Origin: Bdellovibrionales bacterium
GTDB lineage: Bacteria; Bdellovibrionota; Bdellovibrionia; Bdellovibrionales; UBA1609
Direction: 5' to 3'
NCBI GenBank assembly: GCA_965261545.1
Contig: CBDHDF010000011.1
Location: forward strand, 96,001 to 160,000
Length of the DNA stretch: 64,000 bases
A program made the position numbers and the translations under genes. Positions 1 to 64,000 of this stretch are shown here, in pieces. Every line of letters begins with the position of its first letter. Within the stretch, counting starts at the first letter, position 1. The notes beneath the pieces are model-generated. The model was not told where the DNA came from. It made no database searches and saw nothing but the letters and a program-made list of their open reading frames with translations.

Positions 1-1
1 C

Positions 2-1630
2 TTGACCAAAAGTATACAAAAAGCCTTGGACCGTAGGGTAAAGGCCCACCAAATGGAACCCCTGCTCCAAGACAAATATGTCACAAGTCGAGAGGGGCGG
101 TGGGTGCTTCCCATTAAAAGTGGAGTGCAACACAGGTTTGACGGAATTATCCATGCCTCAAGTCAAAGCCAGAAAACTGTTTTTATGGAACCCAGTGAGA
201 TTGTTCCCATGAACAATCGTCTCAGACAAATCGAAAGTGAAATAGAAGAAGAAGTCCAAAGGATTCTCTCCGAACTCTCCTCCTACCTCCATGGCCTGCT
301 TATCCCTTTTCAAAGGAGCCAAGCCACCCTCCTGCACTGTGATATCACCTTTGCCAAGGCTCGCCTCCTCCTTCAAATCAAAGGCAACCCCTGTCAGTTT
401 AGTGAGGATCAATGTCATCTCATGGGCTTGAGACACCCCCTTTTGGAACTCAACGGAGATAAGGTCGTTCCCAACACCCTTCAATTGGACTACAAAAATA
501 GAATTCTTCTCCTTTCAGGCCCTAATGCTGGTGGCAAAACAGTCTTACTAAAGTCATTTGGTTTGGCGGCTCAGATGGCCCGGCACGGCCTTCCCGTGGC
601 GGCAAGTGCTGGCTCAAAAATTCCCTTTTTTAAGGAGATATTTATCAGCGTGGGAGATGCTCAAAATGTGGGAGCCCACCTAAGTACCTTTGCTGCCCAC
701 TTAAAACTTTTAGACCAGGCCACTCAGGCCAAGGGGACAGATCAACTTGTCCTTGTAGATGAGATATGCAGCTCCACAGACCCCGAAGAGGGGGCGGCCC
801 TCGCCCGAAGTTTCATCCATAAATTTGCTGAACAAAAATGCTTTGCTATTGTCACTTCCCATTTCGGCCACCTTAAAAAGGGCTGGTCCCCCCACAGTGG
901 TGTCATCAACGGCAGCTTGGATTTTAGGGTGAACCAGGGTCCCACTTACCAATTCTCTATGGGAGTTCCGGGCCAATCTCTAGCCATTCAAACAGCTCAA
1001 AGAGTGGGGATTGACCCCTCGATCATACATCGAGCCATGGATTTTATGGGGCCTGAGTTTAAAAAATATCAAAAAGACACCCAGTCCATAGAAACCCTTA
1101 AAGAAGAACTTCACCATGTAAAAAGAAAACTGGATGAGAAACGCACTCAAGTCCAAAAGATGCTTCAAAAATATGAGAAATTGGTGGAGAAGTTTAAAAA
1201 TGAGCGCAACGACATGTTGAAACAAGCTCAAGTCCGCGCTGAGAGAAAAATCGACAAACTTATTCAAAGGGCTCAACAAAAAGCTCAGGTAGAGAATATT
1301 TTTCAGAAATACAGTGAGTTACAAAAGGTCAAAGCAGATATTCCAAAAATTATTAAAACTCGCAGAAATGAAAATGATACTCAAAAATTCCACTCCCTTG
1401 AAGAGTTTCTCTGTGCTATCTCGCCAGGCTCTAAGGTTTATGTCCCCAGTATTCAAAGAGAAGCCATTGTCCAGGGAAAACCCAATTCCAAAGGAGAGGT
1501 TTCCATCCTCTCCAACTCCATGCGGCTTATAGTGCCATGGCAAAGTATCCAACCGAGCCTCTCTACTTCTTCAACAAATTCTTTCCATGACCATGACCGC
1601 CCTCCGTATGGGAGGCCAAAGAAGGATTGA
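2..1630 (+). CDS. mutS2: MutS2 family protein (5' partial; ends without an Smr domain)
   Basis: Walker A SGPNAGGKT, STFAAH, LVLVDEICSSTDPEEG and IVTSH motifs, then a coiled coil and KOW-like region. Confidence 0.92.
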   Translation: MTKSIQKALDRRVKAHQMEPLLQDKYVTSREGRWVLPIKSGVQHRFDGIIHASSQSQKTVFMEPSEIVPMNNRLRQIESEIEEEVQRILSELSSYLHGLLIPFQRSQATLLHCDITFAKARLLLQIKGNPCQFSEDQCHLMGLRHPLLELNGDKVVPNTLQLDYKNRILLLSGPNAGGKTVLLKSFGLAAQMARHGLPVAASAGSKIPFFKEIFISVGDAQNVGAHLSTFAAHLKLLDQATQAKGTDQLVLVDEICSSTDPEEGAALARSFIHKFAEQKCFAIVTSHFGHLKKGWSPHSGVINGSLDFRVNQGPTYQFSMGVPGQSLAIQTAQRVGIDPSIIHRAMDFMGPEFKKYQKDTQSIETLKEELHHVKRKLDEKRTQVQKMLQKYEKLVEKFKNERNDMLKQAQVRAERKIDKLIQRAQQKAQVENIFQKYSELQKVKADIPKIIKTRRNENDTQKFHSLEEFLCAISPGSKVYVPSIQREAIVQGKPNSKGEVSILSNSMRLIVPWQSIQPSLSTSSTNSFHDHDRPPYGRPKKD

Positions 1631-4466
1631 GTGGGTCATGACAGAAATACTTGACACTATGCTGGCCAATAGGCAAAGGGCGCTGAAATGTCATTGTTGT
1701 TTTATCACGGCTGAATGGTGGGGGGGAGATGCCATTTTCCAATTCAACCACAACTTCGATTTGCCCATCTCCATTTCGGTCCACGGGGAGACAATCCAGT
1801 TCAATAGCAAATATTTGATTGCGTACGCTCACGCCAATGTCACTAAGTTGAGATGAATAATCAGGCTCACAGATAGAGCCAATAATCCCACCTGTCATTT
1901 TCGATAATTTGGTATATTCCAATCCCTCTGTGTATCCCCCGTTGTCCAAACACTCTTTATCTCCTTCTTTGACAATGATCGAGTGAAAGACAAAACTCTT
2001 AAGGCCTCCCCAAATATTATTTACAAAATTTATAAGGTTGCTGGCTTTGTTTCTATGTTTTGTATCAGACTCATCTTCATCTGAGAGAAGAACCACTGCC
2101 ATGTGGGCCGGGTCTCTCAGAAAATCTCTATTGGGCTTACTTTCATCAAAGCGATCGGGGTTGATATCTCTGGCTCTTTCAATCATTCGATAAGTATTGC
2201 GAATCCCCTGCTCTTTACTTGCCGACGAACTTGTAGGTCTTTTCACGGCTTGACTTAAATAATCTTGGGCCATCTCCGTGGGCAAAGAGACATCAAGATG
2301 GGTATTTCCATTGACAAAGGTGGCCAATTTTCCATCGCTGGCATTCGCTGAAGCCCTGGTGTATGTTGTGGTCACGGCAATGCGCCAATCCAAATCATGG
2401 AGATGCTGGACAAAATTCTTGATTCTTCTCGCCATATGGTCTTGCTCTTCATCCATAGAGGTGGAGTTATCCACCACAAACAAGATGTCAATGTCATCGT
2501 CTGATTCATCCACAAGAACCGTCTGATTCACGAGTCGAAAGGGGCTGAAGGCCTCCCACCCATGACTTATGGAGGTGGCATTGCCCGCTTCATCAAAAAT
2601 ATTGACGATCATCTCGTTTTGCCCCCTCACTAGATAGTGAGTTTGAAACCTCTGGCCTGCCGCACAGTTGACATTGTGAGAGTTGATCTGGCAGTGAGCC
2701 TCCTTAACTCCGCTAAGTTTGTCAGAAGCAAAAAAGTGAGCAAAGCTATCATCGTCAATATCATGCCTTGACGGAACTTCAACCCATCCTGCCACAGGAG
2801 GTGTTAAATCTATGTTCCAATAATATGAGGCAGGACCTGAAGGCGTACCCCATACATCGTAAGCCACCACTTGAAAAGTATAGCTGCTTTCTTTGAGAGC
2901 CGAAATTTTGTGGGGGGATTGACAGATCAGAAAAGGACCTCCATTGATAGAACACTCGTAGTGGCTTAGGCTTTCAGACCCCTCAGTTCCCTGGAATTCT
3001 AAAAAAGCCTCTGTGGCATTGGACCACAGTTTAGGACCACTAGATATGTGAACTGTTGGAGCTTCCACACCAACCTTCCACTCGTGAAACTTAATAGGGG
3101 ATCGATTGCCAGCCCTGTCTTGTGCATAAACCTCAAAACGATATTTCCCATCCAATAAATTTGTATAATTCACAGGGCTTGCGCACTCGGACTCCACTTG
3201 ATTCAACTGACAACGGGACCAAAGAATGCCACTTCCTGACTCGGTGACATTAAAAGTAAAGCGTGCATCTCTTATACCTTGAGAAGAACTGGGAGCAGAA
3301 ATAATTTCTACAGAAGGAGGTGTGAGATCGACCCACCACTGATGGGAGACTTCGGGAGAAATATTTCCCACCAAGTCTCGTGCTCTCACCACAAGCACAT
3401 GCTGCCCCTCTCGAAGCGAAAATCTTTCTTCTTCTTGGCAAATGACAAAGGGGCTGCGGTCCAAACTGCACTCAAAGCTAGACTTAGGATGGGCGTCCAC
3501 AACAAGGAATTTAAATTCTGACAAAGCTTGGTTAGAATATCTGTAGGGGCTTTTAATAATTTGCACTAGGGGTGGCGTTTGATCTATGGACCATGCATAG
3601 TTAAGAGTAGATATATTCCCGGTGCGATCTTTTCCTTGCACACTCAAGGTGTGCCTTCCATCAAGAAGATTTTGTAAAGACAATGTATTTTTACAAGAAC
3701 TCAGTGGAGTATTGTCCAGGCGACATACAAGTTCAATGTTTTGAACCAGCGTGTGGTTGTCTGCCACAGCAAACTTAAATTGGGCAATATTTAAATTGCT
3801 CAAAGCAGAGGGTGTCTCTGTCCACTGCATAAGGGGTGGAGTGAAATCCACCACCCATTGGTAATCTATGGACGGAGAGACATTTCCCGCCTTATCTTCT
3901 ACAAAAAGAGAGAGCCCTTGGTCCCCTTCAGCAAGCTCACTGAATTCCACACGATTGCCACACTCTTCTAGGTTGCCATTGCGAGTGCAATAATAAGCCG
4001 ACACCCCAGATAAATTATCTGTGGACTTGACCGTAAAATAGTCGCTTGAATTTCTACTATAGACTTCAGGCACCCGTTCCCATTCCACTTGTGGTGGAAC
4101 ATCATCGTGAACAATGGAATCACTAAAGCAATCTGATTGGCTTCTATCGGTTCGGAATTGAATATAAACCGATGTTTCTTTATTGGACTGGCTCAACACC
4201 CATTCTTTATTTCTTATGTAAGATTCCCACTCACCTCCTGCTTCACAGGTAGGATCGTTGGTGACATACATTTCTTGCTCACCCAACCCTAAAAGAGTGA
4301 GCCTGACAGTTGTGTTATTTGTAAAAGGATCTTCTTCATTTATAACAATGCCATTGGTGGTGCTACTGAAGCTTGCTTCGCCAGTTCCATCAAAGGCAAC
4401 ACGAGTGCATCCAGATAAAAACAAAGGAAATACCAATCCAATAAGAATGATATGGTTTGTATTCAT
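1563..4466 (-). CDS. Large lipoprotein with Ig-like repeats and C-terminal vWA domain
   Basis: Lipobox LSGC after the likely start at 4466 (RBS GAGG); repeated 'DxAGN...W.IDxTPP' Ig-like units; MIDAS 'DILFVVDNSTSM'. Confidence 0.8.
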   Translation of the reverse strand: MNTNHIILIGLVFPLFLSGCTRVAFDGTGEASFSSTTNGIVINEEDPFTNNTTVRLTLLGLGEQEMYVTNDPTCEAGGEWESYIRNKEWVLSQSNKETSVYIQFRTDRSQSDCFSDSIVHDDVPPQVEWERVPEVYSRNSSDYFTVKSTDNLSGVSAYYCTRNGNLEECGNRVEFSELAEGDQGLSLFVEDKAGNVSPSIDYQWVVDFTPPLMQWTETPSALSNLNIAQFKFAVADNHTLVQNIELVCRLDNTPLSSCKNTLSLQNLLDGRHTLSVQGKDRTGNISTLNYAWSIDQTPPLVQIIKSPYRYSNQALSEFKFLVVDAHPKSSFECSLDRSPFVICQEEERFSLREGQHVLVVRARDLVGNISPEVSHQWWVDLTPPSVEIISAPSSSQGIRDARFTFNVTESGSGILWSRCQLNQVESECASPVNYTNLLDGKYRFEVYAQDRAGNRSPIKFHEWKVGVEAPTVHISSGPKLWSNATEAFLEFQGTEGSESLSHYECSINGGPFLICQSPHKISALKESSYTFQVVAYDVWGTPSGPASYYWNIDLTPPVAGWVEVPSRHDIDDDSFAHFFASDKLSGVKEAHCQINSHNVNCAAGQRFQTHYLVRGQNEMIVNIFDEAGNATSISHGWEAFSPFRLVNQTVLVDESDDDIDILFVVDNSTSMDEEQDHMARRIKNFVQHLHDLDWRIAVTTTYTRASANASDGKLATFVNGNTHLDVSLPTEMAQDYLSQAVKRPTSSSASKEQGIRNTYRMIERARDINPDRFDESKPNRDFLRDPAHMAVVLLSDEDESDTKHRNKASNLINFVNNIWGGLKSFVFHSIIVKEGDKECLDNGGYTEGLEYTKLSKMTGGIIGSICEPDYSSQLSDIGVSVRNQIFAIELDCLPVDRNGDGQIEVVVELENGISPPPFSRDKTTMTFQRPLPIGQHSVKYFCHDPLNPSLASHTEGGHGHGKNLLKK

Positions 4467-4682
4467 AGTTATGACCTCTTTTATGAAGTGAAAATAATTT
4501 ATATTAAATTTATTCAAATAAGATGACCTCAATCACAGGTCTTCCCGTTGAATGATTATCGGTGACCAAGATCATGAACAATATGATGGATGACAATTTT
4601 TAGATAAAAGACGAGTTGGTTTTCTACCAAAATCGTGATGACTTGAGAAGCGAAAGCCAAAAAATCGAACAAGCTGAGGAAA

Positions 4683-5369
4683 CTAAATCGTGCCAAATTT
4701 CTTCTGAAAATGATCTTGAAGAATTTGTGTGATAGCCTCTCTATAAACTTTTCTTTGAAGAATTTCTTCAATAGATGTCATTCTTTGGCTCTGAAAACCA
4801 CAGGGATAAATTCCCTGAAAGGCTTTGGGGTCGTGATAAATATTTATGGCGACTCCGTGATAGGCGACCCAAGACTTAACAGCAATACCTATGGACACAA
4901 GCTTCTTATCACCTACCCACACCCCCGTCACAGAAAGGCGACCTTGATGTTGGCATGCAGATTTTTGCAACCCCCGTACGCCCAGAGAAGACGGGGGTGA
5001 TAGTGAAATGAAAAGCTCCTTCAAAGAATCCACAAGCCACTCTTCAAGGGACTCCAAATAATGATGAATATCCCTCGTTCGCAAGGAAGGCCGCCATCGA
5101 CTTAAGTCGATAATAGGATAAACGATAATTTGGCTGGGCCCATGGTAGGTGGCTCTTCCGCCTCGTTGACTCTGAATCACAGGGCCTCCCCAGGCGACCA
5201 CGTCCCCTTTCGCTTGCGAAGAGCGACCCAGCGTCACCACGGGCGGGTGGGTGCAGAAAATAAGAGACTCTTGGGCGGTTTTATTGGTTTTAAGATTTGC
5301 AACGATTTCTAGTTGGCGCTGAAGGGAGAGGTTGTAATCAACCCTCCCCCAGTGCTCCACTTTAAACAT
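4683..5369 (-). CDS. lipB: Lipoyl(octanoyl) transferase
   Basis: HPPVVTLGR, RGGRATYHGPSQ, KKLVSIGIAV, HGVAIN and YPCG motifs. Confidence 0.93.
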   Translation of the reverse strand: MFKVEHWGRVDYNLSLQRQLEIVANLKTNKTAQESLIFCTHPPVVTLGRSSQAKGDVVAWGGPVIQSQRGGRATYHGPSQIIVYPIIDLSRWRPSLRTRDIHHYLESLEEWLVDSLKELFISLSPPSSLGVRGLQKSACQHQGRLSVTGVWVGDKKLVSIGIAVKSWVAYHGVAINIYHDPKAFQGIYPCGFQSQRMTSIEEILQRKVYREAITQILQDHFQKKFGTI

Positions 5370-6882
5370 GATTTCTTGGAGTCCCCGTGGGGCCTGATGC
5401 CTCCTCCTTAACTGCCGATCCTGACCCTGCCCCCAAGGGTAGTTTTGGCTTTAAGGGCTTTTGAATCATATGAATGGCGTGGCCGAGAGCGGCCTCTGCC
5501 GCCTCCATCATGGTTTCGCTTAGGGTGGGGTGGGGATGAATGGTGAGGGCGATATCCTCAAGAGTCGCCCCCATTTCAATGGCCAGTGCACACTCGCTAA
5601 TAAGATTACTGGCCTCAGGTCCCACCACATGAACCCCTAAAACCACATGGCTTTTTGCATCTGCAATGATTTTGACAAAACCATCTGTTTCCATGACAGA
5701 AACAGCTCGCCCATTGGCCCCAAAGGGAAATTTTCCAATTTTTAAATCCGAATGACCATGGGCCTTGCACTCATCTTCGAGCCATCCTACAGAAGCGATC
5801 TCTGGATCTGTAAACACAACGGCTGGCACCACCTTAGCATCGTAAACACGGTTGTACCCTGCAATCACCTCCGCCGCAAGAACTCCCTCATGGCTGGCTT
5901 TGTGGGCAAGCATAGGTGCCCCCGCGACATCTCCAATGGCGTAAATATGGGGTGTGGTGGTTTTCATCTGAACATTGACCTTGATAAAACCATTATCATC
6001 CACTTGAACACTCGCAGCCTTGAGGTTCATTTCATCGGAGTTGGGGCGACGCCCCACCGTGAGGAGAATTCCATCGGTTTTGATCCCCTCAGATTTCCCC
6101 TCCCTTTCTACAGTCACTTCATAGCCCAACTTTAACTTCTTATAGGACTTGGCTAAGGCCCCTAGGTGAACACTCACACCCAATTTCTTCAACTTGCGGG
6201 CCACCACCTGGACACACTCCTTATCCGCCACACCTTGCAAAAGAGAAGCGCTGGCTTCAAGAACTGTCACCTGGGAGCCCAGTTTGGACATATATGATCC
6301 AATCTCCAAGCCAATATAACCTCCTCCAATAACAACAAAGTTTTTGGGAACTTTCTTTAAAGCAAGGGCCCCTGTGGAAGAGAGAACATGAGTCTCATCC
6401 ACGATAAAGCCCGGAATTTCAATGGGGCGAGACCCCGTGGCAATAATAAAGTTTTTAGCTTTGATCACCTGAGTGGACTCGGATTCTCTGGAGCTTTTTA
6501 CCAAAAGCTCTGTGGGGCTTTGAAAATCAGCCTCCCCTTGAATAATACAAATCTTATTGCCCTTAAGAAGCTGAGAAACTCCCCCCGACATTTTATCGCA
6601 CACAGATTGCTTCCATTGGACAAGCTCTTCCATATTTAAATCAATGGAGCCTATGTGAAAACCCATTTTCTTAGCATCGTGCTGGGCCCGATGTAAAAAG
6701 TGAGCCGCTGAAATCATGGCCTTTGATGGAATGCAACCCACATTAAGACAAACGCCCCCCAGGGCCTCTCTTTCAACCACCGCTGTGCTTAAACCCAACT
6801 GGGACGCACGAATGGCGGCAACATACCCGCCGGGCCCTGAGCCGATAACACAAACATCGAAGTTTTGGCTTTCCAAAATCAT
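5362..6882 (-). CDS. lpdA: Dihydrolipoyl dehydrogenase (E3)
   Basis: GSGPGGY, GGVCLNVGCIPSK, GGGYIGLE and HPHPTLSE motifs. Confidence 0.96.
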   Translation of the reverse strand: MILESQNFDVCVIGSGPGGYVAAIRASQLGLSTAVVEREALGGVCLNVGCIPSKAMISAAHFLHRAQHDAKKMGFHIGSIDLNMEELVQWKQSVCDKMSGGVSQLLKGNKICIIQGEADFQSPTELLVKSSRESESTQVIKAKNFIIATGSRPIEIPGFIVDETHVLSSTGALALKKVPKNFVVIGGGYIGLEIGSYMSKLGSQVTVLEASASLLQGVADKECVQVVARKLKKLGVSVHLGALAKSYKKLKLGYEVTVEREGKSEGIKTDGILLTVGRRPNSDEMNLKAASVQVDDNGFIKVNVQMKTTTPHIYAIGDVAGAPMLAHKASHEGVLAAEVIAGYNRVYDAKVVPAVVFTDPEIASVGWLEDECKAHGHSDLKIGKFPFGANGRAVSVMETDGFVKIIADAKSHVVLGVHVVGPEASNLISECALAIEMGATLEDIALTIHPHPTLSETMMEAAEAALGHAIHMIQKPLKPKLPLGAGSGSAVKEEASGPTGTPRNHV

Positions 6883-8264
6883 ACCATATCCAACATGAGG
6901 TGGCTTGGGCTTTCAATGCGCTTTATAAAGGAAGAAAGAAATCGTGCGGCAACAGCTCCGTCAATGAGCCTGTGATCACAGGTGATTGTAAAATTCATCA
7001 CTTTCACAGGAAAAAATTGCCCATCTTTAAAAAGAGGTTTGTCCGTCATCTTGTAAACACCAAGTATGGCGACCTCTGGGTGATTGATAATGGGCGTTGC
7101 ATAGGTTCCACCCACACTTCCAATATTTGTAATGGTGACAGTGGCCCCTTTCATGTTCTCCAAGGGAAGCTCACCCTTACGAGCCTTGTTGGCAAGTTCT
7201 GTAATCTCATGGCTCAATTGAAGAATTGTCTTACTGTTTGCATTCTTGATATTGGGAACCAACAAACCCTTGGGAGTGTCGGTGGCAAAGCCTATATGGT
7301 AGTATTTTTTATAAACAATTTCTTGGGCTTCATCATCTATAGTGGCATTCACTTCTGGAAACTCCCTCAAAGTGGCAATAAGGGCTTTCATGATAAAGGG
7401 CAAAAAGGTAACATGGACGCCATACTCTTTGCCAATTTCTTTGGCTTGTTTTCTAAATTCATAAAGTTCACTCACATTGGCCTCATCCATGAGAGTAAAA
7501 TGAGGGACAATTTGCTTTGTCATCTGCATTTGCTCAGCAATTTTTCGACGGATACCTCGCAAGGGAACTCGCTCCTCTTCCATACTCAGAGACTTTGAGT
7601 CACCAAGAGGCGAAAAAATTTGACGCGAAAAGGGAGGAGAAAGGGCTTGAGAGGAAGAAGTCGAAACAGAAGCAGTCGGAACGGAAGAAATTGAAGCGGA
7701 AGCAGTTTCACCTGAAGCCTTTGCTCTCAAAACGTCATCCCTTGTCACACGACCCACGGAACCCGTACCCTGAAGTGCATTGATATCAATGTTCATTTCT
7801 CGGGCAAGACGACGGGTGCCCGGAGTCGCAAGAACCTGACTTTGAGCCACCGGAGGGTCAACAGAAGCCAATTTATGCCTCTCCTGTCCATCTTCTTGCC
7901 CATGGTGCTCTTGTGTGCGGTCCCCCTCTTGCAGATGATTCCCCTGTCTATTGACTGCCTCTTTTGTATGAGGAATATGATCTGTATGAGGCATATGATT
8001 TGTATGAGTCTTATGGACGGCATTTGTTGTATCAAGAACTAAAAGGGTTGTTTCAATGGGGATAACATCCCCTTCACTGGCTTTTAACTCCTTGACGGTG
8101 CCAGAAATAGGACTGGGCACTTCCACCGTGGCCTTATCTGTCATGATTTCAGCCACAGGCTGATCCTCTTCCACAGAATCCCCAATTTGCACCAGCCATT
8201 TGACCATTTCACCTTCGGTAACACCTTCTCCAATGTCTGGAAGAACAATATTTTTTACTGACAT
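6879..8264 (-). CDS. pdhC: 2-oxo-acid dehydrogenase E2 dihydrolipoamide acyltransferase
   Basis: Lipoyl domain TDKATVEVPSP, E3-binding ATPGTRRLARE, catalytic DHRLIDG; substrate specificity not determinable. Confidence 0.85.
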   Translation of the reverse strand: MSVKNIVLPDIGEGVTEGEMVKWLVQIGDSVEEDQPVAEIMTDKATVEVPSPISGTVKELKASEGDVIPIETTLLVLDTTNAVHKTHTNHMPHTDHIPHTKEAVNRQGNHLQEGDRTQEHHGQEDGQERHKLASVDPPVAQSQVLATPGTRRLAREMNIDINALQGTGSVGRVTRDDVLRAKASGETASASISSVPTASVSTSSSQALSPPFSRQIFSPLGDSKSLSMEEERVPLRGIRRKIAEQMQMTKQIVPHFTLMDEANVSELYEFRKQAKEIGKEYGVHVTFLPFIMKALIATLREFPEVNATIDDEAQEIVYKKYYHIGFATDTPKGLLVPNIKNANSKTILQLSHEITELANKARKGELPLENMKGATVTITNIGSVGGTYATPIINHPEVAILGVYKMTDKPLFKDGQFFPVKVMNFTITCDHRLIDGAVAARFLSSFIKRIESPSHLMLDMV

Positions 8265-9274
8265 TTTAAATCTCCTTTTTTCTTGATAGTTCCCCCCATT
8301 TTTTTCTTGATGATTCCCTCCATAAAAAATTCTCCCGCCCTATAGGAACTGCGAACAAGAGGACCACTGGCCACATATAAAAAGCCCATGCCCTCGGCCT
8401 CCCTTTGCCATTGCTGAAATTTCTCAGGGGAGACAAACTCTTCCACCTTGAGTTTGAGCCTTGTGGGTTGGAGATATTGGCCAAATGTCACAACATCACA
8501 ATCAATACCTCTGAGATCCCTGAGAGTTTGCCTCACCTCAGAGTCTGTTTCCCCAAGCCCTAACATAATGGACGTTTTTGTATATCTAGAAGGGTCATGA
8601 CCTTTGACAAACTCCAACACACCAAGAGACTGGGCATAGCCAGCCCGAGGGTCTCGCACTCTCTTTGTCAACCTCTCCACTGTCTCTATATTGTGAGCAA
8701 AAACATCTGGTTGTACATCTATAATTTGAGCCACACAGGCCCTGTCCCCTTTAAAATCGGGAGTGAGAACTTCAACAATGAGGTCTGGCTTTTTTTGCTT
8801 AATGGTGGCCACTGTTTTGGCAAAATGGGTCGCCCCCCCATCGGGGAGATCATCCCGATCCACGCTTGTGAGAACCACATAAGCAAGACCCATCTGGCAA
8901 ATGGCTTCACCCACTTTTTGAGGTTCTTTGGTGTCAATAGCTCCCCGAGGATTTCCTGTTTTGACAGCACAAAAGCGACACCCTCGGGTGCAAACCTCAC
9001 CCATAAGCATAAATGTGGCCGTCCCTCCTTGCCAACATTCAGCAATATTGGGGCAGCGAGCCTCTTGACACACAGTCGCAAGATTGAGCTGACCTAGCAA
9101 GCTTTTGATAGATTGGTAGGTCTTCCCCACAGGAGCACGAACCTTCAACCACTCGGGCTTAACTTTTGTTGTACTTGCTGCACTCAAAGGAATTTTCTCC
9201 ATTTTGTCATATCTGTCATATTTGTTATAGTCATACCTTATACGGGGGGACACCGAACTTCTTTTTTGATACAT
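8255..9274 (-). CDS. lipA: Lipoyl synthase
   Basis: CQEARCPNIAEC, CTRGCRFC and RSSY motifs. Confidence 0.96.
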   Translation of the reverse strand: MYQKRSSVSPRIRYDYNKYDRYDKMEKIPLSAASTTKVKPEWLKVRAPVGKTYQSIKSLLGQLNLATVCQEARCPNIAECWQGGTATFMLMGEVCTRGCRFCAVKTGNPRGAIDTKEPQKVGEAICQMGLAYVVLTSVDRDDLPDGGATHFAKTVATIKQKKPDLIVEVLTPDFKGDRACVAQIIDVQPDVFAHNIETVERLTKRVRDPRAGYAQSLGVLEFVKGHDPSRYTKTSIMLGLGETDSEVRQTLRDLRGIDCDVVTFGQYLQPTRLKLKVEEFVSPEKFQQWQREAEGMGFLYVASGPLVRSSYRAGEFFMEGIIKKKMGGTIKKKGDLKCQ

Positions 9275-9343
9275 TCACCTTACCATAACTGCCCACTTAG
9301 AGTCTCTACAATACTTAATAAACTGGCTCAATAGGTTAAAGAA

Positions 9344-10114
9344 ATGAAATTTAAAGAACCCTTAAAAGAAGGATTATTTCTTAAAAGATATAAGAGATTT
9401 TTTGCAGATATCCAATGGGAAGACCAAGTTATCACGGCCCATGTGCCCAATACGGGGAGCATGAAGGGCTGTCTTGCCGCAGGGGCCCCCTGTCGCTTTA
9501 CCACCCATGATGATCCCAAACGCAAACTTAAATACACCCTACAAATGATAAGAATTGGGGAAACCTGGATCGGCGTCAACACAGGCTTGTCCAATCAAGT
9601 GGTGTGGGAAGCCTTTGAATCCAAGTCCATACCCCATTGGCGTAAGTTCCAATGGGGCAAAAGAGAAGTTAAAATCAATGATTCCTCACGGGTGGACTTT
9701 GCTTTCTGGGGACGAGAAACCAGCCATAAACCCCATGACAAAATAGACCCATCTTGGTTGAAAGGAACCGATTATGGGCTTTTTCATTTTGTGGAGGTGA
9801 AAAATGTGACCCTGGCCGGAGAAAAGGGAGCGGCTCAATTCCCAGATGCTGTTACAACCCGAGGGCAGAAACACCTTAGAGACCTCATAATCCTTGTAGA
9901 AGCTGGTCATAGTGCTGAAATCTTGTTTACAATTCAGCGACTTGACTGCAATCATTTTTGTCCAGCCGATGAAATAGACCCCGAATACGGACGCCTTCTT
10001 CGAGAAGCCAAGAGGGCAGGAGTGATTATCTCACCCTACCTATGTGATCTCAACCCACAGGGGGTGACTATGAGAGGGAGGGAGAAATTGAGATTAAAAA
10101 TCAATGCTCCCTGA
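9344..10114 (+). CDS. sfsA: DNA/RNA nuclease SfsA
   Basis: RYKRFFAD, HVPNTGSM, FVEVKNVT and FPDAVTTRGQKHL motifs. Confidence 0.93.
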   Translation: MKFKEPLKEGLFLKRYKRFFADIQWEDQVITAHVPNTGSMKGCLAAGAPCRFTTHDDPKRKLKYTLQMIRIGETWIGVNTGLSNQVVWEAFESKSIPHWRKFQWGKREVKINDSSRVDFAFWGRETSHKPHDKIDPSWLKGTDYGLFHFVEVKNVTLAGEKGAAQFPDAVTTRGQKHLRDLIILVEAGHSAEILFTIQRLDCNHFCPADEIDPEYGRLLREAKRAGVIISPYLCDLNPQGVTMRGREKLRLKINAP

Positions 10115-10195
10115 TACCATTTCAATCTTCAAGAAAAGCTCCCTTCTCTCCCAAAAGGAATTTCTCAAGAGAAGGAGAAGCGGCCCAAAAAGCAG

Positions 10196-11095
10196 TTACT
10201 TTGAATCCTCAAGACCCTCTGGAATAGCAATACCCTTTTCCTTGAGATGTTTATTAATGATGGATTTAAACTTATCAAAAGGGTAGGCTCCACGCACAGG
10301 GATCCCACCCACAAGAAAACCTGGAGTTCCCGAAAATTCAAACTTTTCAGCCTCTGCTTTGTCAGCCGCCAAGCGATCACTGACAGTCTGGGAATCTTTG
10401 TGCTTCTTAATCCCCGCCATATCGGCTTTGACAAATTTCGCCGCCTTTTCTAAAAAGCTTTCCCCTTCACTGTAAAGCTTTTTTTGATTCTCATAGACAT
10501 AGTCGTGAAAATCTTTGGCCTTCTTAGGGCTTTCCATGGCAATAGCTTCATAGTATCGAGCCGTGGGTTCAGCCATGGGCTTAAAGGCAAGGTGCTTATA
10601 AAGCAGTCGAACTTTCCCCTTGTACTCCTTTAAAACCTTATTCACAGTCTTGGCCGCTTTGGCACAATAGGGGCACTGAAAATCCGAATACTCCACAATG
10701 GTGACTGGAGCACTTGTATCACCAAAAATAGCTCGCTTCGAATCGATCTCAGGTTTTTTGGGATTCTTGAAAGCTTTTTCTTCTTCTGCCAACTCCTTTT
10801 GTCGAGCCTCCTGTTGCATAGACTTGCGCGCCGAAGACTCCGCCTTACCTACAGCATCAAAAAACTTCTTGGGGTTGTTTTCAATGATATTGAAAAGAAT
10901 CTCTGGATTTTCTTCGAGAACTTTTTTCACCTCTTTCTTGGAAGATGAGGTGCCCTGAATACTCGTTGTACAAGAAACCAGACCCAGCCCAAAAAGCACT
11001 GTACAAAGAATGGAGAGCATCCACTTTATTGAAAGCCCTAGCTTCCATCCAATTGGCGATCGTGATTGGAAATTTCTAACTTCATACTCTCCCAT
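10196..11095 (-). CDS. DsbA-family thioredoxin-fold lipoprotein
   Basis: EYSDFQCPYC and GTPGF motifs; lipobox LVSC. Confidence 0.88.
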   Translation of the reverse strand: MGEYEVRNFQSRSPIGWKLGLSIKWMLSILCTVLFGLGLVSCTTSIQGTSSSKKEVKKVLEENPEILFNIIENNPKKFFDAVGKAESSARKSMQQEARQKELAEEEKAFKNPKKPEIDSKRAIFGDTSAPVTIVEYSDFQCPYCAKAAKTVNKVLKEYKGKVRLLYKHLAFKPMAEPTARYYEAIAMESPKKAKDFHDYVYENQKKLYSEGESFLEKAAKFVKADMAGIKKHKDSQTVSDRLAADKAEAEKFEFSGTPGFLVGGIPVRGAYPFDKFKSIINKHLKEKGIAIPEGLEDSK

Positions 11096-11537
11096 GATAT
11101 CAACTCCTTTGTAAGACTATATGTAGGTGTAAGAATTATGATTACGCTAAGAACCTGGCGAGGCTCTGTATAAAAAATGAGCCATAAGCAATTAAAATGC
11201 TAGTGTCATCAAAAGGGAAAGTCAATATCAAGGTCGAATGCTCCAGAGAGTCGCCATGGAGATAGCTTCATGCGTCAAAATCTGTGTATGCCTCTGGTAG
11301 CTAAGCCATAGGTCGTTAAGTCGTAAAATCGTAAAATAAAAAAAATTATTGCTCTCTTCTTGAGAGCCTTCATAGTATAATAGTAAAAAGTTGAAGCGGA
11401 CCGTCTTTGAACCCCTCCTATGTATAGCGATAACCTCCTATGTGCAAGTTGTAGTATATACAATACATATATAAAACTTACTACATACGAAAACACAACC
11501 TCTTATAAGGTTAAATAAAGCTAAAGGGCGAGATACC

Positions 11538-12194
11538 GTGAAAAGAATCTTCATAAAATCCGTTGTTAGAGTCATTGCCCCCATAGGGCTTGCTACAAAC
11601 TTAGCCATACTTCCATGGGTGTTTGCCACCAATTATAGCTTATTGGAAATGCAAAATATTGGCAGCGTAACACTCTTTGTCCAAAAAAAGGTGAATGAGG
11701 CAAAAAAAGTGTCCATAGGAACTCGCGATGGTTCTCAAGAAGCAAAGGATAGGGAGGCCGTTCTCATCCTTCAAAATGCTCTTCTCATTGTTCTCGCTCG
11801 ACCTAATAAAGACAATATGATCTCAAAAGTTATCACTCCCCTGCGCTGGGAACTCAATGGCTACGGAGCCTATATAAAGTCCATGAGTGAGATTGTAGAT
11901 ATTTCCGTGAGAAGACTCAAAGATAGGTCAAAAAAACTTCCCATTCGTGCCACTTATCTTTTTGTGCTTGAAAATATAATGGAAGAGTTGCTTCCCGAAA
12001 TCACTAAAAGCAAAAAGATTAAAGCTCTTTACAAGAAAATATACAAAAAAGGTATTAAAGTTCCAAAAGATGTTGTGGTGAACCGACAACGAAATATGTT
12101 TCCCTCCCCGTCTCCCTCGGAAACAGCCCTTTCTATTTTAAAAAACCGCTTCCCCAAAGAATACCCCCCTAAGTCTTGGTGGAAGTTTTGGTAA
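11538..12194 (+). CDS. Hypothetical secreted protein
   Basis: 218-aa ORF with N-terminal signal-like segment; no family recognised. Confidence 0.6.
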   Translation: MKRIFIKSVVRVIAPIGLATNLAILPWVFATNYSLLEMQNIGSVTLFVQKKVNEAKKVSIGTRDGSQEAKDREAVLILQNALLIVLARPNKDNMISKVITPLRWELNGYGAYIKSMSEIVDISVRRLKDRSKKLPIRATYLFVLENIMEELLPEITKSKKIKALYKKIYKKGIKVPKDVVVNRQRNMFPSPSPSETALSILKNRFPKEYPPKSWWKFW

Positions 12195-13008
12195 AACAGT
12201 CCACGGGCGAAAGCCCAAGTTCCTTAGCCATTTCTCCCTGGCAGTTGGAGTGAATGCAACCATTGGTGGCAAGAATAGATTTCATCTGAGGACGAAAGGG
12301 CTTCCCGCCATAGTTGGTCACCTGACCTCCTGCTTCCAAGACGAATAAACTACCTGCGGCCGTATCCCAAGGGCTTAAGTTTGCTTCCCAAAAGGCATCA
12401 AAGATACCCTCAGCCACCATGCACAGGTCGTAGGCCGCCGAACCTGTGCGGCGAACACCTCGACATCCCCTCACAAGGCTGTTAAAAATTCTCAATGACT
12501 CATCAAGAGCCGCCTTGTTTTCTGAGAAAAAACCCGTGGAGAGAAGAGAGTCACTCAATTGCTTGCGGCCACTGACAAAAATTCTCTCCCCATTGCAAAA
12601 AACTCCCTGCCCCCTTATGGCCGAGTACCTCTTGTTCAAAATAGGCACATCAATCACTCCCACCTGAACCTCCCCTTGCGTCTCAAAACCAATACTCGTA
12701 CAAAATAAAGGAAAGTTGTGAACATAGTTGGTCGTACCATCTAGGGGGTCTATGATCCAACGATTCGCCATGGGATCTCCCTGGCCTTCGGATGGTTTTT
12801 TAAAACTTTCTTCCTCGGCCAAAATGAAATGGTCGGGGAAGTGAGTACGAATTTTTTCACAAATAACGCGTTCACTTTCTAAGTCAGCCTCTGACACCAA
12901 ACCAGCATTTTTCTTATAATTCACCTGAGTTAAGTCCCCGAAATACCTCATTAAGACCCTGTGACTTTCATCGGCACAACTTTGGGCTAGCTGTAAAATA
13001 TCTTCCAA
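12169..13008 (-). CDS. suhB: Inositol monophosphatase family protein
   Basis: WIIDPLDGTTNYVH, RRTGSAAYDL and WDTAAG motifs. Confidence 0.9.
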   Translation of the reverse strand: MEDILQLAQSCADESHRVLMRYFGDLTQVNYKKNAGLVSEADLESERVICEKIRTHFPDHFILAEEESFKKPSEGQGDPMANRWIIDPLDGTTNYVHNFPLFCTSIGFETQGEVQVGVIDVPILNKRYSAIRGQGVFCNGERIFVSGRKQLSDSLLSTGFFSENKAALDESLRIFNSLVRGCRGVRRTGSAAYDLCMVAEGIFDAFWEANLSPWDTAAGSLFVLEAGGQVTNYGGKPFRPQMKSILATNGCIHSNCQGEMAKELGLSPVDCFTKTSTKT

Positions 13009-13286
13009 ATGATCTCCCCATTATATTTTTTAATCATCTTCCTAATCCATTCCAACTCACAAAACCAAAACATACCTAACTAAACTACAAGCCTTACCCT
13101 CACCTTTGTCAAGTCCTACAGCTATGGAGTTATTTGACCTCTGCAATGTTTTCATCTAGGATAAAGGGTGATGGTTTTCATGCATGAATGAATGAATGAA
13201 TTACAAATATATAAATTAAATAAATGTGTAAATTAAATGTATAACTCATAAGTAAGTGAATAAAGTCATGATTCAAGGGAGAAAAT

Positions 13287-14234
13287 ATGGCCAATCCATC
13301 CAGTGGAAATCTGATAGATACTAGCGTAAAACTTATACTTATTTTATTAATCTCTTTGGTATCTTTTGCCGTAGGTACTTTTGTGGGCAAGAGTGTCAGT
13401 GAGTCTGAATATAGAAGAGCCCTCCTAGAAATGAACGAGTACAGACGATTTCAAGGTGAAGTGGTCGACAATGATACTTTTTCTACACCAGAGGGACTTT
13501 CCGAAGAAGAAATTAATCATTTAACTAAAGAATTTCTCAAAGCAGAAAAGGGAGGACTCAAAACCAAAAAATTGAATGCGAAAGCTGAGCTATCCAATAA
13601 AGCGAAAGCAACAAAAAAGAAGGCACAAGGTGAAGGTCGCAAAAGCCGAGGGTTGGCTTCTCGCTATGAACAAAAAAAACATGAACAAAAGAAAAAATCG
13701 GTGGCTAAAAATAAAAAATCCCCCACCACAGGAATAAAAAAAAGCAAGAAGAGTCAAAAGACTATGAGTGCCAAAGTGGTAACTTCAAAGAAAACAAAGG
13801 CTTTGCCGATCTCACCTAAAAGTGGAGTCCAAACCAAAATGCGCCCCCCCAGCACAAGACAGAACAAGGCAAAAGACCTGGTCAATAAAAATAAAAAGAA
13901 AACCCATCGCTCAACAAACACACAAAAAGCCCATGCTTCAAAGGCACAAATGCAAACAATCCCAGCTTCTTTGGCCTCAAATAAAAAGCCTTCTGAATAC
14001 ACTATTCAAGTTGCCTCGTACAACTTGGAAAAGCATGCCAAAGAACACTCCGACCGGCTAAAGGCCAAAGGGTATTCCGCTTTTTATGAACCTGCTCAAG
14101 TGAAGAATCGCATGTGGTATCGAGTTCAGGTCGGTCGCTTTAAGAGTCTCTCCAGTGCCAAGGAGTATGAAAAGACGTTGAAGTCCGGTCGTGATATCAG
14201 TTCAACCCTCGTTCGCACTCTTTCAAAAAAATAG
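13287..14234 (+). CDS. SPOR domain membrane protein
   Basis: N-terminal TM, Lys-rich linker, C-terminal YTIQVASY...WYRVQVGRF. Confidence 0.85.
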   Translation: MANPSSGNLIDTSVKLILILLISLVSFAVGTFVGKSVSESEYRRALLEMNEYRRFQGEVVDNDTFSTPEGLSEEEINHLTKEFLKAEKGGLKTKKLNAKAELSNKAKATKKKAQGEGRKSRGLASRYEQKKHEQKKKSVAKNKKSPTTGIKKSKKSQKTMSAKVVTSKKTKALPISPKSGVQTKMRPPSTRQNKAKDLVNKNKKKTHRSTNTQKAHASKAQMQTIPASLASNKKPSEYTIQVASYNLEKHAKEHSDRLKAKGYSAFYEPAQVKNRMWYRVQVGRFKSLSSAKEYEKTLKSGRDISSTLVRTLSKK

Positions 14235-14237
14235 CTT

Positions 14238-14804
14238 ATGCTACAAATTATAGTTGGCACGAATCGACCTCAATCACTTTCCATGGAAGTGGCCCAAATT
14301 GTGCGGCCACTCTATGAAAAATCATTTGACGATGTTCATATTATGGACCTACGCGAAGTTCCTATGAATGAAACCAACGGTGAGCAGTACTCCAGCCAAC
14401 AACCCCAGAAGCTTCAAAAATATATCCATATGATTAATGAGGCCGAGGGGCTTCTCATCATCTGCCCCGAGTACAATGGGTCCATGCCCGGAATATTAAA
14501 GTACTTTATCGACCATTGGCAGTACCCCGAAAGCTTTCTTTTCCGTCCTGTCGCCTTTATAGGTCTAGGGGGGGCCTTTGGAGGCTTAAGACCCACAGAG
14601 CATCTTCAACAAATTTTTGGCTATAGAAATGCTTTTATTTATCCTGAGAGAGTTTTTCTATTCAATGTCTGGGAGCATGTCAAAAATGGCAAAATCAATC
14701 AGGAAACTTATATGAAACTGATTGAGCAGCAAGCCCATGGTTTTTTCAATTATATCTGTGCTTTAAAAAAACATCACCTTAGTGCCGGCACACGGCGAAC
14801 TTAA
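14238..14804 (+). CDS. NAD(P)H-dependent FMN reductase
   Basis: GTNRPQSLS and PEYNGSMPGILKYFID motifs. Confidence 0.9.
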   Translation: MLQIIVGTNRPQSLSMEVAQIVRPLYEKSFDDVHIMDLREVPMNETNGEQYSSQQPQKLQKYIHMINEAEGLLIICPEYNGSMPGILKYFIDHWQYPESFLFRPVAFIGLGGAFGGLRPTEHLQQIFGYRNAFIYPERVFLFNVWEHVKNGKINQETYMKLIEQQAHGFFNYICALKKHHLSAGTRRT

Positions 14805-14998
14805 AACACTCGATCCAAGACATTGAAAGAATGTGGTCTATAGAAGAGAATTGAGTTGCTGGACTCATATACTCATGTGTTTTGAGCTATAATTATTAAG
14901 ATAACGACATCGGAAATGAAAGGGTTTGCGGTATACCTTACCTAGCGCTTTCATTCATGCCTTATGTCTTCAAACGAGCCTTCCTTAAGGAGGAAATC

Positions 14999-15661
14999 AT
15001 GCAAACTAACTGGAAAATTATTGACGATGTTGTGATTATTGATCTTAAAGGTCAGCTAAGCTACGAGTCTGTCAGTGTTTTGCGTACAAATTGCCTTTCT
15101 CAATTAAAGTGCGAAAAAATCATTTTTAATCTTAAAAGCCTCAGCTTTGTTGGGTCCTGTGGTATTAAATCTCTCATAGAAGCCATTTCAGAGCTATCTG
15201 AAAGTGAATCTTCATACATTAAGCTATGCGGCGTTGGCACAGAATTCACAAAAATCTTTCAAACAAGCCCACTGCAAGACTTAGAAATCTACGAAGATGA
15301 TAGAAGAGCCTGGCAGTCTTTTCAAGACCCTTGGGAAAAGCCACTGCATTCAAGCATGACTCCCCTTGCTGCACCTTTAAGTAAACAAAGTGAACAAAGT
15401 GGACAGCTAAAGTCAAGTGAACAGCCACAAGGGGCTGTAGCACATAAGGATCCTTGCTCCCCCGAACCTTCTTCGCCCCCACCCTCTCATTTGTCCCATA
15501 CCAACCAAAATCAACCCATGCCTAGGAGTATCCAGAATTGTCAAAATGCTAAAGTTTTTTCCTTAGATATATTGGAACAAGAAGGAGTGGCTGAGTTGGA
15601 GCAAGAAGAAGTGCGCCAAGTTGACCTCAATGAGGCCACCTCTGTTAAGAAGGTGATGTGA
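14999..15661 (+). CDS. STAS domain (anti-sigma factor antagonist) protein with low-complexity tail
   Basis: RBS AAGGAGG before ATG 14999; IIDLKGQL...LSFVGSCGI STAS pattern. Confidence 0.8.
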   Translation: MQTNWKIIDDVVIIDLKGQLSYESVSVLRTNCLSQLKCEKIIFNLKSLSFVGSCGIKSLIEAISELSESESSYIKLCGVGTEFTKIFQTSPLQDLEIYEDDRRAWQSFQDPWEKPLHSSMTPLAAPLSKQSEQSGQLKSSEQPQGAVAHKDPCSPEPSSPPPSHLSHTNQNQPMPRSIQNCQNAKVFSLDILEQEGVAELEQEEVRQVDLNEATSVKKVM

Positions 15662-15836
15662 AGAAACTTCCCCTTTATACGACTATACTACTTTGTGTCA
15701 AAAATGATCCTCTGCTTATCACTTGATTTTGTTGCACAATTCGTCATATACAGTATCCCTAGTAGGGATTCGTATACAGTCTTCATCTACAGTATTATCT
15801 ACATGTTTATCTTCAACTCTTAGGAGGCAGATTATT

Positions 15837-16226
15837 ATGATATGGAATGAAGTGCGAGTTCTTGTGGCGTCATTTGCCACAGTGTCATGGGCCATGACTT
15901 CATGGACTGTGGCTGTGGCCCAGGGAGTTGAGGGAGGAGGAGCTTCACAGCAACCCTCTGCTTTAGAGCAATTCATGCCCTTTATTCTCATCTTTATTGT
16001 ATTCTTTTTCTTTATTATTCGTCCTCAGCAAAAAAGGGCGAAGGCTCATAAAGATTTTCTTTTGCAAATGAAGCGTGGGGACTCTGTATTAACTTCCAGT
16101 GGAATATTTGGAACCATAGCAGGATTGACAGAGAAATTTGTCACTTTAGAGGTAGCTGATGGAGTGCAATTGAGAATTCTCAAAGCTCAAATCGCATCTC
16201 CTGGCTCTGTTAAGGAGGAGAAGTAA
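15837..16226 (+). CDS. yajC: Preprotein translocase subunit YajC
   Basis: FFFIIRPQQKR and GDSVLTSSGIFG motifs; RBS AGGAGG; upstream of secD. Confidence 0.93.
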   Translation: MIWNEVRVLVASFATVSWAMTSWTVAVAQGVEGGGASQQPSALEQFMPFILIFIVFFFFIIRPQQKRAKAHKDFLLQMKRGDSVLTSSGIFGTIAGLTEKFVTLEVADGVQLRILKAQIASPGSVKEEK

Positions 16227-16227
16227 A

Positions 16228-17955
16228 GTGGTGAGAAATTTAAAACTGCGATGGATCACAGTGCTTGTGGTCTTCTTAAGTGCTGTGGCTTGGGTTTTAC
16301 CTAATTTTATTGATCGTGACCTAGAGGATGACCCAAGTTGGTGGGGGCCGGCCAAAAAAATTGTCAAGGGTTTGGATATTCAAGGAGGGCTGCACCTTGT
16401 TATGGGAGTCAATGTCGAGGAGGTTCTTGTAGAAAAGACATCTCGTCTCGCAGCCTCTTTAAAGGCTGATTTGGAAGAAAGGGCCCTGGAAGTGGGGGAG
16501 ATTGCTGTCGCCCCTGACAACAAAACGGAACTTGTCATCCAAGTAAAAGAGGGCCAAAAAGATCTTTCTTCTGTGGAATCCTACCTTGCTGATAGCTCCT
16601 ATGCAGGGACTCTTCAGGTGATTTCCAACAAGGGCGAATCTCTTCGCCTGCGATATTACGATGCTAGGGCCATGGAGTATAAGCGTCAAGTGGTGGAGCA
16701 AGCTATTGAGGTCATTCGCACACGAATTGATAGTATGGGTGTGGCTGAGCCCAATATTTCAGCACAGGGTGATGATCGGATCCTTGTTCAACTGCCAGGG
16801 ATTAAAAACGCTCGTCAAGCCAAAGAGCTTATCAATCGTACAGCTCGACTCAATTTTCGCGTGGTTCACAAAGAATCGGTTCCCATCAATGAGTGGATTG
16901 ACGAAGCCGAGGAAAAGGGCGGCTATGAGTTGGGCAAGGGTGAATTGACGAAGTACTCTGACTACTTAAAAAGATTAAATGAAGATTTAAAATCAAAGCT
17001 TCCTGAAAACACCAAAGTTGTCTTTGAAAGGCTTGAGGGAGCTAAGGATTTACGGGCGGGTAAAAAAGCTTATCTCATCGAAACTGACAAGAGCCTTTCG
17101 GGGGATCTTTTAGATGATGCCAATGTGACTCCCGACCAATTTGGAGCCCCCAAAGTTATTTTTAGTCTCAGTGTGGAGGGGCGCCGTCGCTTTGCTGAAT
17201 TGACAGAGAAGGCCAAAGGGGGTTTGCTCGCCATTGTTCTCGATGATGTGGTAAAGTCGGCTCCCTCAGTGAGAATGAAAATAGATAGCCCTTCTGCGGA
17301 AATAACACTGGGAAACACTCGCAATTACCAGGAAGGCTTGGATGAGGCTCATTTTATTGCCACAGCCCTGAGGGCGGGGGCCCTTCCCGCAGCCCTTGAG
17401 CAGTTGGAGGAGAGAACTGTAGGTCCGACACTGGGTTATGACTCCATTGAGCGCGGTAAAAAGGCTGGTATCGTAGGAGCTGTCTTCGTTCTCATTTTTA
17501 TGCTGGTTTATTATAGGTTCTTAGGTCTTGTGGCCAATTTGGCCCTCACTTTTAATGTGCTACTTGTGCTGGCGATTTTGTCTTCCCTTGGAGCGACTCT
17601 CACCTTGCCTGGTGTTGCGGGAATTGTACTCACTGTGGGTATGGCTGTGGATGCAAATGTTATTATTTTCGAGCGCATCAAAGAGGAGTTGAAGAAAGGG
17701 TCTGGGCTGGCTTCATCTGTTCAAAATGGCTTTGGACATGCGCTTTCAGCTATTGTGGATGCAAACATCACAACGGCTGTTGTTTGTATTGTTCTGATGT
17801 ACTTTGGAACGGGCCCTGTGCGTGGCTTTGCTGTGACCTTGATATGTGGACTTGTGACATCCATGTTTACAGCCATATTTGTCTCACGAACCATTATTGA
17901 AATATCTATTCAGCGCTTTGGTTTAAAGAAATTAATTGATGTTAAGGGAGTATGA
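16228..17955 (+). CDS. secD: Protein translocase subunit SecD
   Basis: GLDIQGG, VGPTLG and GMAVDANVIIFERIKEE motifs. Confidence 0.96.
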   Translation: MVRNLKLRWITVLVVFLSAVAWVLPNFIDRDLEDDPSWWGPAKKIVKGLDIQGGLHLVMGVNVEEVLVEKTSRLAASLKADLEERALEVGEIAVAPDNKTELVIQVKEGQKDLSSVESYLADSSYAGTLQVISNKGESLRLRYYDARAMEYKRQVVEQAIEVIRTRIDSMGVAEPNISAQGDDRILVQLPGIKNARQAKELINRTARLNFRVVHKESVPINEWIDEAEEKGGYELGKGELTKYSDYLKRLNEDLKSKLPENTKVVFERLEGAKDLRAGKKAYLIETDKSLSGDLLDDANVTPDQFGAPKVIFSLSVEGRRRFAELTEKAKGGLLAIVLDDVVKSAPSVRMKIDSPSAEITLGNTRNYQEGLDEAHFIATALRAGALPAALEQLEERTVGPTLGYDSIERGKKAGIVGAVFVLIFMLVYYRFLGLVANLALTFNVLLVLAILSSLGATLTLPGVAGIVLTVGMAVDANVIIFERIKEELKKGSGLASSVQNGFGHALSAIVDANITTAVVCIVLMYFGTGPVRGFAVTLICGLVTSMFTAIFVSRTIIEISIQRFGLKKLIDVKGV

Positions 17956-18950
17956 TGATGAAAAAACAAGAGGGAAAACGGCCTGGTGACCACCGGGGCC
18001 ATCGCCGTCAACTGAATCAGGGTCGTTTTGATTTTTTAGGAGCCTCCAGAATTTGGGGTCTTGTCTCTACCGTGGTTGTTTTAGCTTCATTACTGGTCAT
18101 GGCCGCCAAAGGCTTTGTCTACGGTATTGACTTTGCCGGTGGAACTGAGATTCAGGTGCAATTTAACAGTGAAGTCAAAGCGAGTAGGGTGAGAACTTTC
18201 ATCGAGGAAATGGGCTATCAGGGAGCCTTGGTTCAATCCATAGGCACAGACAACGAATTTCTCATTCGTCTGGAGTCTGATCGAGGGGAGAGTGAGAAAG
18301 AGACCAACCAACTTCTCAATAAAATGATTCAAAAGGTGACGGAGGGGCTTTCGGGTGCTTTTGAAAGCGAACAGCCCACGGTTCGTCGGGTGAGTTCCGT
18401 GGGGCCACAGATTGGATCAGAGCTTAAGAAGAATGGTTTATTGGCGGCCTTTTACAGCCTGCTTATGATCCTCATTTATGTGGGACTTCGTTTTGATTAT
18501 CAATATGCTCCTGGAGCTGTGCTATGCCTTTTTCACGATGCCATTGTGACATTGGGGATTTTTTCTTTGTTTGGCCGTGAAGTGAATGTCCAAACCATGG
18601 CGGCGATTCTTACTATCATTGGCTACTCCCTCAACGATACCATTGTGACCTTTGACCGCATTCGAGAAAACTCTCCCCTTTATCGAGACCAAAGCTTTCG
18701 CTTTATTATCAATAGGTCCCTTAACGATGTGCTATCGAGAACCTTGTTGACTTCGATTACAACCATGTTAGCTGTGGCAGCCATGTACTTTATTGCAGGT
18801 GGTGTCATTCAAGACTTTGCTTTTACCTTGGGCATTGGGGTTGTCGTAGGGACATATTCTTCCATTTTTGTTGCATCTCCTCTTGTATTATTTGTGGATC
18901 GTTTGCAATCAAAAACTACAGCGGCTGCAACGGCAACAACGCCCACCTAA
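17952..18950 (+). CDS. secF: Protein translocase subunit SecF
   Basis: GIDFAGG and GYSLNDTIVTFDRIRE motifs. Confidence 0.96.
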   Translation: MMMKKQEGKRPGDHRGHRRQLNQGRFDFLGASRIWGLVSTVVVLASLLVMAAKGFVYGIDFAGGTEIQVQFNSEVKASRVRTFIEEMGYQGALVQSIGTDNEFLIRLESDRGESEKETNQLLNKMIQKVTEGLSGAFESEQPTVRRVSSVGPQIGSELKKNGLLAAFYSLLMILIYVGLRFDYQYAPGAVLCLFHDAIVTLGIFSLFGREVNVQTMAAILTIIGYSLNDTIVTFDRIRENSPLYRDQSFRFIINRSLNDVLSRTLLTSITTMLAVAAMYFIAGGVIQDFAFTLGIGVVVGTYSSIFVASPLVLFVDRLQSKTTAAATATTPT

Positions 18951-18972
18951 ATAAGGGGAGAGGATATTTATT

Positions 18973-20739
18973 GTGCAACAGTGGTTACTTAGGGATGGTG
19001 GGTCCTGTGAGTCCCGTCGAGAGCCCCCCCGGCCTATGCCTTCTATTATTTGGCAAATTCTTCGAGGACGCGGAGTTCAAACTCAAAAAGATGTTGAAGC
19101 TCTTTTTTCTCCCAAAATGACAAGTCTTGCCGACCCTTTTTCCCTCGATCAAATGGACATTGCTATAGAACGGCTGGTGAAAGCTCGAAATCAAGGGGAG
19201 GTTGTTGGCATTTACGGTGACTTTGATCTGGACGGAACACCGGCTGTGGCTTTGCTTAAAAGGGGATTGGAGCTTCTGGGTTTTTCATTTATTCCCTGTT
19301 ACCAGCCCCGTCGACTGAGGGAGGGATACGGCTTTCATCCACTTGGTGTCGATGTCCTCCACTCTCAAGGGGCTTCGCTGATTGTGACTGTGGATGTAGG
19401 AACCACAGATGTGAAAACGGTGGATTACGCCAAACAAAAGGCTGTGGATGTCATTGTGACTGACCATCATCTTCCCAAGGAAAAGCTCCCCGAGGCCCTA
19501 GCCATTATTAACCCTAATAAGGGCACTTGCCCCTCAGGGTTGACTTACTTTTGTGGCACAGGTGTGGCTTTTTATATGGTCTTGGCTTTAAGAAAGCGCC
19601 TTAGAGAACTAGATATTCTCAGCAATGACTTTAACCCCAAGGAGTTACTGGACTGCTTTGCCATTGGAACACTCACAGATATGGTTCCCTTAATCAAGGA
19701 AAATCGTGTTCTCGTTAAGCACGGACTTATTCAATTACAGAAGACCCAGCGTCCTGGCCTTCATGCTCTTCTTCAAAAGTTGGGTTTAAATGGAAGACCC
19801 ATTTCAAGCCAGAGTGTCTCCATGCGCTTTGCCCCCAAACTCAATGCCCTTAGCCGTATGGATACAGACACTTTACCCTTGGATATATTTTTAGAGACCA
19901 ATCCCTTAAAGGCTCAGAACCTTACCTCACAGATGCTCAAGGTCAATGAGGAAAGGGCTCGTAGACAAAAACTTGCTGAGCGAGTGGCTGAAGCTCAAAT
20001 GAAAGAGCGGAAACAAAATGGCTACTTATGGGTTTGGTCTGAGGATTTTCACATGGGTGTGGTGGGTTTAGTGGCGAACCAACTGGCTCATCGCTATGGC
20101 GTTCCCACCTTTGTGGGCGCTGTTCGTGAGAGTGGGCAAGTGGTGGGTAGCAGCCGTCGCCCCAAGGGGCACTCCGTAAATCTTTTAGATGCTTTGGGCG
20201 CGGCCCATGGGGTGTTGGATCGCTTTGGGGGGCATGCTCCGGCTGCGGGTTTTGAGCTGAATTTAGAGCATGTTGAATCTTTCAACCAAAAAATTGGTGA
20301 ATTTTATGCCTCCCATGGGGAGAAGGCAGGGGTGCTTGAAAAAACGATTTACTTTGATGCCAGAGGCTCCTTGTCAGAGATCAATTCTCATTTTATGGGT
20401 TGGTATGAGGGGCTTGAACCCTTTGGGATGGATTTTGAAGTTCCTATCATTAAATTTGAAAATACTGTCGTTGACCAGCAAAGTATTTTGAAGGGAGAGC
20501 ATTTAAAATTGCATATTCGAGAGGGACAAGCCACCACTATGGAAGCCATTTGGTTTTTTCCACCTAAAGATAAACTCAATGAAGATTTTGGAGGAAGGTC
20601 TGTAGAGTTTCTCGCCACTCCCCAGTGGAATCATTTTATGGGTCGCAAACGCTTACAGCTTGTGGTAGAGGAGCTTAGGCTATCGTCAAATGGCACAAAT
20701 AAAACTAATTTATCAGTTGATTCTTCGGCATACGTGTAA
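18973..20739 (+). CDS. recJ: ssDNA-specific exonuclease RecJ
   Basis: YGDFDLDG, TDHH and FGGHAPAAG motifs; follows secDF. Confidence 0.94.
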   Translation: MQQWLLRDGGSCESRREPPRPMPSIIWQILRGRGVQTQKDVEALFSPKMTSLADPFSLDQMDIAIERLVKARNQGEVVGIYGDFDLDGTPAVALLKRGLELLGFSFIPCYQPRRLREGYGFHPLGVDVLHSQGASLIVTVDVGTTDVKTVDYAKQKAVDVIVTDHHLPKEKLPEALAIINPNKGTCPSGLTYFCGTGVAFYMVLALRKRLRELDILSNDFNPKELLDCFAIGTLTDMVPLIKENRVLVKHGLIQLQKTQRPGLHALLQKLGLNGRPISSQSVSMRFAPKLNALSRMDTDTLPLDIFLETNPLKAQNLTSQMLKVNEERARRQKLAERVAEAQMKERKQNGYLWVWSEDFHMGVVGLVANQLAHRYGVPTFVGAVRESGQVVGSSRRPKGHSVNLLDALGAAHGVLDRFGGHAPAAGFELNLEHVESFNQKIGEFYASHGEKAGVLEKTIYFDARGSLSEINSHFMGWYEGLEPFGMDFEVPIIKFENTVVDQQSILKGEHLKLHIREGQATTMEAIWFFPPKDKLNEDFGGRSVEFLATPQWNHFMGRKRLQLVVEELRLSSNGTNKTNLSVDSSAYV

Positions 20740-21481
20740 ACTGCCACACTGTGGCTGGGGGCAAATTGAACGTAGCAAAGGCCACCCGTTGACCTCTTAA
20801 GTTCATATTCTTGTAGGGCACAGGAGATGACAGGCCATAGGAGTATTGTATTAAGAAGCCCCGCTCTGATAGCACGCAAAATATAGCTTTCAATATCTCA
20901 TGGCGTTCTTGACGCGGCAAGCTCTTCAAGGGCAGCGAGGAAACCACCGTGGAAATTTTTCCTAGGGACTGGGTCGGTAGAATTTCTTTGAGGCATTTGG
21001 CATCCGAATGCAGCACTGTCGCCTTTGGGAAATGCTCTTTCAGCCAAGTATATAGCTGTTCATCCCTTTCTACCAATACAAGGCTTTCTTCAGAGATGCC
21101 AGACTCCAACAGGGCTCGGGTCACAGAACCCGTGCCAGGGCCAAGTTCCACAATAAGTTCATTTTGATTGTCGTCTTGTTGAGTTTGAGTTGCAGAAATG
21201 CCTAGAGTACTTCCTCTTGTTTGTGCGTCTTGTTCAATCGTCTTCGTTTGTATATCTTGTTTAATCTGTGCGTCTTGTTTAATTCTCTGTATGTCTTCTT
21301 GCATGGATTCTTGTGCGGCCTTCGCCTGTGCAGTCTGTGCGGCCTGCGCCATGGAGTGGGTGAGGGCGGGAGAGCTGGGTGCAATGGCACCCACTCTTAA
21401 AGGGCTTGCTAACCAACGCCGAAGAAAGAACAGCCACTCCATGCCCCAGCGAGGTATAAAACCACGGCCTCCTAACCCCAT
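20705..21481 (-). CDS. PmtA-like phospholipid N-methyltransferase with Gln-rich insertion
   Basis: WLASPLRVGAIAPSS, VELGPGTG, VVSSLP and NLPPATVW motifs. Confidence 0.8.
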   Translation of the reverse strand: MGLGGRGFIPRWGMEWLFFLRRWLASPLRVGAIAPSSPALTHSMAQAAQTAQAKAAQESMQEDIQRIKQDAQIKQDIQTKTIEQDAQTRGSTLGISATQTQQDDNQNELIVELGPGTGSVTRALLESGISEESLVLVERDEQLYTWLKEHFPKATVLHSDAKCLKEILPTQSLGKISTVVSSLPLKSLPRQERHEILKAIFCVLSERGFLIQYSYGLSSPVPYKNMNLRGQRVAFATFNLPPATVWQFTRMPKNQLIN

Positions 21482-21770
21482 AATAATGATTTCGTTACAG
21501 ATGGTCTCGGGGGGGGAGGAGGAAGGGGGAGAAAACCCTTTGAGATTCGCTTTTCCAAAGACCTAGGGAAAAGCTCTTCTTGACTCTTCTTGGACTCATG
21601 AACAATCATGCCTCATGCTATGTCAAAATAGCTATTTCGTCCACTATCATTTTGAGCAGATTTTTAATACTCAAAGTGTCCCCATTCAGTTCTCATGTAT
21701 GCTGTGCCAACTGGATATTCTGGAGTTTGGGGACAACGGCTACTAATGACTCAGTGAAGGAGTTTCAAGA

Positions 21771-23045
21771 GTGAAGCGCAAAGCCCAGTGGGCTATTTTT
21801 TTAACTGTCTTTATAGATCTCGTTGGCTTTGGAATGGTAATTCCCCTTCACCCCTACTTGGCTCGCAAATTTGGGGCTGACCCCCTTCAAGTGGGCCTTC
21901 TTATGGCCATTTACTCCATGCTACAATTTTTGTTTTCTCCGTTTTGGGGAAGGTTGAGCGACAGGATAGGGCGTCGCCCTGTTTTGCTAATAAGCCTGAT
22001 GGGCTCGACACTTTCTCACCTCGCTTTTGGCTTAGGTAGTGAACTTTGGGTTTTGTTTGCCGCAAGAGGATTGGCAGGACTCTTTGGAGCCAATATCTCA
22101 ACAGCCATGGCCTACATGGCAGACACTTCGACTCACAAAGAGAGGTCTAAGTCCATGGCTTTTATTGGAGCTGCTTTTGGATTGGGATTTACTTTGGGTC
22201 CCTTTATGGGGGGGCTGTTCATTCAAATTGGAAACGCCCTTGGAGTTGCAGCCCCATATGGCAGCCATTTTGCGGCCATTGCAGCTTCTACGATTTGCTT
22301 TTTTAATTTTTTAATGACTTATTTTTTTCTCCCTGAAAGTCACAAAAGCCATACCTCTAAAAATCATGCTTCTCAAAACCGTACCTCTCAAAAGGTGCTT
22401 TCGCATTCCTCCCGCCTTGGTCTTCTCCTGCGCCAATTAAGAAAAAAGACAGTGGGTTCCTTGATGTTGAGTTTTTTTCTTTATTCTCTTGCCATGGCCA
22501 ATATGGAGATTCCCCTCTTTTTATACATCCAAGACCATTTTCATTGGACGTCAGAAAAAGCTAGCTATGGCTTTGCCTACCTAGGGTTTATTCTTGCCAT
22601 GACTCAAGGTTATTTTGTACGCCAGTGGTTGCCCCGGTGGGGGGAGCGTCGCGTTCTTATTATGGGACTTCTCCTTGGAGCCCTAAGCTTTGGAATGGTT
22701 GCTTTATCCCAGCACCTATGGATGCTGGCTATAGCTGTCACGCTCATGGGTTTGGGTGTGGGGCTTGTCAGCCCTTGCATAAATGGTTGTGTGAGCTTAC
22801 TGACTCATGAGAGTGAGCAAGGGGAAGTCCTTGGAATCAACCAAAGCCTTTCAGCATTGGGACGAATTTTGGGTCCAGCTTTGGGGGGATGGCTCTACAA
22901 GACCATGGGTTCCAAGGTTCCCTTTGGGGTGGCCTCTGGTCTTATGCTTATGGCCACTCTCGTCATTCTCAGCCAATTTAAGCACATACCATATGTAGCG
23001 GTGAAGGGAGCTAGGGGAGAAAAAAGAGGTACTTCAGAAGTATAG
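21771..23045 (+). CDS. MFS transporter (TetA/DHA1-like)
   Basis: GRLSDRIGRRPVLL motif A, GFTLGPFMGG motif C, multiple hydrophobic helices. Confidence 0.9.
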   Translation: MKRKAQWAIFLTVFIDLVGFGMVIPLHPYLARKFGADPLQVGLLMAIYSMLQFLFSPFWGRLSDRIGRRPVLLISLMGSTLSHLAFGLGSELWVLFAARGLAGLFGANISTAMAYMADTSTHKERSKSMAFIGAAFGLGFTLGPFMGGLFIQIGNALGVAAPYGSHFAAIAASTICFFNFLMTYFFLPESHKSHTSKNHASQNRTSQKVLSHSSRLGLLLRQLRKKTVGSLMLSFFLYSLAMANMEIPLFLYIQDHFHWTSEKASYGFAYLGFILAMTQGYFVRQWLPRWGERRVLIMGLLLGALSFGMVALSQHLWMLAIAVTLMGLGVGLVSPCINGCVSLLTHESEQGEVLGINQSLSALGRILGPALGGWLYKTMGSKVPFGVASGLMLMATLVILSQFKHIPYVAVKGARGEKRGTSEV

Positions 23046-23120
23046 CTTAAAAGTATAGCTCAGGAAGCCATAATCCAGAACTATAATCCAGTATTTTTTT
23101 TGAAGAAGTGGGGATTCACT

Positions 23121-24257
23121 ATGACATTAGAATCAACCAGCTCCAGTTCCAATTTTGGCTCCAGCTCCAAAGTAGGACGAAAGCCTGCCTTAAAAAAACT
23201 CTACCTTCTTATTAACTTAGGCACGCCGGAGGCTCCAACGTCTCAAGCCATAGCTCCTTTTCTCAGGGAGTTCTTAAATGATCCCTTGGTCATAGATATT
23301 CCCGCTTTTTTGAGGTGGATTCTTGTCAATATTGTGATTGTTCCTCGGCGATCAAAAAAAATAGTAAATGCCTACAAAAGTATTTGGACCGAGAGGGGGT
23401 CTCCTTTAAGACGCCATACAGAGGAACTTACTCAGGCATTACAAGAGAAGGTGGAGTCAGATGCCTCAAGTACTTCAGATGCTTCAGATATTGAGGTCAG
23501 GTGGGCCATGCGCTACGGTTCTCATAACATCGAAAGTGCTTTAAAAGACATCGATCCCCATAGGGAGATTAAGGCTCTGCCCCTATACCCCCAATATGCT
23601 CTCTCGTCTACACAGTCCAGCATGGATGCATTGAAAGCTGCGGTGAAAAAGTTAAGACTCACCAACAGGGTCCAATTTCTCCCTTATTTTTACAATGACA
23701 ATGGATTTCTCTCTGCCTATGCAGAGGTCTTTAAAAAACATGCCCCTTCTCGATGGGATCATATTTTATTTAGTTTTCATGGACTTCCCCTGCGCCATCT
23801 TATAAAAATAGCTCCTGCAGGAAGCCCTTGTTCTCTTAAACCCAACTGTTGTGATTCCGAGAAATCGAGCGCTCCTTTAAGTGCCCCTTTATGCTACCGG
23901 GCCCAATGTTATCGCTCTGCCCAAGGCATTGCCAATAAACTTGCTCTCCCGAAGGATAACTATACGGTCTCATTTCAATCAAGACTGGGGCGAGCCCAGT
24001 GGATTCAGCCCTACACGGATATGTGGTTGAAGGGAGCTACTGGTCGCGGAGTGAAGGACCTTGTTGTTCTTTGTCCCTCCTTTGTCGCCGACTGCTTAGA
24101 GACCTTGGAAGAAATTAATGTTCGCGAACGACAAAGGTTCCAAGACATGGGGGGGAGGTCCTTAACGCTGATTCCCTGTCTCAACAGTGATGATATTTGG
24201 GTGAATGCCGTCAAAAATCTATTGACTCAGCAGGGGGGAGATTGGAAAAGTCTTTAG
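23121..24257 (+). CDS. hemH: Ferrochelatase
   Basis: LINLGTP, PLYPQY, FSFHGLP, FQSRLG and DCLETLEE motifs. Confidence 0.94.
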   Translation: MTLESTSSSSNFGSSSKVGRKPALKKLYLLINLGTPEAPTSQAIAPFLREFLNDPLVIDIPAFLRWILVNIVIVPRRSKKIVNAYKSIWTERGSPLRRHTEELTQALQEKVESDASSTSDASDIEVRWAMRYGSHNIESALKDIDPHREIKALPLYPQYALSSTQSSMDALKAAVKKLRLTNRVQFLPYFYNDNGFLSAYAEVFKKHAPSRWDHILFSFHGLPLRHLIKIAPAGSPCSLKPNCCDSEKSSAPLSAPLCYRAQCYRSAQGIANKLALPKDNYTVSFQSRLGRAQWIQPYTDMWLKGATGRGVKDLVVLCPSFVADCLETLEEINVRERQRFQDMGGRSLTLIPCLNSDDIWVNAVKNLLTQQGGDWKSL

Positions 24258-24273
24258 ATAAAGTTCTATTAAA

Positions 24274-24325
24274 AAGAGCTCCTAGATGAGGGAGTCTAGG
24301 TAGACTCCCTCATCTAGGAGCTCTT
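24274..24325. repeat. Perfect 25-bp inverted repeat (2-nt loop)
   Basis: aagagctcctagatgagggagtcta-gg-tagactccctcatctaggagctctt. Confidence 0.95.
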
Positions 24326-24369
24326 GGGGTGAAATATCCTGAGAAGTTCTAAACTTTTATAATTCACAG

Positions 24370-24443
24370 GGTGGCGTAGCCAAGTGGTTAGGCACCGGAT
24401 TGCAAATCCGTGAACGCCGGTTCGAATCCGGCCGCCACCTCCA
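24370..24443 (+). tRNA. tRNA-Cys(GCA)
   Basis: Acceptor GGTGGCG/CGCCACC, anticodon loop ttGCAaa, T-arm GCCGG-TTCGAAT-CCGGC, encoded CCA. Confidence 0.96.
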
Positions 24444-24775
24444 AAATTCGGCAATGGTTTTTTGCAGATTTTTGAAATCAGACTTAACTATTTGAAATAA
24501 CTATCAAATGGTTTCAATGAGTTAGCTCTCACTCATTCTCTATGACATTTCTCAGCATTCCCCAAAATTTCCACCATTTGCTAATTTTGGCTAAGTGTTT
24601 GGCTAAGACCGTAGCAGGGTCATTTTTTCAGGGTATCGTAGCAGCATTTTCTTCCTAACCAACTGAATTCTCTAACAAAAATTTGCAACACCCGCCTAGC
24701 AGAAATGGATACTTTTCAGTGAGGCAGGGGATTGCACAACAGGGGCTACGAATCTTAACCCCAAGGAGGCAAGCA

Positions 24776-25411
24776 ATGGGAAACGACGGAAAGATTGACG
24801 CACTTACCCTGAAGGTGTTGCGTGAAATTCGGGACTTAAGCCGTAAAGAAGCAGGTGTTCTTTTGGGCTTAAACCATAAGACGATTGCAAAACTTGAGAG
24901 TGGGAGGGCCATCCTGCACCGGAGCCGAATTGAAAAAACGGTGAAGGCTTATGACCTTACCTACGAGGACTTTTTGTCATGTCGTGAGGGCAAAAGTGAA
25001 CAAATTCAAAAGAGATTTTGTCACAAAAAAGCACAGATCATTGGTAACAATAAGAGGGGTATTGGTAACAATAGGGAGCGACGCTTTAACAAACGGATCA
25101 TCACCAAAGAAGCTCAGGTCTTAAAGGTTTTAAGGAAGCTCAAAAGATTCAGTCAACGCAAAGCCAGCCTTGTTTGTGGTTATCACAAGACAGCCATTTG
25201 CTTCATTGAAAATGGCCGAGTTGAACTTCATTCAGACAAAATAGCTCACATTGTGAAGTCCTATGGATTCACAATGGAAGACTTTGAATATCATATGAAG
25301 TCCGATGCTTTTGTCACAGATATTCAAGATGAGTGCATCTCCATTATAAGAAAATTAGACGAAAAGAAGCTCAAGGCTGTTCATCCCTTACTGCTCAACT
25401 TTAAATCGTAA
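24776..25411 (+). CDS. Tandem XRE-type HTH transcriptional regulator
   Basis: Two repeats of LKVLR...S.K.A....G.....I..(L/I)E.GR; RBS AAGGAGG. Confidence 0.85.
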   Translation: MGNDGKIDALTLKVLREIRDLSRKEAGVLLGLNHKTIAKLESGRAILHRSRIEKTVKAYDLTYEDFLSCREGKSEQIQKRFCHKKAQIIGNNKRGIGNNRERRFNKRIITKEAQVLKVLRKLKRFSQRKASLVCGYHKTAICFIENGRVELHSDKIAHIVKSYGFTMEDFEYHMKSDAFVTDIQDECISIIRKLDEKKLKAVHPLLLNFKS

Positions 25412-25499
25412 TTTTGGGATGAATCTATTTTTAGAGAGAAATGCTTACTTTTCATTGGCGACGGTGGAGCATGTTAATTGTGCAAAATTTCAGCTAACA

Positions 25500-25856
25500 G
25501 CTGGGGATTTGGATATTGTTGGAAGTTTCCCCAAGCATTTTTTCCACATTATAGTTTTTATTGTCGATCAACATTCCTTTTTCCAATTCATCTCCCCATA
25601 CTAACACCACCAAGATGAGTTAGTTATCCACAGACTCATCCATGGCGACGCTGCGGTATGGCCCTCGGGGAGCCACAATAAAGCAGCGCTGCTGTGGGTG
25701 AGTCTTGTGGATAACGGTGCGCTCTCCATACAAGTGTTTTGGTAGCCCTGTCCTCCGTATTTTTATGTACAAATCTTAGAAATAACTTGTACATCCAGTT
25801 TTTCGTTACTTCCCTAGGGAATTTGGACCTAGGCTCCGAGAAAGTAGGATATAGCC
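25500..25856 (+). mobile_element. Solo right-end remnant of the ISL3 element
   Basis: Diverged copy of 38886-39240 including the transposase tail, the structured 3' region and the IRR ...GGATATAGCC. Confidence 0.88.
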
Positions 25857-25908
25857 GATTTTTCTGATTACTCTCAGTTCAAAGGCCCCCTTAGAGACGA
25901 TGGGGCGG

Positions 25909-26424
25909 TTACTTTTTCTTTGGAGGGATGTCTGAAGAAGCATCTGAGTGTAAAGAGTCTCTGGAAAGATAACGGTGCAAACTTTCAAGATTCAGACTTG
26001 AGAGGTGTGGAACATCCGAGTGTAAAGGGTCTTTGGAAAGATAACCCATAGCTTCAAAATATGAGATAACGAGACTATTGCTCATACTCTTGATAAGTTG
26101 GCCGATGAGATCCAGTTCATTTTGGTTCTTGGTTTCCTTTGCGGTCTCCGATATTTCGATTTGAATGCCATCGTCGCTGAGAGAAACATGGACTATATCA
26201 TCACGGTCGGCCCCATAGCGACAAGACATGCCCTTTTGAAATTTTTCTTTGAAGAACTTGTACTCATCTTGCTTGGTAAACTCCTCCATAGCTTTAGAGG
26301 TCTCTAACCGAGACAAAACACTTCTACGAATGCGGTCAACAAACTCTTTTTTCTCTGAAACTGTTCTGAAGGGTTGCTCCCCCAGTTTTTGTTTAGCCGA
26401 ATTACTTTTTTGCCTTGTTACCAT
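25909..26424 (-). CDS. Hypothetical protein (paralogue of 31968-32402)
   Basis: Near-identical protein on the opposite strand at 31968; internal C-terminal repeat. Confidence 0.75.
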   Translation of the reverse strand: MVTRQKSNSAKQKLGEQPFRTVSEKKEFVDRIRRSVLSRLETSKAMEEFTKQDEYKFFKEKFQKGMSCRYGADRDDIVHVSLSDDGIQIEISETAKETKNQNELDLIGQLIKSMSNSLVISYFEAMGYLSKDPLHSDVPHLSSLNLESLHRYLSRDSLHSDASSDIPPKKK

Positions 26425-27306
26425 GACTTAACTTAATCACAATATAAACTAAGAGTCATTGATAATTGTCCAAAATCAGTGGTTCCCTTCATTCATTTTT
26501 TCCTTGGACTAACTTCAATAGGGAAAGACATGTGAACCTTAGTTCCATAACCCTCACAGCTTTCCAAAGAGACCCACCCCCCATGTAATTCAGTGAAATA
26601 CCTGACAAAATAGAGTCCAAGCCCCGTGCCTTTGGTTGAACTGATGTGCTGGGGAGACCTATAGTATTTTTGGAAGACTTTTTTGCAATCAACTTTGCTA
26701 ATACCAGAACCTTCATCAATGATATCGACCAAGACTTGATTGTCCCGGAGGGGAGGGCAAACCAGGCCATTTGTGGGCGGGCAAACCAGGCCATTTAAAA
26801 TTTAATATCTGACAAGGCGTATTGTAAAATACCTTCTAGAAAACAACCTGGGAGGGAAGGATGAACGTCTTGAATAAACAAAAACAAGAAGAGATATTAA
26901 CATTAATTATAGCAGGTCACTCATTTCGTAAAATAGCGAAAAGGCTACATGTAGGTCGATCTACGGTTTCAGAGTATGCGAAAGCCCATAGGGTCATTGC
27001 CAAAAAGGGGCGTACAGGAGGTATAGAGCCAAAATCTCCAGCCTTTTCGGTGTGCTCAGAAGCAGAGTCATGTTCATCTTCATGTTCTCCTGAAATTTGC
27101 TCTGCGGAGCCTCCAAGCCTTCCTGTGGCCCAGTTCGAAAAGCCCAAGGAAGTTTCGGCCTCCTCCACAGAATTCAATCAGCAGGTTCTTCTAGGGGAAG
27201 CCACACCCCCCTTAGAAACGCCTCCATCTTCCCCTATAGGATCAGCTCAGCGTGTCTTGTCGTGTCTGATGGGGCTTCCATGCACTCCTCCGCCTGCCTC
27301 ATGCGC

Positions 27307-28723
27307 CAATGCCGTTTCCTTAAGCCACCACACCCCTCTGCCTCTGCGTTAAGCTATTTCTTTTAAAAGAACTCCCAGCCCTTTTGATAGACCTTTCATA
27401 GCTTCTTTTGAAGTGCCTCCTCTTCTCCATTGAAATCTTCATCAGCAACTTTATCTGCTTCCTAAATTTCTGATAGAGCCCCGCAACAAAAAGGGGGATG
27501 CTATCCATTATGAAATCAAGAATCAGTTTAAAGTTAGGTTTTTTGTAGTCATTTTTTACCAACTGATTCACACTGTCTTCATCCTCATTTATGCTCATTT
27601 GAATCTTTGTATAATTGAAGAGCCAAAAATAAGAATACAGCTCTTGCAATATTCCATTAAGGCTTGTTGAGTGCCACTGCTCCATTTTCATTGTCGATGT
27701 AAAATCACGAAATGTCGTTTCTATTTCCCAACGACGAGAGTAAAGAGCAACCATATCCTTCTTGTCCAAGGAGCCATGCGGAAGATTAGTGGCCAAAACA
27801 GAGAACTCCCCAGTCTTTGGGTTTTTATACTTATAGAGATGAATGACCACCCCCTCAATAACCATTTGTGAATACCAACCTGGGCCATTAAATAAATTTA
27901 CGATGGGGATAAAAGTAGAGCCTCGCTTACAACGCGCAATAAAGAAGTTACTGGCTTGAGCATGGGCCTTAATAATCTCTGTAGATAAATAAAGCCTATC
28001 GTAGAGAGTTATGCTATTACTCTCAAAACTACCTATCATTTGAATAGCATTGGCGATTTCGTTGAGAGCGGGAGAATAGCAAAGATTCTTTGTCACACCC
28101 GATAAAACGTCATAAGCATGAGATAGATACATACGTAAGAAATGAGTTTCCATCTCATTTGGGCAAGGGTACCCACAATAACCCTCCTTTAAAAGATCTT
28201 TAGAGCGAGGAAGTGCTAATTGGTCGCCATCTATGGCATAGATATAAAAACCATGAAACGTTTTTCTCAATGGTTCGTAGTCTGTAATCAGAGATTCAAA
28301 GATATCTTTGAAAAATAGGTAAGAAATACTTTGACGTATCTTGCTGAGACTGCTTTTGACTGGCATGAGAAGCAGGTCACCAAAATAAGTCCATACCGTC
28401 TTAAGAGCGATTTGGTAGCCTTCGTAATTTGTTCCTGAAATAAGATAGATAATGGTAAAAAAGAAAATTTGAGGATTAAATTTTCGATTCCTTTTTTGTT
28501 TTTCTGGATCGACAAGGTGCTCTGGCTTGAAGGAAGAATCAAGTTTTGGTAGAATAAAATGGTCATCTGTGACGCGAACTCGTCATTTGGGGGCTTTCGA
28601 GATCAATATTGGATTGCATGTGACTTACTCCTTGGTTGAGGGTTGGGTGTAAAATAAAACAAGTCTTATTCTTGTCGATTTATCTAATAATTTCAAGAGA
28701 TTTTTCTTAAGGAAACGGCATTG
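27307..28723 (-). mobile_element. IS4-family element inserted in istA
   Basis: Perfect 18-bp IR CAATGCCGTTTCCTTAAG; 10-bp TSD CCTCATGCGC (27297-27306, 28724-28733). Confidence 0.93.
27320..28619 (-). pseudogene. IS4 transposase, apparently frameshifted near the 5' end
   Basis: AIDG, YDRLY and YSRRWEIETTFRDF motifs; frame open to ~28582 but the RBS-ATG at 28619 is out of frame. Confidence 0.75.
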
Positions 28724-30259
28724 CCTCATGCGCCCATCGACAACCATGGTGGAACCGATGGCTGCTCCCACAGAAACTGGATCCACGGACTGTATAGAAC
28801 CACCTGGATTGAAAAAATCTCTTAAAGATAAAACCTCTCAACGCCCCTTATGTCATCAGTCGGCTTGTGAGCCCCACAGGGCTTGGATTGAAAATCAGGC
28901 TTTGAACTTAGAGCGCAATCGAATGGCCATCTACCAAGATTTAGTGGAGAAATTTGGTTTTTCTCACTCCTACGACAGCGTGAAAAAATTTGTAAGGAAG
29001 CTGAAGAAGAGTACTCCCAAACGCTATGATCGCTTGGATTTTCCCCCCGGAGAGGAAGCCCAAGTGGATTATGGCCAAGGGGCTCTGACTGTTCACCCCC
29101 GGACAGGCAAATATAGGCGGCCTCGCCTTTTTGTGATGACCCTCAAGTACTCTCGTGCCTCTTTTCGCAAGGTTGTTTGGAAGTCCAGCCAAGAGACGTG
29201 GAGCAGACTCCATGAGGAGGCTTTTCATTATTTTTTGGGCTGCCCTCAATATGTCGTCTTAGACAATCTCAAGGAAGGTGTTATTAAGCCAGATATCTAT
29301 GAGCCAACGCTGAACGCCGTTTATAGCGCTGTACTGACTCACTACGGGGTCGTTGCTGACCCGGCAAGAGTTCGTGACCCCGATAGGAAAGGAACCGTTG
29401 AGCACGCCATTCAACACACCCAGGACACAGCACTGAAGGGTCGTACATTTAAAACCATTGAGGAGCAAAATGAGTGGCTCATGCACTGGGAGCACACTTG
29501 GGCTCGCCCTCGGGTCCATGGTCGCACCAAGCGAGTCGTTTCTGAGATGTTTGAAGAAGAGAGCCCCTTTCTCAAAAAGCTCCCCCAAAAGAAATTTGAT
29601 TTTTTTAAACAAGAGATACGAACAGTTGCAGACGATGGGCTCATTCAAGTGGGAAACAGTTACTTGCGCCTACCCTTCTGATCTAAAGAGCCAAGTCATT
29701 GTGCGTATTTATGATAAAGACATAGAGATTATGGACCCTGCCACGATGAGTGTGATCCGCCGCCACCAAAAAGCCACTCTCCCGGGGAGTCTCTCTTTGC
29801 TAGACAAAGATCGTGTTTATAATCCATCTCGCCATGTAGAAAATATTTTAGCTGATGCGGGTCAGATTGGCCCTCAAACAAAAGCTTTTTGTCAGTCATT
29901 ACTCAGGGTGGATGAGAGAGTTGGAAACAGGCAGATGCGTGGGGTGGTGTCCTTGGCTAAAAAATATCACTCTGATCTTATTGAAAAAGCAGCCATTCAG
30001 GCTGTGAGCAGAGGGGTCTTATCTCTTAGGGTCTTTAAAAGGCTTGTTGAGGAACTACAGCCCCCTGTGGATGAGAAAAAGATGGAATCCCACCTCACCC
30101 AAGACCACGACATCATTCGAGCACCATCCGAGTATGCCATCTACTGGGATTTACATGCCAACAACGAAATCTACCACTCACCCTTACACCCTCAGCCTAG
30201 CACCAACCTTACTTAATCCACCCCCCCAACCCCTCTTCTAGAGGAAAGGAGCAATCACA

Positions 30260-31030
30260 ATGCCAATGTCACCTACAGAAATACAAGAGACTCTCAAAAG
30301 CCTTAAGCTTATAGGCATGTTTGAAACATTTGAGGCTCGAAGTTACCAACACACACAGAACCAACAAAACTTCCAAGAGACCTTCTCATTGCTCTTACAG
30401 GATGAAAAGGATTTCAAGAAAAGCAAAAAATGTGAGAGACTCCTCAAAGCATCCAAGCTCACGGAAGAGTCCACCCTCACCGGCTTTGATTGGAATTTTA
30501 ACCCAAAAATACCCAAGCCAATGATCTTGGAATTAATGAACTTGAAGTTCATCAAGCAGGGGGAGGGAGCCTTGCTTATTGGCTCCCCTGGAACTGGAAA
30601 AAGCCACATTGCAAAAGCTATAGCCACCAAGGTCTGTTCCATATCAAATTACAAGGTTTTGTATCAAGAAGCTCACAAGCTCTTTGAAAATCTCTTTGAG
30701 GCCAGGCAGCTGGGGCGCAGAAAGAGGTTCTACACCCAACTCATCCATGTGGACCTGTTGATCATTGATGATCTTTTTCTTAGAAAGCGCATTCCGCCAG
30801 AGGCTTGCGATGACTTCCAGGAAATCATTCTGGATCGATACTCAGCGAGAAAAAGCACTCTTATTACCTCCAATCGCATTATTGAGGACTGGGGAAAGTG
30901 TTTGGGCGATAATACCGTGGCCTCTGCCATCCTGGATCGCCTTCTCCACTGCAGCCAACTATTAAAATTTGAGGGAAAAAGCTACCGATTGAAGGAAGCT
31001 TCAAACCGACTTGTCAAGATAAAAAATTAA
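30260..31030 (+). CDS. istB: IS21 helper ATPase
   Basis: GSPGTGKS, LLIIDD, AILDRLLH and GKSYR motifs. Confidence 0.94.
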   Translation: MPMSPTEIQETLKSLKLIGMFETFEARSYQHTQNQQNFQETFSLLLQDEKDFKKSKKCERLLKASKLTEESTLTGFDWNFNPKIPKPMILELMNLKFIKQGEGALLIGSPGTGKSHIAKAIATKVCSISNYKVLYQEAHKLFENLFEARQLGRRKRFYTQLIHVDLLIIDDLFLRKRIPPEACDDFQEIILDRYSARKSTLITSNRIIEDWGKCLGDNTVASAILDRLLHCSQLLKFEGKSYRLKEASNRLVKIKN

Positions 31031-31967
31031 AGGTAGGGTGAGCCCATCTTGTCAGATCGCCCTAAATGGCCTGGTTTGCCCGCCCACAAATGGCCTGGTT
31101 TAACCCGCCCATCGGGGTTGTCTTCTTCGTAAGTCCTAACAAAGATACGCCCCCCTACGTTGGAGTATTTGATAGCATTTTCAATAACATTGAAGAAAAT
31201 TTCTTTTATAATGGCGGCATCTAATTCAACTAGAAAAAGAGGTTCCAATGTTTTTTCAATAATAATATTTTTTTTAGCAAGAGCATCAATTTTTTGAATA
31301 ACATTCTCAATGGTTTCATTTACATCTGTAGGCTCTTTGTTTATATGAAAATGACCTGAATCAACTTGGATAACTTTTAGAATGTTGTTAATGAAGTGGC
31401 TCATCTCACAACTCGTTGTATAAATATTTTTAATATCTTGTATGTGATGCCTTGAGATATTTTCTAATTCTAAGCGGCTACAGATAGACTGAATTTTCAC
31501 AATAGATGATTTTAAATCGTGGGTCATAAGGTCTATAAAATTAATTTTTAGGTCTTCACTTTGTGTCATGATGAAATTCAAAGCCCAATGAAAAAGAAAA
31601 TAACCGCAGAGAGTGGTTGAAGCCTAGCTTAATCTTCACTTGTAAGCCTAAGCTTGTTATCAGATGATATCCACTTGAGTCTTCCCGGAACCTCAAATCA
31701 TTCTGTCCCACTGCCATCGGCTTCATAGTCATATTTTCCTCATTTTCTGCCTTACCACCCGTGCTCATCCGAAGCCCTAGACATTTGTCTAAAAAATACG
31801 GCAGTGAAGATTATTTTAACCAGAAATAAACTGTTTTTAATTATTTTAAATGATAATAAATGAAAATTAACACACCTGCCTGCCTCATTCAAGGAAAAAA
31901 TGAAGGAAAATAACTGATTTTAAATGATTATTAATGATTTTCATATCATATTGTGGTTAAGTGAGTC

Positions 31968-32402
31968 ATGACGACAAGGCAAAGAAGTAATTCGGCTAAA
32001 CAAAAGTTGGGGGAGCAGCCCTTCAGGACGGTTTCAGAGAAAAAAGAGTTTGTTGACCGTATCCGTAGAAATGTTTTGGCTCGGCTAGAGACCTCTAAGG
32101 CTATGGAGGAGTTTACCAAGCAAGATGAGTACAAGTTCTTCAAAGAAAAATTTCAAAAGGGCATGTCTTGTCGCTATGGGGCCGATCGTGATGATATCGT
32201 TCATGTTTCTCTCAGCGACGATGGCATTCAAATCGAAATATCGGAGACCGCAAAGGAAACCAAGAACCAAAATGAACTGGATCTCATCGGCCAACTTATC
32301 AAGAGTATGAGCAATAGTCTCGTCATTTCATATTTTGAAGCTATGGGTTATCTTCCCAGAGATCCTTTATATTCTGATGCTCACTCAGACATTTCCACCT
32401 AG
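31968..32402 (+). CDS. Hypothetical protein (paralogue of 25909-26424)
   Basis: Inverted duplicate. Confidence 0.75.
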   Translation: MTTRQRSNSAKQKLGEQPFRTVSEKKEFVDRIRRNVLARLETSKAMEEFTKQDEYKFFKEKFQKGMSCRYGADRDDIVHVSLSDDGIQIEISETAKETKNQNELDLIGQLIKSMSNSLVISYFEAMGYLPRDPLYSDAHSDIST

Positions 32403-32718
32403 CTTAGACGGTCTACAGAGTGCCGCATCACATTTCCTAAGTTACATATTCATTGAATAAAATTTCCTCATTTATTTCTCAAAAAAAATCAAAGAAATAT
32501 TTTTTTTTAAAAAAATAAAAAAAATTATGAAAAAATATTTTTAAATCATTCAAACAGAACTAAAGCATGTTCTTCAGCGAAAACAAACAGTTAAAAGGTC
32601 ATATTCAGAAAATATTAAGAATTTATGAAAATTTTTTTTAATTATTTTTATAGAAAATTCACTTTTTCAACCCGTTGAAGAGGTTGAAAAATTCACTATA
32701 AGTAGGGAGGTAGTAAAA

Positions 32719-33294
32719 ATGAAGCTCAAAAAAACCTGGTTGACTCCAAGTGGAGCATCGAAATCAGAAGTGAAAAAGTGCTATCCCATCAAGGATGAGG
32801 TCGCAACAAGAAGGCAAAGATTTAGTGAACACCTAGCATGTGCCCCCCATGTTGCAGGGCTGATAAAGCTGGCCCTGGTGGCAATCTTCCCCTTCCTGAT
32901 TTTCTTTGTCGTGGCTGGAAAGTGGAAGGTTCTTGTTTATTGGTTTGTCCTTTACCTTTCAGTTCTTCTTTGGACTCCCCTGTGGGTTTTGTTCTACCAC
33001 ATTATGACCAGCATGGCTCAATCCGTGGAAGTGATGGAGGAATTGGGCCGCTTTTCTGATGGAATCTCACTCTATGGAGCCAAGCTTGTGAGTTCAAGGA
33101 TGTACTATTTTTACTCCATCTATTCTTGGGTTCAACTATTGGTGGCCAGTCTCACAACGGGAAGTGTCTTCTTCTTTTTAAGGCCGATGCTGATGGAAAA
33201 CAAACAAGAATCTGCTCCAGAATTTATTGGTGGAGCCAGCAACACTGCGAACAAAACGAGCCTTGCTGTGAAGGCTGCGGGAGCTGCGTTATGA
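32719..33294 (+). CDS. Membrane protein, probable remnant of TraG N-terminal (mating-pair stabilisation) domain
   Basis: Three hydrophobic helices with 'AIFP...YLSVLLWTPLW' resembling TraG_N; directly upstream of the mob genes. Confidence 0.5.
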   Translation: MKLKKTWLTPSGASKSEVKKCYPIKDEVATRRQRFSEHLACAPHVAGLIKLALVAIFPFLIFFVVAGKWKVLVYWFVLYLSVLLWTPLWVLFYHIMTSMAQSVEVMEELGRFSDGISLYGAKLVSSRMYYFYSIYSWVQLLVASLTTGSVFFFLRPMLMENKQESAPEFIGGASNTANKTSLAVKAAGAAL

Positions 33295-33319
33295 ACCAAA
33301 GAGGGACGAAAGTACATCG

Positions 33320-33480
33320 GGAAAAGGCGAGCGAAGCGAGCACCTTGGGACTGCGAAGCAGTCATCAAGGGGGTTTGGGGGCTTGCCCTCAACAAGCAAA
33401 AAAGGGGCGAAGTCCCCCTGCTCCGCAGGAGCTTTTTTGGGAGAGGGGTACCCATCTCCATACTTGCATGTAAAACCGAA
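33320..33480. promoter_or_regulatory. Candidate oriT
   Basis: GC-rich patch of hairpins upstream of mobC; imperfect IR 33440-33459 followed directly by ATACTTGC, similar to MOBP nic sites. Confidence 0.5.
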
Positions 33481-33527
33481 CCCCAACGATAAAAAAATAC
33501 CCCAAATTAGAACATCAAAAAATATGC

Positions 33528-33625
33528 AACAAACAAAGAAAATAAAAGAAACAAACTAAGAAAACAAAAAAGACAAACAAAGAAAATAAAAAAGACAAAC
33601 AAAGAAAATAAAAGCAAACAAAGCT
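33528..33625 (+). repeat. A-rich direct repeats (ACAAACAAAGAAAATAAAA x3)
   Basis: Visible repeats between the candidate oriT and mobC. Confidence 0.75.
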
Positions 33626-33679
33626 AACTTAGAAAAAGATAAAAACACAACCCTCAAACTAACAAACAAAGGAGATCAA

Positions 33680-34033
33680 ATGAGTCAAAATAACATAATA
33701 AAACTAACCAAAGGAGGGGCAAGCCATGTGCGAATGTCTCCATCTGAGTATGACAGAATCAAAAAAGATAGTGAAACATCTGGGAAATCCATTCCTGACC
33801 TTTTGAGAGAATCTTATTTCAGTCAACCTCCAAGAAAAGTGCTTGTCGGCAGATCTGATTTAGCTATTTTGAGAAAAGATTTAAATAGAATTGGAAATAA
33901 TCTCAATCAAATTGCCAGAAGGCTCAATGTTGGTCTTATGCATGGATGGAGTGACAAACTGGATTCCGTCTTGGAACAATTTGAAACCCTAACGAATCAA
34001 ATTTACTACGGCTATGGCGTACATAAAAGTTAA
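33680..34033 (+). CDS. mobC: Mobilisation relaxosome protein
   Basis: HVRMS..EY RHH-like N-terminus; LNRIGNNLNQIAR signature. Confidence 0.92.
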   Translation: MSQNNIIKLTKGGASHVRMSPSEYDRIKKDSETSGKSIPDLLRESYFSQPPRKVLVGRSDLAILRKDLNRIGNNLNQIARRLNVGLMHGWSDKLDSVLEQFETLTNQIYYGYGVHKS

Positions 34034-35915
34034 ATGGAGGAAGGAGACTCCCAAGGGGAGAGAACTTTCAGCGAAAGACTATGAGAAATATTTACTTAAA
34101 GAAAGAGGAGCTGAGACTGTGACCCATTGCTATCACTGCCTTGAGGGAAGGTCTATTCAACAATTTGAACGTATTCAAGCCCTCTATGGGAAAAACAAAG
34201 CCCGCAGAGGTCAAAGTGTCAATGTGGCTTTTGAGGTGATTCACAGTTTCAGTCCTGAAGAAAGTAGGATTGTGCCTGCGGGGAAGGTCAATCTCATGGG
34301 GGTGACATTGGCAAAACGCTACTTCCCAGACCATGAGTTTGTTGTGGTCACTCATACGGATACCAACAAGACTCATAATCACATCTTGGTCAATCCAGTG
34401 AATGAAAAGACAGGGAAAAGAGATATAACCGACCAAAAAAAACATCTCTACAACCTTCGAACCATTGCTAATGACATTTCAAGAGAAAATGAGCTTTCTA
34501 TCATAAGGCCCACGGGAAAAGAGAAGGCTAGAAATATCCCACAAAAGGTTAAAGAGATTCAACGTAGGGGTGGCCAGTCTTATCGTTTGGACCTTTTCCA
34601 AAAAGCCGATTTTGCCAGAAGCTATGCGACAAGTTTTGATGAATATGTGAGCCTTTTAAACGAACTCTCTGTCAAGGTGGCCATCACTGAAAAGACCATT
34701 ACCTATCATTATGAAGGACATGAAAAGGGAATCAGAGGCAAGAAACTAGGTGCCAACTATGATAAATCGGGCTTGATGGAGAAGTTCAAATCCAATGATG
34801 AGTTGTTTCTAAAACAGCCTCAAGTAAGGAGCAAAATTAGAGATGGAATCAGCAATTTCAAAGATGGAAAAAGAGATTCTTTGGGAGCTTCAAGCCTATT
34901 ATCAATGTTTGGAGGAAATGCACAAAAACTCAATGAAAAAGATTACAAATCTTATACGAAAAGTGATCGTCGTGCTCATAGGACTCCTCTTCCTTCAAAC
35001 GATACTCTTAGTAATTCTATTATACCTATGAGTGAGATAAAAAGAGCCTCAAACAGTGACATTCTGGATTACTGCAAGAAACACAATATAGCCTGCATAG
35101 AAAACAAAAAGGGGGAAACGACTTTAAAGGGACGAGAACACGTTGTCATCCATGGAAATAGATGGACGAACACAAAGAACAAAACCACGGGTTCACTGAT
35201 TGAGCTTGTAAGCCTCCATGAAGACATAAGTTTTTTGGGAGCTATTGCAAAGATCACTGGCAACCAAAATCTTTCCCTTCTTGAACAGCACTTTGGGGAG
35301 GTCAAAAAACCCTACAAGTCCTTTCATATCCCCAAAATAAAAACAGAGTCGCCACACGTTGCAGAAGCCAAAATTAAGCAATTCTTTAGGCACCACAAAA
35401 TCAACGAGGGGCTGGCCGATGATCTTTTCAAACAAAAAAGAGTGCAGATCGATCAAAAAGGCGGCATCTGGTTCTATTCTGATGAGGATCAAAAAGAGGC
35501 TGTCCAGTACACACTGGCCTCGGATAACAGTTACAAGGCTCAATACCACGGGCGACAAAATACTCCATTGATGGAGCCCTCCGCCCATGGGAGTCGTGTC
35601 ACTGTTTATACGGATTTTCTTCACTTTCTGAAGGCTCATGGGAAAAAGGCATTGAGTGGAAAGTCAAAATCCTCTCTTGTCTTGAGAGGCTTGGATGAAC
35701 AAGCTTTTCACATTTTTCTAGCGACAAGGCCACAAATCAAAAGCCTTGAGTTTGTTGACCCTGAAAATAAGGGGCAACAAACCAGTAAGAAAAACCTTTC
35801 TGACAGGAAGGATTTTATGGATCGCCAGAAAAAGCAGCTTGAACCCTTTGATATCTCTGTCTCAACTATTTCCATGGAAAAGGCAATGGCAAGGGATCGT
35901 GGTTTAAGCATATAG
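34014..35915 (+). CDS. Relaxase/mobilisation nuclease (MOBP-like) with C-terminal extension
   Basis: IHSFSPEE and HTDTNKTHNHILVN HUH motif; overlaps mobC. Confidence 0.88.
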   Translation: MAYIKVKWRKETPKGRELSAKDYEKYLLKERGAETVTHCYHCLEGRSIQQFERIQALYGKNKARRGQSVNVAFEVIHSFSPEESRIVPAGKVNLMGVTLAKRYFPDHEFVVVTHTDTNKTHNHILVNPVNEKTGKRDITDQKKHLYNLRTIANDISRENELSIIRPTGKEKARNIPQKVKEIQRRGGQSYRLDLFQKADFARSYATSFDEYVSLLNELSVKVAITEKTITYHYEGHEKGIRGKKLGANYDKSGLMEKFKSNDELFLKQPQVRSKIRDGISNFKDGKRDSLGASSLLSMFGGNAQKLNEKDYKSYTKSDRRAHRTPLPSNDTLSNSIIPMSEIKRASNSDILDYCKKHNIACIENKKGETTLKGREHVVIHGNRWTNTKNKTTGSLIELVSLHEDISFLGAIAKITGNQNLSLLEQHFGEVKKPYKSFHIPKIKTESPHVAEAKIKQFFRHHKINEGLADDLFKQKRVQIDQKGGIWFYSDEDQKEAVQYTLASDNSYKAQYHGRQNTPLMEPSAHGSRVTVYTDFLHFLKAHGKKALSGKSKSSLVLRGLDEQAFHIFLATRPQIKSLEFVDPENKGQQTSKKNLSDRKDFMDRQKKQLEPFDISVSTISMEKAMARDRGLSI

Positions 35916-36058
35916 GTTTAGATACAGATTGAGGCGTACAGACTTAAGAGTACAAACATACAGATTTAAGTAACAGATTTAAACAAATAGAACCCTATAC
36001 CCAGGAGGTCATATGGAAGAAAGTAACATGAAAAAAAAATCATATAGAAGGAGGCAGC

Positions 36059-36418
36059 ATGGAACAAGACAATATTTTAAAGCCAGCCAGAAAGGCCAGC
36101 AAAAAGAGTGACTCCTCTGCGATTCGCTTTCACAGGGACTTTATGAGAAAAGTCTCAAAACTTGTGGATAGGGCCAATAAGAAGTCCTTTGGGAAAACGA
36201 TGAGGCCCGGAGCCATCCTTGAGAATCTTCTTCATCTCGCTGACGACAAACTCTTGGAGGAGGTTGTCAAAAAGACGCAGGAGGATTCACTCTCACACAA
36301 TGACAAAAGAGAGGTTTTTCTAAGGGAAAAGCTCACCAAGTTCAATGGGTCTAAGGAGCAGCTAGAACTCAAGATGATGGAGGTTTTCGACCAGTATTTG
36401 TCACAAAATCAATCTTAA
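36059..36418 (+). CDS. Hypothetical protein
   Basis: RBS AAGGAGG; 119 aa; its 3' end recurs upstream of integrase modules 3 and 4. Confidence 0.7.
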   Translation: MEQDNILKPARKASKKSDSSAIRFHRDFMRKVSKLVDRANKKSFGKTMRPGAILENLLHLADDKLLEEVVKKTQEDSLSHNDKREVFLREKLTKFNGSKEQLELKMMEVFDQYLSQNQS

Positions 36419-36502
36419 TTTTGTAGCAAAATGGACTCCTCATGGAGCCAATCTTTTCGATTTTGCTTAACTTATAACTTGTCTAACAAAGGAGTGATTG
36501 AT

Positions 36503-36775
36503 ATGATTATACGCAACTATCAAGAAAAAGATGGCAGGGATCAGAGTGTAAGTGACAAAATAAGTGATGGAACTTGCGACTCTGGTACGCTCTTTGACAA
36601 TTTAGCTTGGTTAACAACTAAAGAAACTGCACGCTACCTTCGCAAAAGCGTCAATGCCATCAGAATTTTGGTATATCGCAAAATTCTGAGAGCAAGAAAG
36701 TTTAGGCGAAGGCTGTATTTCAAAAGAGAAGAGTTGGATATGCTCATTGAAACCTCACAATTTATAGGAGGTTGA
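36503..36775 (+). CDS. Excisionase-like HTH protein, copy 1
   Basis: WLTTKETARYLRKSVNAIR...RRLYFKREEL; adjacent to the integrase. Confidence 0.85.
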   Translation: MIIRNYQEKDGRDQSVSDKISDGTCDSGTLFDNLAWLTTKETARYLRKSVNAIRILVYRKILRARKFRRRLYFKREELDMLIETSQFIGG

Positions 36776-37519
36776 AAATGGCAATTTTAACTTATGAAAA
36801 AAATGGAAAACAGCTTTTTCGAGTCTATGTTCAGGGGCGAGGAAAAGTAGATACTTCTTTAAGGGTTCAAAAGAATAAATTCAATATAGAGACCTTTAAG
36901 GATGCGTGCAAAGAAGAGAAAAGGCTTATTAAATCTGTTTCAGATGAGATCAATAGGATCGAAGGACGAGGGTTGAAATGGAGGGATATCATTTATCGCT
37001 GGGAAACCTATGCTTTGCAAGGACTCCTCGGAGATAAACAAAAAGACCCCCATTACATCAAGGACCATGTCAACCGACTGATCCACTATACAAAGCCTTG
37101 GCTTGATTGTGTGGCTTCCGAACTCACTAAGGGGGATGGAAGACTTGTCTTGAGTCAGGCGAAAGAAAGTGGAAGCAAGGAAAGTCTACTGAAAAAAATC
37201 AAATCCTCTGTGAATGTAGTCTTCAAATGGGCGATTGAGGAAAAACTGGTTGTTGGTGTTCACTCAAGCCCTACTGAGGGGGTCAATGTTTCAGATAAGG
37301 TGGAGAAGGTTCCTAAGATTCTGACCTTAGAAGAGATTAAAACCCTTCTCAAAGGGGCTAAAGAAGAGCAGCATCCCTGGTATCATATTTGGTCTTTTGC
37401 ATTTCTTACTGGAATGAGAAGTGGCGAGTTGAAGGCACTACAGTGGAGGGATATTGATTTTGACCGACAAACAATATTGGTATCCAAGTCCTACAATCAT
37501 CGTAAGCAAGTGATAAAAT

Positions 37520-39240
37520 GGGTATATCCGAGTTTCTCAACAGAAAATGGGCCTAATTTCGACGTTGCAGAATTACCGCATTAAAAACCAAGAAAATAAT
37601 TCAATTTCCATGATTTATCCCCCTCATTACTTTACCCATAACAAAACCATGGTTTAATCTCTTAATTTACTTATTGGAAAATAATACAGGAGATGCCATG
37701 GTCTTGAATAAGTTTATTATAAAGATGTTGAAATTATCATTCTTAAAAGTGACTTGGGTTAAATTTAAAAATCGAAATCAAGAACTTCACTTAGGGGTTA
37801 AACCCCATAAGAATGGCTGCCGCTGTCCTCATTGTGGACGCCGCTGTAAGATACTTAGATGCTTAGAAGAAAGAGTGTGGCGAGATATCGTCGTGTGCGG
37901 TACCCCCATTTATTTCCATTATTCTCCGAAGGAAGTTCTGTGTCCCACTCATGGTCGTATTATGGAGAGAATTCCTTGGGCCGACCACTTCAGTCGAGTC
38001 ACCTATCGTCTGGAACTAACAATTCTGACCCTGACCAAGCAGATGACCCAAAAAGCCGTTTCAGAGCTTGTCAAGATACCCACATCCACCTTATCTGATC
38101 TTATTCATCGAATCATCCACAGGGAACGAGATGGTCACAAAATTCGTGGTTTGGAGGTCATTGGAGTCGATGAAATTTCTTATGCTAAGGGAAGGAAGTT
38201 TATTACCTTGATTTACGACATGAAGAAAGGCTGTGTCGTTTGGATTGGAAAAGGTAAGGGTAAGGAGACAATAGACTCCTTTTTTACAAAGGAACTCAGC
38301 CAATATCAGCGAGACAAAATTAGAGTGGCTTGTTGTGATATGGCTCAAGGCTACATCTCCTCTATCAAGGAGCATTGTAAGAATGCTACTCTCGTTTTGG
38401 ACAAATTTCACATTATTCAATCCCTCAACAGGGCTGTGGATGAGGTGAGAAAAGAAATTTGGAGAGATGCCTGCAAGAAGGACAGAAAGGCTATTAAGGG
38501 AACTCGCTGGTTGATAGCCTACAGTTCATCCTCTCGTAGTAAGGCCCAAACTCGTAAAATTAACCTCATGGAGAAATCTAACAATAAAATATTCAGAGCA
38601 TGGCTGCTTAAAGATAATTTTGAGCATTTCTGGGATTATGTGAGTCCAGGTCATGCTGCGAATTTTCTGAATGCCTGGATCACTCGTGCCTTAAGATCAC
38701 GCATTGATTCTATGAAAAAGTTTGCCTTGATGCTCAGGAAGCACCAAGAAAATATTCTTTCCTTCATTAAAGATCCTGTCACAAATGCCAAGGCTGAGGG
38801 AATCAATCGCCTTCTAAAGATCATAAAAAATCGGGCTTCAGGATTTAAGAACCTACAGGGTTTTGAGAATATGATTTACTTGTGTGCTGGGGATTTGGAT
38901 ATTGTTGGAAGTTTCCCCAAGCGTTTTTGTACATTATAGTTTTTATTGTCGATCAACATTTCTTTTTCCAATTCACCTCCCCATACTAACTCCGCCAAGA
39001 TGAGTCAGTTATCCACAGACTCATCCATGGCGACGCTGCGGCTATGGCCCTCGGAGCCACAATAAAGCAGCGCTGCTGTGGGTGAGTCTTGTGGATAACG
39101 GCGGCTCTCCACACAAGTGATTTGGTAGCCCTGTCCTCCGTGTTTTTATGTACAAATCTTAGGAATAACCTGTACATCCAGTTTTTAGCTATTTCCCTAG
39201 GGAATTTGGACTTTAGGCTCCGAGAAACTCGGATATAGCC
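37520..39240 (+). mobile_element. ISL3-family element
   Basis: IRs GG(G/C)TATATCCGAGTTTCTC (18/19 match); 8-bp TSD GATAAAAT (37512-37519, 39241-39248). Confidence 0.94.
37674..38939 (+). CDS. ISL3 transposase
   Basis: CPHCG zinc finger, IGVDEIS, CCDM, DKFHI and TNAKAEGIN motifs. Confidence 0.93.
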   Translation: MENNTGDAMVLNKFIIKMLKLSFLKVTWVKFKNRNQELHLGVKPHKNGCRCPHCGRRCKILRCLEERVWRDIVVCGTPIYFHYSPKEVLCPTHGRIMERIPWADHFSRVTYRLELTILTLTKQMTQKAVSELVKIPTSTLSDLIHRIIHRERDGHKIRGLEVIGVDEISYAKGRKFITLIYDMKKGCVVWIGKGKGKETIDSFFTKELSQYQRDKIRVACCDMAQGYISSIKEHCKNATLVLDKFHIIQSLNRAVDEVRKEIWRDACKKDRKAIKGTRWLIAYSSSSRSKAQTRKINLMEKSNNKIFRAWLLKDNFEHFWDYVSPGHAANFLNAWITRALRSRIDSMKKFALMLRKHQENILSFIKDPVTNAKAEGINRLLKIIKNRASGFKNLQGFENMIYLCAGDLDIVGSFPKRFCTL

Positions 39241-40170
39241 GATAAAATGCACTAAGGCTGGTTACTGGCGAAATGTTCCCATTTCCAATGACCTTCTGAG
39301 GATTATCACTGAGCTTCAAAAAGATGGTCACTCTGACCCTGAAGGCTTTGTGCTTCCAAGGCATGGGACGTGGACCAATGGTGAAGCTGGAAAGGTTTTG
39401 AGGACATTTTTAAAGAAGTATAGCATAAATCAGCATGTTGTATTTCATACGCTCAGGGCTTGCTTTGCGACTCACATGTTAGCTCAGGGGGTGAATCAAG
39501 CCACCGTTATGAAAATCGGTGGATGGAGAGACATTAAGACTTTCCAGATTTACGTTCGGCTCGCTGGGGTTGAGGTCAAAGGTGCAACAGATGTTTTGCA
39601 AGTGATTCCAGCACTTGATTCTCTTGTTTCTAAAGATAATGTGATCGGCTTTCCTTGGCACAAGGCTAAGGGCTCTCGGATATGAAATAGTAAAATAATT
39701 ATACACGATAAATCAATTTGTGGGGCCTTGAAAACAGTTCTTGGGTTGACCTAAGTAGGTTAGTTTAGAGTTCCGTTTACAGGCGCAAAGTCCTAACAAC
39801 AAGTGTTGTGGCATGATTTCTCCTTTGCCGATAAAATTAAGACTTGACAAAAAAAATGGAGGTGACTGTGCGCACATAAAATCTGTAGGAAAAGCCGTAG
39901 CAAGGAGTGTCATGTCAACACAATTCTAAACTATTGCAGTCAAATGTATTCCAAGTGTTATGATGTGCCCTCACCTCAGGCTTCTGGGACATTCTAAGGG
40001 ACTGGCGATTGCTCACAGTGGCCCTGGAGCCGACAAAACTCCGATAGATTCATTAATATGACCCATTTTGAAACATTTTACTTGGAATGTGCTTGAAAAT
40101 AGGCTAAAGTATGTCTTTAAAATGTCCGAAATATGGTTTATAATAGGTTTATGGAGGATAGAGGATATTC

Positions 40171-40572
40171 ATGGTTGATCCACAAACTATTTTTAACAAC
40201 CTGCCCCCAGAGTCTTCTCCCTTTTGGAATGAGCAATCTCGGAGTCTGGATTACCAACGAATTGCTAAAGACTTTTTTGATGTGGCAGATAGGAAAGAGA
40301 AGATAAGCCAAATCCTTGGTGTAAGTAAAAGCTCTGTACGGTATGACCGTAAGATGCCAAGGGAGGTAAAGGAGTTGTTGCAAGATACTGTAACCATTTT
40401 TCACTTGGTCTATACTCATTTTGGCGAGGATTTTGATAAAACAAAACTTTGGTTTGAACTACCTAACCCTATGATCGGAGAAAACATCACCCCACAACAG
40501 ATGATTTATATTGGGCGACAGCAAAAACTCCTTCAAATTGTTTTTGCAGCGACTCAAGGTGACCGACCCTAG
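40171..40572 (+). CDS. Xre/MbcA-like antitoxin
   Basis: HTH-like ISQILGVSKSSV; C-terminal LWFELPNPMIG..TP; coupled to the RES gene. Confidence 0.75.
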   Translation: MVDPQTIFNNLPPESSPFWNEQSRSLDYQRIAKDFFDVADRKEKISQILGVSKSSVRYDRKMPREVKELLQDTVTIFHLVYTHFGEDFDKTKLWFELPNPMIGENITPQQMIYIGRQQKLLQIVFAATQGDRP

Positions 40573-41462
40573 TGAGAAGAAAAACGCTACCAATAGGAAG
40601 TTCCGATCCAGAAGTTATGAACCTAGTTCAATCTTCCGATTCAACAAAACAGATTAAAGAAAAGATTGCATTTAAGTACAAGTTTTATTCCGAACTTGTT
40701 CAAAAGAGGTCTGTACTTCAGAAAGAAATCAAAGCATCTCTTGTGTCAAAAATACAAGTGTTTCCTTTTAATGACTGGTGGAGGTTAACTACAACGAAGT
40801 ACTCCATGGACCCTATAAATGCTAGTGGGAGTTACAAAAATCCAATTGGAGGACGCTTCAATGTTGGGCAGATTGATACGACGAATACTGATAAATTCGT
40901 TACATTTCCAGCCCTTTACTTGGCAAAAACAAAGCAAACAGCTATAAAAGAAGTATATCCTCCAATAAAAAAGAAATGCTCACTTTCATCAATGGAGTTG
41001 ATGTTATCTAGCAAAGAGGCAAATGCTTTCTTTAAGGTGAGAGGAGAGGTCCGTGTCTTGGATATTGATAGCCCCAACAATCTAACTGCTTTTGTAAAGG
41101 TCATTAAAAAAATAACGATTGACGCTGACACTGAAAAGGAGGCTCTTAGGCTATCAGAACCTAACCCTCAGACAGTACAAACAGTGAAGGAGCTTAAAAG
41201 GGCTCTATATTCTACTAATTGGAAAAACTTCATAAGTATTTATGATGACCCTCCTCCTTCGCAAATTTTTGGGCAAATTGTAAGGTCTTCTGGAATTGAG
41301 GGGTTATTATACTCATCAATTCATTCTCAAAATAAGCATGATTGTAAGTGCTTAGCTTTATTCTTAGAAAACTTTGAAGACTCGGCTTCTTTTGTAGAAG
41401 TGATTGATTCTGACATTAGCAAAAAAAGAATAGATCAGAACACGTTTAAAGAATTCTTCTAA
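40572..41462 (+). CDS. RES domain protein (putative toxin)
   Basis: GGRFN, ALYLA...TAIKE and SQIFG...IEGLLYSS motifs. Confidence 0.82.
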   Translation: MRRKTLPIGSSDPEVMNLVQSSDSTKQIKEKIAFKYKFYSELVQKRSVLQKEIKASLVSKIQVFPFNDWWRLTTTKYSMDPINASGSYKNPIGGRFNVGQIDTTNTDKFVTFPALYLAKTKQTAIKEVYPPIKKKCSLSSMELMLSSKEANAFFKVRGEVRVLDIDSPNNLTAFVKVIKKITIDADTEKEALRLSEPNPQTVQTVKELKRALYSTNWKNFISIYDDPPPSQIFGQIVRSSGIEGLLYSSIHSQNKHDCKCLALFLENFEDSASFVEVIDSDISKKRIDQNTFKEFF

Positions 41463-41749
41463 AAAGTAGAATGGCAAAGACTCTGGGTGAGTTACTAGAA
41501 ATCCTGCATATGCAGGTTGGAACTGGCTAAATCATTGAGATCACTATGAAAATATTGGATTAAAAGGAAGACTTTGGATTTAGAACGCAATCGAATGGCC
41601 GTCTACCAAGTTTGGGTATGATTGACTCCATGGAGCCAATTACTTCGATCTTTCTTAACTTGTCGCTGTCGCGAAATTAAAAAGGGCCGTTTATGTGCCC
41701 TCATTTGGACTTGGGCTCTGAAGTAGCCTCTTTTTAACTTTCCCTTGTT

Positions 41750-43147
41750 CTACCCACCCTTGAAGCTTGGAGTTGGCATCGTCACCGCTAAATTTCTCAT
41801 AATTTGGTGCAGATTGAACCCCATGGTCGAGCGATACCCCGAAGCCAGTGTGGCCCCATCCCCTTTCATCTTGCTTCTTGCTAATCCAAAGTTTTTGACA
41901 TGCCCTATGAGAGGTTCGACCCCCGACCTGCGATTGTATAATTCTTCTTTCTGGGGGGCTTCGACCTGTTCTTTTACGTTGGCAGGTCTTTGAATTCCAT
42001 CTGCATTTCCCACAACATCTTTGACGAGATTGACGTTGGCTTGTGAATAATACCCCTTGTCTGTTGTAACTGACTCTAAAATATCTTCGCCAAATATTTT
42101 TTGATGTTCTTCCAATATAGCTGGCAATGACTCCTTGTCGTCCATTCTCACAGAAGTGCAAGTATAGGGAACAATAAAATTTCCACCAATCCGCCCGACT
42201 TGGAAGACCCTCCCAAACTCCTTGTCTTTGCCTAACTTCCCCTTTTTGATACAGGCGACCGCACACAATTTGAAGGCAAGGATTTTGCCAGGCTTGATGG
42301 TGTGAGTTCTTACAAAATGGGCCACGTCCAAAAGGTATCTCCAAGCCTTGTCTCTCACTTCTGTGACGGCTTCTCGGTGGTTCCAAGGAAGACTCGCTAG
42401 AGCCTGTGGAGAAAGATTTTCTGCAAACCTTATAAAGGCTTTTAACTCTGACTTTACAAGACTGTGAAGGTCTGAAAATACCTCCCTCTTCTTCTCTAAT
42501 ACACAATTTTTGGCTAGAAAAAAATACTTTCGAGCGGCCTTGATGATGGCTTTGATATCTATGGTTATACCCGATGGTAAGTAGGTCTTCTGCTTTTCTT
42601 GAAGATACGAAAGAATTTTGTAACACTTCTGAGCCAACTTTTTCAAAAGACTGGCATCGGAGGGATAAGCCATATTGGCTTCCTGAACGGTCGAATCGAC
42701 ATCCAAATGAGAGGCGTCTGCAAACCCCAGGGATTGAGCCAAGCGAAGAATATAATCTCCTATTTCTTTGTGAGTCTCTTCCGTCAGTCGATTGCGAAAT
42801 TTTTCTATTTTCGTATGATCGGGACAACACCATTTTTTGAGGATATTTAGACCACAAAAAAGCTGATAACTGGCCGTTTCTTTTATCCGTTGCTCCACCC
42901 CTCGATCCGTGAGTTTGAATAGAACCTGAAGCAGCAGCACGGCTAGATGAACTCTTAAAAAGAGCTTTCTTCCTAGCCACCAAAAACCCTTTGCAGTCGT
43001 GGCTTTTAAGTCGGGCATGACCAGACACGACAGATAGCTCCAATCGACGTGGTTGGCCAGTTGAATCAGAGGATCGGATTCTGTGACGATAATAGATACC
43101 TTGGCAGGGTGGACCTTGGTTTCGAGGCCTTCTGGGCATAAACTCAT
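41750..43147 (-). CDS. DDE transposase (IS5-like)
   Basis: VDSTVQEANMAYPSD, GKLGKDKEFG, TDKGY and RSGVEPLIGHVK motifs. Confidence 0.88.
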   Translation of the reverse strand: MSLCPEGLETKVHPAKVSIIVTESDPLIQLANHVDWSYLSCLVMPDLKATTAKGFWWLGRKLFLRVHLAVLLLQVLFKLTDRGVEQRIKETASYQLFCGLNILKKWCCPDHTKIEKFRNRLTEETHKEIGDYILRLAQSLGFADASHLDVDSTVQEANMAYPSDASLLKKLAQKCYKILSYLQEKQKTYLPSGITIDIKAIIKAARKYFFLAKNCVLEKKREVFSDLHSLVKSELKAFIRFAENLSPQALASLPWNHREAVTEVRDKAWRYLLDVAHFVRTHTIKPGKILAFKLCAVACIKKGKLGKDKEFGRVFQVGRIGGNFIVPYTCTSVRMDDKESLPAILEEHQKIFGEDILESVTTDKGYYSQANVNLVKDVVGNADGIQRPANVKEQVEAPQKEELYNRRSGVEPLIGHVKNFGLARSKMKGDGATLASGYRSTMGFNLHQIMRNLAVTMPTPSFKGG

Positions 43148-43203
43148 AGCGATAATCCTTTATCATGAGGTGAAACATGGTAATAAGGTTAACAGGAGGC
43201 CCA

Positions 43204-43644
43204 ATGAAAAAGAAGCAAATCATTCAACCAAGAAGGAAAGAACTTGAAAAGGCTATTAGTGATTTTTGTGACCAATATATAAACGATGAGTATAAAAACC
43301 TCTGTCACGGTGTAGTAGCAAGAATGTCTCGAAAAAGACAAGTCCCTTACATGACAGGAAGAGTAGAAATTTGGGCTGCGGGGATTATTCATGCCATTGG
43401 GAGAATTAACTTTCTTTATGATAGCAAGACGTCACCATATGTTTCCATGGATGAGATTGTTGAGCACTTCAACACATCAAAAAGGACAGTGGGGCCAAAA
43501 GCAAAAATCATCATGGATATGTGTAAAATGAACCATTTTGACCCAGAATTCTCTACTCGCTATCTTCAGGAGAGGAGTCCATTTAAAAATCTTATGCAAA
43601 TTGAAAATTATATTTATCAAAAAGACCACCTTGAAGCTGAATGA
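43204..43644 (+). CDS. Passenger hypothetical protein (DUF6398-like)
   Basis: WAAGIIHAIGRINFLYD; RBS AGGAGG; lies inside the IS IRs. Confidence 0.7.
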   Translation: MKKKQIIQPRRKELEKAISDFCDQYINDEYKNLCHGVVARMSRKRQVPYMTGRVEIWAAGIIHAIGRINFLYDSKTSPYVSMDEIVEHFNTSKRTVGPKAKIIMDMCKMNHFDPEFSTRYLQERSPFKNLMQIENYIYQKDHLEAE

Positions 43645-43808
43645 TGGATTTCTTAAGTCTATTTCGCGACAGCGACTAACTTATAACTTGTCTAACAAAA
43701 GAGTGATTGATATGGTTATACGCAACTGTCAAGAAGGAAGGTGGCAGGGGTCAGAGTGTAAGTTACAAAATAAGTCACGAAACAAGTGACGGAACTTGCA
43801 ACCCTGGT

Positions 43809-44012
43809 ATGCTCTTTGAAAATTTAGCTTGGTTAACAACTGAAGAAACTGCACGCTATCTTCGCAAAAGCGTCAATGCCATCAGAATTTTGGTATATCG
43901 CAGAATTTTGAGAGCAAGAAAGTTTAGGCGAAGGCTGTATTTTAAAAGAGAAGAGTTGGAGATGCTCATTGAAACCTCACAACATATGGGAGGTTACAAA
44001 TGGCAATTTTAA
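43809..44012 (+). CDS. Excisionase-like HTH protein, copy 2
   Basis: As copy 1. Confidence 0.85.
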   Translation: MLFENLAWLTTEETARYLRKSVNAIRILVYRRILRARKFRRRLYFKREELEMLIETSQHMGGYKWQF

Positions 44013-45166
44013 CTTATGAAAAAAATGGAAAACAGCTTTTCCGAGTCTATGTTCAGGGGCGAGGAAAGGTAGACACTTCTATAAGGGTCCAAAAGAATAA
44101 ATTTAATATAGAGACTCTTAAGGATGCGTGCAAAGAAGAGAAAAGGCTTATTAGAGCTGTTTCAGATGAGATCAATAAGATCGAAGGACGAGGGCTGAAA
44201 TGGAGGGATATCATTTATCGCTGGGAAACCTATGCTTTGCAAGGACTTCTCGGAGATAAACAAAAAGACCCCCATTACATCAAGGACCATGTAAACCGAC
44301 TGCTCCATTATACAAAGCTTTGGCTTGACTGCGTGGCTTCCGAACTCACTAAGGGGGATGGAAGACTTGTCTTGAGTCAGGCGAAAGAAAGTGGAGGCAA
44401 GGAAGGTTCACTAAAAAAAATCAAATCCTCTGTAAATGTAGTCTTCAAGTGGGCTATTGAGGAAAAGCTGGTCGTTGGTGTTCACTCAAGCCCTACTGAG
44501 GGAGTTAATGTTTCAGACAAGGCGGAGAAGGTTCCTAAGATTCTCACCTTAGAAGAGATTAAAACTCTTCTCAAAGGAGCTAAAGAAGAGCAGCATCCTT
44601 GGTATCATATTTGGTCTTTTGCATTTCTTACTGGAATGAGAAGTGGCGAATTGAAGGCATTGCAGTGGAAGGATATTGATTTTGACCGACAAACAATATT
44701 GGTCTCCAAGTCCTACAGCCATCGCAAGCGAGTGATAAAGTGCACCAAAGCTGGTCACTGGCGAAATGTACCCATTTCCAATGACCTTCTGAAGATCATC
44801 ACTGAACTTCAGAGAGATAGTCATTGTGACCCTGAAGGCTTTGTCCTTCCAAGACATGGGACATGGACCAATGGTGAAGCCGGAAAGGTTTTGAGGACAT
44901 TCCTAAAGAAATATAACATAAATCAGCATGTTGTATTTCATACACTCAGAGCCTGTTTTGCGACCCATATGTTGGCTCAAGGGGTCAATCAGGCCACCGT
45001 TATGAAAATTGGTGGATGGAGAGATATTAAGACTTTCCAAATCTACGTTCGGCTCGGTGGGATTGAGGTCAAAGGTGCAACAGAGGTTTTGCAAGTGATT
45101 CCAACCCTTGACTCTCTCGCTCCTAAAGACAATGTAATCGGCTTTCCTTGGCACAAGGGCATATGA
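44000..45166 (+). CDS. Tyrosine integrase, copy 2 (intact)
   Basis: R (TGMRSGE), K (CTKAG), HxxR (HTLR), W (GW) and Y catalytic residues. Confidence 0.94.
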   Translation: MAILTYEKNGKQLFRVYVQGRGKVDTSIRVQKNKFNIETLKDACKEEKRLIRAVSDEINKIEGRGLKWRDIIYRWETYALQGLLGDKQKDPHYIKDHVNRLLHYTKLWLDCVASELTKGDGRLVLSQAKESGGKEGSLKKIKSSVNVVFKWAIEEKLVVGVHSSPTEGVNVSDKAEKVPKILTLEEIKTLLKGAKEEQHPWYHIWSFAFLTGMRSGELKALQWKDIDFDRQTILVSKSYSHRKRVIKCTKAGHWRNVPISNDLLKIITELQRDSHCDPEGFVLPRHGTWTNGEAGKVLRTFLKKYNINQHVVFHTLRACFATHMLAQGVNQATVMKIGGWRDIKTFQIYVRLGGIEVKGATEVLQVIPTLDSLAPKDNVIGFPWHKGI

Positions 45167-45887
45167 AACAGTAAAATAATTCTTCAGTTGAGAGATGCCT
45201 TTGGCATTTCTCAACATTTCTTAATGTTTGCTAACCATTGCTAAGTAGGTTAACTTAAACTACTGAAATTAATGGAAACTTTGACTAATTTATTCGACGC
45301 AATGCGTTTCGGTGTCTCTTATGGGCACCAATAGGCCGTATGTATGTAAAATAAATGGATTAAGGAGATCATCCATCATTTTTCTAGACCCTTTTTGAAA
45401 AACCGTTTTGCCAAAGGTTTAACTTTATTTGTGTCCCCTAGGCCGACAGATAATACTTTGAGTAACTTCTGAAATAATTTATTCATCGTATCGTTAGGAA
45501 AGGTAGAGTTACTAATAGAAAACATACAAAGCCGCTAAGATGGCCCTGCGCATTATGAAATCTTTGCGAAATTGGATGCATCCTTTCTTCAATATGTGTT
45601 GTGTGGAATATTAGGATATAACAATTTTCTGGCTTGATATATGGAGAACCTATACAAACTGCTAAATGGCGCTGTGAGTTATGAAGTTTCTGAAATATTT
45701 ACATGAGCTTTCTCTTAATCTTTTGTCCGGAATTAGGTTAATGAACTGCGTATCTAAAAGAAACTTGGAATAGCAGCCCCACCATGTATTGATTAAAGTC
45801 ACCAAAAACTAACAAGTAATTGAGCAATCATAAAAAATCTAGCTGTAGATTAAATTCTACCTGAATTTGAATACTAAGGAAAAGAAT

Positions 45888-46115
45888 ATGGAAAATATCG
45901 ATATCACTTTAATTTCTAGAATATGTACAATCTTATCTTTTCCGATAGCTCTCTTATCTTTTCTGATAGCCCTCTTATCCCACTGTACTTCAAGAAAAAA
46001 TAAAAGAGATATTGTAAACATAAAAAGCTCTATAAAGAACATAGACAGCTCAGCAACTAATATCTCAGTTCGTGGAAATAAGAATACTACAGCAGGAAGA
46101 AATATTGATGAATAA
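45888..46115 (+). CDS. Small single-TM protein with C-terminal amyloid-like motif
   Basis: RBS-like AAGGA; hydrophobic ICTILSFPIALLSFLIALLS; C-terminal NISVRGNKNTTAGRNI; stop overlaps the next ATG. Confidence 0.7.
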   Translation: MENIDITLISRICTILSFPIALLSFLIALLSHCTSRKNKRDIVNIKSSIKNIDSSATNISVRGNKNTTAGRNIDE

Positions 46116-46668
46116 TAATACGATAAATATAAATGGCAACAATAATATTGTTGCCGGTGGAGATATAATAGTAAAGAACATCCAAAGATTACCTTCTCTA
46201 CTAGGTTCAATACTACCATCCTTAATTGAAGCCATAGATACTTTTGATGAGTCTAAACAGCCTCCATCTAAGCCATATGAAATTGATAACAAGATAAATT
46301 TTAATAATTTATACGTTTATAAAAATTCGATAGAAAAATATGGTCTATTTGGAAATATTATAGATTCAATAATGGAAAATTTAGATACGTCAAAGCCAAT
46401 GTCGAAGAAGAAAATTTTTAGATATCTTGAAAAAAAATATGTAGATACAATAGCTAATTTAAACCTGAATAACCAATCTAAAATTGAAATTATAAAAATC
46501 AAGTCCGACGATATATTCAAAAAAACCATGTCGCAAATTAACGATGACCTGAAGGGAGCTGATACCGGAGATGTATCAATGGAAGACCTGGAAATTTGTA
46601 TTTTAGTTATTACATGTTATGGATTCATAAATTGTAAAATAATGGAGAATGTACCTGATGATTATTGA
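46108..46668 (+). CDS. ABC-three-component/Lamassu LmuA-like protein (C-terminal domain only, N-terminal N/G-rich motif)
   Basis: KINFNNL and terminal YGFINCKIMENVP resemble ABC-3C CTDs; upstream of the middle component and ATPase. Confidence 0.75.
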   Translation: MNNNTININGNNNIVAGGDIIVKNIQRLPSLLGSILPSLIEAIDTFDESKQPPSKPYEIDNKINFNNLYVYKNSIEKYGLFGNIIDSIMENLDTSKPMSKKKIFRYLEKKYVDTIANLNLNNQSKIEIIKIKSDDIFKKTMSQINDDLKGADTGDVSMEDLEICILVITCYGFINCKIMENVPDDY

Positions 46669-46897
46669 TAGAGATGTTCATCCAGATAGAAATCTTTTCC
46701 ATATAGGGGCAAGAGTACTTCAATTAATTAAAGAACATCAATTTGGTGTTATACCAATGATGGATTTGTTTGAAAGAACTAAAAATGTATTAGAGTGCTC
46801 TATTTCATTTGATGATTTCATACTTTCTCTCGATTGGCTCTTTATATTAGGGACAATAGATTCTAATGAAACAGGGGATATTATACGATGTTTTTAA
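46649..46897 (+). CDS. ABC-3C middle component / LmuC-like
   Basis: ~80 aa, HPDRNLFHIGARVL...ILSLDWLFILG; overlaps both neighbours. Confidence 0.8.
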   Translation: MYLMIIDRDVHPDRNLFHIGARVLQLIKEHQFGVIPMMDLFERTKNVLECSISFDDFILSLDWLFILGTIDSNETGDIIRCF

Positions 46898-48570
46898 GCA
46901 GACTCATTGTTCAAAAAGGTGAAAGAATAATTCAAGATATTCCCTTCAAGAGAGGGTTAAACCTAATCATAGATGAAACTCCAACTGCTAATAAAAAATC
47001 TGGAAATAATGTTGGAAAAACTACTATGGTTAGAGTCATTGATTACTGTTTAGGTGGGAAATGTGAAAAAATATATAAAGATCGAGAAACTAACACAGAA
47101 AACAAAGAGGTTAAGAAATTTCTACAATCTTCTCAAGTTCGAATTAAGTTGTTTTTAGAAGAAGCAAAGGATGGTCAATTACACGAAATTATTCGTTCAT
47201 ATGGAGAAAAATCAATCATAAATGGAGAGGAAAAAACAGAAAATGAATTTAAACAAGATCTGAATCAAATATTATTTCGATTAGATGTAAGTAAACCTTC
47301 ATCAAGAGAATTACTTGGTAAATTTATTCGAACTGAGAATTACCAGTTAGATAATATCTATAAATTCTTATATCCTCAAACTAAAAGACCAAAAGATGTT
47401 TACGAATACATCTATCTGTACCTATTTGGATTTCAAAATCATAAGGCTACTATAAGAAAAAATGATCTTAATGAAAATATAAAAAAAATAATTGATCGTG
47501 TTAAAGCTCTATCTCCTTACAAAGAAGGTGCTTTGACTCAGATTATTCGGGCTCTTGACACAGATATTAATATATTTGAGAAAAAATTAAAAAATTTTGA
47601 GATATCAAACTCACATAAAGAAAATCTTGAATCTTTAAAAGAAATAAGGGGAGAAATTTCTCAGCTATCTGTAAATATAAGCAATATAGATATCCAAATT
47701 AAATTAAATAATCAAACACTTAAGAATCTTGAAAAGACAAGATCATCTATTGATCCAAAACTTCTTCACAATATATATGATCAAGCAAATGCTTATGTCG
47801 AAACTCTTCAGAAAAGCTTTGAGGAGGCTCTGGATTTTCATAATTCAATGATTAGAAATAAAATGAATTTTGTTAATAAACATTTGTCATCTTTGATTCA
47901 AAATCGAAACAAAATGAAAGAAAGAATGGATATATTTTTTGAAGAGGAAAGAAAATTTCTAAGGGAATTATCTAGCAAAGGTGCTTTGGATGATTTAATT
48001 AAATGCAACCAAGAACTCTCATCACTAAAAGAGAAGAGGGGAGAAAAAAATGGCATTTTAAAAGAAAAAAAAGAATTAGAAGAAGAGCTAAACCAATACA
48101 ATGAAGAACTAAAAAACATAAATAATAAAATGTTGGAGTTTAAAGGCCGATTAGACAAAGAACTTGAAGATTTTAATACCCTATATAGAAAAATAACAAA
48201 GGAACTATATGACGAAGAATATATTTTTTCTTGTGAAATTGATAGAAATAGTAGGTATGATTTCTCATTATCAACCATGCATGGAACTGTTGGATCAGGG
48301 AAGAAAAAAGGACAGATATTAGCCTTTGATTTAGCGTATTTAAACTTTTTAGAGAAAAAAGAAGCAAATATATGTAGATTTCAAATCAATGATCGCCTTG
48401 AAGAGGTTCATTTAAACCAATTAAAGAGAGCTTTTGAGATTGCAAATAATATTGATGGGCAATTCATTGTTCCGATTCTTAGAGATAGAATTGAAGCCTT
48501 GGGTAAAGACTATATTCAAGAAAATAAGATCATTACTCTTTCACAAGAACAAAAGTTTTTTAAATTATAA
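46888..48570 (+). CDS. SMC-like ABC ATPase (DUF2326 / LmuB-like)
   Basis: Walker A SGNNVGKTT, long coiled coil, signature GSGKKKG, AFDLAY, Walker B FQINDRLE. Confidence 0.85.
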   Translation: MFLSRLIVQKGERIIQDIPFKRGLNLIIDETPTANKKSGNNVGKTTMVRVIDYCLGGKCEKIYKDRETNTENKEVKKFLQSSQVRIKLFLEEAKDGQLHEIIRSYGEKSIINGEEKTENEFKQDLNQILFRLDVSKPSSRELLGKFIRTENYQLDNIYKFLYPQTKRPKDVYEYIYLYLFGFQNHKATIRKNDLNENIKKIIDRVKALSPYKEGALTQIIRALDTDINIFEKKLKNFEISNSHKENLESLKEIRGEISQLSVNISNIDIQIKLNNQTLKNLEKTRSSIDPKLLHNIYDQANAYVETLQKSFEEALDFHNSMIRNKMNFVNKHLSSLIQNRNKMKERMDIFFEEERKFLRELSSKGALDDLIKCNQELSSLKEKRGEKNGILKEKKELEEELNQYNEELKNINNKMLEFKGRLDKELEDFNTLYRKITKELYDEEYIFSCEIDRNSRYDFSLSTMHGTVGSGKKKGQILAFDLAYLNFLEKKEANICRFQINDRLEEVHLNQLKRAFEIANNIDGQFIVPILRDRIEALGKDYIQENKIITLSQEQKFFKL

Positions 48571-48613
48571 CTTGATAAGGATGTGTGAAAGAATAACTTG
48601 AACGATTAAATCA

Positions 48614-50430
48614 GGGACTGTAAAAATAATTGTGTAACTGCAATTTTTTTCTTAAATCTTAAAGCCACTTATGTGGCTCCACTCCTGGTAAAAAGCACAG
48701 CCCCATATTATTCGTCAATGTATAATTGACATTTTTTCCTTCAAGCGATTTTGTCAGTCACAATGCATTATAATTTAATGGGGAGATGGAGCCGTAATGG
48801 GATCATATCAGAACTGGAAAGAACTCAAATAAATAATTATCATCTTGGTTGGAAAAAAATCAGCAATAGCTCTCTCAAAAAAATGGAAATTCCAATCTCA
48901 TCAAAGGGTTCATGTGTTTAGGTTCCCATACTATATTACCCCCTTTTTTTTATTTTTTTTAACTTGTGATATTCGAGAAATACCAGCATTGGGATGAAAT
49001 ATGAAAAAAAATGGAAACCCAAGTCTGCACCAAGAGGGCATGTATTTAGGTTCCCATACTATATTACCCTAACCATAGTCTCGTATTCCAGCATTTCTCA
49101 ACGCCTTAGAGGGCTTTTAAGCCCTCTTATAAGGGGACCTTATTTATTAAAAAACTTAGTTGTCAAAACGGTCACCGTATTCAATGGCAAACCTGTTCAT
49201 GGCTGGCTTCCAGTTGTGTAATGGTCGTGTCCATCGCTTAGAGGCCATTTTTATCGCTAAATATACAACTTTTAAAGCCGACCGATCACTGGGAAATATC
49301 TTACGATTTCTGATCGCCTTGCGGATCACGCTATTTAACGACTCTATGGCGTTTGTGGTATAAAAAATCTTTCTGATTTCATCCGGATAATCGAAAATAG
49401 TGATGAGATTGTCCCAATTCCTACGCCAAGACTTTTCAATATTCGGATACTTTGAAGACCACTTGGTACAAAATTCCTCAAGGGCCTTTTCAGCTTCTGT
49501 CAGAGTCGTAGAGCCATAAATGGACTTGAGGTCTTGGGCGACAGCTTTCATATCCTTGGAAGGAACATAGCGAAGGGAATTGCGGACCATATGGACAATG
49601 CACAGTTGCCTTTAGACTTGGGAAAAGCCGCTGAAATGGCTTGAGGAAAACCTGTAAGACCATCTACAGAAAATATAAATACGTCTTTCAACCCTCGATT
49701 TTGCAGCTCAGTCAAAACACTCAACCAAAACTTTGAACCCTCATTTTCAGAAATCCATAGGCCCAACAAGTCTTTCTGACCCTCCTCTGTAATACCAAGA
49801 GCTAGGTAAATCGCCTTATTAATAACTCTCTTGTCTTGATGGACCTTCACCACGATACAGTCCAAAAATACGATAGGGTAAGTGCTATCCAAGGGGCGGT
49901 TCTGCCAAGCCGTAACTTCATCAATAACAGCATCCGTCACGTTGGCTATCACTGAGTGGGATATCTCTGCACCATGGTAGAGGTCTTTGATAGCTCCTTG
50001 AATATCCCTGGTCGTCATTCCCCTCGCATAGAGGGTCAGAATACTGTCTTCAAAGCCCTCAAGACGAGTCTTGCCTTTGGGAATGACTTGGGGCTCAAAG
50101 GAGGCACTTCGGTCACGGGGGACCTGAAGCTCCACCTCGCCTTTCTCTCCCTTTATGGTCTTTCTACTGTAACCATTGCGAGTGTTGGATTTGCGGGTCT
50201 CAGACTTCTCATGCCTCTCATAACCTAGGTGATCGTCCATTTCCGCATTAAGAGCTGTCTCTAAAACAACCTTCATCAGTTGACCCGTTATGTCGGATAA
50301 ATCTTTTTGGGTCTTGACGTTCTTCGCTAGTTCCTTGCCTATTGTCTTGATATCCATTTTGCCTTCTCCTTTCAGGATGATAGTTCATCCTAATATGATT
50401 CGGCAGTTACACAAAATAGTTTACAGGCTC
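48614..50430 (-). mobile_element. IS256-family element
   Basis: Imperfect 28-bp IRs (GGGACTGTAAAAATAATTGTGTAACTGC / GAGCCTGTAAACTATTTTGTGTAACTGC); no TSD. Confidence 0.85.
49156..50357 (-). pseudogene. IS256 transposase with 1-bp frameshift
   Basis: VPRDR, FLDCIVVK, DGLTG and TTNAIESLN motifs; KVQLCIVH is broken by a missing base near 49609. Confidence 0.88.
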
Positions 50431-50795
50431 CATATTGAATCCACCCACGGACAGAGAATGAACATCTCTGTCAACTTTGCAGATATGGAGTTTTGGGGTA
50501 CACTCAAAACCCGAGATTCGTAATCCCATGATGAACTATAGTTTACCTGTCCATAGCTGGGCCGTTTTTAGTTCCACATCGCTTCAATCAGTATTTGTCA
50601 CAAAATCAGTCTTAATTTTGTGGAAATTGGCCTCTCTCATGGAGTCAATTTTTTAGATCTTTCTTAACTTATGACTTGTCTAACAAAGGAGTGATTGATA
50701 TGGTTATACGCAACTGTCAAGAAGGAAGATGGCAGGGATCAGGGTGTAAGTTAAAAATTAAGTCACGAGATAAGTAACGAACTTGCGACTCTGAT

Positions 50796-50999
50796 ATGCT
50801 CTTTGACAATTTAGCTTGGTTAACAACTGAAGAAACTGCACGCTATCTTCGCAAAAGCGTCAATGCCATCAGGATTTTGGTATATCGCAAAATTCTGAGA
50901 GCAAGGAAGTTTAGGCGAAGGCTGTATTTCAAAAGAGAAGAGTTGGAGATGCTCATTGAAACCTCACAACATATGGGAGGTTACAAATGGCAATTTTAA
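50796..50999 (+). CDS. Excisionase-like HTH protein, copy 3
   Basis: As copy 1. Confidence 0.85.
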   Translation: MLFDNLAWLTTEETARYLRKSVNAIRILVYRKILRARKFRRRLYFKREELEMLIETSQHMGGYKWQF

Positions 51000-52150
51000 C
51001 TTATGAAAAAAATGGAAAACAGCTTTTCCGAGTCTATGTTCAGGGGCGAGGAAAGGTAGACACTTCTATAAGGGTCCAAAAGAATAAATTTAATATAGAG
51101 ACTCTTAAGGATGCGTGCAAAGAAGAGAAAAGGCTTATTAGAGCTGTTTCAGATGAGATCAATAAGATCGAAGGACGAGGGCTGAAATGGAGGGATATCA
51201 TTTATCGCTGGGAAACCTATGCTTTGCAAGGACTTCTCGGAGATAAACAAAAAGACCCCCATTACATCAAGGACCATGTAAACCGACTGCTCCATTATAC
51301 AAAGCTTTGGCTTGACTGCGTGGCTTCCGAACTCACTAAGGGGGATGGAAGACTTGTCTTGAGTCAGGCGAAAGAAAGTGGAGGCAAGGAAGGTTCACTA
51401 AAAAAAATCAAATCCTCTGTAAATGTAGTCTTCAAGTGGGCTATTGAGGAAAAGCTGGTCGTTGGTGTTCACTCAAGCCCTACTGAGGGAGTTAATGTTT
51501 CAGACAAGGCGGAGAAGGTTCCTAAGATTCTCACCTTAGAAGAGATTAAAACTCTTCTCAAAGGAGCTAAAGAAGAGCAGCATCCTTGGTATCATATTTG
51601 GTCTTTTGCATTTCTTACTGGAATGAGAAGTGGCGAATTGAAGGCATTGCAGTGGAAGGATATTGATTTTGATCGACAAACAATATTGGTCTCCAAGTCC
51701 TACAGCCATCGTAAGCGAGTGATAAAATGCACTAAAGCTGGTTACTGGCGAAACGTACCCATTTCCAGTGACCTTTTGAAGATTATCACCGAGCTTCAGA
51801 AAGATGGTCACTGTGACCCTGAAGGCTTTGTCCTTCCAAGGCATGGGACATGGACCAATGGTGAAGCTGGAAAGGTTTTGAGAGCATTTCTAAAGAAATA
51901 TAACATAAATCAACATGTTGTATTTCACACACTCAGGGCTTGCTTTGCGACTCACATGTTAGCTCATGGGGTAAATCAAGCCACCGTTATGAAAATCGGT
52001 GGCTGGAGAGACATTAAGACTTTCCAGATCTACCTTCGGCTTGCTGGGGTTGAGGTCAAAGGCGCAACAGAGGTGTTGCAAGTGATTCCAACTATTGACT
52101 CTCTCGTTCCTAAAAACAATGTGATCGACTTTCCTTTGGCGCAAGGTTAA
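50987..52150 (+). CDS. Tyrosine integrase, copy 3 (intact)
   Basis: As copy 2. Confidence 0.94.
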   Translation: MAILTYEKNGKQLFRVYVQGRGKVDTSIRVQKNKFNIETLKDACKEEKRLIRAVSDEINKIEGRGLKWRDIIYRWETYALQGLLGDKQKDPHYIKDHVNRLLHYTKLWLDCVASELTKGDGRLVLSQAKESGGKEGSLKKIKSSVNVVFKWAIEEKLVVGVHSSPTEGVNVSDKAEKVPKILTLEEIKTLLKGAKEEQHPWYHIWSFAFLTGMRSGELKALQWKDIDFDRQTILVSKSYSHRKRVIKCTKAGYWRNVPISSDLLKIITELQKDGHCDPEGFVLPRHGTWTNGEAGKVLRAFLKKYNINQHVVFHTLRACFATHMLAHGVNQATVMKIGGWRDIKTFQIYLRLAGVEVKGATEVLQVIPTIDSLVPKNNVIDFPLAQG

Positions 52151-52572
52151 GAACATCTATGAAACAGTAAAATAATTCTTCAGTTGAGAGGTGCCTTTGG
52201 CATTTCTCAACATTTCTTAAATTTGCTAATCATTGCTAAATAGGTTTGTATAACCTATTGAAATTATTGGATATTCGGAGATTTTTATTCTCCGCTCCAA
52301 TAACAATGGGCAGGAACTTGAACCTCACCCATACTATCCTGTTCTCTACGAAAATCCATAAAGCTCTCCTCCATTTTTTCAGTCAGAATAATCACCGGGC
52401 AATACTTAAGTACAAAAACTAAATACGGAGAGAGGGGTGGCTTTCGCCACGCTCCGCGGGCTCAGCCTTTCCCTCTCCTTCCTTCTTGCCTTGTGCCCAG
52501 CCTGACGGCTGGCATGCTGAGGCTCGCTTCGCTTCGCCTGGAAAAGGGTAAAAGTGTAAAAGGGCAAAGGGG

Positions 52573-54438
52573 TTACATAGGCGTCCTCACAAGGCGGAAA
52601 CCGACACCGTACCAGCGAAAATCAGGCCGATCGAAGGAACGATAGGAAGAGCGCAGGAAGCGAGCGCCGTCGTCCCAACCGCCACCACGCATAACACGGG
52701 TAGAGCCATTTTTCGGACCTCTAGGGTCTGTGACAGGACCAAAATCATACCAAGGTTTAGAATACTCCTCCTCCTCATACCAATCTTCGACCCACTCCCA
52801 CACATTTCCATGAACATCATAAAGCCCTAGGGGATTGGAGCTCAACAATGCCACGGACCTTGATTGTCGGCTTTGTTTGCCAGATCCAGAGTTCCCCCTA
52901 TACCAACCATAGTTTTTAAGTTCTGAAGGATTGTCACCAAAGGAATAGGCTGTTTTTGTGCCTGCTTTTGCACCACCCCTGGCTGCAAATTCCCACTCCG
53001 CTTCCGTAGGCAAACGGTATTCATATTTGTCACCGTGGGACTCTCTCGCCCTGCGATTGTACTCATTTATAAATTCTTGGACGTCCTCCCAAGACACTCT
53101 CTCCACAGGATGATCGGCGCACATTGAAACTCCATCTTGTTCCATATAACTTTCTGGGCAATGCTCTTTTTCTTGGAATTTTGAAGGATTTGTCCCCATC
53201 ACAACAAACCACTGCCATTGAGTCACCTCTGTGGTGCTTATTTCAAAGGGCTTAGAAATTGTTACTTTATGAGGGGTCTCATCTGAATCTCGACCTTTTT
53301 CAGTCTTAGGGCTCCCCATGGTGAAAGAACCTGCGGACACGGGGACAAAACCATATTGAGACAAGCTTCGTCTCACATAGGCTCTCAACACACTGTATTC
53401 AATACCTGTTTTGTCTTTTGAATAAAGACGTGTATTCATCCGAGGGCTTCCTATCACTTCATCCACCAAGCTTTCAATGACTCCGTTAAGAACTCTCACG
53501 GCAGAAGCAAACTCCTGCTTGCTGTCAATTTTTGAGTCAAGTTCTTCAAGGTTTTTTCTTAAGGCAGCTAATTGTTTTATAAGAGATCCTGCATTTTCTT
53601 CTCCATAGGCGTCTATGAACTTTTCTATGCCTGAGACCTTTTCCTTGGCCTCATCTCTTTGTCGAACGAGGTCATGGACACTGGGAGCTTCCATGCCCTC
53701 TTTATAGGCTTTGACCTGCCGAGCCTCTTTGGGACTTAGGGTAGGAAGCTCATTAACTCTTAGCACGGATTGAAGGCGACGCTTAAAGTCACTCACGGGG
53801 ACTTTTTTTATAAGTGCACCATCGGGCCGCTGGCAATCACTCACCTCATTTATAACAGAACCCACTTCACACTCTTGGATCACAATCTTATCTTCTCCTT
53901 GGTGGCTTTTTTCTTTATAAAATAAAATCACATCACCATCGGGGCCTACAAGATTCACAGAAGAGGGCCTTCTTTTGTCACCCCTCTTATCACTATCACC
54001 TCTTTTCGTACCATGAGGACGAGATCCACGAGGTCCGCTGTGGGAACCATGGCCACCATGGGAACTATAATGACCTTGGAAGCCAGATCCATGGGGTAAC
54101 TGGAGTCGGCCTCCTGATTTTAGGGTGATTCGCCTCATCTTTTCTTCATGCTTACGAACCACAGCCTTGTAGGAGGCGGTACGGTCTTCTGGTGTAGATG
54201 ATGTAGATAGAGGTAGAGGTGCAGGTAGAGGTGCAGAAGAGTCCCTTGATGGATTTGTATGATTCTGATTCTGGTTCTGATTCAGACCTTTGTCTTGACT
54301 CTCTCGGCTCTCTTTGCCCTCTTGGCTCACTCGGCCCTCTTTGCTCAAAAAGGCACATGAAGGCAGAACCATCAACAGTGACAATAACCACAAAAGCAAT
54401 AAAGGTCTCATGGACCTTATGGGTTTCATTCCTTTCAT
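52573..54438 (-). CDS. Lipoprotein with coiled coil and C-terminal FGE-sulfatase (SUMF1/CLec) domain
   Basis: Lipobox LPSC; FTMGSP, RLPTEAEWEFAARG, NPLGLYDVHGNVWEW and RGGGW...GFRL motifs; start chosen by RBS AAGGAG. Confidence 0.88.
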   Translation of the reverse strand: MKGMKPIRSMRPLLLLWLLSLLMVLPSCAFLSKEGRVSQEGKESRESQDKGLNQNQNQNHTNPSRDSSAPLPAPLPLSTSSTPEDRTASYKAVVRKHEEKMRRITLKSGGRLQLPHGSGFQGHYSSHGGHGSHSGPRGSRPHGTKRGDSDKRGDKRRPSSVNLVGPDGDVILFYKEKSHQGEDKIVIQECEVGSVINEVSDCQRPDGALIKKVPVSDFKRRLQSVLRVNELPTLSPKEARQVKAYKEGMEAPSVHDLVRQRDEAKEKVSGIEKFIDAYGEENAGSLIKQLAALRKNLEELDSKIDSKQEFASAVRVLNGVIESLVDEVIGSPRMNTRLYSKDKTGIEYSVLRAYVRRSLSQYGFVPVSAGSFTMGSPKTEKGRDSDETPHKVTISKPFEISTTEVTQWQWFVVMGTNPSKFQEKEHCPESYMEQDGVSMCADHPVERVSWEDVQEFINEYNRRARESHGDKYEYRLPTEAEWEFAARGGAKAGTKTAYSFGDNPSELKNYGWYRGNSGSGKQSRQSRSVALLSSNPLGLYDVHGNVWEWVEDWYEEEEYSKPWYDFGPVTDPRGPKNGSTRVMRGGGWDDGARFLRSSYRSFDRPDFRWYGVGFRLVRTPM

Positions 54439-54655
54439 TTTTTGATCTCCTTTCATTTTTTGCTTTGGCGGCACTTTACTTAACTCTTGCCCTCTTTAGC
54501 CATTGACTTGAAGCCATAAACTCACCCACTATCTGAACAACCTTAGCCTCATTGACTCAAGCCTACCTACTTGACTTTACTTATGTCACTGAGTGATTGT
54601 CGATACAAAATAGTACAAACTTGAATTCCTAGACTTTGCGAGGACTCCACTGACA

Positions 54656-55634
54656 TTGCCACCAAAGAAAACCTCAGAAAAAAGAAAACAACAGTCTCAG
54701 TCCCATAATGCTCTATTCAATGAAACTTTCCTGAATGAGAGATATTGCCTAGACATTTTCCGTCTTGTCTTGACGACACAGGAGTTTAAGCTCTTTAACT
54801 GGAAAACTCTCAAACCAGAAATAACTGTCTTTACAGATGAAGAGGGCAATGAGCGGCGCATTGACCTTTTATTCTCAGTTCAAGTCAAGGGGTCCCAAAA
54901 ACGGGTACGTCTTTTTTTTCTGCTCGAACACAAAAGTCATCAGGATTCTCAAGTTCTCCAACAAATTCTGAGGTACCAGACCCTTGTTTACAATCGCTGG
55001 AATTATCCGGTCATTCCCATACTGGTCTATCACGGACGACAAAAACACTGGAGTAAAATCACGAAATGGTCCCCTGAATTTTCAAGACTCTCTGGATGGA
55101 CTCACTCCCGTTTTAAGACAAAAATTTGGGAAAAATATCCTCAATTTTCGTTGTAAGTTGTTGAATATCCATGATATAAACCTTTACCGTGGAGTTGGCA
55201 GAAATTTGCTTTCTAGGCCGATTTTGCTTATAATGAGTAGTATCTGGAAGCTTCGCCATGAGACCATTGTGGAGCTGTTTCAGATGGGTACAAACTTGGG
55301 TGAGAAGGATCAAAAGTTCCTTATTCAAAAGGCGGTGGATTATATCCACCGAAACGATTCAAATTTCACGCTAAGTGTGCTCAGTAAGATTGAAAAAGAA
55401 AGTATCGAGGAGGAGCAAAGAGTTATGTCAGCATTGCAATGTTCTTTGGATGAAGCTGAGGAAAAGGGAATGAGAAAGGGCCTTAAGAAGGGCCGTGAAG
55501 AGGGTATTAAGGGCATTAAAAAGAGCCGCGAAGAAACAGCGTTACGAATGATTCAAAATGGCTTTGAGGCAAAAACGATTTGTCTATGTACTGGGCTTAC
55601 TTCCAAAGAAGTGAAGGAACTCTCAGAAAAATGA
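54656..55634 (+). pseudogene. Rpn-family (recombination-promoting nuclease/putative transposase), frameshifted
   Basis: HNALF, RIDLLF, LLEHKS and VIPILVYHG motifs; frame change near 55055; C-terminal EKG.RKG.KKG...TGL tail. Confidence 0.85.
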
Positions 55635-55957
55635 CAAAAACTCCTTAAATGCTCTAAAAACACTATTTCAGAATTTCCCTTGTTCATAACTCAAAAGGAA
55701 ATCCCTTCTGTTGCTGGCTTCTTCAAATGAAGGTTTTCGATCAGTATTTGTCACAAAATCCATTTTATATTTTGTGGCAAATCGGCTTCCCATGTGCTCT
55801 TCATGGAGCTAATTCTTTCGATTTTTCTTAACTTATAACTTGTCTAGTAAAGAAGTGATTGATATTATTGCAAACAACTGCCAGGAAGAAGATGGCAGGG
55901 ATCAGAGTGTAAGTTAAAAATAAGTCACGAGATAAGTAACGGACTTGCGACTTTGAT

Positions 55958-56161
55958 ATGCTCTTTGACAATTTAGCTTGGTTAACAACTGAAGAAACTG
56001 CACGCTATCTTCGCAAAAGCGTTAATGCCATCAGGATTCTGGTATATCGCAGAATTTTGAGGGCAAGAAAGTTTAGGCGAAGGCTGTATTTCAAAAGAGA
56101 AGAGTTGGATATGCTCATTGAAACCTCACAACATATGGGAGGTTACAAATGGCAATTTTAA
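55958..56161 (+). CDS. Excisionase-like HTH protein, copy 4
   Basis: As copy 1. Confidence 0.85.
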   Translation: MLFDNLAWLTTEETARYLRKSVNAIRILVYRRILRARKFRRRLYFKREELDMLIETSQHMGGYKWQF

Positions 56162-57312
56162 CTTATGAAAAAAATGGAAAACAGCTTTTCCGAGTCTATG
56201 TTCAGGGGCGAGGAAAGGTAGACACTTCTATAAGGGTCCAAAAGAATAAATTTAATATAGAGACTCTTAAGGATGCGTGCAAAGAAGAGAAAAGGCTTAT
56301 TAGAGCTGTTTCAGATGAGATCAATAAGATCGAAGGACGAGGGCTGAAATGGAGGGATGTCATTTATCGCTGGGAAACCTATGCTTTGCAAGGACTTCTC
56401 GGAGATAAACAAAAAGACCCCCATTACATCAAGGACCATGTAAACCGACTGCTCCATTATACAAAGCTTTGGCTTGACTGCGTGGCTTCCGAACTCACTA
56501 AGGGGGATGGAAGACTTGTCTTGAGTCAGGCGAAAGAAAGTGGAGGCAAGGAAGGTTCACTAAAAAAAATCAAATCCTCTGTAAATGTAGTCTTCAAGTG
56601 GGCTATTGAGGAAAAGCTGGTCGTTGGTGTTCACTCAAGCCCTACTGAGGGAGTTAATGTTTCAGACAAGGCGGAGAAGGTTCCTAAGATTCTCACCTTA
56701 GAAGAGATTAAAACTCTTCTCAAAGGAGCTAAAGAAGAGCAGCATCCTTGGTATCATATTTGGTCTTTTGCATTTCTTACTGGAATGAGAAGTGGCGAAT
56801 TGAAGGCATTGCAGTGGAAGGATATTGATTTTGATCGACAAACAATATTGGTCTCCAAGTCCTACAGCCATCGTAAGCGAGTGATAAAATGCACTAAAGC
56901 TGGTTACTGGCGAAACGTACCCATTTCCAGTGACCTTTTGAAGATTATCACCGAGCTTCAGAAAGATGGTCACTGTGACCCTGAAGGCTTTGTCCTTCCA
57001 AGGCATGGGACATGGACCAATGGTGAAGCTGGAAAGGTTTTGAGAGCATTTCTAAAGAAATATAACATAAATCAACATGTTGTATTTCACACACTCAGGG
57101 CTTGCTTTGCGACTCACATGTTAGCTCATGGGGTAAATCAAGCCACCGTTATGAAAATCGGTGGCTGGAGAGACATTAAGACTTTCCAGATCTACCTTCG
57201 GCTTGCTGGGGTTGAGGTCAAAGGCGCAACAGAGGTGTTGCAAGTGATTCCAACTATTGACTCTCTCGTTCCTAAAAACAATGTGATCGACTTTCCTTTG
57301 GCGCAAGGTTAA
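56149..57312 (+). CDS. Tyrosine integrase, copy 4 (intact)
   Basis: Differs from copy 3 by one visible residue (DII/DVI). Confidence 0.94.
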   Translation: MAILTYEKNGKQLFRVYVQGRGKVDTSIRVQKNKFNIETLKDACKEEKRLIRAVSDEINKIEGRGLKWRDVIYRWETYALQGLLGDKQKDPHYIKDHVNRLLHYTKLWLDCVASELTKGDGRLVLSQAKESGGKEGSLKKIKSSVNVVFKWAIEEKLVVGVHSSPTEGVNVSDKAEKVPKILTLEEIKTLLKGAKEEQHPWYHIWSFAFLTGMRSGELKALQWKDIDFDRQTILVSKSYSHRKRVIKCTKAGYWRNVPISSDLLKIITELQKDGHCDPEGFVLPRHGTWTNGEAGKVLRAFLKKYNINQHVVFHTLRACFATHMLAHGVNQATVMKIGGWRDIKTFQIYLRLAGVEVKGATEVLQVIPTIDSLVPKNNVIDFPLAQG

Positions 57313-57460
57313 GAACATCTATGAAACAGTAAAATAATTCTTCAGTTGAGAGGTGCCTTTGGCATTTCTCAACATTTCTTAAATTTGCTAATCATTGCTA
57401 AATAGGTTTGTATAACCTATTGAAATTATTGGATATTCGGAGATTTTTATTCTCCACCTC

Positions 57461-58369
57461 CATAACAATGAGAGAAAGGCTGCACAAACTCATTTCAAAA
57501 AATTGTTTGAAAACGATGTTGTGGTTTATGATCGTGGCTATTATTCCTACGAAATGCTTCATGAGCATAAGGTGCGAAGTCTGCATGCGGTGTTTAGGAT
57601 AAGGAGAAATGCCAACACTGTTTTTGATGAATTTATTAATAATGATCAAAAAGACTCAGTGATCCAAGTCATTCCTAGCAAGCAAATTCTGAAAGAACTA
57701 CATAAAAAAAAGCCACAAGACGACTTCAAAGCCTACGCTTTGCGTTTGGTCAAATATAAAATTGGACAAACTACTTTTGTTCTAGGAACAACCTTAATGG
57801 ATCAAAAAAAATATTCCATTGATGATCTGGCCAATCTCTATCATGGACGCTGGAGTATAGAGGAACTGTACAAAATATCCAAAGAACTGATGACCATTGA
57901 AGAGTTTCATTCTCAAAGTGAAAGGGGAGTCAAACAAGAATTGTTTGCACACTTCACACTTATCACTCTGACAAGATTATTTTCCAACTACACGGAAGAC
58001 CGTCTTAATACATCTCAATCCCATAGTAAAAAACAAACCATGCAGACAAACTTTAAAAACAATTTACTGACAATTGCAAGAAATATTGAAGGTCTTTTTC
58101 TTCAACAAAAGGTAGTGCTTAGTAAAACCCTCAATTGCATCATTACAAATATGAAGACCTGCCGACAAAGGCTACGTCCGAATAGGCATTACGACCGAGT
58201 TTCTAGAAAACCCATCGGAGTATGGAGACCCAGTAAAGAGGTTAGGGGGGCTATGGCCAACGGATAATCACATGGATCAAAGAAAAAAACTTGGGGTTAG
58301 CCCACCCCCGAGGAGTTAGAGGTTCAAATCCTTAACCGAATGGGATCTCTCACTAAACGAATGCCATTG
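57461..58369 (+). pseudogene. 5'-truncated IS4-family transposase with right IR
   Basis: NERKAA...VVVYDRGYYS and YHGRWSIEELYK motifs; ORF stops at 58267; segment ends ...GAATGCCATTG (IS4-type end). Confidence 0.82.
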
Positions 58370-58455
58370 CCCGATGGGCGGGTTAAACCAGGCCATTTGT
58401 GGGCGGGCAAACCAGGCCATTTAGGGTGATCTGACAAGATGGGCTCACCCTACCT

Positions 58456-59226
58456 TTAATTTTTTATCTTGACAAGTCGGTTTGAAGCTTCCTTCAATCG
58501 GTAGCTTTTTCCCTCAAATTTTAATAGTTGGCTGCAGTGGAGAAGGCGATCCAGGATGGCAGAGGCCACGGTATTATCGCCCAAACACTTTCCCCAGCCC
58601 TCAATAATGCGATTGGAGGTAATAAGAGTGCTTTTTCTCGCTGAGTATCGATCCAGAATGATTTCCTGGAAGTCATCGCAAGCCTCTGGCGGAATGCGCT
58701 TTCTAAGAAAAAGATCATCAATGATCAACAGGTCCACATGGATGAGTTGGGTGTAGAACCTCTTTCTGCGCCCCAGCTGCCTGGCCTCAAAGAGATTTTC
58801 AAAGAGCTTGTGAGCTTCTTGATACAAAACCTTGTAATTTGATATGGAACAGACCTTGGTGGCTATAGCTTTTGCAATGTGGCTTTTTCCAGTTCCAGGG
58901 GAGCCAATAAGCAAGGCTCCCTCCCCCTGCTTGATGAACTTCAAGTTCATTAATTCCAAGATCATTGGCTTGGGTATTTTTGGGTTAAAATTCCAATCAA
59001 AGCCGGTGAGGGTGGACTCTTCCGTGAGCTTGGATGCTTTGAGGAGTCTCTCACATTTTTTGCTTTTCTTGAAATCCTTTTCATCCTGTAAGAGCAATGA
59101 GAAGGTCTCTTGGAAGTTTTGTTGGTTCTGTGTGTGTTGGTAACTTCGAGCCTCAAATGTTTCAAACATGCCTATAAGCTTAAGGCTTTTGAGAGTCTCT
59201 TGTATTTCTGTAGGTGACATTGGCAT
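58456..59226 (-). CDS. istB: IS21 helper ATPase
   Basis: Near-identical to 30260-31030. Confidence 0.94.
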   Translation of the reverse strand: MPMSPTEIQETLKSLKLIGMFETFEARSYQHTQNQQNFQETFSLLLQDEKDFKKSKKCERLLKASKLTEESTLTGFDWNFNPKIPKPMILELMNLKFIKQGEGALLIGSPGTGKSHIAKAIATKVCSISNYKVLYQEAHKLFENLFEARQLGRRKRFYTQLIHVDLLIIDDLFLRKRIPPEACDDFQEIILDRYSARKSTLITSNRIIEGWGKCLGDNTVASAILDRLLHCSQLLKFEGKSYRLKEASNRLVKIKN

Positions 59227-59269
59227 TGTGATTGCTCCTTTCCTCTAGAAGAGGGGTTGGGGGGGTGGA

Positions 59270-61201
59270 TTAAGTAAGGTTGGTGCTAGGCTGAGGGTGT
59301 AAGGGTGAGTGGTAGATTTCGTTGTTGGCATGTAAATCCCAGTAGATGGCATACTCGGATGGTGGTCGAATGATGTCGTGGTCTTGGGTGAGGTGGGATT
59401 CCATCTTTTTCTCATCCACAGGGGGCTGTAGTTCCTCAACAAGCCTTTTAAAGACCCTAAGAGATAAGACCCCTCTGCTCACAGCCTGAATGGCTGCTTT
59501 TTCAATAAGATCAGAGTGATATTTTTTAGCCAAGGACACCACCCCACGCATCTGCCTGTTTCCAACTCTCTCATCCACCCTGAGTAATGACTGACAAAAA
59601 GCTTTTGTTTGAGGGCCAATCTGACCCGCATCAGCTAAAATATTTTCTACATGGCGAGATGGATTATAAACACGATCTTTGTCTAGCAAAGAGAGACTCC
59701 CCGGGAGAGTGGCTTTTTGGTGGCGGCGGATAACACTCATCGTGGCAGGGTCCATAATCTCTATGTCTTTATCATAAATACGCACAATGACTTGGCTCTT
59801 TAGATCAGAAGGGTAGGCGCAATAGTAACTGTTTCCCACTTGAATGAGCCCATCGTCTGCAACTGTTCGTATCTCTTGTTTAAAAAAATCAAATTTCTTT
59901 TGGGGGAGCTTTTTGAGAAAGGGGCTCTCTTCTTCAAACATCTCAGAAACGACTCGCTTGGTGCGACCATGGACCCGAGGGCGAGCCCAAGTGTGCTCCC
60001 AGTGCATGAGCCACTCATTTTGCTCCTCAATGGTTTTAAATGTACGACCCTTCAGTGCTGTGTCCTGGGTGTGTTGAATGGCGTGCTCAACGGTTCCTTT
60101 CCTATCGGGGTCACGAACTCTTGCCGGGTCAGCAACGACCCCGTAGTGAGTCAGTACAGCGCTATAAACGGCGTTCAGCGTTGGCTCATAGATATCTGGC
60201 TTAATAACACCTTCCTTGAGATTGTCTAAGACGACATATTGAGGGCAGCCCAAAAAATAATGAAAAGCCTCCTCATGGAGTCTGCTCCACGTCTCTTGGC
60301 TGGACTTCCAAACAACCTTGCGAAAAGAGGCACGAGAGTACTTGAGGGTCATCACAAAAAGGCGAGGCCGCCTATATTTGCCTGTCCGGGGGTGAACAGT
60401 CAGAGCCCCTTGGCCATAATCCACTTGGGCTTCCTCTCCGGGGGGAAAATCCAAGCGATCATAGCGTTTGGGAGTACTCTTCTTCAGCTTCCTTACAAAT
60501 TTTTTCACGCTGTCGTAGGAGTGAGAAAAACCAAATTTCTCCACTAAATCTTGGTAGATGGCCATTCGATTGCGCTCTAAGTTCAAAGCCTGATTTTCAA
60601 TCCAAGCCCTGTGGGGCTCACAAGCCGACTGATGACATAAGGGGCGTTGAGAGGTTTTATCTTTAAGAGATTTTTTCAATCCAGGTGGTTCTATACAGTC
60701 CGTGGATCCAGTTTCTGTGGGAGCAGCCATCGGTTCCACCATGGTTGTGGATGGGCGCATGAGGCAGGCGGAGGAGTGCATGGAAGCCCCATCAGACACG
60801 ACAAGACACGCTGAGCCTGATCCTATAGGGGAAGATGGAGGCGTTTCTAAGGGGGGTGTGGCTTCCCCTAGAAGAACCTGCTGATTGAATTCTGTGGAGG
60901 AGGCCGAAACTTCCTTGGGCTTTTCGAACTGGGCCACAGGAAGGCTTGGAGGCTCCGCAGAGCAAATTTCAGGAGAACATGAAGATGAACATGACTCTGC
61001 TTCTGAGCACACCGAAAAGGCTGGAGATTTTGGCTCTATACCTCCTGTACGCCCCTTTTTGGCAATGACCCTATGGGCTTTCGCATACTCTGAAACCGTA
61101 GATCGACCTACATGTAGCCTTTTCGCTATTTTACGAAATGAGTGACCTGCTATAATTAATGTTAATATCTCTTCTTGTTTTTGTTTATTCAAGACGTTCA
61201 T
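59270..61201 (-). CDS. istA: IS21 transposase
   Basis: N-terminal HTH; PGEEAQVDYG, VLDNLK and KGTVE DDE motifs. Confidence 0.94.
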   Translation of the reverse strand: MNVLNKQKQEEILTLIIAGHSFRKIAKRLHVGRSTVSEYAKAHRVIAKKGRTGGIEPKSPAFSVCSEAESCSSSCSPEICSAEPPSLPVAQFEKPKEVSASSTEFNQQVLLGEATPPLETPPSSPIGSGSACLVVSDGASMHSSACLMRPSTTMVEPMAAPTETGSTDCIEPPGLKKSLKDKTSQRPLCHQSACEPHRAWIENQALNLERNRMAIYQDLVEKFGFSHSYDSVKKFVRKLKKSTPKRYDRLDFPPGEEAQVDYGQGALTVHPRTGKYRRPRLFVMTLKYSRASFRKVVWKSSQETWSRLHEEAFHYFLGCPQYVVLDNLKEGVIKPDIYEPTLNAVYSAVLTHYGVVADPARVRDPDRKGTVEHAIQHTQDTALKGRTFKTIEEQNEWLMHWEHTWARPRVHGRTKRVVSEMFEEESPFLKKLPQKKFDFFKQEIRTVADDGLIQVGNSYYCAYPSDLKSQVIVRIYDKDIEIMDPATMSVIRRHQKATLPGSLSLLDKDRVYNPSRHVENILADAGQIGPQTKAFCQSLLRVDERVGNRQMRGVVSLAKKYHSDLIEKAAIQAVSRGVLSLRVFKRLVEELQPPVDEKKMESHLTQDHDIIRPPSEYAIYWDLHANNEIYHSPLHPQPSTNLT

Positions 61202-61367
61202 CCTTCCCTCCCAGGTTGTTTTCTAGAAGGTATTTTACAATACGCCTTGTCAGATATTAAATTTTAAATGGCCTGGTTTGCCCGCCCACAAATGGCCTGG
61301 TTTGCCCTCCCCTCCGGGCCTCGATGCGATAACTAGTCGCTGTCGCGAAATAGACTTAAGAAATCCA

Positions 61368-61808
61368 TCATTCAGCTTCAAGGTGGTCTTTTTGATAAAT
61401 ATAATTTTCAATTTGCATAAGATTTTTAAATGGACTCCTCTCCTGAAGATAGCGAGTAGAGAATTCTGGGTCAAAATGGTTCATTTTACACATATCCATG
61501 ATGATTTTTGCTTTTGGCCCCACTGTCCTTTTTGATGTGTTGAAGTGCTCAACAATCTCATCCATGGAAACATATGGTGACGTCTTGCTATCATAAAGAA
61601 AGTTAATTCTCCCAATGGCATGAATAATCCCCGCAGCCCAAATTTCTACTCTTCCTGTCATGTAAGGGACTTGTCTTTTTCGAGACATTCTTGCTACTAC
61701 ACCGTGACAGAGGTTTTTATACTCATCGTTTATATATTGGTCACAAAAATCACTAATAGCCTTTTCAAGTTCTTTCCTTCTTGGTTGAATGATTTGCTTC
61801 TTTTTCAT
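61368..61808 (-). CDS. Passenger hypothetical protein (DUF6398-like)
   Basis: Identical protein to 43204-43644. Confidence 0.7.
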   Translation of the reverse strand: MKKKQIIQPRRKELEKAISDFCDQYINDEYKNLCHGVVARMSRKRQVPYMTGRVEIWAAGIIHAIGRINFLYDSKTSPYVSMDEIVEHFNTSKRTVGPKAKIIMDMCKMNHFDPEFSTRYLQERSPFKNLMQIENYIYQKDHLEAE

Positions 61809-61864
61809 TGGGCCTCCTGTTAACCTTATTACCATGTTTCACCTCATGATAAAGGATTATCGCT

Positions 61865-63262
61865 ATGAGTTTATGCCCAGAAGGCCTCGAAACCAAGGTC
61901 CACCCTGCCAAGGTATCTATTATCGTCACAGAATCCGATCCTCTGATTCAACTGGCCAACCACGTCGATTGGAGCTATCTGTCGTGTCTGGTCATGCCCG
62001 ACTTAAAAGCCACGACTGCAAAGGGTTTTTGGTGGCTAGGAAGAAAGCTCTTTTTAAGAGTTCATCTAGCCGTGCTGCTGCTTCAGGTTCTATTCAAACT
62101 CACGGATCGAGGGGTGGAGCAACGGATAAAAGAGACGGCCAGTTATCAGCTTTTTTGTGGTCTAAATATCCTCAAAAAATGGTGTTGTCCCGATCATACG
62201 AAAATAGAAAAATTTCGCAATCGACTGACGGAAGAGACTCACAAAGAAATAGGAGATTATATTCTTCGCTTGGCTCAATCCCTGGGGTTTGCAGACGCCT
62301 CTCATTTGGATGTCGATTCGACCGTTCAGGAAGCCAATATGGCTTATCCCTCCGATGCCAGTCTTTTGAAAAAGTTGGCTCAGAAGTGTTACAAAATTCT
62401 TTCGTATCTTCAAGAAAAGCAGAAGACCTACTTACCATCGGGTATAACCATAGATATCAAAGCCATCATCAAGGCCGCTCGAAAGTATTTTTTTCTAGCC
62501 AAAAATTGTGTATTAGAGAAGAAGAGGGAGGTATTTTCAGACCTTCACAGTCTTGTAAAGTCAGAGTTAAAAGCCTTTATAAGGTTTGCAGAAAATCTTT
62601 CTCCACAGGCTCTAGCGAGTCTTCCTTGGAACCACCGAGAAGCCGTCACAGAAGTGAGAGACAAGGCTTGGAGATACCTTTTGGACGTGGCCCATTTTGT
62701 AAGAACTCACACCATCAAGCCTGGCAAAATCCTTGCCTTCAAATTGTGTGCGGTCGCCTGTATCAAAAAGGGGAAGTTAGGCAAAGACAAGGAGTTTGGG
62801 AGGGTCTTCCAAGTCGGGCGGATTGGTGGAAATTTTATTGTTCCCTATACTTGCACTTCTGTGAGAATGGACGACAAGGAGTCATTGCCAGCTATATTGG
62901 AAGAACATCAAAAAATATTTGGCGAAGATATTTTAGAGTCAGTTACAACAGACAAGGGGTATTATTCACAAGCCAACGTCAATCTCGTCAAAGATGTTGT
63001 GGGAAATGCAGATGGAATTCAAAGACCTGCCAACGTAAAAGAACAGGTCGAAGCCCCCCAGAAAGAAGAATTATACAATCGCAGGTCGGGGGTCGAACCT
63101 CTCATAGGGCATGTCAAAAACTTTGGATTAGCAAGAAGCAAGATGAAAGGGGATGGGGCCACACTGGCTTCGGGGTATCGCTCGACCATGGGGTTCAATC
63201 TGCACCAAATTATGAGAAATTTAGCGGTGACGATGCCAACTCCAAGCTTCAAGGGTGGGTAG
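61865..63262 (+). CDS. DDE transposase (IS5-like)
   Basis: Identical protein to 41750-43147. Confidence 0.88.
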   Translation: MSLCPEGLETKVHPAKVSIIVTESDPLIQLANHVDWSYLSCLVMPDLKATTAKGFWWLGRKLFLRVHLAVLLLQVLFKLTDRGVEQRIKETASYQLFCGLNILKKWCCPDHTKIEKFRNRLTEETHKEIGDYILRLAQSLGFADASHLDVDSTVQEANMAYPSDASLLKKLAQKCYKILSYLQEKQKTYLPSGITIDIKAIIKAARKYFFLAKNCVLEKKREVFSDLHSLVKSELKAFIRFAENLSPQALASLPWNHREAVTEVRDKAWRYLLDVAHFVRTHTIKPGKILAFKLCAVACIKKGKLGKDKEFGRVFQVGRIGGNFIVPYTCTSVRMDDKESLPAILEEHQKIFGEDILESVTTDKGYYSQANVNLVKDVVGNADGIQRPANVKEQVEAPQKEELYNRRSGVEPLIGHVKNFGLARSKMKGDGATLASGYRSTMGFNLHQIMRNLAVTMPTPSFKGG

Positions 63263-64000
63263 AACAAGGGAAAGTTAAAAAGAGGCTACTTCAGAGCCCA
63301 AGTCCAAATGAGGGCACATAAACGGCCCTTTTTAATTTCGCGACAGCGACTAACTAGTTCCTGTCCAGGGAAGAAAGTTAAGTAGTTTTAAGTATTTACA
63401 TGCCTTCCCTTTAGATTTTATGCTTTAAAATGGAGTCCATCAAACATAATCCGTGTAAATTCAGTTACTTACATAAAACGGAAAAATAAAATAAGTTCCC
63501 CCCCCTCTCTTGACGAACCTTTCACAGCCCCTCCCTTTCAGTGACTTATGTGGCTATCAACTGGTTACTTGATATGAGAGGAAGAGTTGGATCAACCTGT
63601 GTTTCCACCGTGGTGATTTCAAACCTCCTTCAGGGAAATAACATTACGTTGCGCATCAACTTCAAAAAATACTTGACGTGTTTTTTCAGAGAAATAATTT
63701 TTGATATTTTATTCTTCATTTATTTTTTATGTAGGTTTTAGGAGGCGTGGGAACCTCTCTATGAGGTAGAATTCTTATCCATGTTCTCCGAGAACCTCTC
63801 TGATTTTTTTCTTCTTAAAAGACATCCTTGCTCACTTTTTTCCCTCAAAAAAACGTATGTTAATATAAAAATTAAAGAGAAACTTTCACCAAAGGGGGGA
63901 CTATGCGCCATTTGAAGAAGACACAGTTGGGACTCTTTTCCCAATATCCTAACCACCAACTCAGTACAGAATTGCAGCAAATTAATAACATCATTGATCG

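Follow-up and report, generated by a model that had tools for sequence, protein, structure and literature searches.

A short Lamassu (ABC-3C) operon apparently wired to a small membrane protein through matching amyloid-like tags

Four overlapping genes in a 64,000-nucleotide stretch of bacterial DNA (the window) appear to form a variant of Lamassu whose killing part has shifted from LmuA to a separate membrane protein, with short matching tags that would wire the two together. The last three genes are a short Lamassu/ABC-3C system, with an MC6 LmuC, a DUF2326 LmuB, and a CTD10-type LmuA. The first encodes a small membrane protein whose C-terminal tail resembles the N-terminus of LmuA, and comparison of related loci indicates that this pairing is conserved.

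Results

Organization of the operon

The four overlapping reading frames that a first-pass annotation of this DNA had described (45888-48570) all lie on the + strand, with successive overlaps of 8, 11, and 10 nt (Table 1). The lmuC start at 46658 was placed by ribosome-site spacing and by comparison with relatives; the longest start given by the ORF finder is 46649. In run X1, one assembled contig covers 45700-48642 with zero differences or gaps relative to the window; the window may itself derive from the one sample behind all four runs, and the match therefore speaks only against misassembly at the gene junction.

Table 1. Features of the operon and its context (positions in the window).
Feature	Position	Strand	Product size or basis
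Small membrane protein, proposed effector, fourth system gene	45888..46115	+	75 aa
Enzyme-less LmuA: N-terminal tag and ABC-3C C-terminal domain	46108..46668	+	186 aa
LmuC, ABC-3C middle component MC6	46658..46897	+	79 aa
LmuB, SbcC/Rad50-like ABC ATPase, short type, no CxxC hook	46888..48570	+	560 aa
Effector-side tag: C-terminal N/G-rich motif of the membrane protein	46059..46106	+	Alignment to the LmuA N-terminus
Sensor-side tag: N-terminal N/G-rich motif of LmuA	46120..46167	+	Composition in relatives
Context module: excisionase-like HTH gene, tyrosine integrase, conserved downstream stem-loop	43707..45224	+	

Lamassu components

Pfam and PADLOC profiles, together with a structural match for LmuA, bore out the earlier Lamassu/ABC-3C call for the last three genes. 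LmuC, encoded between lmuA and lmuB, matched Pfam MC6 over the cut-off (E = 1.3e-17) and had no match in PADLOC. LmuB matched Pfam DUF2326 (E = 2.4e-14), AAA_23 (E = 2e-5), and the PADLOC LmuB profile (E = 1.6e-16); its best PADLOC match was PDC-M68B (E = 1.5e-41), and M68 is absent from the main text of the PDC preprint. The Walker A motif of LmuB spans residues 38-45, with S replacing the first G, as in most relatives, and the Walker B aspartate (residue 502) is followed by R, outside the Q/S/T/E consensus described in PMC12663957.

The window LmuA scored under the curated cut-off of Pfam CTD10 (23 versus 28.1 bits, E = 1.3e-4), a cut-off that is passed by the relatives P0003 (63% identical to the window LmuA), P0005, P0021, P0063, and P0109; its Atlas clusters were CTD9/CTD10. 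The AF2 model of LmuA (pLDDT 89) was best matched in VIA-align by 9hqx_A (Z 6.3, rmsd 4.4, 121 residues aligned) and 9nxx_A (Z 6.2, rmsd 3.8, 116 residues aligned). These two top matches are both solved LmuA C-terminal domains, and the next one had a Z of 4.4; taken alone, scores of 6.2-6.3 are middling. The top Foldseek match was YydB (E = 6.8e-3, TMq 0.62), and a sequence search of solved structures returned nothing relevant for LmuB or LmuA.

In the LmuB tree, 14 of the 15 LmuBs from short-LmuA loci fell in one branch (SH-aLRT 99). The LmuB of locus L039 was placed among the HNH types; on this account the tag module might have arisen twice independently, which was not established, a single clade not being rejected (p-AU 0.205).

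An LmuA reduced to its C-terminal domain

Only about 22 residues precede the C-terminal domain of LmuA, so the protein corresponds to no named effector subtype and fits the effector-less group. LmuA relatives numbered 244 at E <= 0.001; among the 150 nearest, 144 measure at most 230 aa and six are longer, with a median of 195 aa. In line with the proposal that LmuA has no enzymatic domain, this uniformity shows that it is not a truncated pseudogene and that the short LmuAs are a stable, intact family. Broken LmuAs do occur (L038, a frameshifted SMEK type, and L007), and longer relatives carry SMEK, HNH, or Mrr effectors on the same C-terminal domain family. A search for longer fused forms over 367-2000 aa found none, and this is weak evidence.

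A word-based protein search with the window LmuA returned only the query itself, and a 13-row LmuA alignment recovered four genome loci and zero viral loci. In a sample of 301 genomes, four matched at E <= 0.001, two of them weakly and partially; further samples gave 2/400 (one genome unscored) and 2/401, a rarity that holds for the searched genomes only. A plasmid search with the window LmuA found nothing, searches with four other LmuAs led to the same three Clostridium plasmid records, and a single distant search at the DNA level was likewise empty for E. coli genomes.

A conserved membrane gene upstream of lmuA

A small membrane gene with a matching tail lies upstream of lmuA in 23 of the 25 complete short-LmuA loci, or in 22 of 24 when the window is set aside, and the expectation that such a gene would accompany LmuA homologues was thus confirmed. 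The short LmuA of L046 has neither tag nor partner. Of 60 enzyme-bearing loci, three show a small hydrophobic ORF before lmuA, always without an N/G tail. No other conserved neighbor was seen in the loci read. Judged by this distribution, the membrane gene is a conserved fourth component of the system.

Tag matching and co-variation

The two tags of the window align without gaps at 7/16 identities; they have 26/48 bases in common and use the same codon for one of the seven identical residues, in agreement with the claim of a motif match on diverged codons. The pair reached a BLOSUM62 local score of 38, which was equaled or exceeded by 14 of 1000 tail shuffles (p = 0.014). Among 1002 adjacent tail/head pairs of ORFs from the same genome (mean 15.1, sd 4.3), 38 ties for the top score and is reached by three. 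On its own, the window pair provides modest sequence evidence, and its match stands above chance because the pairing is conserved and co-varies in relatives.

Co-variation was assessed in a set of 19 loci left after dereplication at 50% LmuA identity, with the LmuA start of L009 and the inclusion of L057 set by hand and with windows of 28 and 30 residues chosen post hoc. The mean score was 51.7 for own partners and 23.4 for other partners. The own partner ranked first in 14 of the 19 loci, the remaining five ranking 2, 2, 5, 6, and 9 (the window pair ranked 2 of 19). The best of 100,000 permutations reached 38.8, a test that overstates the effect since the loci are kin. When tags were swapped between nearest neighbors in disjoint pairs, the own partner was favored in 9/9 cases, three of them by small margins (+2, +3, and +7). 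An 18-locus version, with L057 removed by the hydrophobicity cut-off and a different start for L009, gave an own-partner mean of 49.6 and a first rank in 12/18.

The match is specific to the LmuA N-terminus, which beat every internal LmuA window in 19/19 loci. Identical residues had a common codon in 81 of 196 cases, with about 96 expected from local usage, so the match is not maintained by DNA copying; the membrane gene and lmuA occur in all three relative frames across the 19 loci, so no frameshift is conserved. High-GC loci, L006 and L014 among them, show the pairing too. Aligned tags are 10-26 residues long and consist of 19% N, 15% G, 10% I, 6% V, 6% Q, 4% K, 2% L, and less than 1% P. Over LmuA residues 2-31, the combined share of N, Q, and G is at least 25% in 109 of 141 short relatives, compared with 0 of 22 enzyme-bearing representatives. 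Several motif types exist within the system and track sub-branches of the LmuB tree, and the tag type changes completely while the LmuB head-domain motifs stay conserved. The suggestion that the membrane tail and the LmuA N-terminus co-vary was therefore sustained, with a position, length, and composition like those of bacterial amyloid signaling sequences, and the comparisons indicate that the tags co-vary under selection acting on the protein.

The small membrane protein

The first gene product contains one hydrophobic segment (about residues 12-30) followed by a net charge of +3. A segment was scored in 18 proteins, and in 17 of them the net charge after the last hydrophobic segment is positive, which places the tail in the cytoplasm according to the positive-inside rule. 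The AF2 model showed a single helix (residues 1-30, pLDDT 78-89) and a tail of low confidence (residues 46-75, pLDDT below 50). No Pfam, PADLOC, or NCBIfam family was assigned, the best match being Hol_Tox (E = 0.1), and its Atlas clusters are unnamed, with a recognition score under the reliable range. Pfam/NCBIfam scans of 20 and 12 membrane proteins gave no HeLo-type domain and no match to a known pore-forming or Bell/HeLo family, and a Ses_B match in one tail was non-significant (E = 0.47).

At least three membrane architectures carry the tag, namely one helix in 55-85 aa, a two-helix hairpin of about 80 aa, and two helices in about 100 aa, a pattern that would be expected if the effector can be swapped. 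Querying with one membrane-protein subfamily yielded five viral loci, each already found through LmuA; in this narrow test, confined to that subfamily, the effector was not seen beside another sensor. By eye, some tails contain two pseudo-repeats (L002 and L007).

Monomer models of LmuA and of the membrane protein had no beta structure in the tags (pLDDT 65 and 52 over LmuA residues 1-20), which is expected for such motifs and lends no positive support. A complex prediction with three LmuA heads and three tails scored 0.02, with its controls unfolded, and was counted neither way.

Discussion

We propose that LmuA is kept monomeric at rest by LmuB2-LmuC. On meeting foreign DNA ends, LmuBC would hydrolyze ATP and free LmuA, which would then oligomerize through its C-terminal domain, as shown for Cap4 Lamassu and presumed here for the CTD10 type. 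The clustered N-terminal tags may nucleate a parallel beta-arch, amyloid-like stack that templates the matching cytoplasmic tails and clusters the membrane-protein helices; by analogy with NWD2/HET-S and Agp/Bab, the inner membrane would be breached or depolarized and the infection aborted. Published Lamassu activation proceeds by LmuA release and tetramerization of its C-terminal domain (PMC12663957; 10.1101/2025.06.23.660979), and we count this in favor of templating, since it is the type of clustering that nucleates amyloid signaling.

That the membrane protein is a dedicated, tag-coupled partner is very likely. Given such a partner, amyloid-like templating is the likely mode of coupling, and given templating, membrane-based cell death is quite likely the output. 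We lean towards accepting the whole chain, in which LmuA, once released and oligomerized, imposes an amyloid-like fold on the membrane protein, which then kills the infected cell. We favor only slightly the broadest version, in which an SMC-family DNA-end sensor signals by amyloid templating, LmuA acts as a pure adaptor (compare RIPK1 and the NWD2 N-terminus) that fires minimal one- or two-helix proteins of 55-105 residues, and unrelated membrane effectors have been swapped onto a tag that acts as a fast-diversifying code specific to each pair.

The most serious alternative, itself unlikely, is that the paired tags form a small beta-sheet or beta-helix complex of finite size, such as one tail per LmuA in a tetramer, and still activate the membrane effector without self-propagating amyloid. 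Co-variation demonstrates like-with-like recognition and not fibril growth, the recorded LmuA oligomers are tetramers (PMC12663957; 10.1101/2025.06.23.660979), and weak matches to the Gp5_C beta-helix repeat appeared in one tail and one LmuA head (E = 0.03 and 0.0014). However, tag length, N/G/Q/I/V bias, and layout fit characterized amyloid signaling motifs, and a finite complex needs complementarity only, whereas near-identical partner motifs are a requirement of in-register stacking.

A bare helix with a tail could equally serve as an anchor or a brake. The membrane protein might hold LmuA or the complex at the membrane, or cap LmuA assemblies through the tag, with LmuBC, LmuA aggregates, or an effector from another locus providing the defense. 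Compatible with such a role, which we regard as rather improbable, are the failure to detect a toxin or pore family and a helix that is constitutively exposed in the model, without a sheath domain of the type restraining Bab or HET-S. The membrane gene is also first in the operon, a frequent place of antitoxins. Nevertheless, the gene occurs precisely where LmuA lacks its enzyme effector and does not accompany enzyme-bearing LmuAs, the loci read offer no other conserved neighbor as executioner, and in known pairs, as described in 10.1101/2024.11.07.622273, the executioner is the partner with the C-terminal motif.

Co-variation alone does not distinguish direct binding from binding of a shared third molecule, such as an LmuB/LmuC site or a phage protein that each tag tracks, the tail mimicking the LmuA head or competing with it. 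The genes are co-inherited and tag types follow the LmuB tree, as this would predict; it is nonetheless a remote prospect, given that tags change type completely beside conserved LmuB head-domain motifs and that tagless enzyme-bearing LmuAs with the same C-terminal domain work. Finally, the AT-rich operon (28.5% GC), the p-value of the window pair, and the existence of broken LmuAs could suggest N-biased chance similarity, a split or frameshifted gene, a truncated LmuA pseudogene, or a recent duplication, a reading that is very improbable and largely refuted by the sequence comparisons: the LmuA family is large and uniform in length, frame offsets vary, the N-terminal match is always best, codons are not shared, and the pairing persists at high GC.

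The nearest sequence relatives are Lamassu type II/ABC-3C systems with CTD10 and MC6 (SMEK, HNH, Mrr), which have the same lmuA-lmuC-lmuB order, C-terminal domain fold, LmuC family, and SbcC-like ATPase; in the present operon, a tag of about 20 residues replaces the fused enzyme, and a fourth, membrane gene lies upstream. DdmABC serves as the structural model for this group (PMC12663957; 10.1101/2025.06.23.660979). Haudiquet et al. (PMC12663957) described Clade O, a group of short Lamassu systems with more than 100 sequences in over 40 species in which the LmuA effector domain is seemingly lost. Its description, with a short LmuB, intact LmuC and LmuB, an LmuA cut to the C-terminal domain, and a widespread occurrence, very probably applies to the enzyme-less clade studied here, the two being equated by description and not by accessions. 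The main text of that survey contains no upstream membrane gene or motif (zero occurrences of "amyloid" and of "transmembrane").

Among amyloid signaling systems, Bab/Agp (BASS11) resembles the operon in its adjacent genes, its small membrane-targeting effector with a C-terminal motif, the motif of about 20 residues at the N-terminus of its sensor-side protein, and its anti-phage setting (10.1101/2024.11.07.622273). It differs in that its sensor is a TPR-GreA/B-PIN protein, in contrast to an SMC-like sensor of DNA ends that works with an adaptor, its effector is a Bell-like helical bundle, in contrast to the one or two bare membrane helices predicted here, and several motif types occur inside the one system here; that paper mentions neither Lamassu nor ABC nor SMC. 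BASS motifs are rich in N, G, Q, V, and I and poor in K, P, and L, and the BASS1-10 NLR/Bell and fungal NWD2/HET-S pairs share with the present pair layout, length, and composition (10.1101/2020.01.06.895854). As in BASS1-10, one motif is used by several effectors and some effector tails have two pseudo-repeats; unlike there, the sensor is not an NLR, and the hosts are mostly not filamentous bacteria. The pair thus shows the adjacent genes, sensor N-terminal/effector C-terminal match, and composition of a BASS pair, with a Lamassu adaptor in place of an NLR or TPR-GreA/B-PIN sensor.

The first-pass annotation had not recognized the combination as one already described. This stands for the pairing, as a literature search found no paper describing tag pairing of Lamassu with a membrane protein; it does not stand for the enzyme-less clade, which is very probably in print as Clade O, without the partner gene or motif. 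The published survey gave no answer as to how a widespread clade of effector-less Lamassu systems can defend, and a tag-coupled partner encoded by an overlooked small upstream gene probably explains it. If the proposal is true, this effector-less clade would be accounted for, SMC-based foreign-DNA sensing would be joined to prion-like amyloid signaling, two subjects studied separately until now, and amyloid signaling would extend past NLR and TPR sensors and be at work in unicellular bacteria, with a finite oligomer as its upstream step. These would also be, to our knowledge, the smallest amyloid-gated membrane effectors. The natural matched pairs provide built-in specificity controls and possibly orthogonal signaling tags. 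Annotation of defense systems would have to include a Lamassu subtype of four genes, PADLOC having matched the ATPase alone here.

Genomic context

A promoter search gave no signal exceeding shuffles, and the listing showed no RNA holder. The integrase module preceding the operon is one of four near-identical modules, the operon being the cargo of its copy, and the GC content of the operon is 0.285 compared with 0.416 for the genome.

A four-gene Lamassu operon

The operon in the window belongs to the short, type II Lamassu systems. The first-pass annotation had described four overlapping genes, the last three of the Lamassu/ABC-3C kind; all four ORFs are present on the plus strand and overlap, and the MC6, LmuB and CTD10-type profile matches agree with that assignment. 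Gene 3 encodes an ABC-3C middle component, and gene 4 a DUF2326/AAA_23 ATPase matched by the PADLOC LmuB models, in which Walker A and the Walker B aspartate are present and the CxxC hook is absent. The GC content of the operon is 0.285, against 0.416 for the genome. A public-run contig covered positions 45700-48642 with 0 differences; the four public runs represent one sample, possibly the source of the window, and the match counts only against assembly error.

Features of the Lamassu operon and its surroundings in the window
Feature	Position	Strand	Remarks
Gene 1, membrane protein	45888-46115	+	75 aa
Gene 2, LmuA	46108-46668	+	186 aa
Gene 3, LmuC	46658-46897	+	79 aa; MC6 E=1.3e-17
Gene 4, LmuB	46888-48570	+	560 aa; DUF2326/AAA_23; PADLOC LmuB E=1.6e-16
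Tag, membrane protein C-terminus	46059-46106	+	
Tag, LmuA N-terminus	46120-46167	+	
Helix extension, gene 1	45945-45986	+	seven residues
Relaxase gene	34014-35915		upstream of array
Module array	36545-57382		starts ~36.6, 43.8, 50.8, 55.9 kb
133-aa gene and RES-domain gene	40171-41462		RES domain E=2e-13
63-nt elements	45162-45224, 52158-52220, 57320-57382		98-100% conserved
Stem-loop	45187-45215		13 pairs
Insertion sequence	48613-50430		end 43 nt past lmuB
Direct repeats	48877 and 49005		65 nt

LmuA is short and belongs to a family

The window LmuA matched CTD10 with a score under the curated cut-off, which a relative 63% identical to it clears. Its AlphaFold model (pLDDT 89) consists of a helical body and a loose 22-residue head. 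When the model was compared with 48,161 solved chains, LmuA C-terminal domains took the first two places, at Z 6.3 (121 aligned, rmsd 4.4) and Z 6.2 (116 aligned, rmsd 3.8), followed by a third-ranked chain with Z 4.4; these Z values are middling and were relied on only jointly with the profile matches.

An exhaustive search with LmuA returned 244 cluster representatives. The best 150 of these had a median length of 195 aa, with 144 proteins of 230 aa or less and 6 above. The earlier view of an enzyme-less LmuA that is no truncated pseudogene therefore held, and, judged from these relatives, short LmuA is a family and no degraded remnant. Longer relatives sharing the C-terminal domain (CTD) bear SMEK, HNH or Mrr domains. 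In 109 of 141 short members, compared to 0 of 22 enzyme-bearing representatives, at least a quarter of LmuA residues 2-31 were asparagine, glutamine or glycine. In a quick LmuB tree, whose 37 rows included a few partial ones, 14 of the 15 tag-bearing systems, including the window, fell in one branch (SH-aLRT 99). The LmuB of locus L039 was placed among HNH types, and a single clade was not rejected (p-AU 0.205, three rows omitted); the tag and membrane module of this locus and of L057 (L039:1770-2536, L057:387-1192) was possibly acquired a second time. We think that the tag-bearing systems are Clade O, the short Lamassu clade with a seemingly lost LmuA effector domain (PMC12663957), equating the two by description.

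A membrane protein gene precedes short LmuA

Loci were gathered in two ways, by scanning for patterns from the conserved C-terminus of LmuA and by searching with profiles; the metagenome scan gave at least 119 stretches, and flanking DNA was obtained for 80 of the 119. An LmuA relative was found in 140 of the first 144 loci: 25 complete short proteins, 59 long ones and 56 fragments, which were set aside. The 25 short loci include the window, and three of them carry the same protein on different contigs. In 23 of the 25, a hydrophobic ORF of 55-135 aa with a tail rich in N/G/Q/S/T lies upstream and stops about 20 bases or less from the likely LmuA start codon, and four further contigs beyond the first 144 loci agree with this layout; in 60 long-LmuA loci, a small hydrophobic ORF was upstream in 3, none of which had such a tail. 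The membrane ORF and its tail are thus conserved next to short LmuA homologues. The exceptions were L038, with a frameshifted SMEK-type gene, and L046 (520-1120, minus-strand frame), whose 200-aa LmuA is tagless and partnerless in a SMEK-type background and represents either a second sort of enzyme-less LmuA or a remnant.

Named hosts of the short-LmuA systems include a Bdellovibrionales MAG, an Oligoflexia MAG, Myxococcus and Acinetobacter. The genome sample from the phylum of the Bdellovibrionales MAG also contained one genome sharing the window's order, and the host of the window therefore probably belongs to that phylum. The partners form a single helix (55-85 aa), a hairpin (~80 aa) or a two-helix protein (~100 aa), and they matched no Pfam or NCBIfam family above cut-off. 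Net charge after the last helix was positive in 17 of the 18 partners with a scored helix, locating the tail on the cytoplasmic side, together with LmuA. The window helix exceeds those of its relatives by seven residues, and a tandem duplication of 21 nt, since diverged, seems to account for the difference. In one partner (L141:1699-1947), a run of more than 20 asparagines separates helix and tag. In another locus (L007:1494-2228), the membrane gene and tag are intact and lmuA lies in two frames soon after the tag, reflecting decay or an assembly error.

The tags co-vary across loci

In the window, the two tags lie at the positions first proposed and share the 7/16 identities reported; their codons have diverged as claimed, with 26/48 bases in common and the same codon at 1 of the 7 identical residues. 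The local score was 38; a score this high arose in 14 of 1000 shuffles and, counting the window pair, in 3 of the 1002 neighbouring tail/head ORF pairs of the same genome, so that this sequence match by itself is modest.

The comparison was extended to 19 loci after dereplication at 50% LmuA identity; a script supplied 18 of them, and by hand L057 was added and the start of another locus, L009, corrected. The last 28 residues of each membrane protein were scored against residues 2-31 of each LmuA. With these segments, which were picked after inspecting the data, the mean score was 51.7 for own pairs and 23.4 (sd 8.8) for foreign ones; none of 100,000 permutations had a mean above 38.8. The own partner ranked first in 14 of 19 loci (12 of 18 before the hand corrections) and among the top three in 16, the window pair being among the weaker ones, at rank 2. 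Because the loci are kin, nearest neighbours were paired by CTD and their partners exchanged; the own partner was favoured in 9/9 disjoint pairs, by +2 to +88 (one-sided sign test 0.5^9, ~0.002). In all 19 loci, the tail fitted the LmuA head better than any internal LmuA window. Several visibly distinct motif types occur, each on both genes of its locus, most clearly in L008, L014, L016 and L141. Of 196 identical tag residues, 81 shared their codon, where both genes' own usage would predict ~96 under a rough null, and the match is therefore held by protein-level selection and not by DNA copying. Genetic coupling of the membrane gene and LmuA is well supported by these comparisons.

A conserved frameshift fusion of the two genes was also considered and was ruled out, since all three frame offsets between them occur among the loci.

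A proposed signalling mechanism

The aligned motifs span 10-26 residues and contain N 19%, G 15%, I 10%, V 6%, Q 6%, K 4%, L 2% and P <1%. Both tags are of low confidence and strandless in the monomer models. Dyrka et al. describe bacterial amyloid signalling sequences (BASS) as motifs of ~25 residues, rich in Q/N/G/V/I and poor in K/P/L, which two adjacent genes carry at the N-terminus of the sensor and the C-terminus of the effector (10.1101/2020.01.06.895854). In Cap4 Lamassu, according to two structural studies, LmuA is a held monomer at rest, and LmuBC on DNA ends with ATP frees it to form a CTD-driven tetramer (PMC12663957; 10.1101/2025.06.23.660979). In Bab/Agp, a sensor templates amyloid on a membrane-targeting effector through a common ~20-residue motif, and infection is aborted (10.1101/2024.11.07.622273). 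By analogy, it is probable that LmuA oligomers would bring their heads together, that the clustered heads would nucleate a β-arch stack, and that the membrane protein, drawn to this stack and clustered there, would breach the membrane.

A finite β-strand complex of the tags, with the same outcome, is an unlikely account. Slightly less likely again, the membrane protein could act as a tether or brake. A third partner shared by both tags seems improbable. Chance or decay is hardly credible beside the partner swaps and the many short relatives.

In the amyloid model, this Lamassu would work like a BASS pair; it fits no named Lamassu effector subtype and probably none of the named BASS classes. 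Both halves are of known kinds, and their combination is new to the literature searched, which spanned Lamassu effectors, ABC-3C, Clade O, BASS11/RHIM and amyloids in phage defence and took in few subscription journals. The main text of the two structural studies has neither 'amyloid' nor 'transmembrane' (PMC12663957; 10.1101/2025.06.23.660979), and Lamassu and SMC are not mentioned in the available text of the Bab/Agp preprint (10.1101/2024.11.07.622273) or of a 2026 review of signalling amyloids (PMC13506858). We regard the membrane gene with LmuA, LmuC and LmuB as a four-gene Lamassu subtype.

Genomic context

Mobile islands are common sites of defence genes. The operon is cargo behind one of four near-identical tandem modules, 5-7 kb apart, each with an excisionase and a tyrosine integrase. 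The three intact integrases are 96-99.9% identical in DNA, and the first of the array is broken by an ISL3 element. Cargo differs per module (RES-domain gene pair, Lamassu operon, FGE-sulfatase-domain gene, transposase), and the Lamassu operon adjoins the RES-domain gene pair and the relaxase. Together, the modules resemble an array of cassettes from a single family of integrative elements.

Past lmuB lies a multi-copy insertion sequence (26 exact genome copies of a 30-mer), containing direct repeats and a Mutator-family transposase split over two frames. Right after each intact integrase, a 63-nt element with a stem-loop may be a terminator or an attachment site. In the neighbouring module, the 133-aa gene coupled to the RES-domain gene resembles a RES toxin-antitoxin pair.
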